From assembly GCA_001949185.1 (NCBI GenBank), contig BDGG01000005.1:2097249-2161248 (forward strand): a DNA stretch of 64,000 nucleotides. The letters are read 5' to 3'. Shown here in pieces: positions 1 through 64,000 of the stretch; the stretch's first letter is position 1; each line of letters begins with the position of its first letter. Below the pieces are notes generated by a model. That model did no database searches. It saw nothing but the letters and a program-made list of their open reading frames with translations, and was not told the DNA's origin. The position numbers and the translations under genes were made by a program. The DNA comes from Ramazzottius varieornatus. Taxonomy: Eukaryota; Animalia; Tardigrada.

Positions 1-338
1 GAGCCGTCTTTGTTCTCGGTCGAGGTCGAAGCGAATGAGTGGCTCGGCCGGAGGAAGTGGGGAAGGTACGTCGAAATTCTTGGTCACTTCCGGTTCGGCA
101 ACTGTCTTCTTTACCTGCAACCATTTTTCTACACCAAATACTGAAAAGCAGAAATCTGCAATGTAAAGAATCCAACAAAACGGTGGACTATGAAGGGGGA
201 AGTTTTGCATACGTGGAGGAATGCCTGTCGGACTTCGGAAGAGACCGCTGCAAGAAGTCCTTCAACCGTACGGGGTGCCGTCATGGTCTGGGCTGGCTCC
301 GTCATATCGACCAGGGCGTGGTCCTGCTTGATATCCAT
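1..338 (-). CDS. Partial spliced gene of unknown function, running off the left edge
   Basis: Minus-strand exon MDIKQDHALVDMTEPAQ...AFLH, then a GTATGC donor (~212) and a TTGCAG acceptor (~115), then an open exon VKKTVAEPEVTKNFDVPSPLPPAEPLIRFDLDREQRRL. No family recognised and the 5' end is uncertain. Confidence 0.35.
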
Positions 339-904
339 TTCCTCAACGGTCCAAAACGATCAAGCTGTTACCCGTCAATACCGCAGTGCAAAATTAGAAC
401 AAGTTAGGAAGCAGGATGTTTGCTCATCAGGACCGACTGTTTCCATAGCTCTTCGCTCAATTCGGCCAAAATACCCACAAAACAAGCAAGCTGCTAAAGA
501 CGACAGCGACCTCCGCATCAAGAGCCTCCGCTCGGTAGGATTTGTAGTGATGTCATGCTGGTACCCCAACCTGCCGCCCATGCACTGACACCAGTACTGC
601 CAAGAATCGGTATTCGGTGAATTAGTCAATTTTCCCACCCTTCCTGTAAAGCAAGAAGAACGCCTCTGTCGTATTGAATAGGCAAAATACACATGTTGTG
701 ACACCTTTGATAGCGATCGACAGATGCAAAGTCCAACGAACGTATGCGGATGCACTGAAACTCAGAAAAGCAGCAAAAGGTTTCCTGGTGTTACCCTATC
801 TGTTTCCAAATCCCCATAATTTCAACATCATTGTTATTATCAAAGATATATTCGCCTTGGACGCTGTTTACAAACGTCATTTGTACCTTGTGCAATCTGT
901 CAAA

Positions 905-2027
905 ATGAGGACGTACCTTTTGCTCGTTGCTCTAGCGGTGGCGGTTAGTTGGGTGTCTTTCATGAGTCTGTACTGTACCTAGTAAAACTATGATGTTGGG
1001 CTTTGTAGGCAGGAGCAGCTCGGGAACGTAGTTGGGAGCGAACCCGCGGAAGTCAAGACGATGATTTCGGCGTTTCCGACCGTCAGCGTTCAAGGCTCAA
1101 TCCTCTTACGGCAAGTGAAAACCCATCAACCAACTATATACGGATAAAAACAGAAATCTTACGATTAAACAATGATGGAGGAATAAAAAGCAACGGAGCC
1201 AGCTGCGATGTGTTCGGCACGTGCGACCCGGTAAGGGGCTCGACCTATTCTAATTCAACTGAATGTTCACGTTTACCTTCTGGCAAAATCCTGTCTACAG
1301 GTCTGCTACGCGAACTTGGACACGTAAGCTACTCGGCGAAGAGACTTGTAACTGAGACTCAGGCATCCAAACACAGCAAGAACGTTCCAAGTGGCGCACG
1401 TTTACGGTCATTAACACTGGAAACGTGCGCCACTGAAACAATAAACTGTTGAGTTTGATTGTCTTGCTCCGGGCACGCAGTTGTTTTTGGAATGCCACAG
1501 TTGGTGGGTTCTTCCAGAGAGCGTCCAAATGCTGACTGGCCGGGTGCGAAGCCAGACACGACATGGATGACCGTCTTCGGAGTCGATGATAACAACAGCC
1601 CTATAATCAACGTCGCCATACACAAAGACATCTGCGGAGCTGCGTATCACGTGAGAAAATTCACCTTCCTCACCGCGAGCTACATGGTAGGAAGTCCTGT
1701 CGTTGTAGGAAGCTAATCTTCGGGTCAAGTGTATGGACAGGGATCCCGCCACGAAAGATGACCTGATTAACGAGTTCGACTGCCCCATCAACAGACTTCC
1801 ATCGAGGACTGAAAGCGCCAAAGACTGGTCGCCCATCACGAACTGTCTTCCCAGACATGTACCGGACAAAATGGGGTATGAACGTTGAAACTATCTTAAG
1901 GCTTGTACTTACTTGTCGTGGCATCTTTCGCGGCCCTTATTTATGATTGTTGCTTCTTAGTCTGACTTTCCGCTACCAAGTCTACCGGATCCCGAAGAGC
2001 GAATGTAATGCCACCCTGGCTCGCTGA
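905..2027 (+). CDS. Secreted stand-alone C2/MNNL-like domain protein, paralog 1 (6 exons)
   Basis: Signal peptide MRTYLLLVALAVA/AGA. GT-AG splicing gives ...IRIKTEILRLNNDGGIKSNGASCDVFGTCDP-VCYANLDT-ERPNADWPG...KDICGAAYH-EANLRVKCMDRDPATKDDLINEFDCPINR...WSPITNCLP...-LTFRYQVYRIPKSECNATLAR*. Aligns by eye with four paralogs in this window. Confidence 0.8.
1368..1457. mobile_element. Hairpin MITE family H, copy 1 (intron of C2 paralog 1)
   Basis: ccaagtggcgcacgttt-loop-aaacgtgcgccact core. Confidence 0.75.
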
Positions 2028-2211
2028 ACGATTGCCTGTCAAGAAAATAGCGCTTGCCGATAATGTTCACATTTCCAGAACTTCGTTACTATTCTGTAAT
2101 ATCTGTACGGTTCGCATGTACCCTGTGTGGGATGGACAGTGTTTCGCCGTTGTATAGTCCTGCCGTTGTATAGTCCAGCCCTGTAAGGAAAAAACGACCG
2201 ACAACCCCGGT

Positions 2212-2403
2212 CAGTACACGCACGACGGGAAATCATGGGGCCAGTGAAAATTATGGTACAGGCCTTTTCGCTACGGCGGTACGGATGCACGTACGTACGC
2301 GACTGATTCACAGCAATACACTTTTGAACATTTTCCTACGTTTGAATTTCAGTTTTGTCGTCTTTTCCGCCTGGCCCCATAATTTCCCGTCGTGCGTGTA
2401 CTG
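2212..2403. mobile_element. MITE with ~33-bp TIRs (CAGTAC... ends, Tc1/mariner-like)
   Basis: cagtacacgcacgacgggaaatcatggggccag at 2212 and its near-perfect inverse ctggccccataatttcccgtcgtgcgtgtactg ending at 2403. TA follows the right end only. Confidence 0.7.
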
Positions 2404-2869
2404 TAGTTTCAGTGTCACACACTCGACAGACTTCCTTGTACAGTACCATAAGCTACGGTGGACGAGCGAATCACCGGGCAAATCCACCGAGCTTATTCGT
2501 TTGAGTAATTCTGTATGAAAACATCACGTACCAGCATCCGTTTGCTGGGAGATGTTCGAGATAGGGAAGGACCTTCGACCTTCCCAGGAACCGTAAACAC
2601 ATGTGCGCGTGGCGAACACATTCTGCATTGACAGTTCATCTCCTTACAACAAATACAACCTGTTGATCCCTAAAATACATTGATCAGCGCAATTTCTTCT
2701 GATAAGGTTATCAACTTCACTGAAGCTGTGAGATCTCCTTCGCAAAAAATCTTCGAGACAAGTGGAGAAATACGGACCATCTTCAGTGAATTCCACCTGT
2801 TGCCCCGCCCATGACGTCAACCGGAAGTAGCGTTAAACTTGAGTAATCAACCAGTCCTCCGGTTATGCA

Positions 2870-4033
2870 ATGTTTTTCCAAATTTTCCTCCCATCTGCCA
2901 TTCTTCTCTGGATGTCGGACGTAGACCACTGCTCCGCACTTCAAGTAGGTAAGGATGAACGTGAAAGTATGTAACGCTTCTAAAGAATTACCGTACTGTA
3001 GGTGTTGAGCTCACCTGACTGTTGCAATGCTGGTCGTACTTGATATTCCAGGGTAAAAAATCCAGCGGTTCGTCCACTCCTGTTCCGGTCCAGTCAGTAC
3101 AATACATCATCCAAGGAGTAAACGAGCATACGGTCTCGAATAAGTCTGCAGGAACCAACGACGGAGATGGTCTTCTTGACATATGGGACAAAGATACTCG
3201 CTCGTCGATTCGTGTGGAGGCCGAGATAGTCCAGCTCACGAACGATGAGGGGATTCTGGCTGACGGCTCCAGATGTGATATCTTCCGCAACCCGTGTGAT
3301 CCAGCTTGTTACGCGGACTTTGATCTGTAAGAATTAACGTCAAGGTTCTTTCGAATCCTCTCCGAATCTTTTGCGAAATAATTTTGTCCCTTCGGTGCAC
3401 CATGCATCGTTCGTGTGGCGATTTCATGGCAAGCCATTCGGCCTGGTTTTGAGCGCCAGTCTATTGTGAGTGCCGCCCTTACTTTATTCTTCCTGTATTC
3501 AAGATTGGCTCCAACCGCGGCGTTCCCTGGAGGAACTACCAAGTTCACGAAGCTCAAACAGCTGAATGACTACAACTCTCCGGTATTAGATGCCACAATT
3601 GACCGAACTTTCTGCTCGAAATTATACAAGGTATTTGAGGGAGGTGGCTGTTTAAGTCTTGGGCAGTGAGCCACACCATCGGTAAACTCGCGCGTTTTTT
3701 AGGAAGCTAGTTTAAGAGTATACTGTGAGGACGTGGATGCAGCTTCTGACGTGGACCTCATTAACCGATGGAACTGTCCAATCAACCGTCCACTGAAAAG
3801 TAATGAAAAGTTCGCCGAATGGACACAGCCTGCGGACTGTCTTCCGCAGTTTCAAGCAGGGAGAATGAGGTGAGTTTTAAAGTCGTTGTGTCTGTCAACA
3901 TTTCCATCCAAACTGCAATTGCAGCCCAAAGACCTTATTGGACTTCTTCTACAGGTTGACATACAGATACAAGATCTATTATACCAGAGATCGAGAAGTC
4001 AACTGCAGAGCAACCGCTCGGGACGAGGTTTGA
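2870..4033 (+). CDS. Secreted stand-alone C2/MNNL-like domain protein, paralog 2 (5 exons)
   Basis: Signal-like MFFQIFLPSAILLWMSDVDHCSA, then ...IRVEAEIVQLTNDEGILADGSRCDIFRNPCDPACYADFDL-LAPTAAFPG...RTFCSKLYK-EASLRVYCEDVDAASDVDLINRWNCPINR...WTQPADCLP...-LTYRYKIYYTRDREVNC...*. Introns in the domain fall at positions shared with paralogs 1 and 3. Confidence 0.8.
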
Positions 4034-4606
4034 ATGGAGATAAGGCTGTTCTAAGAACTTAAAAGCCATAAAACGATCTTGTATAGAGTTTAATGCTCGG
4101 TGGTGGTTTTGGTGATGACTTCCCGATCAAGTTTCCCGTCCGCTGAAAATTTTTCAGAGGGACGTGCCATTAGACGTTTGAGTAGCATTGTGAAAAACAG
4201 TACCATCGTCAAGCTGTGTTGCCGATTCAGCAAGTCTGAACCGGAAAAACACAGCCATGCTCAAATAAAGGCTTGTCTTGGCTCAAGATGGATGATCCTT
4301 TCCGCCTGCGGCCCATGGCGGCAATTTTTCCCGCATGTTATCATACTTTCATTGGTCACAAGTGTTGTGAACACCTGACTGAGCCTCAGCAATATCAAGC
4401 CATATCCTTAATTTACGTCACCACTTCATCTCAGCTTCCTCAACAAGAGAAGGTGAATCATTGTACTTTACCAGAAAGAAACCACCGCTGGTCGGCAGTT
4501 TTCTCTTTGCACTGCTGCCGTTATAAAGAAAACAACAGCAGCTGCTCTCACCGGCAGTTGATGCTTCTTCGAGTCTTTTTTCATCTACACTAAATCGCAA
4601 ATCAAC

Positions 4607-5980
4607 ATGCATTCGATAGCTGTGTTTCCCATTCTTTTGGTAAGTGTCTTATCGGAGCGCATATCTGTTCTTCCCGATGTCTCATGGCAGCGATCTCCTT
4701 CCGCCTCCAGTGATAGGGAGTCCAGTGGAGTGATTCGTGAAAACAACATCAGACCGTCCTCCATCAGTCGTGACAACTCTTTCAACTCGGGTTCGCGCAG
4801 TTCTTCAAGCTCGAGCTTTGGGTTCGATGAGGACCGCACATCAGGCGGCAGTCGTTTGGGTGGTCCCGGAAGTTCCGGATCCAGAAACAGCCTGAGCGAT
4901 TCCGACAGGTTCCCCATCACCGGCAACCTCCGCCCGGGCTCTTCGATCTCCAGCTCGGGCTCTGCTGACTCAAGGTTTGGGTCCAGTGGATCGTCTGGTT
5001 CTCGACCAGTGTCTGCATTTGGCAGTTCGTCCTTCAATACTCCGGACCCGACGAGAGGACAGTACGTCCGGATTGTAGCGTCGCTGGTGGCATTCGAGAA
5101 CGCAAGAGGCACCACGTCGACGGGAAGCTCGTGTAGCACTTTTGGCCACTGTGATCCTCTCGTCTTCGCTAATCTTGACACGTGAGAAATTATCTATTTG
5201 CAACTAGCCTTCAGCGCAGTTTTGAACCCGAGAAAAAGAAGAAATTTTTGAAGCTCCATTCTTTGTCCGCTGCTAGTTTATCCTGAAGAATTTGGGAGAT
5301 AGCTGCTGATTGAGCTACGCCGATCGAAAGGGGGTGTTGCGATTTACCACCTGTTCACAGTGTGTCTATTCCTCTTTTTCAGAGAACGGCCGAATGCAGC
5401 TTGGCCCGGGTCGCTGGATACCAAGTTTTGGCCTCAAGTCTTTGCAGCCAAGAGCCAAGATTCCTTCAAGATGAATTTGGAAAACATCACAAAGGATGTC
5501 TGCGGACAGAACTACCGAGTAAGCTGAATTGGAACTATTAATATGTTTTTCAGCAAGCGCTTTAGTATGGCTGTCTGACGGGAGCCCGTTTTTGCTGCGA
5601 GCCTCCGGGTGTATTCACAATTGCATCCTGTTTCAGGAAGCTAATCTTCGAGTTCACATCGAAGACAAGAAAGCTCTGCTGTCCAATGCAGTCATCAACG
5701 ACTTTGACTGTGTGATCAACCGTGACCCACAGGAAAGTGCGGCAGCTGCGACGTGGTCCCCCACACGGGAGTGCATACCTCGATTTGCTTCCCCAAAGCA
5801 CACGTAAGCTCAATGTTTATAGAATCTTGACTCTCTTGTAGTGCTAACACGAAGAGTGAATCAAACACTGTGTTTTTGGACAGGCTAACCTACCGATACA
5901 AGGTACACTACGTCCCTCGAATTTCCTGCGGGCTTTCACGCAGCACCACGACGACGACGCCCAGATCTCTTTTCGGCTGA
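4607..5980 (+). CDS. Secreted stand-alone C2/MNNL-like domain protein, paralog 3, with a Ser/Arg/Gly-rich N-terminal linker
   Basis: Hydrophobic N-terminus and a ~120-aa Ser-rich linker, then YVRIVASLVAFENARGTTSTGSSCSTFGHCDPLVFANLDT-ERPNAAWPG...KDVCGQNYR-EANLRVHIEDKKALLSNAVINDFDCVINR...WSPTRECIP-LTYRYKVHYVPRISC...*. Confidence 0.8.
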
Positions 5981-6337
5981 AAAACATGACACTTTTGACC
6001 TTTGTCTAGATGCATCTATTCCAATCATAAAGCTAACTTGGAAGAAACAATGTTTTATGAACGGTGGTAGTGCGATGGATTATTTCTTAAAGCAATAAAG
6101 GTAATATTATTCAGCAGTTCTTGCCATTTGAGTACTCCCGCTAAAATGACTGCGATCCCCGCTGGTGAAGGTCGTTTATCCACCGAACTCTCGATAGTGG
6201 CAGCCCCTGAAAACAACCGTTCATTGCTATTTAGAAGAAGAAGGAGGTGCGAACGTGCGTTCTGGGCCGGGTTTCCAGATTGTTTAAATGGGGAAGCTGA
6301 AACTTTCATCACACTGTACATAAACAAGGCAAAAAGA

Positions 6338-6354
6338 CGCTCCTGGGTGGATTC

Positions 6355-6394
<40 letters not shown>

Positions 6395-6411
6395 AGTTGC
6401 GCCACAAGAGC
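6338..6411 (-). tRNA. tRNA-Asn (GTT)
   Basis: Reverse complement GCTCTTGTGGCGCAACTGGTTAGCGCGTTCGGCTGTTAACCGAAAGGTTGGTGGTTCGAATCCACCCAGGAGCG folds as a cloverleaf with A and B boxes. An oligo-T terminator lies at 6331-6335. Confidence 0.97.
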
Positions 6412-7362
6412 GAGCTTGCAAATTAATTGATGTGATCGCTATGTGTTGAACTCATCAACCGCGATCAGTCATCTCCACGCACCTGGGACTTCCGACAAGC
6501 GCCAAATTTCAAACTCTCCCTGCGCGTACAGATACTTGGCAGCCTGTTGAAATCAACGGAAAGTCTCACTCGAATACGCAGTTTACGGCTGGTTACCGAA
6601 TGCCCCTAATTCGACCAGCTATATTAAATAGCCATTATGATCGATCGGAGTCACGCACAGCCCTACCTAAAGCAAAGTGGTCGCCTGCAAAAAGCGCCAT
6701 TTTGTTCCCTGCATAGCGCGATTCATTGGGCTCTTTTGACTGCCATGCATGCACTGGACTCACAGTAAACACCAAACAGTCCCGCGGAAAGATCGATAAG
6801 AGGAATGGGAGCTGCTCTCCGGCCTCTCTAGCAATCTCTGTACATCCACTCACTGTACCCGGAGGTCCTTCTGTCTTCCTGGTGGCGCATGCACTGGGGA
6901 AGATACCACCAACAGGATCGACTGTCCCCACATCTTATTCGTATCGATCGTATTAGCGCTTGTTTGCTCTCCAGGACTTGTCGTTTCTAGGCCGGCCGAG
7001 GCTCAACGGAAGAAGATCCAACCACTGGAACACGTGCAAAGAGGGTAAGCATATATCATTCGCATCACACTCCTACCGCACAGTGCGACTGGACTGTCAA
7101 ACGACGCAGCCTCATCCCTTTTAATCTGGTCCTAACGGCAAATTGCCCAGATCCCCTCGGAATATCCTTGGCGTCTTCGAACTTCCAATCTGGTTTGTTC
7201 GTCCTCTGGTTAGAAAACAGGTACGCGGAGCTCTTTGGAAACCTTCTCGAAGTGTGAAGCAGATTTCGTCTGTTGAAGAACCTTAGTCTTGCTTGGGAAT
7301 ACTGTTCGTGGAATATTCTCAATCGCCGAGTATTTGCAGGCTGTTTCAGCAACTCCGAAAAC

Positions 7363-9637
7363 ATGGCAGAACATCTCGTCCTCAAATTACTCGTTTACTT
7401 ATTCAACTGCATCCTATTCGTGAGTAATTTCAAAAAATAGGAAATTACTGAAATATTTACCATTGTCATGACTGAATCTGGAAACAATGTTAGGCTTGAG
7501 TATTCTTCGAAGTTTGAATTTGATTTTCACGCGTGTCCGCCCACAAATGCGCGGAATTTTGTCCCGCAATATTTTTGATACAAGTGGCCGGAACTCTGTC
7601 TTGTTGATCTACGATTGCCATCCCATAATAATATTTTTGACGTTTGATGGTTAATGGAAGAGCTAAAGCGCCGTAGCTGAGCCAGGATGCTCCGAACTGA
7701 ATTTCATTGTGAATTTACGGAGGCTACTCCCAACATGGCCCAAATTAACGTCGTTGACTGAATAATAATCGATGCTGCATAACATCAGGCGTCAGCAAAA
7801 CGTACTACTAAATTATCGATTTGTGTCAAAGTTCATTCATGCATGTTATTTTTTCTAGCTGTGTGGACTTGCCCTTGTCGTCGGAGGATCAATGGTCCAG
7901 GTAAACTGGCCTACAAATTCCACAACAGCTCTCCCGTTATATTTTTCTTGATAATATTACTGTAGTGAACTTTGACTTGAAACCCAGATTTTTTTCTGTC
8001 TAACTTGTAGATACAATGGAAGGACTTCCTCAACAGTGTGGATTCGAAGATCTTTATAGCTCCGATCTTGCTGATCGTGGCCGGTGTCATTATGATATGC
8101 ATCGCCATATTCGGATGCTTCGGTACCCGGAAAAGTCTGCCTTGGACCCTGATCGTGGTAAGCCAATGTTGATTCTCTTTTTGCGTGTTACGCCTGATCA
8201 TGTCTCCTATGTGCATTCCAAAATTTAGTTCGCCATACTACTGGCTATTGTGTTCCTTCTCGAAATTGCCGGAAGTATCGCCGCTTACTTCGAGCGGTCC
8301 ACCGTAAGTTCGGACAGTTCTGTCGATATTGTATTTCGGTCTTTGTCCAAATAATTTTCGTGGTAAACAAGAACTGTATTACCTCTAAGATTTCGCGCAG
8401 TCACGTGACAGGCCAGTAAATATTGCGTGGCGGGGATAAAAAACTTCACTGGCATCAATCAAAATTTCCTGGCCAATAAAGCGCAGCAATGTGCCACAAT
8501 CAAACAATCAGTGATATAGGGCCCCGGGTGTAATCCACTGATCTGTCACGTGACTGCGCGAAACCTTAGAGGTAATACAGAATATCATGACTAATGAGAA
8601 TAACTAGCAAAGCTCTTCGTACCGATTGTGTGGAATATCGACGTATTTTCTTTTCAGGTGAAGGGCTTCATCGAACAGGTATGCTGCACGAATCAATTCT
8701 CTCACAACCCCACCGGCGTTCTCTGAAACTCAATTGGCGTGTCTTCTGACCTTCGTATTGATCGACGAAATATTGTTTTCCTTCCATTTGACGGTTGATT
8801 TTTTGCAGCGGATGACGAATTCCTTTGCGGCCATTAAGGCAGGAAACTCAACGGGACAGTTGGACAAGGCTTTATGGGATCGGCTTCAGGACCAGGTACG
8901 CCCACAACAGTAGGCAAAGAAGGTCGGGAACCTTGCCGACATTTACTTACATTTGTTTACTTATGTAGTTGCATTGCTGCGGAGTACGAAATTACAATGA
9001 CTGGCTGAGCAACAATCTGAAAATACCGGATTCATGCTGCAGGGACAAGTCGCGACCCAACTGCGCAGAGTTGTCCGCCGATACCAAAAGAGTATGCGAC
9101 AGACCGGATAATGTTGATATCTGTCCTATCTTCACAAAGGTACCGACAATGTGAAGCACCAATCTCCGCTCGCCCAAACGGGAGCCCAGCAAACAAATTC
9201 AACAACATCTTTTTCCAAGTGGTGCACGCTTTTAGCCATTAAAACTGACGGCGTGCGCCACTTTGGCAAACTCAACAAGCATGGCGCACACTTTCAGGGT
9301 TGTGGGCCTAGAACGTCCGCCACTTGGTAAAACCATCTGGTCGAATTTGTTTGCCAGGATCGCAACTGCCGCTTAAGGTTGTTCTCAGCGAGTAAAACTT
9401 TACATTCGCTCTTAGGGATGCCTGGACACGGCCGAAGACTACGCCAAAGATAACATCGGCACGGTTGGCGGGATTGGTTTCGGAATCGCAGCCTTCCAGG
9501 TTAGTTTGGGCTTCCACGGAACAAGTCGGTCTTTTGTTGTGTTGGTTGTAATCGGTGCTTCTGACATACTGTAGGTACTTGGTGTGGTTCTTGCGGCATG
9601 TCTGGCGCGAAAGATTAGAGAGGACTCTGAGCTCTGA
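7363..9637 (+). CDS. Tetraspanin (CD63-like), multi-exon
   Basis: TM1 MAEHLVLKLLVYLFNCILF, further TM exons (LLIVAGVIMICIAIFGCFG; FAILLAIVFLLEIAGSIAAY), a large loop with CCG (LHCCGVRNYNDW) and PDSCC, and TM4 ending VLAACLARKIREDSEL*. Confidence 0.92.
8374..8580. mobile_element. MITE with ~38-bp TIRs in a tetraspanin intron
   Basis: ctgtattacctctaagatttcgcgcagtcacgtgacag ... ctgtcacgtgactgcgcgaaaccttagaggtaatacag, one mismatch. Confidence 0.8.
9190..9353. mobile_element. Hairpin MITE family H, double copy (tetraspanin intron)
   Basis: Two gtggcgcac...gcgccactt cores inside shared outer arms. Confidence 0.75.
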
Positions 9638-10221
9638 ACCATAAGCACAGCCTTTCTAAAGCGTTAAAGACCCTCAAGAGGAAGCTCATCACAGAAACTC
9701 TCGACAGTGTTTGCGTACCTAATGTTTGGTCCCTCTTGCAGTCACAATTGCTCCAGTTTCTATAAGTACTCTTTATACATGTTATTCATGTGGCCAAACA
9801 CAAGGAGCACATGAGCTGCGGGAGGTCCCCTCTCAATGCTCTTCGACAGATTATTGGTGCGTCGAAAATTGGTTAATACAGCGTGTAGTCCATTTTTGTA
9901 AAATCGATACTGGAGATTAATTTGGTTTGTTCAATGTCGTACGTGCATTTATTACGCTGTGACCATCCTTCACCGTTAAAATTACTCTAAACAAAATTCC
10001 AAAATTAATAGACATAACGCAAGCGACTTCAGCGTTTGATGTCGTGGGACTCCATCATTGCAGCTGAAGAAGGCTCATCACTTTTAACGAGAACAAAGCG
10101 GTAGAACGTACCGTATAAAGCGAAAGCAGAAAAAATAAAGCTATAAAAATAGGAGATATGCAAACGAAGTCTGAACAACGATGCGAACAGAGAGAAACAA
10201 GGGGAAACGTTGAGGGGAAAA

Positions 10222-11715
10222 TCATGGCGCATATGGGCAGCCTTCGTCACCAGAGCCATCTGTCGACGGCGAGTCAACCGGCCTTAAGATATCGATCGGC
10301 ACGTACCCGCGCTTGCCGTTGCCGCGCTCGACGTAGATCCACTGATCGGGGTCTTCACTTTGGTCAGGGTTCTCCTCGAACACTTGAACAATCTCGTTCA
10401 TCTTGACCGACAGCTCGCTCTTGCGTCTGCCTTTATAGTCATAGCCTACTGTCGCTATGATTATAACATCATCCCCCACAGTTCCAGCAGGATCCGGTGC
10501 GGTATCGCCCAGTCCCATCGTAGTGGCTCGTGGAGTTTCAACCGGTGTTCTCAGCGTGGTCAAGTACCTACACTTGAAACAGCGTCAGACATCGAAGCTT
10601 TTGAAGCTTTAAAATGAAAAATGGCAACACAGAAACATGTGACAGCTTACTCATCGAGAATTGTCTTGTGCCTTGCAAGAATGGCCATGGTATCTCGGTA
10701 GTGATCCGTTTGGGCGGAAACGAGCTCGGCAAGAGCTTTTGTGTGCTCTTTCTTCGATTTGTCGCTCTTTCTTAAAATGATTTTTGTGATTTCGGTCTGT
10801 CGATCGAACTCAACTTGAGCAAGCCGTACAGCTGCTTCCATCTGCACAAATCAGTACAGCCTATCCAAGGAGCGGTAACGAATGAAAGAACCAAACAGTT
10901 TGGACGTACCGTAGCAAACTGCTTGTCGGTCTTGGTACGTTTTAAGCGAGTCTTCGCCGAGTCGAGCTCTAGCCGTCGGTTAAGAAGTTCCTTCTTCTCT
11001 TTTTGCGCAATTGCTAGATCCTGCCGAAGGAACTTGCGCATGGGGTGAAGGAAGTCATCAGCCACTCTGCTAATGAACCTCAGCTGTTCGTTCCCCATTT
11101 CAAGCTCGCACTGACCGACTAGCATCAACGTTTTCCCTACGAAGACCCTCCATCACATACTGTCCTCATAAACCATCCAGCCACGAAACTGATTTGAAAT
11201 AAAATTCGGCGAACCTGTACACACCGAGAGCCGACTTCTCGCCCACACCTTTGACGCAACCGATTAAACTCTTTCCCAGGAGCAGTTGAGGGTTGAATCT
11301 TTCTCCAAGCTTGGAACGTTTGGAAGTATCGTAAAGATAGGCTTCTTCGCTTTGCTCTAATAGAAAAGATGCTTTGAGACCATAGATCCTAACTTCACTC
11401 TGACCAGACGGATAACTTACCTCTGAATGGTTTGAAAACTCTCTCTACACTCTTGACAATCACAGTGGTCCGCTCTTCGGTGGCGTCCAGCTCGCTCATC
11501 ATCTTGAGAAGTTGATCGTCGATCTGGGTCGTATCCTTCACATGTCCCACCTTCTCCTCTGTTCTCTACGATGCGAAAAGGGAGTGGATTACGCGAATAA
11601 ACTCGCGACGAAATAGCTGGAACTTCAACCGCTGAGGTTACGAAGCGTGACATACCTGGACACCTCGAGAGATACATTCGGAAACAGTTTTCACCAGTCG
11701 CTTTGCGCCTTCCAT
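10222..11715 (-). CDS. SH3GLB: Endophilin B-like (N-BAR plus SH3)
   Basis: N-terminus ...ISRGVQ-RTEEKVG, BAR helices (KELLNRRLELDSAKTRLK; AQVEFDRQTEITK) and a C-terminal SH3 (YDYKGRRKSELSV...WIYVERGNGKRGYVP). Confidence 0.85.
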
Positions 11716-12189
11716 CCATGAAAGTCCACGGAGTCTGTACCAGCCACTTTAAAACTCCAAGCCCAATACGTTCGAAACGCGACCGAAAATGAGTGTGGGT
11801 ATCAGGGACTGACAATTCGATGCGCCGTAGTTCCTCGTCAGTTCCGACACTTCTGGGAAGATTTGGATAACATTCTCATTCCGAGCGCGGGCAAACAATG
11901 GCAAAATCAAATGGGCGCGCACTTTGATAAGTTACGATTGTCGATATTCGCACTGGGATATCCAGTAAAAATATACCAAGTCTGAAGGTGGGTCAAGATT
12001 TTACCCACTGGTCAACAAAGCAATCTTCGCGCCAATTAGGAAAAAAGCTGTTTCAAATGACATTGCTAAGAAACTTCCCAAAGGAACAGTCCAGAATCAT
12101 TCGAGTCCGGTAATGCAGTTATCAACGATTTGAGCTCTATTACTGCTAAAAAACGGTCAGCTTTCGGAAAAATAACAACAAGCAAAACA

Positions 12190-14395
12190 AGAGCATCCTT
12201 ATCATCTCACCAGCAGCATCTTCTCTCATAGATGTAATGGTTTCTGTTTCGAACAATCTACACGTACAGGAAAAGAGTAAATTGGCAAGCTCGGACTTTA
12301 GCTTCGTCCTCAGGTGAGAGGCAAATTACTTACCCTGGAATAGGCCATCATTTTCTGACGTCGCACTCGTTTGTTTTCCAACACTTGTGCTCGATCAACC
12401 TTCTTCGGCTCCAACTGCTTGACCCTTCTACAATGACAACTACCAACGTTTCCCCACAAAAAAATAACGAGAGGCGTCCAAAGCGTCTTTACCTGCTAGT
12501 TTCCATTCTCGCTCTTTTCAAAGATATCTCATTATCCCGGTAAATTAGTGGTACGTCTTTCTGCTGATCAATGAGCCACCCATTGCCCATTCTGCCATCT
12601 TCCTGTGGCTGAGCTGTCGGGTTTTGCCGGTAGTCTGCGCTGGCTGAACGGGAAGCAAAGCGTTGGTACCAAGCTGGTTCAGAGCTTGGCATCTGTCCTG
12701 CAATGGGAGGCCCACTCCACCAAGATGGATGCATTCGACCGTCACGCTTACTTTGAATCTGCTCTTGTCGATCCTCGGACCGCATGATGAAAACCTTCTT
12801 CCGATTATAGAAGGCATCCTGAAAAGTAACCAATTCCGTAATTAATTTCGAATGCAAATGCCAATCGACTTGCGCAAACTGCAAGGTCGGTGACTAAAAA
12901 TGCTCAGTCTGCACACACCTGCATGCTGACGCATCATTAGAGGTGCATGGGTGCCTGCATGCAGGTTCATGACGCTTGTATTAATAGACACTCAACGAGC
13001 GGTCCGCAAGGAGCATTCACGCACCGTGCACATACCTGCATGCTTCCGGTCCCATATAAATATCCGAACCACGGTATACAGGTGGAGATATTTTGCCTGC
13101 CAATCTCCCTGATACTTATTCTTACCCGAGTATTTCACCTACCTGTAGAGGAACTGTTTCGCATTCGCCGAACCAAACGCCATCGCTGTTCGTTCCTTGG
13201 CAGACTTCTCCATCACCTTGCCCTCTTTGCTGCACGTCTGGCAGTTCCTCGTTGACGCACATACACGCACTTCTTAACCGCGAAATCTGCATGATGTTCC
13301 GTCCCCCGTGCTTCCGTCCACTGGGCTGTGCATTGTAATTGCAGCCACATTCTTGCGCAGGTTTCTTCGGTTGACGGGTCATCGGGGGGAAGTTGAGCTG
13401 GTAGCTAACTGGTGGACGAGGAAGTTTATGTTGTCTGCACGTCTTATCTTCACACTGCGGACACACGGAACGGCCAGCCGGTCGCGACTCCCCATTCGCT
13501 ATGTGGTTCAAAGGCATCACAGCAAGCTCGTTTGAATCACTGGGTGGTGGTAGACGCTCGTTCTTCCGGCTCATGTCAATTTTACAGTTTATACCAGTCT
13601 CTGTGTTACCATTGGCTTTTTGTTTGTTCTGCTCTGACTTTGGACTCGAGTTGACTGCTGGAACAGGCTTGCTCAAGGAGAGTGTTGGCGGTGGAACAGT
13701 TTTCACCGGAAGTGAGTTTGGTTTCTGGGTAGGCTTGGACGGGAAAGGTTCGGAGCATTCTGGCTGTGGCACTGGGGATACGGTTCTTGGTATGATAGCA
13801 CATGGCTCGTTTGATATTCTCGTAGGTTTACTTGCCATACCTGCGGCGATGTTCCTTGGTTCGTCATCTGTATCCCGAGTTCCCATGTCACTTCGTAGTG
13901 AACAACTATCAAGAGGAAACGAACATTGACCATCGAAAGCAGCATAAATTAGGGAAAGAGGTACCTGCAAGACGTCTCTGATCCCGTTTCGTCTTCGGCA
14001 GTCTCTCCTTGAGTAACAGTATTTGCCGTGGAGACGTTCTTAGACGTGGACTTTGCTGTTGAAACTCTCGATTCAGGTTCGGTGTTTTCTCGTGAGCTCC
14101 GTCTAGAGGATGTAACATGGCGGTTGCGTTCCTTCAACTGTGAATATCGTTCGAAGAGCTTGTACATGCGATCTTGCACTTCTTGAAACATGACGTCGAA
14201 CTGGCTTTGCTGGGTTGGCGCATACTCTGTTCCCGAACAGCCGGAAGTCGTTGTTGGAGCCGAAGCACAACCATTCCGCGAGATGCTGGTTGATACACTC
14301 ATTTCCACAGGGTCTTGGAGGTTGTGTCGCCGATCAACAGACAAATGGTGAAGGATGGCTGTAAGCTGGGACGGTTGGCTCAAGCCTCGAATCAT
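12190..14395 (-). CDS. Spliced gene of unknown function (N-terminal coiled coil, Pro/Ser-rich middle, scattered Cys)
   Basis: Successive minus-strand ORFs 13949-14395, 13122-13970 and 12489-12884 with GT-AG junctions, and a coiled-coil-like FQEVQDRMYKLFERYSQLKERN. The 3' end is uncertain. Confidence 0.45.
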
Positions 14396-14760
14396 AGCAC
14401 TAAGTTAGTTTAGATAACCAACAACTCGTAAATTCGAAGATCTTCGCCATAACGCCATTTACTGGTTGCGAGAGCGTCACACGTCTTTCCGGCTTCCGGT
14501 GACGCTATTAGCTAGACTCAAAGCTGGCGTTTACGTAAAAGTAGTCGTTTAAAAACGGCGTTTGTTTAAGTAAATCAACCAATCGGGCGATCAATTGAAA
14601 TTTCAGGTCTGAGTACCGAAATAATCACTCACAGTCCAACATACCAAATGACGTAGAAAAGGCTGTGAGGTCAGAACCGTTAAAGGGAATTTTTTTGAGC
14701 GGAGTATTCTTCATTATTTACACCTTGCACTTTAGTCTCTTTACAGTTTGTCTCCTTAAG

Positions 14761-15978
14761 ATGCCTAGTCGAGTGAACCGTAGGCAGCTGGTGCGATCCA
14801 TCGATGTGAAGATTTTGACGGATTTGATAGTCAAGGAAGTACTGGATTCAAGCAGCGATGACCAAGATCGGAAGATGGACGAGGAATCAGAAAGCAGCTC
14901 GGACGACGACCACACTACCACGGCCATTGCACGATGCTATGCAGCTGATAGCCGTTATCTCTCACCAAGACAGTGGTTACCGAAAACGAAAGAACTGGTC
15001 GACATCATTTTCAAGTCGGACGATGTGACATTCAAGCGTAACGCAAGGATGAGCAGACAGGCGTTCTACGGAATCGCGCAAAAGATACGAGACTACAAAG
15101 TCTTCAAGAACAAGAGCATCCTCAGCCAAGTCGATCCCGCGGAACAGCTGATAATTGCGCTGGGCCGTTTTGGATTCGACGGATCGGACTCCTCTTTATG
15201 GAAGGATGGTGTGTATTTTGGTGTGGGAGAAGGTACGGTAAATCTGTACACCGAACGTGTTATGGTGGCATTGCTCTCACTGGAACGTCACACAGTATTT
15301 TGGCCCAAGACAGCTGAACGGATGCAGATCAGAAGGCGTATCGAAGAGGCTTACAAGTTCCGTAATTGCACCGGATATGTTGATGGAACACTGGTCGGTC
15401 TGGAAGAAAAGCCCACAGGCAGCGGAGAAGACTACTTCTCACGCAAGAGTGGTTACGCCATAAATGCTATGATAGTTGTGGATGACCAAAAAATTATCCG
15501 CCACGTCTATGCTGGTTGGCCGGGTGGAGCGCACGACCACCGTGTTTTTATGTATTCCAAACTTGCAAGATTTCCATCAGACTACTTTGCAAACGGGGAG
15601 TATCTGCTGGCTGACAGCGCCTACCCCACCTCGGACATAACAGTTCCTACGTACAAGAAGCCTGCGGCCGACATTGCCGAAAATCGGGAGTTCAGCGCTG
15701 TCCACGTCCTGAAGGGGCGTTTCAAGAGCCTAAAGCGTCTACGAGTGCACATCAAAGAAAAGAAAGACCTTGCGTGGGCGGTGTACTGGATCCGAGTCTG
15801 CTGCATACTTCACAACTTACTCGATAAGGACCCCTATGACGAAGAGTGGACCGAAGAAGAAGCGAACGCCGAAGAAAACGAAGACGATGAACTCGCCATC
15901 CACCTACAGGCAGACTCGTGCCAAACTGGACGGATGAAACGCGAAGCAGTGAAGCAATCGGTTCTGGGACGATACTGA
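14761..15978 (+). CDS. Harbinger-type DDE_Tnp_4 transposase, apparently lacking the catalytic Glu segment
   Basis: FKRNARMSRQAF, HTH region GVGEGTV, GYVDGTLV, GWPGGAHDHRVF and YLLADSAY are present. ENREF is followed by SAVHVLKGRF, with no R-x-x-x-E segment. Confidence 0.88.
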   Translation: MPSRVNRRQLVRSIDVKILTDLIVKEVLDSSSDDQDRKMDEESESSSDDDHTTTAIARCYAADSRYLSPRQWLPKTKELVDIIFKSDDVTFKRNARMSRQAFYGIAQKIRDYKVFKNKSILSQVDPAEQLIIALGRFGFDGSDSSLWKDGVYFGVGEGTVNLYTERVMVALLSLERHTVFWPKTAERMQIRRRIEEAYKFRNCTGYVDGTLVGLEEKPTGSGEDYFSRKSGYAINAMIVVDDQKIIRHVYAGWPGGAHDHRVFMYSKLARFPSDYFANGEYLLADSAYPTSDITVPTYKKPAADIAENREFSAVHVLKGRFKSLKRLRVHIKEKKDLAWAVYWIRVCCILHNLLDKDPYDEEWTEEEANAEENEDDELAIHLQADSCQTGRMKREAVKQSVLGRY

Positions 15979-16195
15979 ATTAGGACATTCAAAAGTTGGG
16001 TTTTTCTTCTTGCTGCGAGCGCAGGAGCTTGATTTCCCAACTTTCGAAATTTCGAGAATTCGTCGGTTACAGATTCGGTTCAGTTCAGTACAATCATATT
16101 CCTCATTTGTAAGATCCCGAAAGTTGAGCTTATAAAGACTGGGAAACAGAATGATAACATTTCCAAATAACGTCATTAAAGTGAATGCACAACGC

Positions 16196-17433
16196 TCACG
16201 TTTCTCTCTTCATCTTTTCCATCTCCAACTGTAGCTCCAGCCTGCGCAACTCGATTTCGGCTTTTCGTAGTTCGTTGTCTCGGTCTTTCCGCTCCAGTTC
16301 TTTCATCCTGGTTTCATGCTCATCGCGCTGCTTCTTGGCCTGGAGTTTGATTTCTTCCTCCTTCAGATCCAGCTCGCGCTTGTATCGGCGCTCTACCATT
16401 TCATTTCTGGCGGCGGCTCGATCGTTTCTTTCTTTTCCTGTTGCCAGCCGAACTCCAACTAAGTCCATGGGTTTCTCTCGTGGCTTCTTGACACTTTCTT
16501 GTTGACCACCCATGTTAGTTTTCTGCAGTCCAGCAATGGATTTCTTTGCAGAGTTGTTGATGACAGAGCTTAGCGACTTAGCAGAAGAAGCGCCGAACTG
16601 TTCCTCGTCGTCAGAGGGAACATAGTCCCCATCCAGAGCTTTATCCGCTTGGGACCGATGATCTTCCACATCAGGAGTGCTCGCACGCACGCTGTCGGGT
16701 GTGCCGAATGGAAAAACCTCTGGGCTTGTTGGATCCGGTTGACTAAGGTCGATCTGAGGTACTGCTTCATTTATCGTTCGAACCTTTGAGAAGACTTCCG
16801 CCACGATACCGTCCTCGTTGTCCCCGGTGGAGAGGCCGGACATAGCAGGACGATCGCAGAGAATTGGATCCAGCCGATCCCAGTGCGGTCACATCTAACG
16901 AGTTGTCTCTACGCCAAAAAAACATGTAAAGTACAAAGTTCGAAAGCTGGGAAAACGTTCCCATTATGAATGGTTCAGTCCATTTTCCCAACTTTCGACT
17001 TTTCATAGGAGGACCGGATACCTTTCAGATTTTTCTCGTCCTGACTCCCAAAGCCCGTTCCTCCCAAAGCTCGATGCGCCTTCTTCCATGAGCTGACCAG
17101 GTTGTCGATCTTGTTATGAACTTGATCGGTGGTCTTGATAAATCCACACTGGGCTAACATTGCTACAATTTCTTTCTTGATGGCTTTCTTCGTCTTGCCA
17201 CTAGTTCTGGTCCTCCCGTCATCTTTCACTTGCGAGGCAGATCTGTATTTGTCATAATTACCTGGCGTTTCCATCCACTGTAGCAGACGTTCCTCGGCTC
17301 CATTCTTCCAACTATCGCGCTTTTTCACCTCCTTTGCTTTCTCCCCGCCAGATGTAAAAGTTGATTCGCCACGTTGATTGGTAGGCTTTGGCAGCAGCTA
17401 CAGCTGGGAAGATGATGCTGTATGGAATGGCAT
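16196..17433 (-). pseudogene. Myb/SANT-like accessory gene of the Harbinger element, with premature stops
   Basis: SWKNGAEERLLQWMETPGNYDKYR...SGKTKKAI...KIDNLVSSWKKA...TGFG, an intron near 17021-16911, then (C>stop)PHWDRLDPILCDRP and a C-terminal charged coiled coil. An in-frame TAG lies at codon 12 from the ATG at 17433. Confidence 0.8.
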
Positions 17434-18129
17434 CCTCTAGAGCAGAAGTTGAAGGGACAAAAGTACCACAGGAACAGGAGAAAGAGGAGCGAAAAAGCAG
17501 TCCAAGGAGAGAGTAATTACTCGGTAGAAACAAATGCGCCAAATGAAACTATCAGCTGACGTGCTCAGTTTGACCGCTTGAAATTTTCGCGCTCGATGCC
17601 GACGTCACTGAGGTGATTAACAGGCTCCGTTTAGCTAAATGGACGATTTCAATCCGTTTAGCTGAACTGAGTGGGCAGGGTCTGTTTGGCGAGCTTGATC
17701 AATTCCAACGTCCGTTTAGCTAAACAAACGGCCCAAATTTAGGTAAACGCCAGCTTTGAGTCTAGCTGTTGAGTGAATCATAGACCGGTTGAGTTCAGCA
17801 TTCGATAGCCCTTAACTCCGCTCAGACTGGCAAGCCTGAGCCTACGGCGGAAAGATCAAAAGATGGGACTGCGGGTTCACTCACATCTGACGTAATAAAG
17901 AGCGTCTTTCAATTAAATAATCAACCCAAGTAAAGTGTGGACTGCGCCCAGACCGCTTGCTACGTCCGCTGACCAATAGAGAGGATGGGTCATTGGACCA
18001 GCTGCGATTGGGCAGCCAGCCCACCATTGCCAGTGGCTAGGTATCGGTGGCCAACCTAGTAAGACCAGTGGTCAGCTCCTAGTGGTCAACCTACCTATTT
18101 ACCTACCGCGTAGTACGAGTTACGTCATA

Positions 18130-18596
18130 TACCCTGTCGATCGTACAATAACGTACACCATATCTATAGCCGATCGGCGCACTGCATTTCTGTCCCTTTT
18201 GTTCCGCCCTTGCCTGTTGCGGCTGTAGCAAGTCAGCGTTGTACGATGGCGTACGTTTCTATGCCAGCAAGCACGGCGCCAACAATTTGGGGAAGTTGCG
18301 CTGATAGAAACGCACGGCTGAGCTTGCCAGACTGCTGTATGAGTCTGCAGTTTGCAGCCGTATGGAAAGCTCTTCCAGGCACCAGTCCAAACATTGCGAG
18401 CACGTATCAGTCCGAGCGATCAAACGATCTGTTACGAGCTCCTCCACGTCACCCTACACAGCCATCGGGCGTACTGATACCTCACGATTTGAATAGCCAG
18501 TCAAAAACTGAGTCTAAAACAAACGCCTATAATCATACCCTGTCGGTCGTACATCCACCCTGTCGATCGTACATCACCCCCTGTCGATCGTACGGT
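18130..18596. repeat. Repeated ccctgtcgatcgtac motif (one copy at ~18132, three tandem at ~18538-18594)
   Basis: Direct repeats read from the sequence. Probably subterminal repeats of a decayed non-autonomous element. Confidence 0.55.
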
Positions 18597-18747
18597 AAAG
18601 TTCGTGCCACTGTCCATTTGTCCGATCGGCAGGGTGCTGAGACGAATCAGTTTTGTTTTAATCAACCGCCGTTCACTCGAGTTGATTTGTACCGAATTGA
18701 TTAATGTGACACTAATCCATGACGCAGCAAAAACTTGGTAAAGCTAG

Positions 18748-18812
18748 AAAAATTCCAAAAAGTCCCAGAAAATTTCAGAGAAGTTCCAGAAAACTCCAGG
18801 ATGATCCCAAGA
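18748..18812. repeat. Degenerate ~10-11-bp tandem repeat (aaaattccag-like)
   Basis: aaaattccaa aaagtcccag aaaatttcag agaagttccag aaaactccag. Confidence 0.5.
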
Positions 18813-19883
18813 CGATAATTCTTGCTCCTAGACGCTTGAGCACTGCCTGAGAAGGGACGATACAGACTCTCCGGAGGATTTCCTGTACCGACTTATCGGT
18901 GTTACATCGCGCTTTCTCTTGTCACCGGTGGTTCGTGATATAAAGTACAATGCGAATATCGGAGAACAAGCTGCAAGTAGGAAGAAGTCCGGAGAACAAG
19001 AATTCGATCTGTTGCCTGCTCGATCGAAAGTTCGGAGTTCAGTATGGATCTGGAATGAGCAGTTGTGGGGTTTTATCCTGTCCGCTTCGCTAGCGCTTTC
19101 GGAACGCGGGAGCGCTTCGCTATGACCTCTTATGAGATACAAGGGTCCGCCATCCGCTTTGCTACCGCAATAGTAAACTTCCTTTGTGCAAGAAAAAGCA
19201 TCGATTTTTGGCCGTTTTTCATAATCTAGACTGATCGAAAAAATGACGAAGTATTGATTCAAGCTCGAAACAAGCTCAAACATATTGACAAAGTTTGTTA
19301 AAGTCGAACTTTACGTGATAAGTACCGATAGAGCCCAGTTTTTCACCCATTTTGGCTCAAAATCCGCTATTTCCGCTACAGATCTTTGCCGCTCCACTCT
19401 GGATAGTTCTGAGTGCGCCCAGTTTCGCTATAGTTTCGCTACTTAGCGTAGCGAAGCGGAAAAATGGTCCAAAAACGCTCCGCCGTTCCAAAACTGCTCA
19501 TCCCTGGCATGGATGTACCGAGAGACAACTCTGGCCGGCCATCCACGAATTTCAACAATCGGAATATCCATGCTTATCTGGTTCAATTGCTGAATAATTT
19601 CAGCGTAATGCCATGTTGTGTCATGCAGGTAAGATGTCAAGCCTCCCAGTTTTACCTCCGAGATGTGTCAATTGCTTCAATTTGACCGCGATATGCGAAT
19701 CACAGTGTGGGTCACCAAATACATGGCAGGCCACTAAAAGAACTGAATAAATGCAAGTGATTACTTGATTCGTGGTAACCGTGCATCCAGCACCTGTTGC
19801 GCGTTTGCATACTGTTTATTTGATCGCTGCATATATTCTTCAACATTACTAGAATCTTCCTAATATCGTACCTGTGTTCAACG

Positions 19884-21200
19884 ATGGCTTCCAAGATGGA
19901 GGATAACACTGATGGGCGAGTGCGGAAACGATTGACACTGAGGGAAAAGCAGGAAATTCTGCGATTGTATCCGAAACAGGTAAGCCTAACCCTCGACGGA
20001 AACTGAATCACTGCACTCTTCCTTTGCCGTACTTATCGTCCCGGTCTGAAATATGTTTCAGATCTCTATGAACGAGGTGATGGGGTTGTTTGATATCAAA
20101 TCCCGAACTGCAGTCAAGAGGCTGGAAAAAAGCGTGAGTTCGTTTTGTCAGTTCAGGAGAACGACAAAACTTCGAAGAAAATTTATCGAAAGCGAAAGTT
20201 TGAAGAAGTTGAAGAGATTCTTTTGGACTTTGTGGAGGAGAATAACAAGCGTGACATGCCAATCTCGAGAAACGATCTGAAACAGGAAGCCTTGAACATC
20301 GCAAGACGACTCCAGATCGAGGGATTCACTGGAAGCAACGGATGGATTCAAAAGTTTATGAAGCGAAATGATCTCGGATCAGTTGCTTTGCATGGTGATT
20401 CAAATTATTGCAGGTCGCTTTTTTCTGCATACTTTTAAGTGTGTATGATTCTAAATTGTAGGTGAAGAAGCTGCTGCTAGCCAAGAGGTTGCCGATAACT
20501 GGATAGCTAACCACGTTCCCAATATCATCCAGTCCTACCGCAACGAAGACATTTTCAACTGTGATAAAACGGGAACCCAGTATCGAGCTCTGCCAAAGAA
20601 AACTCTTGCACGAAAAGGACAGAAGAAAAAAGGTGGAAAGTCAATAAGGAAAGATTGTCGGTTCTGTTTTGCTGTAGCGCCGCCGGAAAGAAGTTACCAC
20701 CTCTTGTGATCGGAAATTCGAAAAAGCCACGAATTTTCACGAAAGTCAAGTTGGATATCTAGAAAGCTGGCTTCAGCTGGTACTCGAATTCAACATCTGG
20801 GATGAAGACTGATATTTTCGAAGAATGGCTAACTAATTTGAATAACAGCATGAAGGCTCAAAAACGGAAAATCGTTCTGCTGCTCGACAACTTCTCAGCG
20901 CATCGTGTTGGCGAAAAGTCCAATATCAAAGTAGTCTTCCTTCCGCCTAACCTGACGAGCAAGGTACAACCTCTGGATAATGGAATCATAGCGTCTTACA
21001 AGAATTACGAGCAACGATACAAAGCTGAACATCGACGGACGAATCTGTATAGCTTCAGCAACGGCTTTGAATACACCAAGTCTATCAATGTTCTCGATGC
21101 GGTCAAATGGGTTGTTCGAGGATGGGCTCAGGTGAAGGAAAGTACTATTCGAAACTGTTTTGGAGCCACTGGTTTGTATCATATGGCTGAAAGAAGTTAA
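19884..21200 (+). pseudogene. pogo/Tigger (CENP-B-like) transposase pseudogene with introns, DD29D
   Basis: HTH-psq-like RKRLTLREKQEILR, CENPB HTH (SNGWIQKFMKRN), IFNCDKTG, KERLSVLFCC, LLLDNFSAH and FLPPNLTSKVQPLD. Frameshifts at ~20140 and ~20640 and a TAG at 20760. TIRs not identified. Confidence 0.88.
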
Positions 21201-21588
21201 GTCGATCGTTCACGTTTCTGACCGATAGAATATCTGATATTGCATGGCAGCCTTGTGCTGAATGGCTTGCCATATTTCGTTTGTTTTGGTCCACCGTGTA
21301 GTAAACAGATGGGACATCGCAAAACAAAATCAAGCGTTTGAATTGACACATCTGGGAGGTAGAACTGTACTTCTCTCGAAATCGCAATCTCTCGATCTTA
21401 TCCGTCGCGATATTATGTGATGTCATGTCACACAGAACGAAATGTTTACGTTTCCTCGGAAGCTTAAGTGACCATAGCAGGGCTAATGTAGACTATCACT
21501 CTGACGTAGATCTGCTGCTCTCGAAGTTCTTCAATCAGGTAGGACTTGGAAGCTCATTCCGCAGCAAGGAATTCGCGGAGCTGGGGTC

Positions 21589-24500
21589 ATGGTTCGTTCC
21601 GCGCCAAGAGTCACCGGACTGTCACCCAAGGAGGGCCCTCCTGGGACACGCATCATAGTCCGAGGCGAGAATCTGGGGAACAACGCCCATGATCTTCTGT
21701 CCGTTTCGATATGTGGAGTCGAGTGCGTCTTCCAAGCAGAATGGCAGAGCCCAAGCAAGATTCTGTGCCGATCTGGGAATGGACAGGGACTTGGAGATGT
21801 CGTCGTCACGACCAAGTCAGGTATTCGCCAATCTCGATCTTTCGACCACGCATGTAACTTAGTCATGTTTGCTTCTTAATCTTCCGGGCTGATACAGTAG
21901 TTGTTTTGCTTTGCAGGTGGCCGAGGAGCATGTACCGTACAGTTCCGTGGATTCATGGATGCTGTTGGACCAACGAATGAAACGGCTGTTTGGGTGGATG
22001 ACTCCAGATTCATTGGTACGTTTCTTGTATTTATGGATTTCGAGCTTCGAAATTCGAATCCTGTTCGACTAGTCGACTATGTGAAAACTCGATTCAAACT
22101 GCGCATTCTTGTGTTGCAGAAGGAGCAGGGCGATCTCAGCCAGCCACGTCGACTGGGTTCGTTGAAGGTCAGGACCCTCTTGCGCTTTCAGACGAGCCAT
22201 CTGTCTGCATCTACTCGGAAGAACAACTGCTGGAAATGTTCGGCGACGGCAAGTTAACGCTAAGAAGTGATCTCTTGAACGGTCCACGAACATACGTGTT
22301 TACCAATTGAAGATTTAGGGAGCGGGAATATCACCCGAGAGAATTTCATTCCTGCGTGGTACCTGCTGGAGAATCACAGTGGAGCCACTTTGGACGATTT
22401 GAAGCACGGGCTAAAGCACATGCAGTCGCAGACTAAACATCAAGGAGGAGATGGTTAGTAGAAAAATCTTCTTTAGAAAGTCATAACGTGCATTGAGTTT
22501 GGCATTGAAGGACCAACGGCATTTCTGAAGAGTCATCTTGGTTCATACTTCGAGTGTATCGACACGTTGGACAACTTGGAAGTCCGCTTCGGGGAGGATA
22601 GTGATAAGTTTTTGGAGAACGTGGACAGTCTGCTTGACAGAATATCCTCGGCGCGGGACCTGTCGAACCGAACGTATGAGGCGGTCTTTCAACGCCGACA
22701 GAAGATCGACCTGTACAGACATTGCATTTCCACCGTCAATCGGTTCCACTATGTCTTCGATCTTCTGTCAAGCATCCACAAGAATATCAAAACTCGACAC
22801 TTCCGGGCGGTCGTCACCGACCACAAAAAACTCCAGCAACTTCTAGGTACCATTTTTCTCACTTTGTGAATGATTTAAGCGAAATGGAAACTATCTTGCA
22901 AAGTTGAAATTTAATATCAGGAACAAAAAAAACGGGAATCGATAAATAAATTGGAGCTCGCCAGACAAACTCGACAAGACTGTTTTAAGACTGTTTTACC
23001 AAGTGGTGGCGCACGTTTGCAGTGTCATTGATGGGAAACGTGCGCCACTTGTCAAAACGATCGGACTGAGTTTGTTTGCTTGTGCGGGCTGTCCCAGTTA
23101 TTATTTTCATCTTTTATTTTGTTTTCCCGTTCTCTAAGAAGTAGCCCAGATTATTGAACAAATATCGATCGGGTTAAATGACAAAATAATGATCTATAAT
23201 TTCGTATACGCGTTTGCCTAATTATCGGGTGGGATAGAATTATCGACCACTGGCCGAAAGCGGCAGCTGAAGCTGAGCAATCAAACTAATCGATTGATGC
23301 GCTGCCGCCCGCTGCCGGTAATTTTGTCCCGGCCGATAATTAGTCAAACTGCGTATGCCGACTTTAGAATATTTCCTTCGTTCCAGGAAAAAGCCAGGTG
23401 AAAGGTTTGCAAGATGTATTTCGCGAAGTAGAAGCCAAGGTCAACTCTCTCAGGAACACGCTACGCGATGAACTCAAGCAAATGCCCGGAGAGCCCGAAA
23501 ACCAAATTCAAACTTGTCGAAACCTCTCGGAGCTCGGTGACGAAGGAGACTTCGGATGGGAATGCATCACGGATGTACACACGTACATCATGGGCAAGAT
23601 GTTGGAAATCTACAGTTCTTACTTTACCGACGTGGCTAGTGCAGTTTACGACCTAAAGCGCTGTCTGCAGTCCAAAATCTTCCAGCACATCATCTTTCAC
23701 ATCCAGGTCGCTTCTCCTTTCGACTTGGAGGGCGATACATTTGATGAGCCGATCATTGTCGAACCCACTTCCGCCCATAGAGTCAAACACGAACCGATCA
23801 CAAGTTCCACTTCCATCTGCCAGCTGATCCGTGTCGTGAGTGAAGCTCTGGCGAAGAGCCTGGACCATTTAAACCGCCTTTGCGAAGCGTACTTCCAAGG
23901 TTAGTTTGTGTTTCGCGAGCTGTATCATCGGCAAACAGAAAGGATAGAACATTCACCACCTGCAGACTATCGGGACACGATAAACAAAGCGACCTAGAGT
24001 ATGCAGGCGGCTGAAGGACAAGCGGGGTTTGTCCATCACGTTACTGCATACAGGGCTAACAGGTTACTATTATTCTTTGATGTATGCAGGTTCGCAGCGG
24101 ATGGTATGTTTTGCTTACAGAACTCGCATTCACATTATCCATCGTTTCGATATTGCTTACCGTACCTCCAAGCTGTGTTGTGTTCCATTTGTAGGTGAGA
24201 TGAAGAAAACTGGTAAAGACATCGTCCTGTCCTCCGACCAGTCGAAGTTCGCTCGGCAGAAGGAGATGGTGGTCGAGGCGGTGGAGCTGTATGTTGTCAT
24301 CATTCAGTGCGCGCTGAAGTCGCGCGAAGCCATGATCAAGTCCGAAGAGTTTCTCGAAGCGGTAGGGTCGGTGGTGCGAGTAAGAAAAGCTGTGACAGGA
24401 CACTGTGAAAGCTCGTTCTTGCTAAGAACTCTACTCGTGGCGTTGAAGAAATCTGTCGTGTTTGCCTTACTCGACCGCGGCGTATCCGGTAATACTGATG

Positions 24501-25657
24501 ATGAAAATAACGGGAAGGCTTTTGGAATCACGAAAAACCACACAGACCGTGTTTTGTTGTAGAGATGGAATCGGTATCGGCCAGTGCCTTCGAGAGACCC
24601 GACAAGACTCTGCGTCTGGCTTCCAAGCTCCCCGAACTGATCACTACAGTTGCAGCCAAGACGCTGACCATGATCAAGCCCTTCTTACTTCCCGACTCGC
24701 AATACAAAACGAACGTGCTGGATGAAGCTGGTTCGACAGAAGCGCTTCTCGAGAAATGGAACCGACTCTTCAACGTACCGATCGAAACACTTCGCGACTT
24801 TGGCGACCGCGGAACGGTTAGTAAGGACAAAGTTGTCGGCCTGCTTCAAAACTGATCGAACGTTGTTTTTGTTCGGTTTAGGGTATTGTGGTGTTCTTTT
24901 CCCTGATGTCGGCTCACACCATGGTAGAAAAGGTCCTGCCGCGGCTCTTTGCAATGCTGAAAACGATGTTTGGAGACACGGAGTCAAACTTCCATTCGCA
25001 TGTGGAGGACCGGTATGCCGATCTCTCCAGCGATTTGACCAAGTCGTTCGTAGAGATGAAAGCTGAGCCCATTATGGGCGTCATTGAGAAGCAAATGAAT
25101 GACCATGGTATTGACTGGAAGCATGCCGCCGAACCCAAAAGTAAGTTAGCCAGTTCATTCTGTCGGAAGTGTAGACGTTAGACAGTGTGGCTGATGAGTG
25201 TATCTTCCAGATGTGAATTCGTACGTGACGCGGATCGCGATGGACCTCAACCAAGTCATTGAAGAGCTGTCAGTCTTCGCAAATGACCCGTCTGTGAACG
25301 ATGAAATCATCCGGGGAATAGTGACCAAGGTCTGCGAGGAAGTGAACCGGCTGTTCTTTGTGGCTCCTGGATTCAATGCTCATGGAGCTCTTCAGGTAAG
25401 AAAGCGGAAAACTTGAGTTTGATTTTTTGGTAACTTGTCCGTAATATCTAGTTTATCCTTCTTTGCAGGGAACGCTAGACGTCATGGCTTTGCGTGCAGT
25501 GATCGGGCCGTACATGTCAAAGTCGGGAGAGAAGATGCTGGAAGAAGCAGTGCGGCTGATGTCTGAGCAGAATGCAACGAAGAAAAATGAAGCGATAGTT
25601 AAAATTCTAGCAGAATATACGAAAACGCATAAAATGCTCTTCCTGGGTCAGACATAA
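21589..25657 (+). CDS. EXOC2: Exocyst complex component 2 (Sec5), multi-exon
   Basis: N-terminal IPT/TIG Ral-binding domain PRVTGLSPKEGPPGTRIIVRGENLG, ENFIPAWYLLENHS, and a C-terminal FNAHGALQGTLDVMALR. Confidence 0.93.
22963..23079. mobile_element. Hairpin MITE family H (EXOC2 intron)
   Basis: aaactcgacaagactgttttaccaagtggtggcgcacgttt...aaacgtgcgccacttgtcaaaacgatcggactgagttt. Confidence 0.8.
23203..23357. mobile_element. Imperfect palindromic MITE in an EXOC2 intron
   Basis: tacgcgtttgcctaattatcgggtgggatagaattatcg ... cggtaattttgtcccggccgataattagtcaaactgcgta. Confidence 0.65.
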
Positions 25658-26057
25658 GGATCAGTTTTGTTCCTTTTTGAAACTCCTTATGATCCATAAT
25701 ATACTGTGATAGGTTCTGGAACCCGGAAAGCACGAATGCGTTATACACTATGACCTTCTGAATTTTGGTTATCTTGCCTATTTGCTGCTCTCTGGGTTTC
25801 GCGAGTTAAACTTACAGGCCGTACAGGCCGTTAAACTTACTTCAAGCTAACTTGGAACAACAGTTTTTCGAAGCATTGTTAAAAATCACCATCAGTATTC
25901 GTAATTCTTCCGCTCACTGGATATGGTACCCCTTCCTCTTGGGTCTTGGCTACAAAACTCACCCAAAACCAGATCGTTCTGATGTTTCCTTGCACGGCTG
26001 GAACATTTTGACTGAGAGTGGGTAGTCACCCCACAGATTTCCAACTTTTTTTAACTT

Positions 26058-26129
26058 CTCCAGCAGGGGAATGATGTGACCGTACGCCGGGATGCTGATG
26101 AACAGCAGGTGCTTCTCTTGGCTCTTCAT
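26058..26129 (-). pseudogene. N-terminal fragment of a UDP-glycosyltransferase (GT1)
   Basis: MKSQEKHLLFISIPAYGHIIPLLE matches the GT1 beta1/catalytic-His motif (P-x-x-GH-x-x-P). Similarity stops abruptly afterwards. Confidence 0.6.
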
Positions 26130-26849
26130 GTTGAAATTTTTCGCCACGGGAAAATGGAGGTTGAAAAGAAATGTGAAAGCTTACGAGATGTACGTCTAGA
26201 TTCGCTGCCGAAAGCAAAGATAATACTTAGAGCTTCGAAAACTCCGGCAGAAAATACGCTGCGCAGGCAATTTTGTCTGGCCTCAAAAGATGGGGTTTCG
26301 AACAGAACTCTTAATCTTGTATCGTCTGAAACATGACAGCTGTTGACTACGTTATCAGTTCCGTATGTTGTTGAACAGCTATTCCAAGGAAATTGCTACT
26401 CTCTTGAGCCAGAAAAGATTCAGCTTTTCTAGTAAAAGGACCGATAAGATAACGCTTTGTCATGGTGCTTTAGGCCCTGCAATATCATTTGCCTTCCGCG
26501 GGTAGCCATGCCATAGATACGAGCACATACCGTGCTGATTAGTGTTTGCGACTAGGACTTCGGAACCTTAGGATGGGGATTCCGGAACCTTGACCTGCAT
26601 ACGCGTCAACAGGTTCTTCTACATCAGTACAATGGCACACTACCATCGCCGATAGCCGACACGAATGTTATAAGATTTCCAACTTTTTCATGAAATATCT
26701 ATTCTGGAAAGCCCTTCCTGACTTGACTCGGGCGACTTTGTTGTCGTCTGTTGGCAGCTGAGATGGCCTCTGATGATACATCAGGTTTCAGCTAATTTGT
26801 GCAGTGAGCGAAGCGGACACGGTTCTGCGATTCAAATTCGTTAACTTTC

Positions 26850-26968
26850 GGTTGCGACCATACCACGTAGAATGCTCCCGATCCCGTTCGATCTCGGAAG
26901 ATAAGCTACGTCGGGCCCGATTAGTACTTAGATGGGTGACCGCTTGGGAACACCGGGTGTTGCAGGCT
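26850..26968 (+). rRNA. 5S rRNA gene, single dispersed copy
   Basis: GGTTGCGACCATACCACGTAGAATGCTCCCGATCCCGTTCGATCTCGGAAGATAAGC...TTAGTACTTAGATGGGTGACCGCTTGGGAACACCGGGTGTTGCAGGCT, 119 nt with A and C boxes and a TTTTT terminator at 26971. Confidence 0.93.
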
Positions 26969-27308
26969 TCTTTTTGGCGCTTCGTGACAAGAAAGCCGGA
27001 AGAACTGCCGTTGACTGGGGATTACAGAAGATCGGGAAGAATGTTGCGCATGCTTTCTGCTCCTCGTATTCCTATTTTTCCCGGAATGATCCAAAGGCTT
27101 CTTGATGCAGCAAAGTTGCGATGCACCACTTGAACAGAGAACGATATGACGTGACTGATCATGATATGATATGACATAATATGACATAACTTAAGAATGT
27201 CGATCGTGACCGTCAGTGACGGTCAGTGTCGGTCAGTGTGTTGTTTCGGCTTTTGGGGCATTGTAGACTTCGAATCTTTTATACATAACTGTTCCTTTCG
27301 TGTTGCAG

Positions 27309-28311
27309 GTTCGGTATCCGGATCTACGTCTGCAGAGACATCTCAAAAGAAGCAGAATCTACGTTAAGGTAGAAGAACGTCTCGACGACTGGCTCTTCGA
27401 TGGAGCATGGCGAGGATGCAGTACCAGTATGGTCGACTGTCGCTGCTCCTGACAGGACACAAATCTGTCCTGCTCAAAAGTTTTTCGTCTCAGTAGAAGT
27501 GTTAGAACACCTGCAGTTAGCGTTTGGTCCGGGAAAAGCGCTACCGGAGTCGTGCAGAGAGACCAACTGGCAACGTTATGGATGGGAACTGATTCGCGAA
27601 ATAATTGGGGAGGATAAGCTGGTGGCTTCTAAGAAAAGAAAGCCAGGCATTGGCATCGCGAAGTTACTAAACTCTCTCACAGACTCCGATACAGATATCC
27701 TTTCCGCCGTCCTCTGTAAGTGGCGGAAAAGTTTCATGTCATTTTCGCTAACCCAAGAAGTGGAAGCTCGGCAAGCAAGCTCGACCACATTGTTTTCGTA
27801 GGTGGCGCACTCTCATCAAGTGTCACTGATTGAAACAGTGCGCCACTTGGGAAGACGCTCTAGCTGAGTTTGGTAGCCGTTCTCCCAAATATCTCTGATA
27901 TTGTATTCGTTGAAGCAGTTGCACGAGATGATGAAAAACGACGAGCTGTTCAAGGAAGTCGACACGCTCAGGCGTTTCCAGCAGAGTATAACGGAACGCG
28001 AGCCACACGATACTCAACTTACCGATGAAGCGGAGGATATCGACGAAGAAACTTTCGTGCAGTTGAAACAGTCCCAGCTGGTAGATACCTTCTACGTCCC
28101 GGTAGAAGCTCTCCAGCAGTGGCGTGGCATCTGCTCGGCGGAGTACGGTCATGAATCTCATGATGCAGACGGCCAGGTTTGTTTGCGGTGTGCGAAACAC
28201 TGCTCCAATAGCGCCGAGATGCTGATACACCTTGCCCGAAACCACTACATTCCCTCCATGTGCTCAAATCCTCTGCGCGATACAGGACGCTCGGCACCGG
28301 CTCTGTCCTAG
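27309..28311 (+). pseudogene. Decayed orphan gene with a single C2H2-like finger, copy A
   Basis: LHEMMKNDELFKEVD...FYVPVEALQQW...CLRCAKHCSNSAEMLIHLARNHYIPSMCSNPLR. Interrupted by stops and by a hairpin MITE at ~27771-27872. Confidence 0.6.
27771..27872. mobile_element. Hairpin MITE family H (within C2H2 pseudogene A)
   Basis: gctcgaccacattgttttcgtaggtggcgcact...agtgcgccacttgggaagacgctctagctgagttt. Confidence 0.75.
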
Positions 28312-28779
28312 AGACTTTTGCAATTTGATCAGAAACCGATGCAGAAATGATTTACGGGGTGATGGGGACCAAACCACAGTGGAATCCTTCCACGAGGAAC
28401 TCATAACACGAGGAAAGGTACGGTTCTTTTCTGCCTACTCTGAAAACTGCATGTTTTCTTGTTTAGAGTTTTCTTTCCTGACATACTGCCTTTCGCGCAA
28501 CACATTGTTGTCCCTTTTTAGTCTTACGATTTGATGAATTTTAGGCACATAAATAAAACCCCCTTTTTTCCACTTGTTTGCATCGGAAGTATGAAATTTG
28601 AACTTAAATTACGATGAAAAATTCTGTTTTAACACAGTATACCTATGTAATATCGTGGGAGACAATTCTGAAAGACTCTATGATAAAGTGTAAAAACAAC
28701 CGTACGAAAGCACAAGAAACTGGACCAGAAGATTGAACATTCTGAAAGTGCCCATAATTAATCACCGTCCATGTCTACT

Positions 28780-29797
28780 AAACCATCAACAAGTCTTCGA
28801 ACGAGGCCCGCGAGTCTTCAGACCGCAAGTAACGGGGTGACTCCGGTGCGAACTCTAGACTTTCCACGCTGCAGCTCTCGTCGTCATGCAGTTCAGTTTC
28901 TTCGTCTGACTGATCGCATCCGATTCCTCTTCCCATAGCGAGCTCGGATCACTATACACAGTCATCGGTATCTTCTACCGAAAAACCACCGCTGAATTCC
29001 GCCGGTGGTTCTTCGGATCACCGAAGAGGATGCGAGCATAGCAGCGGAACGTAATGACGTCGAGCGCAGTGAAAGAGCAGCTTAGTCCTATCAACGCAAG
29101 GCCATTTGCACTGCGAGCAGCAATGGCTTTCCGTTGACGCACCTGGTTGACACCACTGTCCAACCGCACTGACGGGAACACAGAAGGCTTCTTTCTCGCG
29201 TCTTTTCGCTATCGCAACGAAAGTCTCATCGTCAGCGGCAAGACGCATGGCGAGTGGCGTGTACCACTTTGTCATGTTACGGAAGCGCATTCCGGCGTCC
29301 ACTTCTTTCTGCAGTTCCTCGTCTTCCATTGTTTTGTGCAAATCATACAGCGAAACTAATTAAAAGGAATGAGCTGAAAAACACCTAAGCGACGTGTTCG
29401 AAAACCAATCTGAAACATTATTCGCGACAACGTTAACAGCCCCCATAAAACTGTCGGACGAAACCACTTCTGGGTTGGCTTTTCGGGTAGCTCGCTTTCT
29501 GGGCCCTTTGATGGCTTTTTTCCAACTTCGGCGAAACACCTTCTGTCTGATAGCGTCGTAGACGCTTTGGTTTATACTTTGTTTTTCCGGCGTTTCATCT
29601 TTCCCCTTTGTCGGAATGTACCGCGCTACATGATCCATGCGTATGCTGTAGATCGATTTCTCGCGAAACAGGCGGCGTCCTTCTCGGCTGAGACCGAGAA
29701 CATTGCCCGGCTATTCCCGGACGGGGTGAAGCCTTCCTGATGATGACATAAGAAGTCTTGGTGGACGCGCTATCCCAACCGCTCCACTTCCGTAACC
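28780..29797 (-). pseudogene. Decayed orphan gene with a single C2H2-like finger, copy B (tail-to-tail paralog of A)
   Basis: LHKTMEDEELQKEVD...FCVPVSAVGQW...CSQCKWPCVDRTKLLFHCARRHYVPLLCSHPLR, with several in-frame stops. Confidence 0.6.
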
Positions 29798-30112
29798 TGC
29801 GACGAGAAGAAAATGAGACGTAAAGACCAGGTGAAAAAACGATCAGCCTGATTGTACTGCCTTAGGTAGTTGGTAATGTTATGTTATAGTTTGGCTACAT
29901 CCTTGATATATTGCATGACATGACGTTTGTGCATTCTATTTTCGCGATCGAATCAAGAATCAATCGTTCGGCTTATATTAAAGCCTTATGAATTCCATTT
30001 CCAATGTTCTTCAAGAGTCCAGACTCTCGGCTCTTTAGCCTTTCCTGCGTCGCTACCGGTTTGGTGAATGGTCTTATGGCTGCATCCGTCGGTCAGGGGA
30101 GAAGAGCCAAGA

Positions 30113-30864
30113 ATGTCAAGAGCCAAAAACTTCGATGAATCTGTTGACGAAGTCGAGCAACTTCCGCCGTTCCGTGGACCAAGTTGGCCTGTCGAAAAGC
30201 TGCTTGCCAGGAGGAACAGCCATCTCGTCGATAAGGATGGAAATCGACAGCTGGACTACTTGGTGAAATGGGAGAACCGCGACGTGTAAGTCTAGCTGCA
30301 ATGCAGTAAAATTTGGGATATTCATTGGTGATATTCCTTTCTCTTCGCAGAATGATGTCGACTTGGGTGGCGGAAGAGTACCTAGAAAGCAAAGACGTGG
30401 TAAGATGGAAAGATCGAGTAAAGACTGTATCTTCGAGTGATGAGGAGTCATCCACGGCCGAGGAGGTGGGACATGCTCAGCAAACTGCTTCGACTGACAG
30501 CGACGAGGACCGACCTATGATGAGAATACCACGGAAAAGTTTGGTAAATTCTCGAGGTGGTTCGCCCGTGCCCACTGCGCGACGGCTTCTAAACGAAAAC
30601 TTTAGTCAAGACGAAAGTGGGGATGGAGATGACGAGGATGAAGAAGACGAAGAGACAGAGTCTTTGAATGGATTTGTCGTTGACGATGATGGTAAACTTT
30701 ATCCACTTTAAGACTGTTTATTTTTGATCCTCTAGAAGGTATCGTTTGCGATTGCAGTGGTTATATACTCAGACCGAGAAGAAGATGAAGAAGAGGAATT
30801 TTCGACTCAGCCGAACAGCGCACGAGATCGTTATTTCGGACACAGCCAAGTTTCCGGTATGTGA
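30113..30864 (+). CDS. Chromodomain protein with an acidic disordered tail
   Basis: WPVEKLLARR...DYLVKWENRDV-(intron 30286-30350)-MMSTWVAEEYL matches the chromodomain pattern, followed by D/E-rich exons. It may splice on to the exon at 31621. Confidence 0.75.
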
Positions 30865-31412
30865 GACTTTCTGTGAAGCTATTCTTTTGGATTCATTCTT
30901 CTCAAACGTTGGTTGTGGTTTTATGCTTGTGAAAAACTTCGAAGTGTGGAGTTTGAAAGCGATGATACCGCGCGGGCGTTGGTAGCACCTTTGTGGTTCT
31001 GCTCGTGAAGGACAAGGTGGTAACGACTAACAAGGAAGTGATAGTTATCTCGCGTGGGTCTACTCAAAGGGAAAGAAAGTGGACTGTTTCTCTCGAGTCT
31101 CGAAGATTCAAACTAAGATTACTCTCCTTGTGCCTTGTTAGTCGGACGTGGAAGTAGCGTGTCAGCTAGATTTGATAAAGAATTACTCAGAAAGTAGGTT
31201 GGTCTGCATAAAATGTTATTCTGAAATTTGTTACCAAACTTCAGAATCTGCGCTGACATCTCAAACAGGTTGCAATTCCGACTCCTTGGACTAATACTCG
31301 AAACTTACATGCTCATCCTTCGACTTGATCCCTGAACCTTTCTGGTCAATATAGACAAACGGAATCACTGCTATGATTACTGGATTTTCGTTCACGTTAA
31401 TATGGCTTCTGG

Positions 31413-31504
31413 TACTCACAAGATTCTTTTCCCCAGTGGCGCACGTCTTTAGCTTCAGCGTCTAAACGCGTGCGCCACTTGGAAAAACGACTTTCTCGAG
31501 TTTG
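31413..31504. mobile_element. Hairpin MITE family H
   Basis: ttttccccagtggcgcacgt...gcgtgcgccacttggaaaaacg. Confidence 0.75.
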
Positions 31505-31620
31505 CACAGGTTTCATTTTTCTTGTTTTGAATTCTTCTACGATTTCATCACGGGAACCGCTTCACCGGCTGTTACAAATTCCGTCTGCTTGAGGCCTTCA
31601 AATGTTTTTCTGTTTCTTAG

Positions 31621-32244
31621 GGGACGCCTCTGTCGACGAGAGCGATGGAGCATGACCATAGCAATGCCACCAGCAGTCCGCCATTCGGTGCCATGCATCC
31701 AGAGCCCTTCAACCCAGTGGCCACTCTACCTCCACCATCATCCAGTCCTGATCCCCCAATCCACAAACGCGTGACTCGCGGGCGCGTCCTTCGTCAAAGC
31801 GGCTTGGAAGGCACTGAAGTCTCGCACGGCGAAAGTGACCACTCCAACTCTTTTCCCAGCACCGAGATCATGGACCGATGGACCGTCACTCCTCGTCCCA
31901 AAAGAAGTCCCCAAGAATACAACTTCCGGCTACCCACAGGTGGTGATACGTTGGCTGGTCAACTAAATAGAATTGGGAGAGAAATGGTGACGTTGGCGCA
32001 GGAGAAGAAAGGTATGATGGGAATGCCGAGTGTGACTTCAGTCGGAAGACTGCATGGCTTCGTGGACGAGAAGACCGATCCCGAGGATACGAGTGGACAT
32101 CGAGGGACGAAGGCTGTGAGACGTAGGCGGGATGCGAGTACGACGACGATGCCGACGACTACTGAAGAAGATGTGGTGGCCAGTGGACAGGAGCGCGCGG
32201 GTGAAACGGGAATTGTCATACCAGGAACTTTTATCGGAACGTGA
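31621..32244 (+). CDS. Coding exon of uncertain affiliation (Pro/Thr-rich, with basic cleavage-like sites)
   Basis: Strong acceptor tttctgtttcttag and a 199-aa open frame containing KR, RPKR and RRRR motifs. A phase-1 junction is compatible with the chromodomain gene donor at ~30857. Confidence 0.5.
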   Translation, partial: GTPLSTRAMEHDHSNATSSPPFGAMHPEPFNPVATLPPPSSSPDPPIHKRVTRGRVLRQSGLEGTEVSHGESDHSNSFPSTEIMDRWTVTPRPKRSPQEYNFRLPTGGDTLAGQLNRIGREMVTLAQEKKGMMGMPSVTSVGRLHGFVDEKTDPEDTSGHRGTKAVRRRRDASTTTMPTTTEEDVVASGQERAGETGIVIPGTFIGT

Positions 32245-32822
32245 ATAAATTCTGTACGTTATGTTCCAAGAGTAGTATTCTCTTGATATTATGCTTTTAT
32301 GGATAGCTCGCACTTCGAGCAACATGCGATATTAGTCGGTACGAAGACATCGTGTTGTACTGTTGGCCCAAGTTTTGCTTCTCTGGCTTGTTCCTGTCTT
32401 ACCGCGGCATGTGTAGTATTGATGATTTTATCGTTGTTTTGCAGTACGAGTTCTTCGTAGCTCTAATGTAGTGGTACACGAGCGTTAATGTTTTCGACAA
32501 GTAAAATGTTCCATTCAGTTTTGTACTTCTGCCAGGTTACGTATTAAGGGCAGAGTTCAGGATCAGGTGTGTCGACTTCCGGGTCTACAACGGCCAAATC
32601 AGATGGGTTTTCCCCTCGCGCTGAGAACCTTATGTTGTTATTGTTTTACTTCAATTTTCACCTGTGTCGAAATTTGTTTCGCATGCTGTTCGAATATATT
32701 GCGGGATGGTTCTTCATATTGGTCATTTTCAGAATGTTCTAATTTCGAAAAAGTAATTCCGCGGAAGGTGTTGAGTCGTGCTTGAAATGTACCTGCAGCC
32801 ATCAATTTCTTCTTCAGGCAGT

Positions 32823-35668
32823 ATGGCGAAAGTCTGGACGGTGAGTAACCCCAGTCCTGTCTCGCGAGCATCTCGTTCGCCGAGCCACCGATAGCTTATT
32901 TGATTTGTTTTAGGGAGTCTTTCTTATTGTCGTATCATGTGGAGTGTGCCGGACACAAACCTTGACCGCCGACACTGCTCAATCTCAACATGACAACGAC
33001 ACCAAGCCGGTATATTTTTCTGGAAAACAAAGCTGCATTTTAACGAAGGTGTTTTTGCTTTGCTTTTCAGGACAAGCACACCTATCCATCTCCGGCTGCC
33101 ACTTCCGCAGCAGCGGCAGCCAGCGACAAGTCGGCATATCACGAGGAATCCAGTTACCAGAGATTCAAACGACAAGAGCCGCACTTCATACCAGATTATG
33201 AATATCGCGTGACAACTCAGTATCCCCTCACGGAATCAGTTAGTTCAGCAAACTTTGTGGCACATCCCTCGGATACAGGTGCCAAGGTTCTTCTCTGCCA
33301 ATGGATACTAATTAACCATCTTCTGTTTTTTCAAAGGGTCTACAAGAACAGGTTCCAGCAGCGGGTACGGAACTTCCGGGTCGGAGTCCCAGGATCGAGC
33401 AAATTCCTTTGTGCCACAAGCTTTACAGGACGCTTACTCCTCGGGATCGTCCGCTGGCGGACGTGGAGAGAATCAAGGCCGAAGTCAGATTAATGACCAA
33501 CAAGCACCCTTCCCACAGGGGTCTTCCAGCAATGCCCAAAGTCGGACTGGAAACCAAAGTCGCGCAGGTAACGGACAGAGTTCTTCGCGGCAAGGAGCTA
33601 CGGGTAATGGGCGAAGTGGAAGCCAAGTCCAGAGCCAGGGCGGGAACAGTTATGGGCAAAGCTCCTATCCACCGGCATTTTCAGCTAACAGTCGAAGTCG
33701 CTCGAGCTCGCAAGACCAACAAAGATATGGAAATGGTAGAAACAACAACGAACAAGGTTCTGCTATATACGGGCAAAGTCAGTCCAGCTCGCTTGACCGA
33801 AGCAGGGACCAGCAGCGGACTGGCAATGTACCTTCTTCATCAAATGGACAATCGCAGTCTTCGGACCGCGGCCGAAGCAGCTATTCATCTCCTTCTTCTT
33901 CGGCCTCGGGCTCCGCGTCCAGTCGAAGTCAGTCTTACGATACCGGCACCACTTACGAACAAGATGCCGCCAGCGCCAGCCAAGCAAGACAAGCCAGTAT
34001 AAATAATCAAGAGAGGACAAGTCAACCAAGCAACTCACGCAACACAGGCTCTTCGTCCCGTGGACAGTCCTTCGCTTCGGGCAGAAGCAGTACTTATGAG
34101 CAAGACGCTGTTAGTGCCAGTCAAGCAAGACAGAACAGTTTGCAGAACCAAGGCTCTGCTTCCCAACAGAGTCAAGGAAGTACGTCGCGCAACGCGGGTG
34201 CTTCGTCCAGCGGACAGACTTACCCATCGAGCTCTAACACCAACAGTTACTCTCCGTCCTCATCATATTCGCCGAGCGCTGGAAGTCAGGACCCAGCGTC
34301 TCCCGCTCAATACCAGTCTTCGGGAAGTTTCTACCCGTCGTATGACACAGCAGGAACAAGCTCATCCGGTCAAAGCAATCAAGCCAGTTCGTACAATCAA
34401 GGCAGTTCAGGTCAGCAGCAGCCTCAACAAGGAGGTGGATCCTCATACCCGTCTTCCAGCTCCAACCAGGACCGATACGCTGGCTCGGTATCTTATCCGA
34501 CCAGCAGCCAAAACCGAGAGCAAGACAGAATGTCGGCGAGACCTTCCAGTTCAGACCAGTCTGCCGGAAACTACGACGCACAAGAAAGCCGACCGGATCC
34601 TGCATACTCTCAGTGCTCCACATTTATCCCTGCTGACCCGGAACCTGCAGCGTCCAACCAGCAAGCTGCTCGACAAGCGTCCCAACTTCCACTTTGTCCA
34701 CAACCCTCCGATAATGCCCCACGAAGACTCCCGACATTCGTTGTGCGGACTGAAGTACCGAGTCCACCTGTGCCCAATCCATGCCCAGCACCGTGTTCGC
34801 CACCCTGTCCTTCCCCGTGCCTGTCTCCCGTCACAGCATCGTTTGTTATTCGAGACGTTCAGCCGCGAGTCGTGTACCAACCCGTCATAATGCAGCAGCC
34901 CCGAGTTGTGTATCAACCTCCGAAAGTCTCGGTTGATGTGCGATATGTCCGCTACTCCACTCCTCCCGTAATGATACAGAGTCAGCCTGTTGTTTATGTC
35001 CAGAACGACTGCGGCTTCGGCAATTGCGTCCCCGTTCAACCGTAAGAATCTCATTCTTTTTCCGGTCTCATTCTCGACAAAACATTAACGGGTTTCTTTA
35101 ACAGAATTATCCACCAAACAGTTTCTGACCCGTGCACAATGGTCATCAGTGCACCTCGACAGTTTCAAGCAAGGCAAACTCAACAATTGCACTGTGGCGA
35201 ACCTAGCCAAACTCAGGTCAGTGTCTTTATGGATCATGATCATCCATGAACGATAGAGTCCTAATCCCTGTTACACTCAGATGACGTCATTTGTTTTCTT
35301 CCAGTCCAGGACAACAATGGTAAAGGTGGAGGTGAAAACCTCCCCAGGCTACGGTGAAGGGCGTTATGTTCGCGACACTAGCGATGTCCAGGTAAAGCAT
35401 GGGATTGCAGTGAAAGAGGTAAAAGTCGCGTTAGGAAAGACGTTCTTCTGTACCTTCGAAATGGCTGAGATGCCCCTGCCCGGTGAGCCTGAAAACTGGC
35501 GGACCGCAAGATGTCAGCCTGACTCGCCCACTCATCCAGGGTAAGCACACCCCGCCTCATGATGCAATACGGAAGTCCTGTACGCGCTAACTGATGTCTA
35601 ATTGCCTGATAATTTTCTGTACCCACAGATTGAGTTTCGACTACATGGTTCACGGTACGGATTACTGA
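32823..35668 (+). CDS. Large secreted Ser/Gln/Gly-rich protein with a Pro/Cys/Val-rich C-terminal region
   Basis: Spliced signal peptide MAKVWT-GVFLIVVSCGVCRT, a furin-like RFKR site, a 544-aa S/Q/G exon with TYEQDAxSASQARQ twice, PCP repeats and QPRVVYQP twice, and short terminal exons. Confidence 0.75.
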
Positions 35669-36004
35669 AAAAGTGGGCACTCGGAACTCGGATCTACAGC
35701 GAAACCAAAACCTCGCATTCAAATTGCGGCCTCGTGTTCCGAGTTTTACGAGCCGTGTGGCTGTGATGTTTCCGCTGCATTTCAGACTGATTTGTTTGCC
35801 CCCCTTATTAGCCAAGAATATTATCTATGAATTATTCTGCGCACAGGTGGTTATTCTGTTTTATTCATTTGATCCTATAGTATGCAAATTCCCACCGGGC
35901 CGACGATATGCAAATGGTATATACTGTACATGAGAATACATTACATACGCAAATGTACTCGGATAAGTCCGCGCACCGTATAGCCAGCTCACAAGGTGGA
36001 AAAA

Positions 36005-38947
36005 TCAAGCTTGCTGCTTCTTTTTTGCTGCTGCCATGGACATTCCTGCAAGAAGAGACGTCAAGTGCACACAAAATAAAATCATCGTCATATACAACAA
36101 CGGAGTGTAAAAGTTCACTGTACTTTGATAGTGCTTACGGAGGAGATCTCGAGGAGTATGGACATAGTGGTTCTTCAGCGCTTCCTCGTCCGGGTCTTTG
36201 CGTAAGCTTGGACAAGGAAGGTGCTTGCGAACCCACTGGGTCCAATTAATGGGAAGCAAAGCCAGACAGAAGCCGACGGAGATCAATATGAAGCCTGTGA
36301 TCTCAATGGGACGGAAAACGACGTGTCGTACGAAATGGTCCACAACTGTAAAAAGAAAACTGTTATAAATTCCTGAGTTCAAGTGGCCAAAGCTTCTGAT
36401 TAGCACCCGTTGAGGAAACTCACGTCCGTTCAGAGGAAGGGCCAGCGCTATTCCCAGCGTAATGAAGACTGTGTGTGTCAAGTCCATCCCGTAGTTCAAA
36501 AGAACGTTAGTCGCTGTTTCGCCAAAGAAAGAGAAGCATAGATATAATAACGAGCCATGATTAAGCCTTGTAAAAATAAAGTTACCAAATTGCAATGCGG
36601 TACTTCCGCAGACCCAGTGCCATGGAATCTGGTCCCATTCCCAGTGCTCGACCTTTGTTAGGTATAGCGCAAGTGCAACTGGCCAAAGGAACACCAGATT
36701 AAAAACCCCTATGCCGGATAGCAGTAAGGAGATTTGCCCGTAGTTGGCGTCACAGATTAATCTTTTGAAAATGACCTGCGAAGTAGAGTGTGTTTATAAT
36801 CATGAGAAATTATACCAGAGCAGTAAGAAGTGAGATGTAAACACGAACTTGATACATGGCTGATCCAACCGAGGTCCCCACTCCCAGGAGGACTCCAGTC
36901 AGGCTAGGGTTGTCCCACAGGAAACCGTCAACGTAGCTCATAATAATGATGCCGGCCAAGGAAAAGATTGACGCGAATAACTGGAAAGGAAATGCGTGGT
37001 CACGAGGAGGGTACTTGGTCATCGACTGAGACGTTTCTCAGTAATTCACGAACCTTAGTTCCTTCGAATCTTTCGTGAAGAATAGTCCACGAGAAAAAGA
37101 AGACGAATGCTGGAGCGGAAGATAACAACGCTGATACGTCCGTTGCGGACAGGATGCGCAAAGCGAAGCAATAGCAGTATAAGGTGGCCGTCCAAATGAC
37201 GGTGAAGCAACCAGTCCGGAAGAGTGTGGTCAGGACGTTGAAGTTTTCGCTTCCGTAAATCTTCCATGCCGCCCTGGAAAAAAAACCAGCCAGGAAAATT
37301 TGTGCATACCAGCACCAGTATGCCGTAGGACAAGGGAGAAGGAGCCATGTAGTACACTGTACCTGGCAGCGGGTCGATGGTCTTTATTATGGAGTTTTCC
37401 GTTGATCCATATCAGGAGGAAGTATATTGGATAGCACATTATCAACCAAGTCGTGCTGAACCTGTACAGAGGGAAATAGGCGAGTGTAAAATGTTGACAA
37501 CTTAATTGATGATCCGGACGATGGTTTCCCACCATATTAGAAGGAATGCAGCGTTGAAGTTCTTCTGTGCCAGAGTTTCCTGCACGACTTGCGTCGCTGC
37601 GGCTGCGGTAAGAGCTAAGGTGGCAGAGAAGAGAAGGCCATAGGCCAGTCTTTTGGTCCACCATCCTTCCGGTTGCTTCGGACGGCGATGTGGTACGTTC
37701 GCGAGCTTGTTGAGTTCGTCGACCGAAGGAGAATCGGTAGGAAGATCTGCAAGCGCCAGAATAATCTAGTTGAGGTGGCAGCAACGTTCCGCTCAAAACT
37801 TCTTTTTGAATCGCGGGAATTCTTACTCGGGAGAAGTGCGAAGTAGCTGTAGTTGTAATCCATGGGTAAGAAAGACTATGATTCCAACAGTCTGTAGAGT
37901 GAAAAATTACAACATATGAAACGAAGCACCAAGAAGTGCCCAAGAAGTGACGGTGAGGAAGCTGCCGGTGTCTGTCCTCGTTACGGGGCAAATGCCATCC
38001 GAGGCTGGATCTCCAAGAACCCTCCAGCATGAAGCCAAACGTTACATCTAAACTATACGGGGAAAGAATGCGAATGTTTACAGTAGGAAATCCGCTAATA
38101 TAAACACCACGCTCTGCGTTCGGCGAGCGGGATCAGCAGGCGAGATGAAAGCTAAACGACATGCAGTGAAATCAAACATCACCTACTTTGTACCCGATAT
38201 TCCGACAGTACTGGATCCGAGTGGATCGATCTTGCGTCTCTTGTTCTCTTGAAGAGCCACAGTGCTACAAGATATTTTTGGGGCCCAGCCGGACCAACCC
38301 TCTTGTGCTCGTGTACACTCCGATCAATCGATATGCGGCACACTGCCTGGTTGTCCATCCTCGTGTTTTCCTCTAGCCTGTTCTTTGTTTCCGCTGACGT
38401 ACTCTCACGCGGAACCCACTGCACCGATTTGCGTTGCAGGGCAAAACAATAGGAGCACGACAGTGAAACTTGCCACTTCGTATTCGTGATTACGTGGTTC
38501 TCTGAGCCCCTGACCATGGACTACCGCCGGATGAGTCAGTCGTTCTTCGAGCCTAAATGATGAGAGTTCGGTGTTCGTAACCCAGGTGAGACTGAAGAGC
38601 AAGAGCCGCACCTCTGCAGAAGTAGAACCGGTTCTTGAGACCGGAACACACCTACATTTTTATTCACTCATCAATTTCTCGAGTTTTTTCGGCGCCATCT
38701 GGAGCCACACCTTTGACTCACAAACTCGTGTTTTACGGATGGGCTGGCTTTCGATACGGTCGACCAATTACCAGCATGGTTCTCTAACGCATTGCCTATG
38801 ACGCAACATCTCCCCCTGTCTGTGGTACGGTTGATTTTGACTGCGCTTTGAAGCTGATTGACGACGTCGTTAACTTACCTGATGGAAAATCCTTGTTGTG
38901 GTTTTTCGTTTCGTTCTCTTCATTTGCGAATTCCGATCTCCATCCAT
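36005..38947 (-). CDS. SLC35F3: SLC35F3/F4-like DMT-family transporter, multi-exon
   Basis: FSTTWLIMCYPIYFL, LFASIFSLAGIIIMSYVDG, GSAMYQV-FKRL...ANYGQISLLLSGIG and NVLLNYG...FITLG...LPLN. Start position approximate. Confidence 0.8.
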
Positions 38948-39067
38948 ATTACTGTGAACAACTTTTCTCTATGAAGTTTGCTAGACAATCCGCTCAACGG
39001 GGAAGCTCGTGATAGGTCCTTGCTACTAGAAAGTCATCCTTAACTCTTTGGAATCACGCGCGGAGAG

Positions 39068-40294
39068 ATGGACAGCGTTCTCAAGTTCGCTCTTCTCACG
39101 GTACGTACGGCTCTCCAGATTCCTTGTGTGGCTCCGAGAGATCGTTTAAAGAATATTATTTAATTTAGTATACACGAGCTCATCTAAAAAGGAGGATGTT
39201 TAACTGTTTTTGTTTCAGATTATTTTTGACAGCGCTCGCGCCCAGCTGATCCCCTTCAGTGTCTTCTCTACGAACAACAACAACCAAAGCTCTCCTCTCC
39301 AAATCGAGGTGCTGCTGCTTAGGTTCGACAACCCCAATGGGATAGTCTATTCAGGAAAGAAATGCGACTTTTTCGCTTGGGGATGCGACATCAGCGCCTT
39401 CGGATACATCGACGTGTAAGACGCTTAAACTTGAACTTAATCTACGGCGTGCACTATACGTAATCCGCTTGAGAGGTTGCACGTAAAGTACACCTTGTAT
39501 TTGTCTTATTTGTCTTACAGTACACGTCCTTACGATGAATGGCCCGGTGAGCGGGACATGCGGGGATCGGATCACTTTTGGTACAAGTCTGAAGAGAGCT
39601 CTCCACGATTCAACAGAATGTTCACCCTAACGCTTTGCGACCCAAAAGCGTTCTCGGTACGTTTCTATTCCGGGAAAGAGATTTGCTGTTGTGCTCAGAA
39701 AGTTACCTTTCAGGCTGGAAACCTGCGCGTGCACATGATGGATATTGACGGGTAAGTGTAATATTAGACACAACTTCCGGCATTTTCGATTCTGAGTCAT
39801 GACTTTAAGTTTTCAACACGGGGAACTCGAATGAACTGGTTTTGTTCTGCAGAGGTCTACGCGGCGCCGACGATTTGTAAGTTATCTTTCATAACTTTGG
39901 GGTATTACATTATGCAGACTGACATTTCGGTTGAAGAATTTATGATGTGGTTTATCTTACAGCATCAACAACTTTAACTGCATCTTCTCGAAGCCTGGTG
40001 TGATTTCTTCTAATGAGCAAAGTGCTCCGTGGTCCCGAGAGATGTAAGTGCATCCTACTTCTTCGATCATTACGATGAAATCTTCTCATGAACTTCAAAG
40101 GTGTTATCCGCAGGACTTGCGATGCCATGTACCTTCAGCCTATGATGAGGTTAGTCAGTTGGTAATGAAGAGCTGGTGGCACTCTAGAATCAGGCATACG
40201 GGAAATACCGTCATCAAGTCTGTGTTGTTTCTTTTCTAGCATGTACTTCAAGTACAGGATGTTCTACCAGCCTAACTCGTGGGCCTGCAAGTAA
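39068..40294 (+). CDS. Secreted stand-alone C2/MNNL-like domain protein, paralog 4 (8 short exons)
   Basis: MDSVLKFALLT-IIFDSARA signal, then LQIEVLLLRFDNPNGIVYSGKKCDFFAWGCDISAFGYIDV-TRPYDEWPG...TLCDPKAFS-AGNLRVHMMDIDG-GLRGADDL-INNFNC...WSREM-TCDA...-MYFKYRMFYQPNSWACK*. Confidence 0.78.
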
Positions 40295-40742
40295 TCAGGG
40301 CTTCCACTGTTTACAGTATCTATGTTTTGAACTTCATAGTTTGAGAGGCTCAGGTACGATTTTTGCAGTTCTTTTGCCGGTTTTTGTGGTGCACATTGGT
40401 ATAGTATAGGCTTGTCTTTTTCTTTTCTGCCGGGAAGAGCCCGCTCGAATATCTTCTTCCAGCATTTTGCGTCTGTTTTTCTCTGCTGATTACGTGTGAT
40501 CTCTGTGTGCTACGTAAATCAAAACAGCTTGTACAGGACTGCGTGATGTCGGGGCGCGATGCGAAGGACAAAGGTTAAAACGACGCTTGGCACGTGTGCT
40601 GGTTTCTCAGCCGAAAACACTTTCAGAAGTGTGAATACACCCGAATCAACACTGGTTAATTCTGATGAAAAGTACAAGCATCAAATGATTAGGCAAGTGA
40701 TTTCTCCGAGCGCCGTATTTTCAACTCCCAAGGCGCACAAAG

Positions 40743-41922
40743 ATGTTGCATTGTGATCTTGTGAGGCTCCTTATGGCCCTGTCGACAGCCGTATGCTTAT
40801 ACGCCCAGGAAAACCCAAACCACACCTCCAATCTGACTGAACGGTATCGAGTGGAAGTTGAACTGCTTCGGCTGGAGAATCCCAACGGTAAGCTTTTTTT
40901 TAATCGAAGACCTTGAGACCCATCGACGGAGGTCTCTTGTCGTAACTGTTCGCCATGCTCCACAGGTATCAGTCTAGATGGACAGGCTTGCGATCCATTG
41001 AGCCTTGGATGCAACACGAAAATCTCGGCTTATCTGGATACGTAAGTAACAGGAAGTACCGAAAGACTTATTAGACCTTCTCGAAGACTTGGCAAAGAGA
41101 AGCGTCCGCAAACGATTCGGAATCAAGCCCAGGATAAAAAGGCATTCGAGCGATGTGCGCTTGTCAACCTACTGGCTGCGTATGCTTTTTAGGGATCTGT
41201 TTTCACCATGGCCCGGAAGTCGCGAAATAACGCAAGAAGATCTGTAAGACATATTAAACGTCTGCTTCCTATATTCTTGCGTCTGCTTACCGACAGTAGC
41301 ATGCACTTCCGGGTTGTGGAACTTCAACTTACCTCCTTACTTGTAGGATTTTCGAGGCTGCCGAGCCTTCCCCCACCTCCATGGACGTTAATACAAAAAT
41401 CGTCAACCAGGTCTGCGCTCCTTCCTTCCAGGTACTATCGGTTACTTTGAAGGTTGAACCAACCAAACGAGTGAAAACAGGCTTTGAATGGACACGAATC
41501 CTGGTCCTCCTTCTGACACACAGGGTTTCAACCTGCGCGTGGAAGTGAAAGACGAAGACAAGTTAGTGGTCAGTAAAGACGCCCGCTGTTTCAAGAGTTT
41601 TATCTGGCGGTGTTGGAAACAAACCATTTTCCGGCAGCTTTTCAGAGGACAAGATGACATAATTTCCGCCTTTAACTGTCTGTACAACGAACCACCTGCC
41701 GACAGCGAAGAACTCTCACAGTGGTCCAACAGCACTTTCTGCCAGCAAGTCACCATTCAGCCGAGCATTTCGTGAGTACCTCGACTCCCCACCAAACCTA
41801 GCTTGTGTACGATGTAGACCGCCAAAGTCGTTACTTTCAGACTGTCATTTCGAGCTCGAGCATTCCGCGAAGCAGGAGACACGTCGTGCGCACTCGAAGA
41901 AGCGAACCCTACAACGAGCTGA
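40743..41922 (+). CDS. Secreted stand-alone C2/MNNL-like domain protein, paralog 5 (7 exons)
   Basis: MLHCDLVRLLMALSTAVCLYA signal, then YRVEVELLRLENPNG-ISLDGQACDPLSLGCNTKISAYLDT-DLFSPWPG...VCAPSFQ-GFNLRVEVKDEDK-GQDDIISAFNC...WSNSTFC...-LSFRARAFREAGDTSC...*. Confidence 0.78.
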
Positions 41923-42242
41923 AATGAAGCCTCTCCACCTCCAGAAAGTTTTTTGTTACTTTAGTGTCCTAAAGATTTATCAAATATTGTACAAAATGAG
42001 ATGCTCCTCATCAACTATTCTAACGAGGACTACCATCTATTAAACAGTAAGGTGAGCTTGCTACTGCAGCTGAAGTGAATCAACTGAACCACAGTAATAC
42101 TTCCTGGATAAAACGCTAACAAGTAAGGCCACGATAAAAATAAAACGAGTACGAGTCGTACATACTATCCCACTACCCATAACAACATGGCCCAAGAGTA
42201 CTTTTGTACAAAAACGAGACCAATCAGACGACTATTTAGTAT

Positions 42243-42800
42243 CTACATTTGACCTCGAGTAGTGCTAGAACTGGTCGGGTAGCTTCCTTCTTCTACGATC
42301 TTCGGAGTTAGTTTATGATACAGCGGATGACTGGAGTCCAACGAGCGCTGACTGATCACCTTCTGGCGTTTCTTTTTGTCATACTGCCAGTCCAGATCGA
42401 AGCCTGACCCGTTCTTTCTCGCCATCGAATTAAGATCGATCCTCAGCTTGTTCCCGTGAGCTTTGTCGAAGCTTTCGGGTTTGGTGGCAGGTGTTACCTT
42501 CTTCTTGTAGTCCCCGCCGAACGTCATCGGCTGCATACCGTCTCCTGGATCTGAATAGCCACCTTCTAAGCTGGACGAGTACGGGCTATAGGAGTAACAC
42601 GAGCTTTCGGAGTTGTGACGGTAGCGTTGAGACTGAGCGGACAGGCTGGAGGTTCGGTAACGCTGTGAGGCGCTACGTTGTCGTCCAGCAGGAGAGCTGG
42701 GATCGATGTGAGGGGATGATGTGCTAGGAGCGGACCTTTGTCGTTGTGCAGTATGATGAGTCGTGGCTTGGCCATGCTCGCGACTTTCGTGATTCCCCAT
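42243..42800 (-). CDS. Ser/Arg-rich protein with a possible N-myristoylation start (MGNHES)
   Basis: 185-aa open frame starting M-G-x-x-x-S, with multiple RxRxxS motifs (RQRSAPS, RQRSASQ, RYRTSS, RYRHNS). Confidence 0.6.
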   Translation of the reverse strand: MGNHESREHGQATTHHTAQRQRSAPSTSSPHIDPSSPAGRQRSASQRYRTSSLSAQSQRYRHNSESSCYSYSPYSSSLEGGYSDPGDGMQPMTFGGDYKKKVTPATKPESFDKAHGNKLRIDLNSMARKNGSGFDLDWQYDKKKRQKVISQRSLDSSHPLYHKLTPKIVEEGSYPTSSSTTRGQM

Positions 42801-43664
42801 GTTGACGGTGAAGATTTCTGCAGAAACAAGCTCAACTTCAAACCACATCTGGACAACATTACCGCCTGATTTCACAGGCTGGATTCTTCCACTAGACTTT
42901 CAGAAGCCCGGCGATCACAAAACTCAACAGAAGTAGAATATCAAACATCCAACGATCAACAGGTGATTAAAAAAGAGGCTGCAAGCTCCATCTTTCGGAT
43001 CATTTCCTTAAAAGTTACAGTTTGACCGATCAATCGCGTTGTTCGATTGATTATTTAATCATTTTGGAACAATGGTTAGGGTCAGTAAATACGTTCTTTT
43101 TGATTGCAAGGAGAAAAACGACCTTGCGAGCTGAAGCAGATGACTTACTTGGAATATGATGATAGCGGAGCGATGATGAAAGCTCCAAGGAGATGCAAAC
43201 GTCTCAAAAAGGCCTGCAACGGAAAGATACTCGTAAAGTAAAGCACCCGTAACGAGGCCCGACGTCACGTAATTCACAGCTGATTTCTTTGTGCTTACCG
43301 CATAGTTTTCCTTGTCAAACCTGTTTTGGAACCTCGAGCTGCACCAAAAGTGCAGAGCTGACAGAAACGTACAAACGTTTTAGAGGGTAGAAGCTGATGG
43401 GAATCTCGAAAAACAACCTTATCGATCGGCGTGGTCAGTCGAAATTCGAAATTCAGAATTTGAAAGCCCACTCCACACGTGACATGGTCAAGGCCGAAAA
43501 GCACAACAAAGAGAGAATAACCCTGGGGCTATTCGTGACCCCGTTGGCAAAGGCGGGAATATCAAAATAGTTTCCGGTCCAGCTGAAGTATTTTGGGTAT
43601 AAACCCTCAGCTAGTCAGCTGCTGAGCCATCCATTTTCACTTGTCCTAATTGAACTACGGTAGT

Positions 43665-43745
43665 ATAGAGATTGCGAGCGAAAGCGTCGTATGGAAAACG
43701 TCATATGTAAATATTGTGCGACTCTTTTAACACACAGGGCTACGA
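43665..43745. mobile_element. Truncated inverted copy of the MITE at 45594-45775
   Basis: gagattgcgagcgaaagcg...catatgtaaatattgtgcgactcttttaacacacag is the reverse complement of the right TIR and interior of that element. Confidence 0.6.
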
Positions 43746-44330
43746 GACGAACTTATTCCTTTGATGTCACGATGTTCCTAGGAAGGAAGGAAATTCATTA
43801 GCCTCGACAATCTAGTAAACGACCTCCTCGATGTTGAGAGGATCAAAGTTTACTCAGCACAGCGATGGAAAGTGTAACCAAAACAGAGTCAAACGGTTGA
43901 TTAGGGAAGAGTATCGTTATAAAGATCAATTCTTCAAGTCCAAGGTAACAGTTTAGATCCGTTCAGCAAGCCAGCAAGTGAGACTAAAGGAAACTTTACA
44001 ACACACAGCGAAAACATTTGGTTAGCCCTTCGGTTCATAGTTATAGTCCGAACTTCCAAGGTGTGATGTTGATTTTGGACGTCCAGTTCTCGGCTTTCAG
44101 GACAAGGTCGCATCGCTCGCGTGGACTCCAATGCGACCGACAGTGGGAGACTTAGTATCGCCAGAGCCGACAGGAACTATCCGGACGAAGCAAGGATTTA
44201 CTCCAATGCTTTGCAGGTACTGTAATCTTTCAGCTGTTCAGCGATTACGTGTCTCAGGACACCCCGAATGGCGAAGTCACGACCCGGCGGCTCCATGGCT
44301 CGCAGCGGGTTGGCTGTTATACTTCCTTCA

Positions 44331-44856
44331 TCAGCCTTCTTCATACCTCACAACAACACGGGTTGATTTCCGCAAGACAGTAGGAATCTTGGATGGTTGG
44401 GATCTTCGCGCTGTGACGGCAGCAAGTATTGGAACTATGACAGGCTTGTCTGGGGACATGACTGGCGTTGCGGCGACGGTAGCCTGGACCATAATGGGGA
44501 CACTACACGTAGTGGCAGGAGGCTCATATGGCGGGAAAGGCAGCCGTTGGGGGACGTTCTCCAGCCATGACAGTCTCCCCAAGATGGTATCCTGGCTTAC
44601 CTGCACAGCTTTGACGGTGTTAATCTGTTGATCTGATCTGTTCAGCTTGGCGTCCAAGCTGAAGAAGCTGCTGTTCCGTGGGCTGGTTGTAAGTCGGCCA
44701 TATGTGCAATGACGGGAGGTTGTACCTCGCCTTGCACTCTGCCAGCGCGGTGCTGTATCTTTCCAGAAGCTCGTCGTAGGTTCCGGAGAAAGGCAGAAGC
44801 ATAGATGTCAGCTTCTTTACCAGCTCTTCTTTCTATGGGTTAGATGGATCCGCCAT
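44331..44856 (-). pseudogene. Disrupted ORF of unknown origin
   Basis: MADPSNP*KEELVKKLTSMLLPFSGTYDELLERY... with an early stop, then a frame change into QINTVKAVQVSQDTILGRLSWLE. No family recognised. Confidence 0.3.
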
Positions 44857-44955
44857 AACAGACAGATAACGGTTGATTATTGATCGATCAAAACGGTACG
44901 GAGATAAAGTAATCTAAATCACGTTCTGACGCACTATCCACTATGGATTCCCATC

Positions 44956-45561
44956 TAGTGCTGGGATAACTACGATAAAATATGACGTTTTCGATATCAA
45001 CCACGTATCGATTTTTCGATATGATACGTCTGATGTTTTATTGTTGATATATCGAATTTTATTGCAGCCAGTTATTGATATATCAAGCCAGTGCCCTGTT
45101 GAAAACTATCGAAATCAAGGAAGAGCCAAAGAGAAACCAAACGGCTGTCGTTCACTACCTTCGAGTCCGAACAAAAGTCAGATGTCTTCGTGTACGCGGA
45201 TGTGTTCGTTGCTCAATCTATCATGGTCTGTCGTTACGCACCGAGGTACGCTGACTGTTCACATCTTCGAAGTCAGCTTGGATGCATGTGCGCGATGCAT
45301 TACGGACGAGGCTGCACTGCGTGCGCGGTACCGAACCGGAGTATTGACTTCCGAAGTTCCGATTCTCAAGTACGGGTTTGCGATTTATCGATAAATCAGA
45401 AATATATCGATGTACCGCGATATGATATTTCCATTTATCATATTCCGGTCAGCGATATTCCGTCCATATCGATAGTTCGATATGATATTTTTATCATATC
45501 GAATCACTGTGATGTGATATATTTCGATAAGATACGATATATCATATTCATCCCAGCACTG
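44956..45561. mobile_element. hAT-type non-autonomous element (606 bp)
   Basis: TIRs tagtgctgggat / atcccagcactg, an 8-bp TSD ttcccatc / ttcccacc with one mismatch, and dense subterminal CGATA/TATCG repeats. Confidence 0.85.
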
Positions 45562-45593
45562 TTCCCACCTATGCGTATTGAATTATGTCAGTA

Positions 45594-45775
45594 TACAGAC
45601 TGCGAGCGAAAGCGCACTAGCACAATTCAACACGCACAGGAACATGGCGACACCATAGGAGCAAGCTCGCCTCGTGGACTCTGTGTTAAAAGAGTCGCAC
45701 AATGTTTACATATGAAGTCACGAGACCCTGTGCGTATTGAAATGTGCTAGTGCGTTTCCGCTCGCAATCTCTGCA
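45594..45775. mobile_element. MITE with ~45-bp imperfect TIRs
   Basis: cagactgcgagcgaaagcgcactagcacaattcaacacgcacagg ... cctgtgcgtattgaaatgtgctagtgcgtttccgctcgcaatctctg. Confidence 0.75.
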
Positions 45776-46150
45776 GTAACTCTCTTTTCAAATTAAAAGC
45801 TAAAAAAGCACGAGTACATCTTCGGGAATTGGGAATTTGAGATTCAAGGATTCGTTGTTTTCTTTGTGTGATCGCGGAGGATGTCCTCGCATCAGCCTCT
45901 TGGAGAACAGGAGACTGGAATTATGTGATCATCGCTCGATGCCGGCGGGAGGTTCTTCTGTTTGAAATCGGAAGACGGCCATCAACAAGCCTGCGTCAAC
46001 CAGCGATCGTTTTCTGCGAAGAAGTAGACGATGGCCATGCGGTTCCGTTCCTAACGCATCGGCAGTACATTTCAAGCTCGACGGGGAAACAAGCCATATA
46101 AGGGACCGTCGGTGGCATACAACAGAAGCTCTACCACCAAGCTACCCAAG

Positions 46151-49037
46151 ATGCTGCGGATCGAGATCGAAAGCCTTGTTACGGGGATCGATGGGATGAC
46201 TGTTTTGATGACTGTGGAGACTGCTAGCGTCGAAAAGTAAGTGGACATTAGCTCTGATGAATCTGGGCAGTTACTCCAGCAGTTGTGCACTAAGGGACTT
46301 CGCCGTTAAAGAGCAAATTCTGTTCTTAACACAAAAGGTTTCTGCCGCAGCTTGATAACTGGATTCATATTCGAACGAAGACTTAGACCGGAAATAGCTC
46401 CCGACTTCTGCCTGACAGGTTAGCGTACGGTGATTTTTTATGTTTCCGTAAAACGTATAAGGGACAGACGTTCGTTGACAGATGCCCGAGGAAATATACT
46501 GAAGAGGCACAGAACTGTAGCCAGTTACGATATGAAGGACGGAGACAAAGTGTACCTAATTAAGAGTAAGTTCATGCAGTATGAACCTTCGTCCTCTGCA
46601 TATGAACAAGGATTTCCCTGTCAGGGGTTTTCATGAATATTATGTCTAGATAAACGACAGTTGCTGTTCGGTTGTCGGAACTGGACCATTTTGGCCACGC
46701 TGTCTTCCCTGATCGCCATCGTTGGCCTTTCCGTGATCACTTACCTGTACACGAAGTCCGCTGCGTTTCCTTTCGATTACGTGGTCGTTATCGACGCGGG
46801 TTCGACTCATTCAGATCTTTATGTCTTTCAATGGCGCGGCGAGAAATTCAGGAATACGGGAGTAGTTGAAGAAATCGCCACTTCACGATGCGAAGGTTCG
46901 TTGTTTCCCATCATCAATTTCAATGACGAGTATATCCTCTACGTGATCGATTGAACAATTAGACGTTCTTTGTTTCCAGGTGAAGGCTTAGCGAACTACA
47001 ACGACATATCGTCCGCCGCGGATAGTTTACAAGGCTGTATTCAGTTGGCTTCCACTACGATACCGCCTCACGCATTGGGAGCGACGGAGATTTACTTGGG
47101 CGCGACAGCTGGAATGCGCCTATTGATGTGGGTAGTCTCATGACAGTGAAGCGTAGTACCCGAATTAAGTCAAGGCTCAACTTCGTTTTGATGCGTTTTT
47201 TTCCCCAAACAGGCTATCCAATGCGACAGCTGCCACGTTACTTATGCAGGAAGTTCGCGCAGTTATCTGCGGGAAGTCTCGTTTCAAATGCTCGCTCGAT
47301 AATATTCGTATCATAAGCGGCGAAGAAGAAGCAGCTTATGGCTGGATAAGCGTGAACTTTCTTGGAAAGACCCTGGCATATGCTGTAAGACGGTTTACCT
47401 GATCTTGGAACAGGAAACTGCTCTGTACTCTGTGGCGACTACTGTTTAGTGATGGTTGTTTGCAAGCAGGGAAGTTCTCCGTTTTCGTATGGCGCGCTGG
47501 ATCTTGGTGGAGCTTCGACCCAGACAGCCTACTCGACGTCAACTAACGCAACAGTGTCGCTGCAGTTGTTTTCCGAACGGTACGATCTGTACTCACAGAG
47601 CTACCTGTGCTACGGACTACGTGAAACAGGTGAGTGAGTGCATCACGAGATTCGTGGCAACATAATTTCGGGAGCTCGGTAAAGAAGCTCAGCCAGATCG
47701 TTTTTTCAACTGGCGCGCGTCTACAGTGTTATTGGCTTAAAGTGTGCGCCACTTGGAAAAATGATCTTTGTTAGCCTACTGCAGGCCACATTTTTTGTGG
47801 ATTCTAATAGAGCAGTCTACCGTACGCATGCAGCGTACAAACCAGACGTGGTTTGGTTTTAGAGCGGATGGTGGGGGCGTCGTTGATAATGGAGCAGAAC
47901 TCGACTGTGGTAAACAACCCCTGTCGACCATTCGGGAATGCTACCTCGATGCCCTACGACTCCATCTTCGGGCATGTCTGTACAAAAGGCTTCAGCACGG
48001 CGTTTCCGAATAGCACTATCTTCACCATGAAAGGAACCAGTAACTCGGCGGAATGTAAAATCCACGTCCGGCACATCTTTCACGCGGCGAACCCGACGCA
48101 CGTACCTGACAAACTGACGATCCGAAGTCCTGAGGACCGGCGCGAATTCATGGTACCGTACCGAGCAAAATTCTCACAGTGCGATCTTGTCTGAATTTAA
48201 ACGCTTTATCTTATGGTGGATGACCGTTCTGCAGGCCTTTTCCGGGTACTACTCGACAATGGAATTCTTGAACCTTAGTCGCTCTACGGGAGACCGTGTC
48301 TCGCTCAGTGCATTCCGAAATCACACGGACGCCTTCTGCGCGAGAAGTTGGAAAGAAGTACGGTTTCATCTATGGTTGTACTCTCATTTAGAAGCTCAAC
48401 AAATACTAACACACTTAACTCGACAAGATTATTTCCCCAAGTGGCACACGTGTTATCAGCTGAAAGCGTGCGCGGCTTGGAGGAACGATCTTGTCCAGTT
48501 TCTTGGCCGAGCTCCCGTTTCTTTTCTTCTCCCGGTTGTGTAATGTGAGGCATTGAAAATTGAACTATCATACAGGCCTGTCTTTGCAGATCAGTATGCT
48601 CGATCCCAGCGATCCACATAGTCCGTACCTGACCATGTATTGCTTCAATGCCCACTTTGTCGACGTCTTGTTGACCGACGCCTATGGATTCACGGACCAG
48701 ACGTTCGAAAATATTATCTTCATCGAGAAGGCAAGTGTCTAATCCAATAAGCCATTATTCTGTCATCAAGCAACAAGTGCAATGTGAAATAGGTTTGATC
48801 GCTTTATAGGTTGGTGGTACGTCGATCGGTTGGCCACTGGGTATGGCCCTCAACGCCACCAACGCACGAGCTTCCGAGATGCCTCCTGAACCCGCCATCT
48901 CCCCTGTAACGTTTGGTATTCTTTTGACTGTCTTTTTACTCCTGCTTCTTTCAGCCATATTATGTGCACTCAAGGCGATTCGTGTAGCTCGCCATCACCG
49001 TAACTACCAACCACTCTCCACATACGGGGCTATCTGA
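46151..49037 (+). CDS. ENTPD: CD39-type ectonucleoside triphosphate diphosphohydrolase (two TM helices) with an N-terminal ubiquitin-like domain
   Basis: ACR1 IDAGSTHS, ACR2 LGATAGMRLL, ACR3 ISGEEEAAYGWISVNFL, ACR4 GALDLGGASTQ and ACR5 IGWPLG, plus N- and C-terminal TM helices. Three upstream exons splice in frame to give a beta-grasp-like domain. Confidence 0.9.
47684..47775. mobile_element. Hairpin MITE family H (NTPDase intron)
   Basis: agatcgttttttcaactggcgcgcg...gtgcgccacttggaaaaatgatct. Confidence 0.75.
48417..48501. mobile_element. Hairpin MITE family H (NTPDase intron)
   Basis: aactcgacaagattatttccccaagtggcacacg...cgtgcgcggcttggaggaacgatcttgtccagttt. Confidence 0.7.
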
Positions 49038-49346
49038 ATCTGACTTTGTGAATCTGTCTCCATTTCAGCATCAAACCAAAAATTCTCACTAGGGCGATGG
49101 TGATGTAACCATGAGCAATAATAATATTTTTTTCCCGTTTTACTCAGGCCTGATGTCTTTTTTACCGTGAATTTTGTGATACTGGAATGCTAATACTTTT
49201 TTCTCTGACGTTTTTATTTTATGCTCTGAAGCTGTGTAAAGTACAAAAGGAGGGAGAACAAAAGGTTTTTACAAGGAGTGAAAAAACTGGCAATCAAATT
49301 TCTGTGGTACAGGGACAGCCCGAAAGACGGCTAGAAAGCATGATGG

Positions 49347-52040
49347 TTAATAGCTTCGGCTACCAGAGCCTTGTACAGCGTAGTTGGTCGATTGCTGCTG
49401 TTGCTGTTGTCCTCCACCGGAAAGTCCGTTTGAACCACCGTAGGATGAGCCTTGGTTTCCTCCGAAACCTTGTTGACCACCCGAACCATAACTTCCTCCC
49501 ATGGATGCTCCATTTCCGCTGAAACCAGTCTGACCAGCGTTGCTACCACCGTAGCTTCCTTGTTGACCATTCTGGCCGGAAGAGCCATAGGAGCCACCAC
49601 CGTTGTTACCGGTACCGAAACCACCACTAAGGCCACCTTGGTTACTTCCGCCATATGAGCCACCCATGTTACCGTTGTTTCGGCTACCGGTCTGTCCGTA
49701 GGATCCACCCGCATTTAGTCCAATGCCACTCTGAGAGCCACCCCCGTAGCTTCCCCCCATACCGCCCGAGTTTCCCTGGCTGCCACCGTAACTACCACCA
49801 GTCGATCCTCCTTGCAGGCCGCCTGAGCTTCCCCCATACGAACCAGCCGAACCTTGGTTCCCCAATCCACCGTTACCTTGGCTGAGCATGCTGGCGAAAC
49901 CGCTGGACTGTTGGTTGTAACCTTGAGTGTTGCTGCCACCACCAAGTCCGCCAGCTAATCCACCACCGCTACCACCGTACGAAGATCCGATAGCTCCAAC
50001 TCCGCTTATTCCGGACTGTCCACCGCCGTATCCTCCGGACATACCAGCATTCATTTGGCTGTTCATGCCACCCGAGGATCCATACTGGGAACCGGAAGTA
50101 CCACCAAGTCCTCCAGAAGACCCACCGTATCCGGATGAACCGCTACCGCTGAATCCGGTAAGTCCACCGGTAGAACCGCCGCTGTAACCCGATGATCCTG
50201 AGTTCAGTTGTGATGGTATTCCAGAGCCGGACAAGCCACCGGAGGAACCATATCCGCTACCTCCTTGCATCTGGCCGTTGCTGCCGGATGACCCGTACGA
50301 AGAACCCATCGAGCCAGCGTTCATTCCGCTACCGGAATAGCCGGAAGATCCCTGATTTCCTCCAAGGCCTTGTTGACTACCTCCGTAGGATCCTCCTTGT
50401 GATCCACCAAAGCCGCCGCTGAGTCCGGATCCCACACTTCCGCCTCCATACGATCCGCCAGAACCGCCCATACCACCTAGAAAATAAAACAGAAATTAGA
50501 ACTATGAAAACGAAATTCTAACCAACAATATTCTTCCCATCCATCGGTCCCAGTATACGGACGTGCCTGAGACATTATTTTGAATGGTGAAAAATTGTTG
50601 TAGCTGTTTCTTACCCTGAGATCCTCCGTAGGAGCCTTGTCCTCCCAATAGGCCGCCGCTACTTCCGCCTCCGTATGAGGAGCCCATACCGCCGCTGAGT
50701 CCGGATGAAGATCCGCCGCCATACGAGCCAGACATTCCAGATCCTCCGGATAGTCCTTGGCCGCCTCCATACGAACCGGAAGAGCCAGGTCCTCCACTGA
50801 GACCACCTTGTGAACCACCATAGGAACCAGAGGAACCCATGCCGCCGCCAAGGCTTCCTTGACTTCCGCCATACGAGCCGGATGAGCCGAGACCGCCGCT
50901 GAGGCCACCCTGTCCGCCGCCATATGAACCGCCGGAAGCTCCCATACCTCCAGAAAGGCCTCCTTGGCTGCCACCGTATGATCCACCGGAGGAACCGAGA
51001 CTACCAGAGAGGCCGCCTTGGGAACCACCATACGAACCAGAGGAACCCATACTGCCGCCAAGGCCTCCTTGACTTCCGCCATACGATCCGGATGAGCCGA
51101 GGCTGCCAGACAGGCCACCTTGTGGACCACCTCCATAAGATCCACCAGATGAACCCATTCCTCCGCTGACACCTCCTTGACCACCGCCGTATGATCCACC
51201 GGACGATCCCATGCCTCCAGAAAGACCGCCTTGGCTACCACCGTATGAACCACCGGACGATCCCATGCCGCCAGCAAGGCCGCCTTGGCTACCACCATAC
51301 GATCCAGATGACATGCCACCGCCCAATCCAGAGCTACCACCATAACTTCCACCAGACTGACCAAGTCCTCCACTCATACCCTGGCTGCCACCATATTGGG
51401 ATCCCATGCCGCCGGAAAGGCCTCCTTGGTTGGAGCCGTATGACCCACCAAAGCCGCCCATTCCTCCTTGAGAACCTCCTCCATATGAGCCCCCAGAGGA
51501 ACCGAGGCCGCCACTCATACCCTGGCTGCCGCCATAAGAGCCGCCCATTCCTCCTTGAGAACCTCCGTACGAGCCACCGGAAGAGCCGAGGCCTCCACTC
51601 ATTCCTTGGCCACCTCCGTATGAACCTCCGGAGGACCCACCCAGACCGTTTTGGCCTCCTCCATATGAACCTCCAGAGCCTCCGCTGAGGCCTCCACTAC
51701 CGCCATAGGAACCTCCGGATAGTCCAGAGTTACCTCCCATCGAACCACCTCCATACCCACCACCGCCTGAAAATATAATGGTAAGCGCAACATAAAATAA
51801 GACATTGGTTGAGGAGGTCTCCGAGGACCTTGTGGGACTCTAAGGGAGTATTTGGGATGGGTGATTACCGATATTAGCTTGGCGAACATGAGGAACGGAA
51901 GCTGTCAATGATACGGCGACCGAAGCAGCCGGGATAGGCTCCGAAGCATTGGTGTGCTTCTTCCCGGGTTTGGACTTGGCGGATGTCGTAAGGCTGATGC
52001 AGACGGACAAGAGGATCAACGCTGGAGTAATCCACCGCAT
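49347..52040 (-). CDS. Secreted Gly/Ser-rich protein with tandem GGSYGGSQGGLSGGMGSS repeats
   Basis: Signal MRWITPALILLSVCISLTTSA, introns at ~51869-51767 and ~50614-50477, and about 800 aa of mostly G/S with SYG motifs in ~18-aa units. Confidence 0.85.
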
Positions 52041-53340
52041 GTTGATAGTGATAGTCCGAATAAAGCTCGACACACGGATTCCGTTCTGCAGGCAGCCGAC
52101 TAAATCTGTTTACAATGGAATCTAACGTTTAGACAATGATGTCTCGTCCTAAGAAGAGAGTTCGGACTGATGGTTGTCAGGTTGCGCGGACGTGCTTTTA
52201 GTACCTGCTTTCTGCAGGTTTACGAAATAGCCAGCACAGCACGGAACCGGCTACTCAGTGGGATCATCAACGGTCAAGATTCACGACGTTGGCCAGACGT
52301 ACGTACAAGCTTGAGGAAGGAAGGTATCATGCTCTTGTTGGTCTTGAGCATCTGTTTCGTTGCGTGAGAGGACAATCGCGGGCTGTTTATTGTGTCTCTG
52401 GCGTCAGCGTTAATTCGAGTTGCCGCGTGTTTGTTTAGGGGGATCGTACTGGTAAGTTATAGCATAGCAGGCCGGTTGGATGATTGGAGGAGCCGAGCCA
52501 GTTGTGCCAAAGATTATACCTCCTAATTATTTCTTCTCGCGCTTGGCACATTTTCAATCGCTGCACTTGAATTTTTGTTTACACTTATTGCTTTTGGGCA
52601 GATTTATTTTAGTGTGGGAATATAATAGTCGCGCATCGGTCAAGATGGGGTCTTTTGAATATTGCATGTTGCTGGTAACATTGCCCCGCGTGTTGTCACC
52701 AGCACAGCGCAGTAAGCAAAGAGCTTACATCATCACCTGTCTCCCTCTCCGCAGTCCGCAGTGATGTCACTCTCTCAGCCAACGTCAACCCAGCCGGCTC
52801 TGCATTACCCTTTTGTTGGTTTTCCGGTCCGCCTGTTCGCACAGAATCGCGGAGGCAGTCGGCAGTTTGTTGCCCTCGCGATCAGCCTCGCCGTCTGACA
52901 ACGCGTGCACATAAATTACTCCAGATTCAAGTGGCTTCCGAGCCTGACTGCATAAGCCACGACTACCGGTAAACAATCAGATGAGAAGTCTACTCCAAAC
53001 CTTGTACAAATCAAGATTCATGACATGCGCTCAACCGTTGACGGTAACCGATCGAGTTGGCGCTTCAATAATTAAGTCACTGATGTGATTGCCACGCCGA
53101 GACTCCACCAGGAACTCTAGCGACAAGGCCCCCACTTCCGCTCTCGGGAGCTGTCTGACCAAGAAATTGAAAGCCGAGAAAGGCGACCCAGAACAGACCC
53201 AGACTGGAATAAATTAAAGCATATATCGCAAACTTAAACGCCTCCCGACACAGGCAGACTTTGTCCCGTTTGCCCTTCCTTCTTAGTAGAATATTCTGTC
53301 AGTTGACAATCTTCTTTCTTGGGGATGGTGAACGTGGAAG

Positions 53341-55603
53341 TTAGCCATACAGCTGGCTCCCAGTATTACCGCCGATGTTCTGGGGCGCTTGGTTCAGCTG
53401 GTTAATATTCTGCTGATTTTGCTGGTTCCCGCCGAGTCCACTTCCCTGTTGATTACCCGGGTTCCCGTTGACTGGTAAGAGACCCTGTTGATAACCCTGG
53501 TTCCCGCTTAAACCTCCATTGAGCTGATTTTGGTTAGAGTTGGTCGACGGGAAGCCCTGTTGGTTCAACTGGTTTCCGCTCAGTCCCCCGTTCAGTTGAT
53601 TCGGGTTCGAATTTAGTTGATTGGTTAGCTGTTGATTGTTTACTTGTTGATTGTTTACCTGTCCTGGTTGCGGATTTTGCTGGCCTGTTTGTTGTTGCTG
53701 AACTTGGTTGGGAGAAATTGCCGAGGACGGAGTGGCTCCGATGCTGTTACTTGAGCCGGAGGAGGCGGGGTTGGTAGGTCCACCAAGTTGCTGTTGAATA
53801 CTGGCGGCTAGGGAGGCCAGACCCCCGAATCCTGAGAAGGGAGTCGTAGTGATCAAGTTCTGGTTTTGCAGGTTTGATCCCAGTTGTTGATTCTGCTGGT
53901 TGAAACCGGATTGCCCTTGTGGCTGATTTGGATTGTTGAACAGCGACTGCGTCGTCCCTTGCAGTCCTTGTCCATTAGGTATGCTCGCAGCAAACACAGA
54001 ATTCTGTCCACCTTGACCAGCATTGTTACTTCCGGTTCCAAAAGCGCCTCCATTTCCGCCCGATGATCCGCCAAAGTTCTGATTTGCGCCTTGATTCCCG
54101 AGCCCATATCCTCCAGCCTGATTACCTCCCGAACCACCAAAAGGTACGTTTCCTGCTCCGCTAGAGTTTGGTCTGTTGATGTTGTTACCAGATTGACCAT
54201 AACCGCTCTGTGGGCTGGAACTCATGCCACCATAGGATGGCTGCTGATGTCCGACCATAGGATTCAACTGAGCGGTTCCGGGTCCGCCGTAAACTTCACC
54301 CTGAGGAAAGCTTGATCCGTAGGACTGTATTGCGGAACCTTGACCTGGAGGCGAGTTGAAACTATTTTGCGGTGAACTCCCATAGAACTGTGGCTGTGGC
54401 TGTGGCTGAGGAACCGGTTGACTAACGCTGTTTCCATAACCAGACTGACCGAAACTGGGACTGACAGACGGTGTACCGATTCCATAACCCGAAGGTTCTA
54501 TGGGTTGCTGTACTGGGTTGATAAACTGTTGAGGAAGTTGTCCGAAAGGAAACGAAGATTGTTGCTGTTGCTGTTGGATGACCGGAAGTTGGGCGTTACC
54601 GGAAGCTCCACCGTAAAACGACTGGGTTTGTTGCTGGTTGTTGCCGAGTTGGTTGTTGAAATTCTGTGACTGTGGATTATTTCCAGTTTGAGAAAAGCCG
54701 TTGTTAAGTCCCGAAGACGATCCAATGTTCTGCCCAACGGGGTTGAGTGCCGCGGGTAGGGAGGAAGCGAAGCCACTGGCTAGTTGGTTCGAGCCCTGTA
54801 TTTGGTTGAAGGCTGCAGATGGCGTGACGGGTGCGGCTGTGAAACCAGTCAATGGAGCTAGGGATTGCGCGATGGGAGAAACGGTGAAGCCAGCCGATGA
54901 AGCTTGTTGCCCGGAGTTCTGAAAACCGGTTGGTTGAGAGTTCTGGATACCGCTCTGCATAGGTGAGCCACCACCGTAACTTCCAGACGAGCTGCTGGAT
55001 GGTGGAGAGAATTGCTGCACAGGTATCTGGGCAGGTACTCCTCCGCTGTAACTCTGACTTGCGCTGTTCGGCACCATCTGTGGACCTGCTCCGACGGGGC
55101 CAAACTGGCCGGAACTGACGGCTGGAAGGCCAACCGAGTACGATCCTCCACTTCCTGGTTGAATATTGTTTTGTGCAGTTACCGGGCCGAAAGAGTTCTG
55201 ACGCTGACCTTGGTCCGACGGACCGCCGAAGCTGCTTCCCTGATTCATCATACTTCCTGGAACGACAAATTGTAAAATTGTTGATCACACTGAGTATTTT
55301 GCTCGAACTGTCGAACAGCTCTATCTCAACAATCCGAACATGCCGGAGCTCGGCAATTATACTTGACCAGATTGTTCTTCCCACTGGCGCATGTATTCAG
55401 CCGGCAACACCGAAAACGTGCGCCACTTAGGAAAGCAATCTGGTCAAGTTGGTTTGCTGAGCTCTCAAGATTTTATGAGGTACCAAGTTGTGGATTGCTT
55501 GCAGGTGATGGACTGAACGACTGCCCAAACTGTCCCATGGGAATCGAAGGACCTCCAAAGTTCGCTCCTCCTGAGTATCCACTGGACTGAATCGGTTGCT
55601 GCA

Positions 55604-55634
<31 letters not shown>

Positions 55635-56308
55635 TTGGGGCTGCTGCTGCTGAATATTCCCTGTATTGGCACCGTAACCACTTTGCTGTTGCTGGTTGTT
55701 CCCAGTACTCATACCGAAACCGGTACTAGACTGTCCCTGAAAATTTTGTCCGTTGTTAAAGGTTGATGGACCATTACCGAAATTTCCGGAAGTGGGCTGC
55801 TGGTTGAAGACAGGGACGGAAGGCTGGCCCAAGACGTTTCCGCTACCGTAGGACCCGTATCCTGTGCCGGATGACTGCCCGGATTGAGAAGGTGGGTTGA
55901 AGTTTGCGGTTGAGCCTTGGTTTTGTACGGATAGCTGTTTGTTGTTGTTGATGTTAACGAGGTTGAGTTCATCAAGAAAGGATCTTGTCGACGTTTCGGT
56001 AAGGGTTATGGGCGAGAATGTAGGAAGTGGTATGCCGGTAGGGATAGGTATCCCACTTAAAACTTTGTTGCCTGAAATTGGTGTGGAACACTTTAAACTG
56101 TGACAAGACAGTTTTGTAAACACATGGCCTGTAACTTACTTTTGGGGAGATTTTTGGGCAGAAAGCTACGATTGAGATGAAGGTGATCCATGGTCTCCTG
56201 CAGGGCAATCTCCTGTGGAGGTGGAATTTCAATCGGCGCAGCTGTTGAGCATAGGACCATGAGTATGGTAATCCATTCGATGTAGAAGTTGTTGAAAGTG
56301 GGACGCAT
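53341..56308 (-). CDS. Secreted Gln/Gly/Ser/Asn-rich low-complexity protein
   Basis: Signal-like MRPTFNNFYIEWITILMVLCSTAA and exons in ORFs 56093-56308, 55473-56123 and 53341-55251. Poly-Q at ~55596-55650 and NQLNGGLSGNQ repeats. Confidence 0.8.
55360..55457. mobile_element. Hairpin MITE family H (intron of the Q/G/S-rich gene)
   Basis: acttgaccagattgttcttcccactggcgcatg...cgtgcgccacttaggaaagcaatctggtcaagt. Confidence 0.8.
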
Positions 56309-57641
56309 TTTCTTCCTGAGAACTGGAAGAAACCAACCTTAAGTTGTACCATAGTCAGGTTTACAGTGTAACATCTCTCGATGCATGTTACAAACAACTG
56401 ACATGGAGCTCCACTATGAACATCCGGAGAGGCGAGTTAGCTTCGCTCTGATGGTCTTTCGATATCTGGTTTTATGAACTCAAGACCGTGTTTGATCGTG
56501 GAGTTCATGTTGGTCTTCCCTTTGTGCGACATTGTCTTGGCGATCTGCGCCATGAATAACTTTGACCACTGTGATGCAGCCGTTACCTGCAGGCATGTCG
56601 GACTCTTACTTCCGTCTGCTCGTAGCGTCATGTCAAGAAACTTGGTATGATAGTCATACTTGTACGCTGATCCCTCCAAGACGTAACTGCACTATGATCG
56701 TGGTATGGAAAGTCCCATATAACAAGAAGAGCTCATTGAAAAAGTTTCTAGGCGCTTAACTGCAGACTTTCCTCATCAGAGCTCACATCGTCCGCCGGTT
56801 TTTGAGGTCTTCGATAGGTGGCGCCACTTGTTGGTATTCTGTGTGTGTTCTGAAAATTACACTTCTGTATTATCGGATTCTGTTTTGCTTGTTCGGCGGC
56901 CCATTCGCTTCTTTCGCAAGTTATTCTGAGACAGTATAACTCAAAACTAAAAATGTTGGCTCTCTTTTGAACCAGGTGAAGTGAACGAAAATACTGGGCA
57001 CGCTTTACCTTTCGTTTCAGGTCATTGTTCGACATCATGTATCAAGTTCCGTAGAACCGAAACGCGGAAGCATGTTGACTGGAGAACAGACAATCTTTTT
57101 CTTGTTGATTTAGCTTTCCAGATTCATAATACGGTACAGGATATGCGGGCTCGATCACTGATCATGGTGTCCCAATAGAATGGGTACATCTGGAGGGCTG
57201 CGATCGTTCGCAGAAGCGGACATGCTCCCGCGCATTATTGTAATATGATTATCCGCTGGGCTATATTTTCCGTGTAATTGTATGCTTAACGCTTCATCTC
57301 ATCATTGAGACTTATTACTTGCTAACATAAATGACGACCAACTGCTGGGTTGGACAGCGTAAATGCGGATAATAATCCTGCTTCTTCGGGGCCACTCCGC
57401 GTAGCTCTTGATCATTTTCCTCTTGTTGATTTAACTGCATGCTACCGTTCAACTGATCCTTTCGCGTGTCCTCACCGCGGCCAGTGTTGCCAGCCACGCT
57501 GTGGTATATTAGTATTAGGTTCCGCAAGAAAAATACTCCAACGGTTCACGCATCCTTCCGAAAGTCCCCTAAAACTTTCTAATCTGTCCCAAAAACCGAA
57601 ATAATAATCTAGGTAATTTTTCGAATATTCTAACAATATTC

Positions 57642-58152
57642 GATAATAGAGAAGTTGCACTTTGCGCAAATGGTTTGAACATAAGAGAACTAATTAGTTT
57701 TTAAAATCGAAGTTTATAAAAGCATTCGCTAGAAGCTTTGACAAGTTGCACAAAGCGGGCGAGTTTGAAAAAAACGATGAGACAAACGACCGCAGCTGGT
57801 CATGGTGGTTTGTTCGGCAGTAATTAGCCCACCAAGTTTAGAAAGAGCCGGCTCAAATGCAAATCTGATTGACTGATTGTCCGGAGTGGAGGCCCTGTGT
57901 TGCCCGGGCAACGATTACGCTCCCCAGTGCTTCGGGCCAGCCAGGGCATTACTGACGGCAATTCGTTCATGTTTGAAATCTACGGGTGATTTTCTTCGTG
58001 ATTCACGAACGAAGCCCCCCCCCCTTCATTTCATGAATCGCGAGGCGAATTAAAAATCTTGAATGTTTAAACTTTTTTAAAATTTAATGCAATCGTTTTG
58101 TCCAAACTCGTTTGTTCAAACCATCTGTGCAAAGTGCAACTTCTCTATTATC
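57642..58152. mobile_element. MITE with ~40-bp TIRs
   Basis: gataatagagaagttgcactttgcgcaaatggtttgaaca ... tgttcaaaccatctgtgcaaagtgcaacttctctattatc. Confidence 0.8.
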
Positions 58153-58195
58153 AAAAATAAACAGGGACTTACAAAATGATTCGAGCCAGAAATGA

Positions 58196-58266
58196 TTCGA
58201 GCCAGATCGTTTTCCCCAAGTGGCGCACACTCCAGCGTGCGCTACTTGAAATAACGAACTGATTCA
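58196..58266. mobile_element. Hairpin MITE family H, internally deleted
   Basis: agatcgttttccccaagtggcgcacac-tccag-cgtgcgctacttg. Confidence 0.65.
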
Positions 58267-60394
58267 GTACATTTGTCCACGTCTCAATTATTGTAAATCA
58301 AAGTAGTTCTGCTAGTTACTTGATGGTTAAGGTAGATGGCCGTGAATTTTTTGATGCCGCGATGGAGTATACAGCGTTCTGAAGGACCTCGATGAATATT
58401 TTGCGCGCTGTTGTGTGCTGTGTTATTCAGTGCTTGAGTGCGCTGGAAACGAGCGATGATCAATTGGTTATGGACAAGGCTTGACGCGACCTCTTATTGC
58501 GTAGGAAGCGAGGAGCACTTGCTTCACGCTCGCTAATCGATTGGCGAGTGAAAACAGTGGCGGCCTCGCCTCGCGCCGGCCGTTGTATGACCAGGAATAT
58601 GGATCAAATCAGAGGTCATTTGGTGTTAAATGTGGTTGCACAGACGCGGGTAAAGGAATAAAAAAGAACACACATGACCAACGGCGGTGCTTTTCTCACG
58701 GCAATTATCCCGCAAAAGGGACAGGATAAATTGGGATATATTTGCGCACAGCAGGATCTGTCCGTTTAACCAGACGGAGGAACTTTAGGCTTCTCATCCC
58801 GGTTATTTAACTTGCTGGCGAGAACCCACGCGTCAGCTTTTCCTTTTACGCAGCCTCGTTTACGCAGGTCTGCGCGACTTCCCACGGGGAAGAAAGCTCA
58901 AATTTGCTCACACCTGTACGAGGCACTTTCTGTTATTTGCCGTATGTCACCCTTTATGACTTCACTTTGATCGAAATTCACTCTTTTACATGTTTCACTG
59001 AAAAAATTCTGTGGTTTTTTCGTCTGCTTTGTTTTGTGAAACGTTCCTCGTTTGAATTGGGTTCTTGAATCTATTCTTTGGTTTTTGCGCATATTTATAG
59101 TTTAGGGGATTTCCGTAAGGGAATATACCTATGTAGTATTGGTATCGAGTATATCCCGTTTGTTTAGACGAGGAAGAATTTCCAACAATAATATGGTTTA
59201 ATACCACATGTCCGACGGCGTCTTGCCATGCGCTCGTCAAGTATCATGCTTGCTGGTTAGTCATTGAAAGTAGACTTCCTTTGGGGGATTGGCACAACTG
59301 GGCAGAAATCGACAGGCTGCCAGCAATTTTATTAAGCCGCAATTTTGATATCTGCTGGCCTATAGAGTTGACACTTCTCATTGTCGTGAATATGCCATCT
59401 CCAATCAATGAGGCCTAGCATGAGATGTTTTTACTGGTCATTTGGCCTGATATGTGAGCCACGCAACGCTGACAGCTATACCGTGAACGTGCTCCATTTT
59501 CCGGCCTTCTCGAAGGTTCTATATAAGTATAGGCTTATCATACGATACCTCATACCGAACGGAAATACATAACTTGTGGTGCTGGTGGTGGTAATGTAAA
59601 TTCTTGTGGGTGCGCACCAGTAGCCAATCACCGGTCTGCGTGCAGCCACAAGCCCCGCAAACTATAGCTAATCCTGTGCATTTGTCGCAGCGGGAAGTAT
59701 CGACATTATGAGGGCGGAGGGTCGGCCTTTGGTGGCTCTGTGTATTTAAAACATACTCCGTAGATTATACCCGCTATAATGCCCTAGTCAGTGGCAGTGA
59801 TACTGGGTATAGCGGAAGAAACTTATGGGCGGTCATGGCGAGCTCGCTAACAGCCCCACAACAGTGGCGGACAAATGATACAGTCAGCGAGCCGATACGT
59901 ATACTGTGCTGGTATAGCCCCGGTGGAAGCTTACTTGGGCTATATTCCTTACACTTTCTCTAAGCACTCCACCCCTATCGTTGGCCATAATGAACCGTCG
60001 TCAAGTTAATTTGGTCTCTGGTGAATACAGTGTAGACGAGGAAGGCTGGCCTCTCATATAGCACTGTATCATATGCCGGTCGATCCAATCAGGGAGGTTT
60101 CAGCTCGGTATACAGGTCGCTTTCAAACTGCTGCCAATGATCTTCACTTGGCAATTGTCAAGCCTTCCTTTTCGACATAGCGAAACCCTTCTTTAAAAAG
60201 TGCTCGGGTGATCAGTCCGCTTTCGGGTACCTCATCTACTGTCACATTTGCTCCGACGTGTGCCCGCTGTTTGAACCAATCCGCTTGTTCAATTAACTTT
60301 TTCATATTTGGACAGTGTCATCAGTAGTCTTATTTTCCATTCGACTGACGCGAGCCTTCATCGTCTTATTTTTATTTCTATTGTTTGAGCTAAT

Positions 60395-61505
60395 ATGGCT
60401 TTCACTCCGACGTCAGGTTTCTGGTCGCTGAATTCGGGTCTTCAAGGCTTGACTTTGACTCCAAGTCAGCGGGTCCACATGCAGCAGGCCTTGGCTGCCC
60501 ATATGCAGGCCTCCGTGGCGCATTCCGGGTTCATGCCTATGAACATGATGGGCTCTAGCCTTGCCATGCCTCCCGTCTCGATGGAGAGCGTCGAGAAAGT
60601 CTGCGATAACCTGGAAGAAGTGGGCGACATTGAACGGCTGGCGAAGTTCCTCTGGTCCCTCGCACCCATGTACAACCCCCATCATCCGCAAGCCCTCGAG
60701 TACAGACGGAACGAGACCATCTTACGGGCTCAAGCCACGGTCTGCTACTACACGCAAGACTTCAAGGTAGATACCTCAGCCAGAAAAATCCACAAAATAA
60801 AATTTTCAGAACGATTTTTATTGGTGTGAATCTTCGAGCCTTTTCGTGCACGTAGATCGGTCAAGGAAAATCATGTGCGATATTCGCAGACAATTTTTAG
60901 AATATTTCACAGACAACATTTCGATTACATCTTCTCCATAATTTGTAACTAGGATAACTTCTGGGGAAAAAAAAGGTTTGGGCCTGTGCAGATTGAATAG
61001 TGCGAGATCTTTTATCCAGTGGCGCACACTGTCAGCTAAAAGCAACGTAAAGGTTCGCCACTTGAGATTGAGCTTAGTTGAACTAATTCGCCCACAATAC
61101 TTTTTCCGAAAACTGTTTACTATCGAATACTTTTCAGGGCTTGTACATGATTTTGGAGAACAACAAGTTCAGCAAGCAGCATCACGAGAAGCTGCAGCGG
61201 ATGTGGTCTGAAGCTCATTACACGGAAGCGGAGAAGCTGCGAGGTCGGCAGCTTGGGCCGGTCGACAAGTATCGTGTCCGGAAGAAGTATCCGATGCCGA
61301 AGACGATCTGGGATGGCGAGCAGAAGACTCACTGTTTCAAAGAGCGCACTCGGCATCTGCTTCGCGAATGGTACCTCCAAGACCCGTACCCGAACCCGAC
61401 GAAGAAGCGCGAGCTGGCGCAAGCCACCAATCTCACACCCACTCAAGTGGGGAATTGGTTCAAGAACCGCCGGCAACGTGACCGGGCGGCCGCTGCTAAA
61501 AACAG
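60395..61505 (+). CDS. Six3/6: Six3/6 (optix) homeobox transcription factor, exons 1-2; the final exon was not located
   Basis: SIX domain ([21 protein letters not shown]...[27 protein letters not shown]) and a K50 homeodomain with the Six3/6-diagnostic QKTH ([12 protein letters not shown]...[17 protein letters not shown]). GT donor at 61506. Confidence 0.96.
61002..61082. mobile_element. Hairpin MITE family H (Six3/6 intron), degenerate
   Basis: tccagtggcgcacact...ttcgccacttgag. Confidence 0.6.
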
Positions 61506-63807
61506 GTACGTCAATGACCTGCTTTGGATACTTAACTTTTTAAGTGCATTTTGCAAATTGTAGCTTAAACTCACATTGAAACTCTTGAAGACTCTGAGAC
61601 CTCGTAAGCCAATAGAGTTCGCGGATTATTATTTTCTCGCGAGACAGTTGACCGAAAAAATCATTAACAAAGGAAGGGTTCTTCGAGGAGCTCGTTATCG
61701 AGCGAAATTGAGTCGTCGAAAGCAAGAGTCAATTTTCCCGAAGACTGTAATGATGTAAGGAGGTCTTGGTGGGATTGATAGTTACAGTCTGTAACGAAAT
61801 TGGCACATTTAGCCCGGGACTATTTTCTTAGTGGGAGCACTGTGTGCTGGCCAGAATATCGTTGAAGAGATCATTTCCGTGGGATAGTCAGTGATGCGGG
61901 CTCCTTGTTGATGTCGCTGATTGGGAGCACCAGCCAAATTACGCCGAGGCCTGCGCATCAAGGCGGCGTTTGCTTTGGTTGCGGGCGGATGCGGATGCTG
62001 GCTCACCATTTAGACTGTCTGTTTGTTTAGTACTTGTGTCCACCATCGACATTTCATGGCCTGAAGGCCCAACTTCCCCCTCTTAAGGACTCGCTATACG
62101 AGCCCCAAACAGTATCAAACTGATGGACTTCAGAGCTCATCCCACATGATATCTTATGTTACAGTACTTTCCGCCGCACTGGTTATTGGGTGCGAAACGA
62201 ACCGCTTTAGTCCGGTCTTTGAAGTTCCAAAACTCTTCCAAAATAAACTTTTTAGAGAAGTCTAGATCTAGTATGGTTATCGACAAATGACGCTTGATTT
62301 ATACAGCGTTACTTTTTTGAACCAGAAACTGATTTTTGGAATTTAGAAAAGTTATTGGAGTTTCCAGTTGTGTGAGATTGAACGCTGGTTGTGTTCGAGG
62401 TCTGAATATTCTCCAGTGACGACGTTGGTAAACTTGACGAAATGTCGTATGTAGTGTGCGAAAGTACATTATCGAGCCTGAGTGGAGATTCGAAGACCTC
62501 ATAATGAACAGTACTGTATGTGGAGGAATTCATGCAAGATTAAGTCATGCCATTCAGTTGGGCTAAAAAGCAAATGGGTAAAGTATGTGGTCAAGTAGTG
62601 GTCGAAGAGTGAGTCAAGAAGAATTGATTTTGGTGAGATTTAGCTGTTAAGGGTGAAGATGGTTCGGACAGTTGAGAGCAGAGTTGTGAAGAAGAAAGTG
62701 ACCGGATAAGAAGAATGGAGAACGGCCGGTGAGAATAATTTGCTGGCATGAATGGCCCAGCGCAGCTTTTGACATGATGCAATGCAGTGTCCTGCGGCGG
62801 AATATCACAAGAGGCCAACATTATCATTGCACTGCTCTTGCTCCGCTCAGGCTCAAGCTCCTTCCTTGTCTGACCAGATATAAATTAAATCTCTAATGTA
62901 AGCAACGGATTCATCAAATCGTTCAGCGATCACCCAGCTCGCAAAATAATTCACTTGCAAAAAGCTCGCGGCCATGCTCGCAACTGGATTAACGTTACGG
63001 CAAATATCTTCTCCGTAGAGGCTCGATAGGCTCCACTCTTTTTTCTCGTCAACACACCCCAGCATGCGTAGTCTGGCCCTGGTTGAAAACATCGTAGAAA
63101 GGGACCGGAAAAGCATAGCAGCTCTCTGTTTCAACTTACGCGAGGTCCAATTGATGGATAGAAACTACGGGTGTACTCATATGTTGTAAAAACTTTGACG
63201 AAAACAGAAAAAAACAATCTGAAATCGAACTTAAACGCTGAAAAATTCTAATAGTTTCCCGAATACGAGCGACTGTAGTCCTGTATTAGGTTCCCAGTAC
63301 GTGTGAGGACTCGAAATATCTGCTACCGAAGCAATCACAATCAGTTTGCCGGATGAATGACAGAGAGCTGTTTCTTACGAGTGCAGAATTAGGCTCGAGT
63401 TGCTTGTCAAACACGGCGAAAAAGTCATTAGCACGTTGTAATGAAGTGTCGATAGCTATGCCGTACTATTGTCAGAGCAAACAGCTTCCGAAATAGCTCC
63501 GTTAAAGAACGCAAGGACACAAAAGACAAATGACCGGAGAGTAAAGTAACAGGCAAAGTGCGAAGAGGAGTGAGAGGCCGTGTCTGTACAGTAGGTTCTC
63601 CATGGCATATCTGCGCCCACTTCAGGACAAGTTAAGAAACACTTGGGATATCCTTTCCCATGTTTTGAACTCGCCGCTCTTTGGTACTAATTGACACACC
63701 TGAATACTCGCTGTAAGCTAAGCCGCGACTGAAAGAAAGTGAACCATTTACCGGGACCTGGCAGTAGGCCTATAGCTGCGTTTGATTAGTGTTGAACGTG
63801 GCTCAGG

Positions 63808-64000
63808 CTACGTTCGGCGCATAACAGCCAACTCAGAACTGGTACGGACCAGAGAGCTCAAAGCGTCCGGCTCGCGGTCTTGACATGGTACTGTCAGAGG
63901 CTAGAGCTGCGTCTGGTCGAGAATAAACCTGGCTAATACGGAGTCTTCTTTCGGCACGTAACAGCCAACTCAGAATTGGCGCAGACCGGAGAACTCTGAG
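63808..64000. repeat. Degenerate direct repeat (~135-bp spacing) running to the window edge
   Basis: ttcggcgcataacagccaactcagaactggtacggaccagagagctc versus ttcggcacgtaacagccaactcagaattggcgcagaccggagaactc. Confidence 0.6.

What the first reader, a model, noticed from the sequence alone, without database searches (positions are those of the whole stretch)
905..5980. Family of secreted solo C2/MNNL-like proteins resembling the Notch-ligand N-terminal domain without DSL, EGF or TM regions (cluster 1, three tandem genes)
Seen in sequence: three tandem same-strand genes, plus two more at 39-42 kb. Each encodes a signal peptide and one ~150-aa domain with the pattern hydrophobic strand-N-x2-G-x4-G-x2-C-x5-6-C ... 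W/F-P-G ... C ... N/S-L-R-V-x3-D ... I-x2-F/W-x-C ... W-x5-6-C ... L/M-x-F/Y-R/K-x ... C, then a stop. Established knowledge: the N-terminal C2 (MNNL) domain of Delta/Jagged starts F-E-L-x-x-x-x-x-x-N-x-x-G-x4-G-x-C-C, ends L-x-Y-x-x-R-x-x-C at the DSL junction, and binds phospholipids. Inference: these are free, secreted, disulfide-bonded C2 modules from an expanded lineage-specific family, acting for example as extracellular membrane- or lipid-binding proteins (stress protection, defence) or as Notch-pathway decoys. The ORF track misses them because the exons are short.
Basis: partly seen in the sequence, partly recalled or inferred. Interest (0 to 1): 0.85.

Follow-up and report, generated by a model that had tools for sequence, protein, structure and literature searches.

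The report
Known tardigrade secreted C2 (AMNP/TC2P) genes
The three tandem genes are real, expressed members of a tardigrade-only family of secreted, disulfide-locked, metal-binding C2 domains (AMNP/TC2P) that already has crystal structures and a proposed stress-protection role, so the finding is correct but not new; only its suggested kinship with the Notch-ligand C2 domain is unreported.

Summary
Window 905-5980 (+) holds three spliced genes of Ramazzottius varieornatus, RvY_10575, RvY_10576 and RvY_10577. Transcript contigs from four studies show all 12 introns, and each transcript ends just after its stop codon, so there are no DSL, EGF or TM exons.

The family has been published: 35 copies in this genome, tandem arrays, Golgi localisation, Mn2+/Zn2+/Ca2+ binding, and Mn-dependent peroxidase activity.

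The MNNL resemblance is partly supported:
- Pfam MNNL does not match.
- Profile-profile alignment links strand 1 and loop 1 to MNNL (P ~1e-5; 0 of 150 shuffles reach that score).

Genes 1 and 2 keep all five metal-binding aspartates. Gene 3 has lost three.

The parts
905..2027 (+). Gene 1 = RvY_10575 (GAU99602.1), 216 aa. Exons 905-943, 1009-1230, 1301-1323, 1518-1650, 1709-1875, 1961-2027. Signal peptide, ~35-aa low-confidence linker, C2 domain at residues ~54-211. All five Asp metal ligands are kept (D80, D86, D119, D149, D151).
   Evidence: Model. Five introns seen in contigs of 4 runs. Identical to P0008. AF2 model pLDDT 70-92 over the domain. Ligand mapping.
2870..4033 (+). Gene 2 = RvY_10576 (GAU99603.1), 240 aa. 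Exons 2870-2944, 3052-3326, 3504-3630, 3703-3869, 3955-4033. All five Asp ligands are kept (D101, D108, D139, D169, D171). Transcript contigs span 2564-4275.
4607..5980 (+). Gene 3 = RvY_10577, 324 aa. Exons 4607-5181, 5383-5518, 5637-5803, 5884-5980. It has a long Ser/Gly-rich linker (residues ~20-150) before the C2 domain. Three of the five ligand positions are changed (S177, S216, K249). The contig 5' end at 4553 carries template-switch-oligo-like loose letters. The candidate 51-nt intron at 4640-4690 is not spliced in the contigs.
39198..40255 (+). Gene 4, a family member matching P0064 (199 aa). The exons were not modelled here, so the span is approximate and taken from exon hits.
40743..41772 (+). 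Gene 5, a family member matching P0069 (205 aa). The exons were not modelled here, so the span is approximate.

Best explanation
The three genes are expressed paralogues of the tardigrade-specific AMNP/TC2P family (orthogroup OG0000231, the 'g12777 family').

Architecture: each protein enters the secretory pathway through an N-terminal signal peptide. It then carries a disordered linker and one type-II-topology C2 beta-sandwich. By homology to g12777, three conserved disulfides lock the domain. In g1 numbering these are C79-C85 on metal-binding loop 1, C134-C210 and C164-C185.

Metal site: a cluster of aspartates on the loops at one tip of the sandwich binds a divalent cation. The cluster includes the 'CD...CD' motif, one Asp after strand 3, and the D-x-D at the end of the L-R-V strand.

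Published family activities are Mn2+/Zn2+/Ca2+ binding, Mn2+-dependent peroxidase activity, Golgi localisation, protection of human cells from H2O2, and possibly Ca2+-dependent membrane docking.

Inference for this locus: g1 and g2 are metal-binding competent. g3 has lost three of the five ligands and carries a long Ser/Gly-rich linker, so it probably works without that metal site.

Shown here: family membership, fold, splicing and expression. Inferred from the family papers: biochemical function.
For: - A profile of 8 family proteins hits PDB 7DBT/7DBU (AMNP/g12777) at E 8.9e-37 and 7DF2 (C2 domain protein of R. varieornatus) at E 3.2e-27.
- The six cysteines map onto the published disulfides C91-C97, C146-C225 and C176-C200 (PMC9145152).
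- Splicing, and transcripts that stop after the coding sequence, are shown.
- The family has 103 representatives at 50% identity. None is longer than 511 aa, and every named one looked up is from a tardigrade.
- About 40 loci in this genome carry family exon hits, against 35 published copies.
- Family biochemistry comes from bioRxiv 10.1101/2020.11.06.370643, PMC9145152 and PMC7784755.
Against: - None of the three proteins has been assayed.
- I could not confirm from the held supplements that these three IDs are in the published list of 35.
- The peroxidase activity of g12777 is modest (1/20 of catalase), and the catalytic mechanism of a C2 fold is not established.
- The TC2P paper proposes Ca2+-dependent membrane docking instead.
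- In a quick tree, g1-g3 sit in a clade (SH-aLRT 99) separate from both crystallised members, so function may differ.
- The signal peptide is read from the sequence and from the family papers. No predictor was run.
Confidence: 0.88

Rival explanations
1. Ca2+-dependent membrane or lipid docking modules of the secretory pathway or extracellular space (the TC2P reading), with no enzymatic role. The aspartate loops bind Ca2+, and hydrophobic loop residues insert into membranes during desiccation stress.
For: - 7DF2 shows three Ca2+ sites and conserved hydrophobic residues on the binding loops.
- The closest structural neighbours are lipid-binding C2 domains: Delta, DLL4, Jagged, E-Syt, ferlins and cPLA2.
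- g1 and g2 keep the full Asp cluster.
Against: - g12777 binds Ca2+ about 70-fold more weakly than Zn2+.
- Lipid binding has not been shown for any family member.
- This reading is not exclusive of the main explanation.
Confidence: 0.35
2. Solo Notch-ligand C2 (MNNL) modules that act on Notch signalling as decoys or modulators.
For: - Local profile-profile match to MNNL strand 1 and loop 1.
- Delta and DLL4 C2 domains are the top non-family structural neighbours.
- An MNNL cluster comes first in the ESM feature search.
Against: - There is no DSL domain, which Notch binding needs according to established knowledge of DSL ligands.
- Pfam MNNL is not matched.
- The family has about 40 copies and is stress-induced and Golgi-localised in the literature, which is unlike a signalling modulator.
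- The genome has only two true MNNL genes.
Confidence: 0.03
3. Chance pattern or decaying pseudogenes rather than functional genes.
For: None found.
Against: - The frames are intact and the splice sites canonical.
- Transcript contigs were found in four studies.
- Each of g1, g2 and g3 has its own orthologues in other tardigrades at 58-73% identity.
Confidence: 0.01

Closest known systems
AMNP / g12777 (RvY_12637), anhydrobiosis-related Mn-dependent peroxidase of R. varieornatus, PDB 7DBT/7DBU (Yoshida et al., BMC Genomics 2022, PMC9145152)
   Different: It falls in a different clade of the family tree. g3 lacks three of the five ligands. No activity or localisation data exist for g1-g3.
TC2P (GAU87506.1), tardigrade C2 domain protein, PDB 7DF2 (Fukuda & Inoue, Protein Sci 2021, PMC7784755)
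   Different: It falls in another clade. Its three Ca2+ sites were seen in the crystal. Whether g1-g3 bind Ca2+ is untested.
Notch-ligand N-terminal C2 domain (Pfam MNNL PF07657; Delta 7ALK, DLL4 5MVX/4XL1, Jagged1 4CC0/5UK5, Serrate 7ALT)
   Same: - It is an extracellular, disulfide-bearing C2 of the same topology.
- Strand 1 and the N-x2-G-x4-G-x(1-2)-C loop are shared (hhalign P ~1e-5).
- The last strand is similar (L-T-[FY]-x-Y-[RKQ]-[VI]; P 0.007).
- In the tardigrade Delta gene a phase-0 intron lies just before the strand that I take, from sequence reading only and not from a structural superposition, to match the L-R-V strand of the TC2P genes, where a phase-0 intron also lies.
   Different: - The Pfam model is not matched.
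- No DSL, EGF or TM part follows.
- The positions of the other cysteines differ.
- The structural score is tied with cytosolic C2 domains.
- Delta exon 2 shows no sequence match.
Classical Ca2+/lipid-binding C2 domains (Pfam PF00168; cPLA2 1RLW, otoferlin 3L9B, E-Syt 7ATP, dysferlin/myoferlin C2A)
   Same: - Sub-threshold Pfam C2 hits in 7 of 70 members, best E 0.0034.
- hhalign against 13 tardigrade C2 domains gives P 1.7e-4 over strands 2-6, including the '(S/C)DP' and 'D-x-D' ligand motifs.
   Different: Classical C2 domains are cytosolic and have no disulfides. Here there is a signal peptide, three disulfides and a longer loop 1.
Perforin C2 domain (4Y1S, 7PAG)
   Different: It is clearly more distant than Notch-ligand or ferlin C2 domains, and it is part of a MACPF protein rather than a solo domain.

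Membership tests
AMNP / TC2P (tardigrade OG0000231, g12777 family) | Significant sequence similarity to the crystallised members g12777 and GAU87506 | tested here: met
   Profile against PDB: 7DBT E 8.9e-37 and 7DF2 E 3.2e-27, both covering the whole domain.
AMNP / TC2P (tardigrade OG0000231, g12777 family) | Eight-stranded C2-like beta-sandwich that superposes on 7DBT and 7DF2 | tested here: met
   [not shown]
AMNP / TC2P (tardigrade OG0000231, g12777 family) | Six conserved cysteines forming three disulfides (g12777 C91-C97, C146-C225, C176-C200) | tested here: met
   All six are present in g1-g5 and in 67-70 of 70 members. The bond pairing is inferred from PMC9145152.
AMNP / TC2P (tardigrade OG0000231, g12777 family) | CD-CD motif and Asp ligands (D92, D98, D131, D161, D163) | tested here: met
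   g1 and g2 have all five. g3 keeps only D183 and D247, with S177, S216 and K249 at the other positions, so g3 does not meet this feature.
AMNP / TC2P (tardigrade OG0000231, g12777 family) | N-terminal signal peptide followed by a disordered region | tested here: inconclusive
   Hydrophobic N-termini are present in all aligned members. pLDDT is below 50 for g1 residues 1-53. No signal-peptide predictor was available.
AMNP / TC2P (tardigrade OG0000231, g12777 family) | Mn2+-dependent peroxidase activity, metal binding, Golgi localisation | not testable with these tools
   Known only for g12777 and six other paralogues.
MNNL (Pfam PF07657, Notch-ligand N-terminal C2) | Match to the Pfam model at or above its 22.5-bit cut-off | tested here: not met
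   No hit on any exon or on full proteins at E <= 10. The six-frame search of the genome finds only two MNNL loci, neither in this window. Two of 70 family members hit weakly, best E 0.035.
MNNL (Pfam PF07657, Notch-ligand N-terminal C2) | Domain followed by DSL, EGF repeats and a TM segment in the same protein | tested here: not met
   Stop codons fall 6-27 residues after the last conserved Cys, and transcript contigs end after them. No family representative is longer than 511 aa.
MNNL (Pfam PF07657, Notch-ligand N-terminal C2) | Closer to Notch-ligand C2 than to other C2 domains | tested here: inconclusive
   - hhalign scores 40.7 against MNNL (N-terminal part only) and 32.7 against classical C2.
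- ESM top named cluster is MNNL: 0.89, 171 shared features.
Classical C2 (Pfam PF00168) | Match to the Pfam model at or above its 22-bit cut-off | tested here: not met
   Best is 18 bits (E 0.0034) for g1. Seven of 70 members match below threshold.
Classical C2 (Pfam PF00168) | C2 beta-sandwich fold with an acidic loop cluster | tested here: met
   [not shown]

The most novel reading that the evidence does not exclude
The tardigrade AMNP/TC2P family may descend from the C2 (MNNL) domain of a Delta/Serrate-type Notch ligand, not from a cytosolic C2 domain. On this reading the 5' exons of a ligand gene were duplicated without DSL, EGF and TM in the tardigrade stem lineage, and the copy then expanded to about 40 secreted genes.

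Neither family paper mentions Notch ligands, and one states that disulfides are unknown in other C2 domains. No paper in the library holds both 'tardigrade' and 'MNNL'.
Probability: 0.4. Interest if true: 0.5.

Novelty: already known. Interest (0 to 1): 0.25.

Why it matters
As a gene-finding result it is ordinary. The three genes are annotated hypothetical proteins of a published family with solved structures and a proposed role in tardigrade stress tolerance.

Two modest points go beyond the literature read here:
- The tandem triplet is old, because each gene has its own orthologues in other eutardigrades. One member (g3) has lost most of the metal site. That makes it a natural control for testing whether metal binding is needed for the family's function.
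- Several weak, co-linear signals point to the Notch-ligand C2 domain as the nearest relative. If confirmed, this would explain where a "tardigrade-unique" stress family came from, and it would give an example of a signalling-ligand domain turned into a stand-alone stress protein.

Tried and rejected
- Pfam on nine single exons gave only one sub-threshold C2 hit (E 0.013) and no MNNL hit. Pfam on full-length P0001 and P0002 gave nothing.
- The Pfam MNNL six-frame scan of the whole genome found only the two true ligand genes.
- hmmsearch of the family profile against PDB at E <= 10 found no Notch ligand and no classical C2. The exhaustive profile search of 1.84 billion representatives returned only short family members.
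- hhalign of the family against single tardigrade Delta and Serrate first exons was not significant (P 0.16 and 0.28). Against Delta exon 2 it was not significant either (P 0.099).
- A full-length MNNL profile could not be built. The length window of the homologue search returned only first-exon fragments, so the C-terminal 40% of MNNL was tested with one sequence only.
- The supplements of both AMNP papers do not hold the IDs RvY_10575, RvY_10576 or RvY_10577. The synteny table seems to be cut off.
- The careful maximum-likelihood tree did not finish in time, so the quick tree is reported.
- The candidate in-frame 51-nt intron in g3 (4640-4690) was rejected, because the contigs are continuous there.
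- Contig depths were not used to rank expression, as the tool advises.
Searches were made exon by exon by reference, then with database proteins that a local script showed to be identical to the spliced models.
Full report
**What is there.** The window comes from a 55.8-Mb, 200-contig assembly. Database matches identify it as Ramazzottius varieornatus.

Reading the three forward frames and joining open segments at GT..AG sites gave three same-strand genes:
- g1: 905-2027, 6 exons, 216 aa.
- g2: 2870-4033, 5 exons, 240 aa.
- g3: 4607-5980, 4 exons, 324 aa.

Exons are 23-575 nt long, which explains why a plain ORF list misses the genes.

**Expression and splicing.** Contigs of four public runs from four studies were laid on 800-6100. 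The contigs hold about half of the stretch's sampled words. The run kind 'RNA' is the tool's guess.
- All 12 predicted introns appear as GT..AG joints in every run.
- Each run has three separate contigs: up to 2223, 2564-4275, and from 4553.
- None of them continues into further coding exons.
- A candidate in-frame intron in g3 (4640-4690) is not used.
- One contig carries, before 4553, loose letters that look like a template-switch oligo. From my own knowledge of SMART-type libraries, this suggests an mRNA 5' end there.

**How the searches were done.** Spliced models were never typed into a tool. Exons were searched by reference. A 191-aa first exon of g3 retrieved the annotated protein RvY_10577 (P0001). 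A local script then showed that the three spliced translations are identical to P0008 (RvY_10575), P0022 (RvY_10576) and P0001. All later searches used those protein ids.

**The family.**
- Close relatives occur in Hypsibius exemplaris, Paramacrobiotus metropolitanus and unnamed assemblies.
- A profile search of 1.84 billion representatives finds 103 proteins, none longer than 511 aa. Every named one that I looked up is from a tardigrade.
- A six-frame scan of this genome gives 105 exon hits. By hand these fall into roughly 38-43 loci, many in tandem arrays.

**Identification.** The family profile hits two solved structures from the same species:
- 7DBT/7DBU, 'AMNP/g12777', at E 8.9e-37.
- 7DF2, 'C2 domain protein', at E 3.2e-27.

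**What is already published.** From Yoshida et al. (bioRxiv 10.1101/2020.11.06.370643; BMC Genomics 2022, PMC9145152):
- The gene family has 35 copies in R. varieornatus and 39 in H. exemplaris.
- It is partly in tandem, conserved across Tardigrada, and falls into four subgroups.
- The crystal structures show Mn2+ or Zn2+ held by D92, D98 and D131, or by D92, D98, D161 and D163.
- The disulfides are C91-C97, C146-C225 and C176-C200.
- The proteins localise to the Golgi in HEK293 cells and protect those cells against H2O2.
- Mn2+-dependent peroxidase activity is about 1/20 that of catalase.

Fukuda and Inoue (PMC7784755) solved another member as 'TC2P'. [quoted passage not shown] They proposed Ca2+-dependent membrane docking and a redox switch. 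Later papers treat AMNP as an established tardigrade family.

**What this locus adds.** Mapping the g12777 residues onto the window proteins gives:

| Gene | Cysteines | Asp ligands kept | Changes |
|---|---|---|---|
| g1 | all six | all five | none |
| g2 | all six | all five | none |
| g3 | all six | D183 and D247 only | S177, S216, K249 |

g3 also has a ~130-aa Ser/Gly-rich linker.

In a quick maximum-likelihood tree (SH-aLRT only; the careful search did not finish):
- g1, g2 and g3 form one clade (support 99), separate from the clades of g12777 and of the TC2P-like protein.
- Each has its own orthologues in other tardigrades, so the triplet predates the divergence of the tardigrade species sampled.
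- g4 (P0064) and g5 (P0069), at 39-42 kb, lie in a divergent clade.

**Is it MNNL-like?**

Negative evidence:
- Pfam MNNL (157 positions) matches no exon and no full protein.
- In the whole genome it finds only two loci, presumably the Delta and Serrate genes.
- Across 70 family members, 7 give sub-threshold hits to generic C2 and 2 to MNNL.
- The family profile against single Delta or Serrate exons is not significant.

Positive evidence:
- In the ESM-feature search the first named cluster is an MNNL cluster, with score 0.89 and 171 of 256 shared features. This is a lead only.
- I aligned 58 MNNL first-exon fragments. Against that alignment the family profile gives hhalign P 1.3e-5 to 3.5e-5 (score about 40) over 45 columns.
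- None of 150 column shuffles reached that score (maximum 27.6), and the reversed alignment scored 11.
- The last strand of tardigrade Delta aligns at the co-linear place with P 0.007.
- In the tardigrade Delta gene a phase-0 intron lies between '...FTWP' and 'ETISVIIEAWH'. All three TC2P genes have a phase-0 intron directly before 'EA(N/S)LRV...'. I take this to be the equivalent strand, from reading the sequences and not from a structural superposition.

Control:
- The family profile also matches 13 classical C2 domains of the same genome, at P 1.7e-4 (score 32.7) over strands 2-6.
- MNNL against classical C2 is not significant.

Reading: the family is a divergent C2 that shows sequence links to both classical C2 and MNNL. 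A specific descent from the Notch-ligand C2 is plausible (I put it at about 0.4) but not shown. The MNNL alignment covered only the N-terminal ~60% of the domain.

**Mechanism.** The most likely reading has three parts:
- The proteins are secretory-pathway, disulfide-stabilised C2 domains.
- Their acidic loop cluster binds Mn2+, Zn2+ or Ca2+.
- They contribute to oxidative or desiccation stress protection, either by the published Mn-dependent peroxidase activity or by Ca2+-dependent membrane binding.

Both roles are inferred from paralogues, not shown for g1-g3. For g3 the loss of three ligands predicts a function that does not depend on the metal. A Notch-decoy role has no support: there is no DSL domain, the family has about 40 stress-linked copies, and published members localise to the Golgi.

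**Verdict.** Interest is low. The only unreported element is the possible origin from the Notch-ligand C2 domain.

Noticed in passing
window 6336-6412 (-): A tRNA-Asn (anticodon GTT) gene lies about 350 nt downstream of g3 on the opposite strand.
   Followed up: no
window 39198-41772 (+): Two more family genes (matching P0064 and P0069) sit 33 kb away. In the quick tree they fall in a divergent clade, separate from g1-g3, so the two clusters are not recent copies of each other. In the database protein matching g5 (P0069), an Asn stands at the second 'CD' position (N65).
   Followed up: partly
window 2214-2404: Contigs of runs X1 and X2 cover part of the g1-g2 spacer, then run on into unlike sequence at both ends (loose ends at 2214, 2248, 2401 and 2404). 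This could be a repeat or another transcript. It is not explained.
   Followed up: no
window 4553 and 4575: A contig of run X5 has template-switch-oligo-like loose letters just before 4553, which suggests the 5' end of the g3 mRNA lies 54 nt upstream of the ATG. Run X10 has one extra T behind 4575 in the 5' UTR.
   Followed up: no
L001 (G000:C11:1217017-1220286) and L002 (G000:C4:3572155-3575496): These are the only two Pfam-MNNL loci of the genome, presumably the Delta-like and Serrate/Jagged-like genes. In L001 the C2 domain is split by a phase-0 intron after '...FTWP' and a phase-1 intron after '...VIMFH', and the DSL motif follows in exon 3.
   Followed up: partly
family-wide (P0110, P0034): A few family representatives are longer: a 501-aa H. 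exemplaris protein that UniRef names 'ZP domain-containing', and a 511-aa RvY_12670 with two matched stretches. So the domain also occurs fused or duplicated.
   Followed up: no
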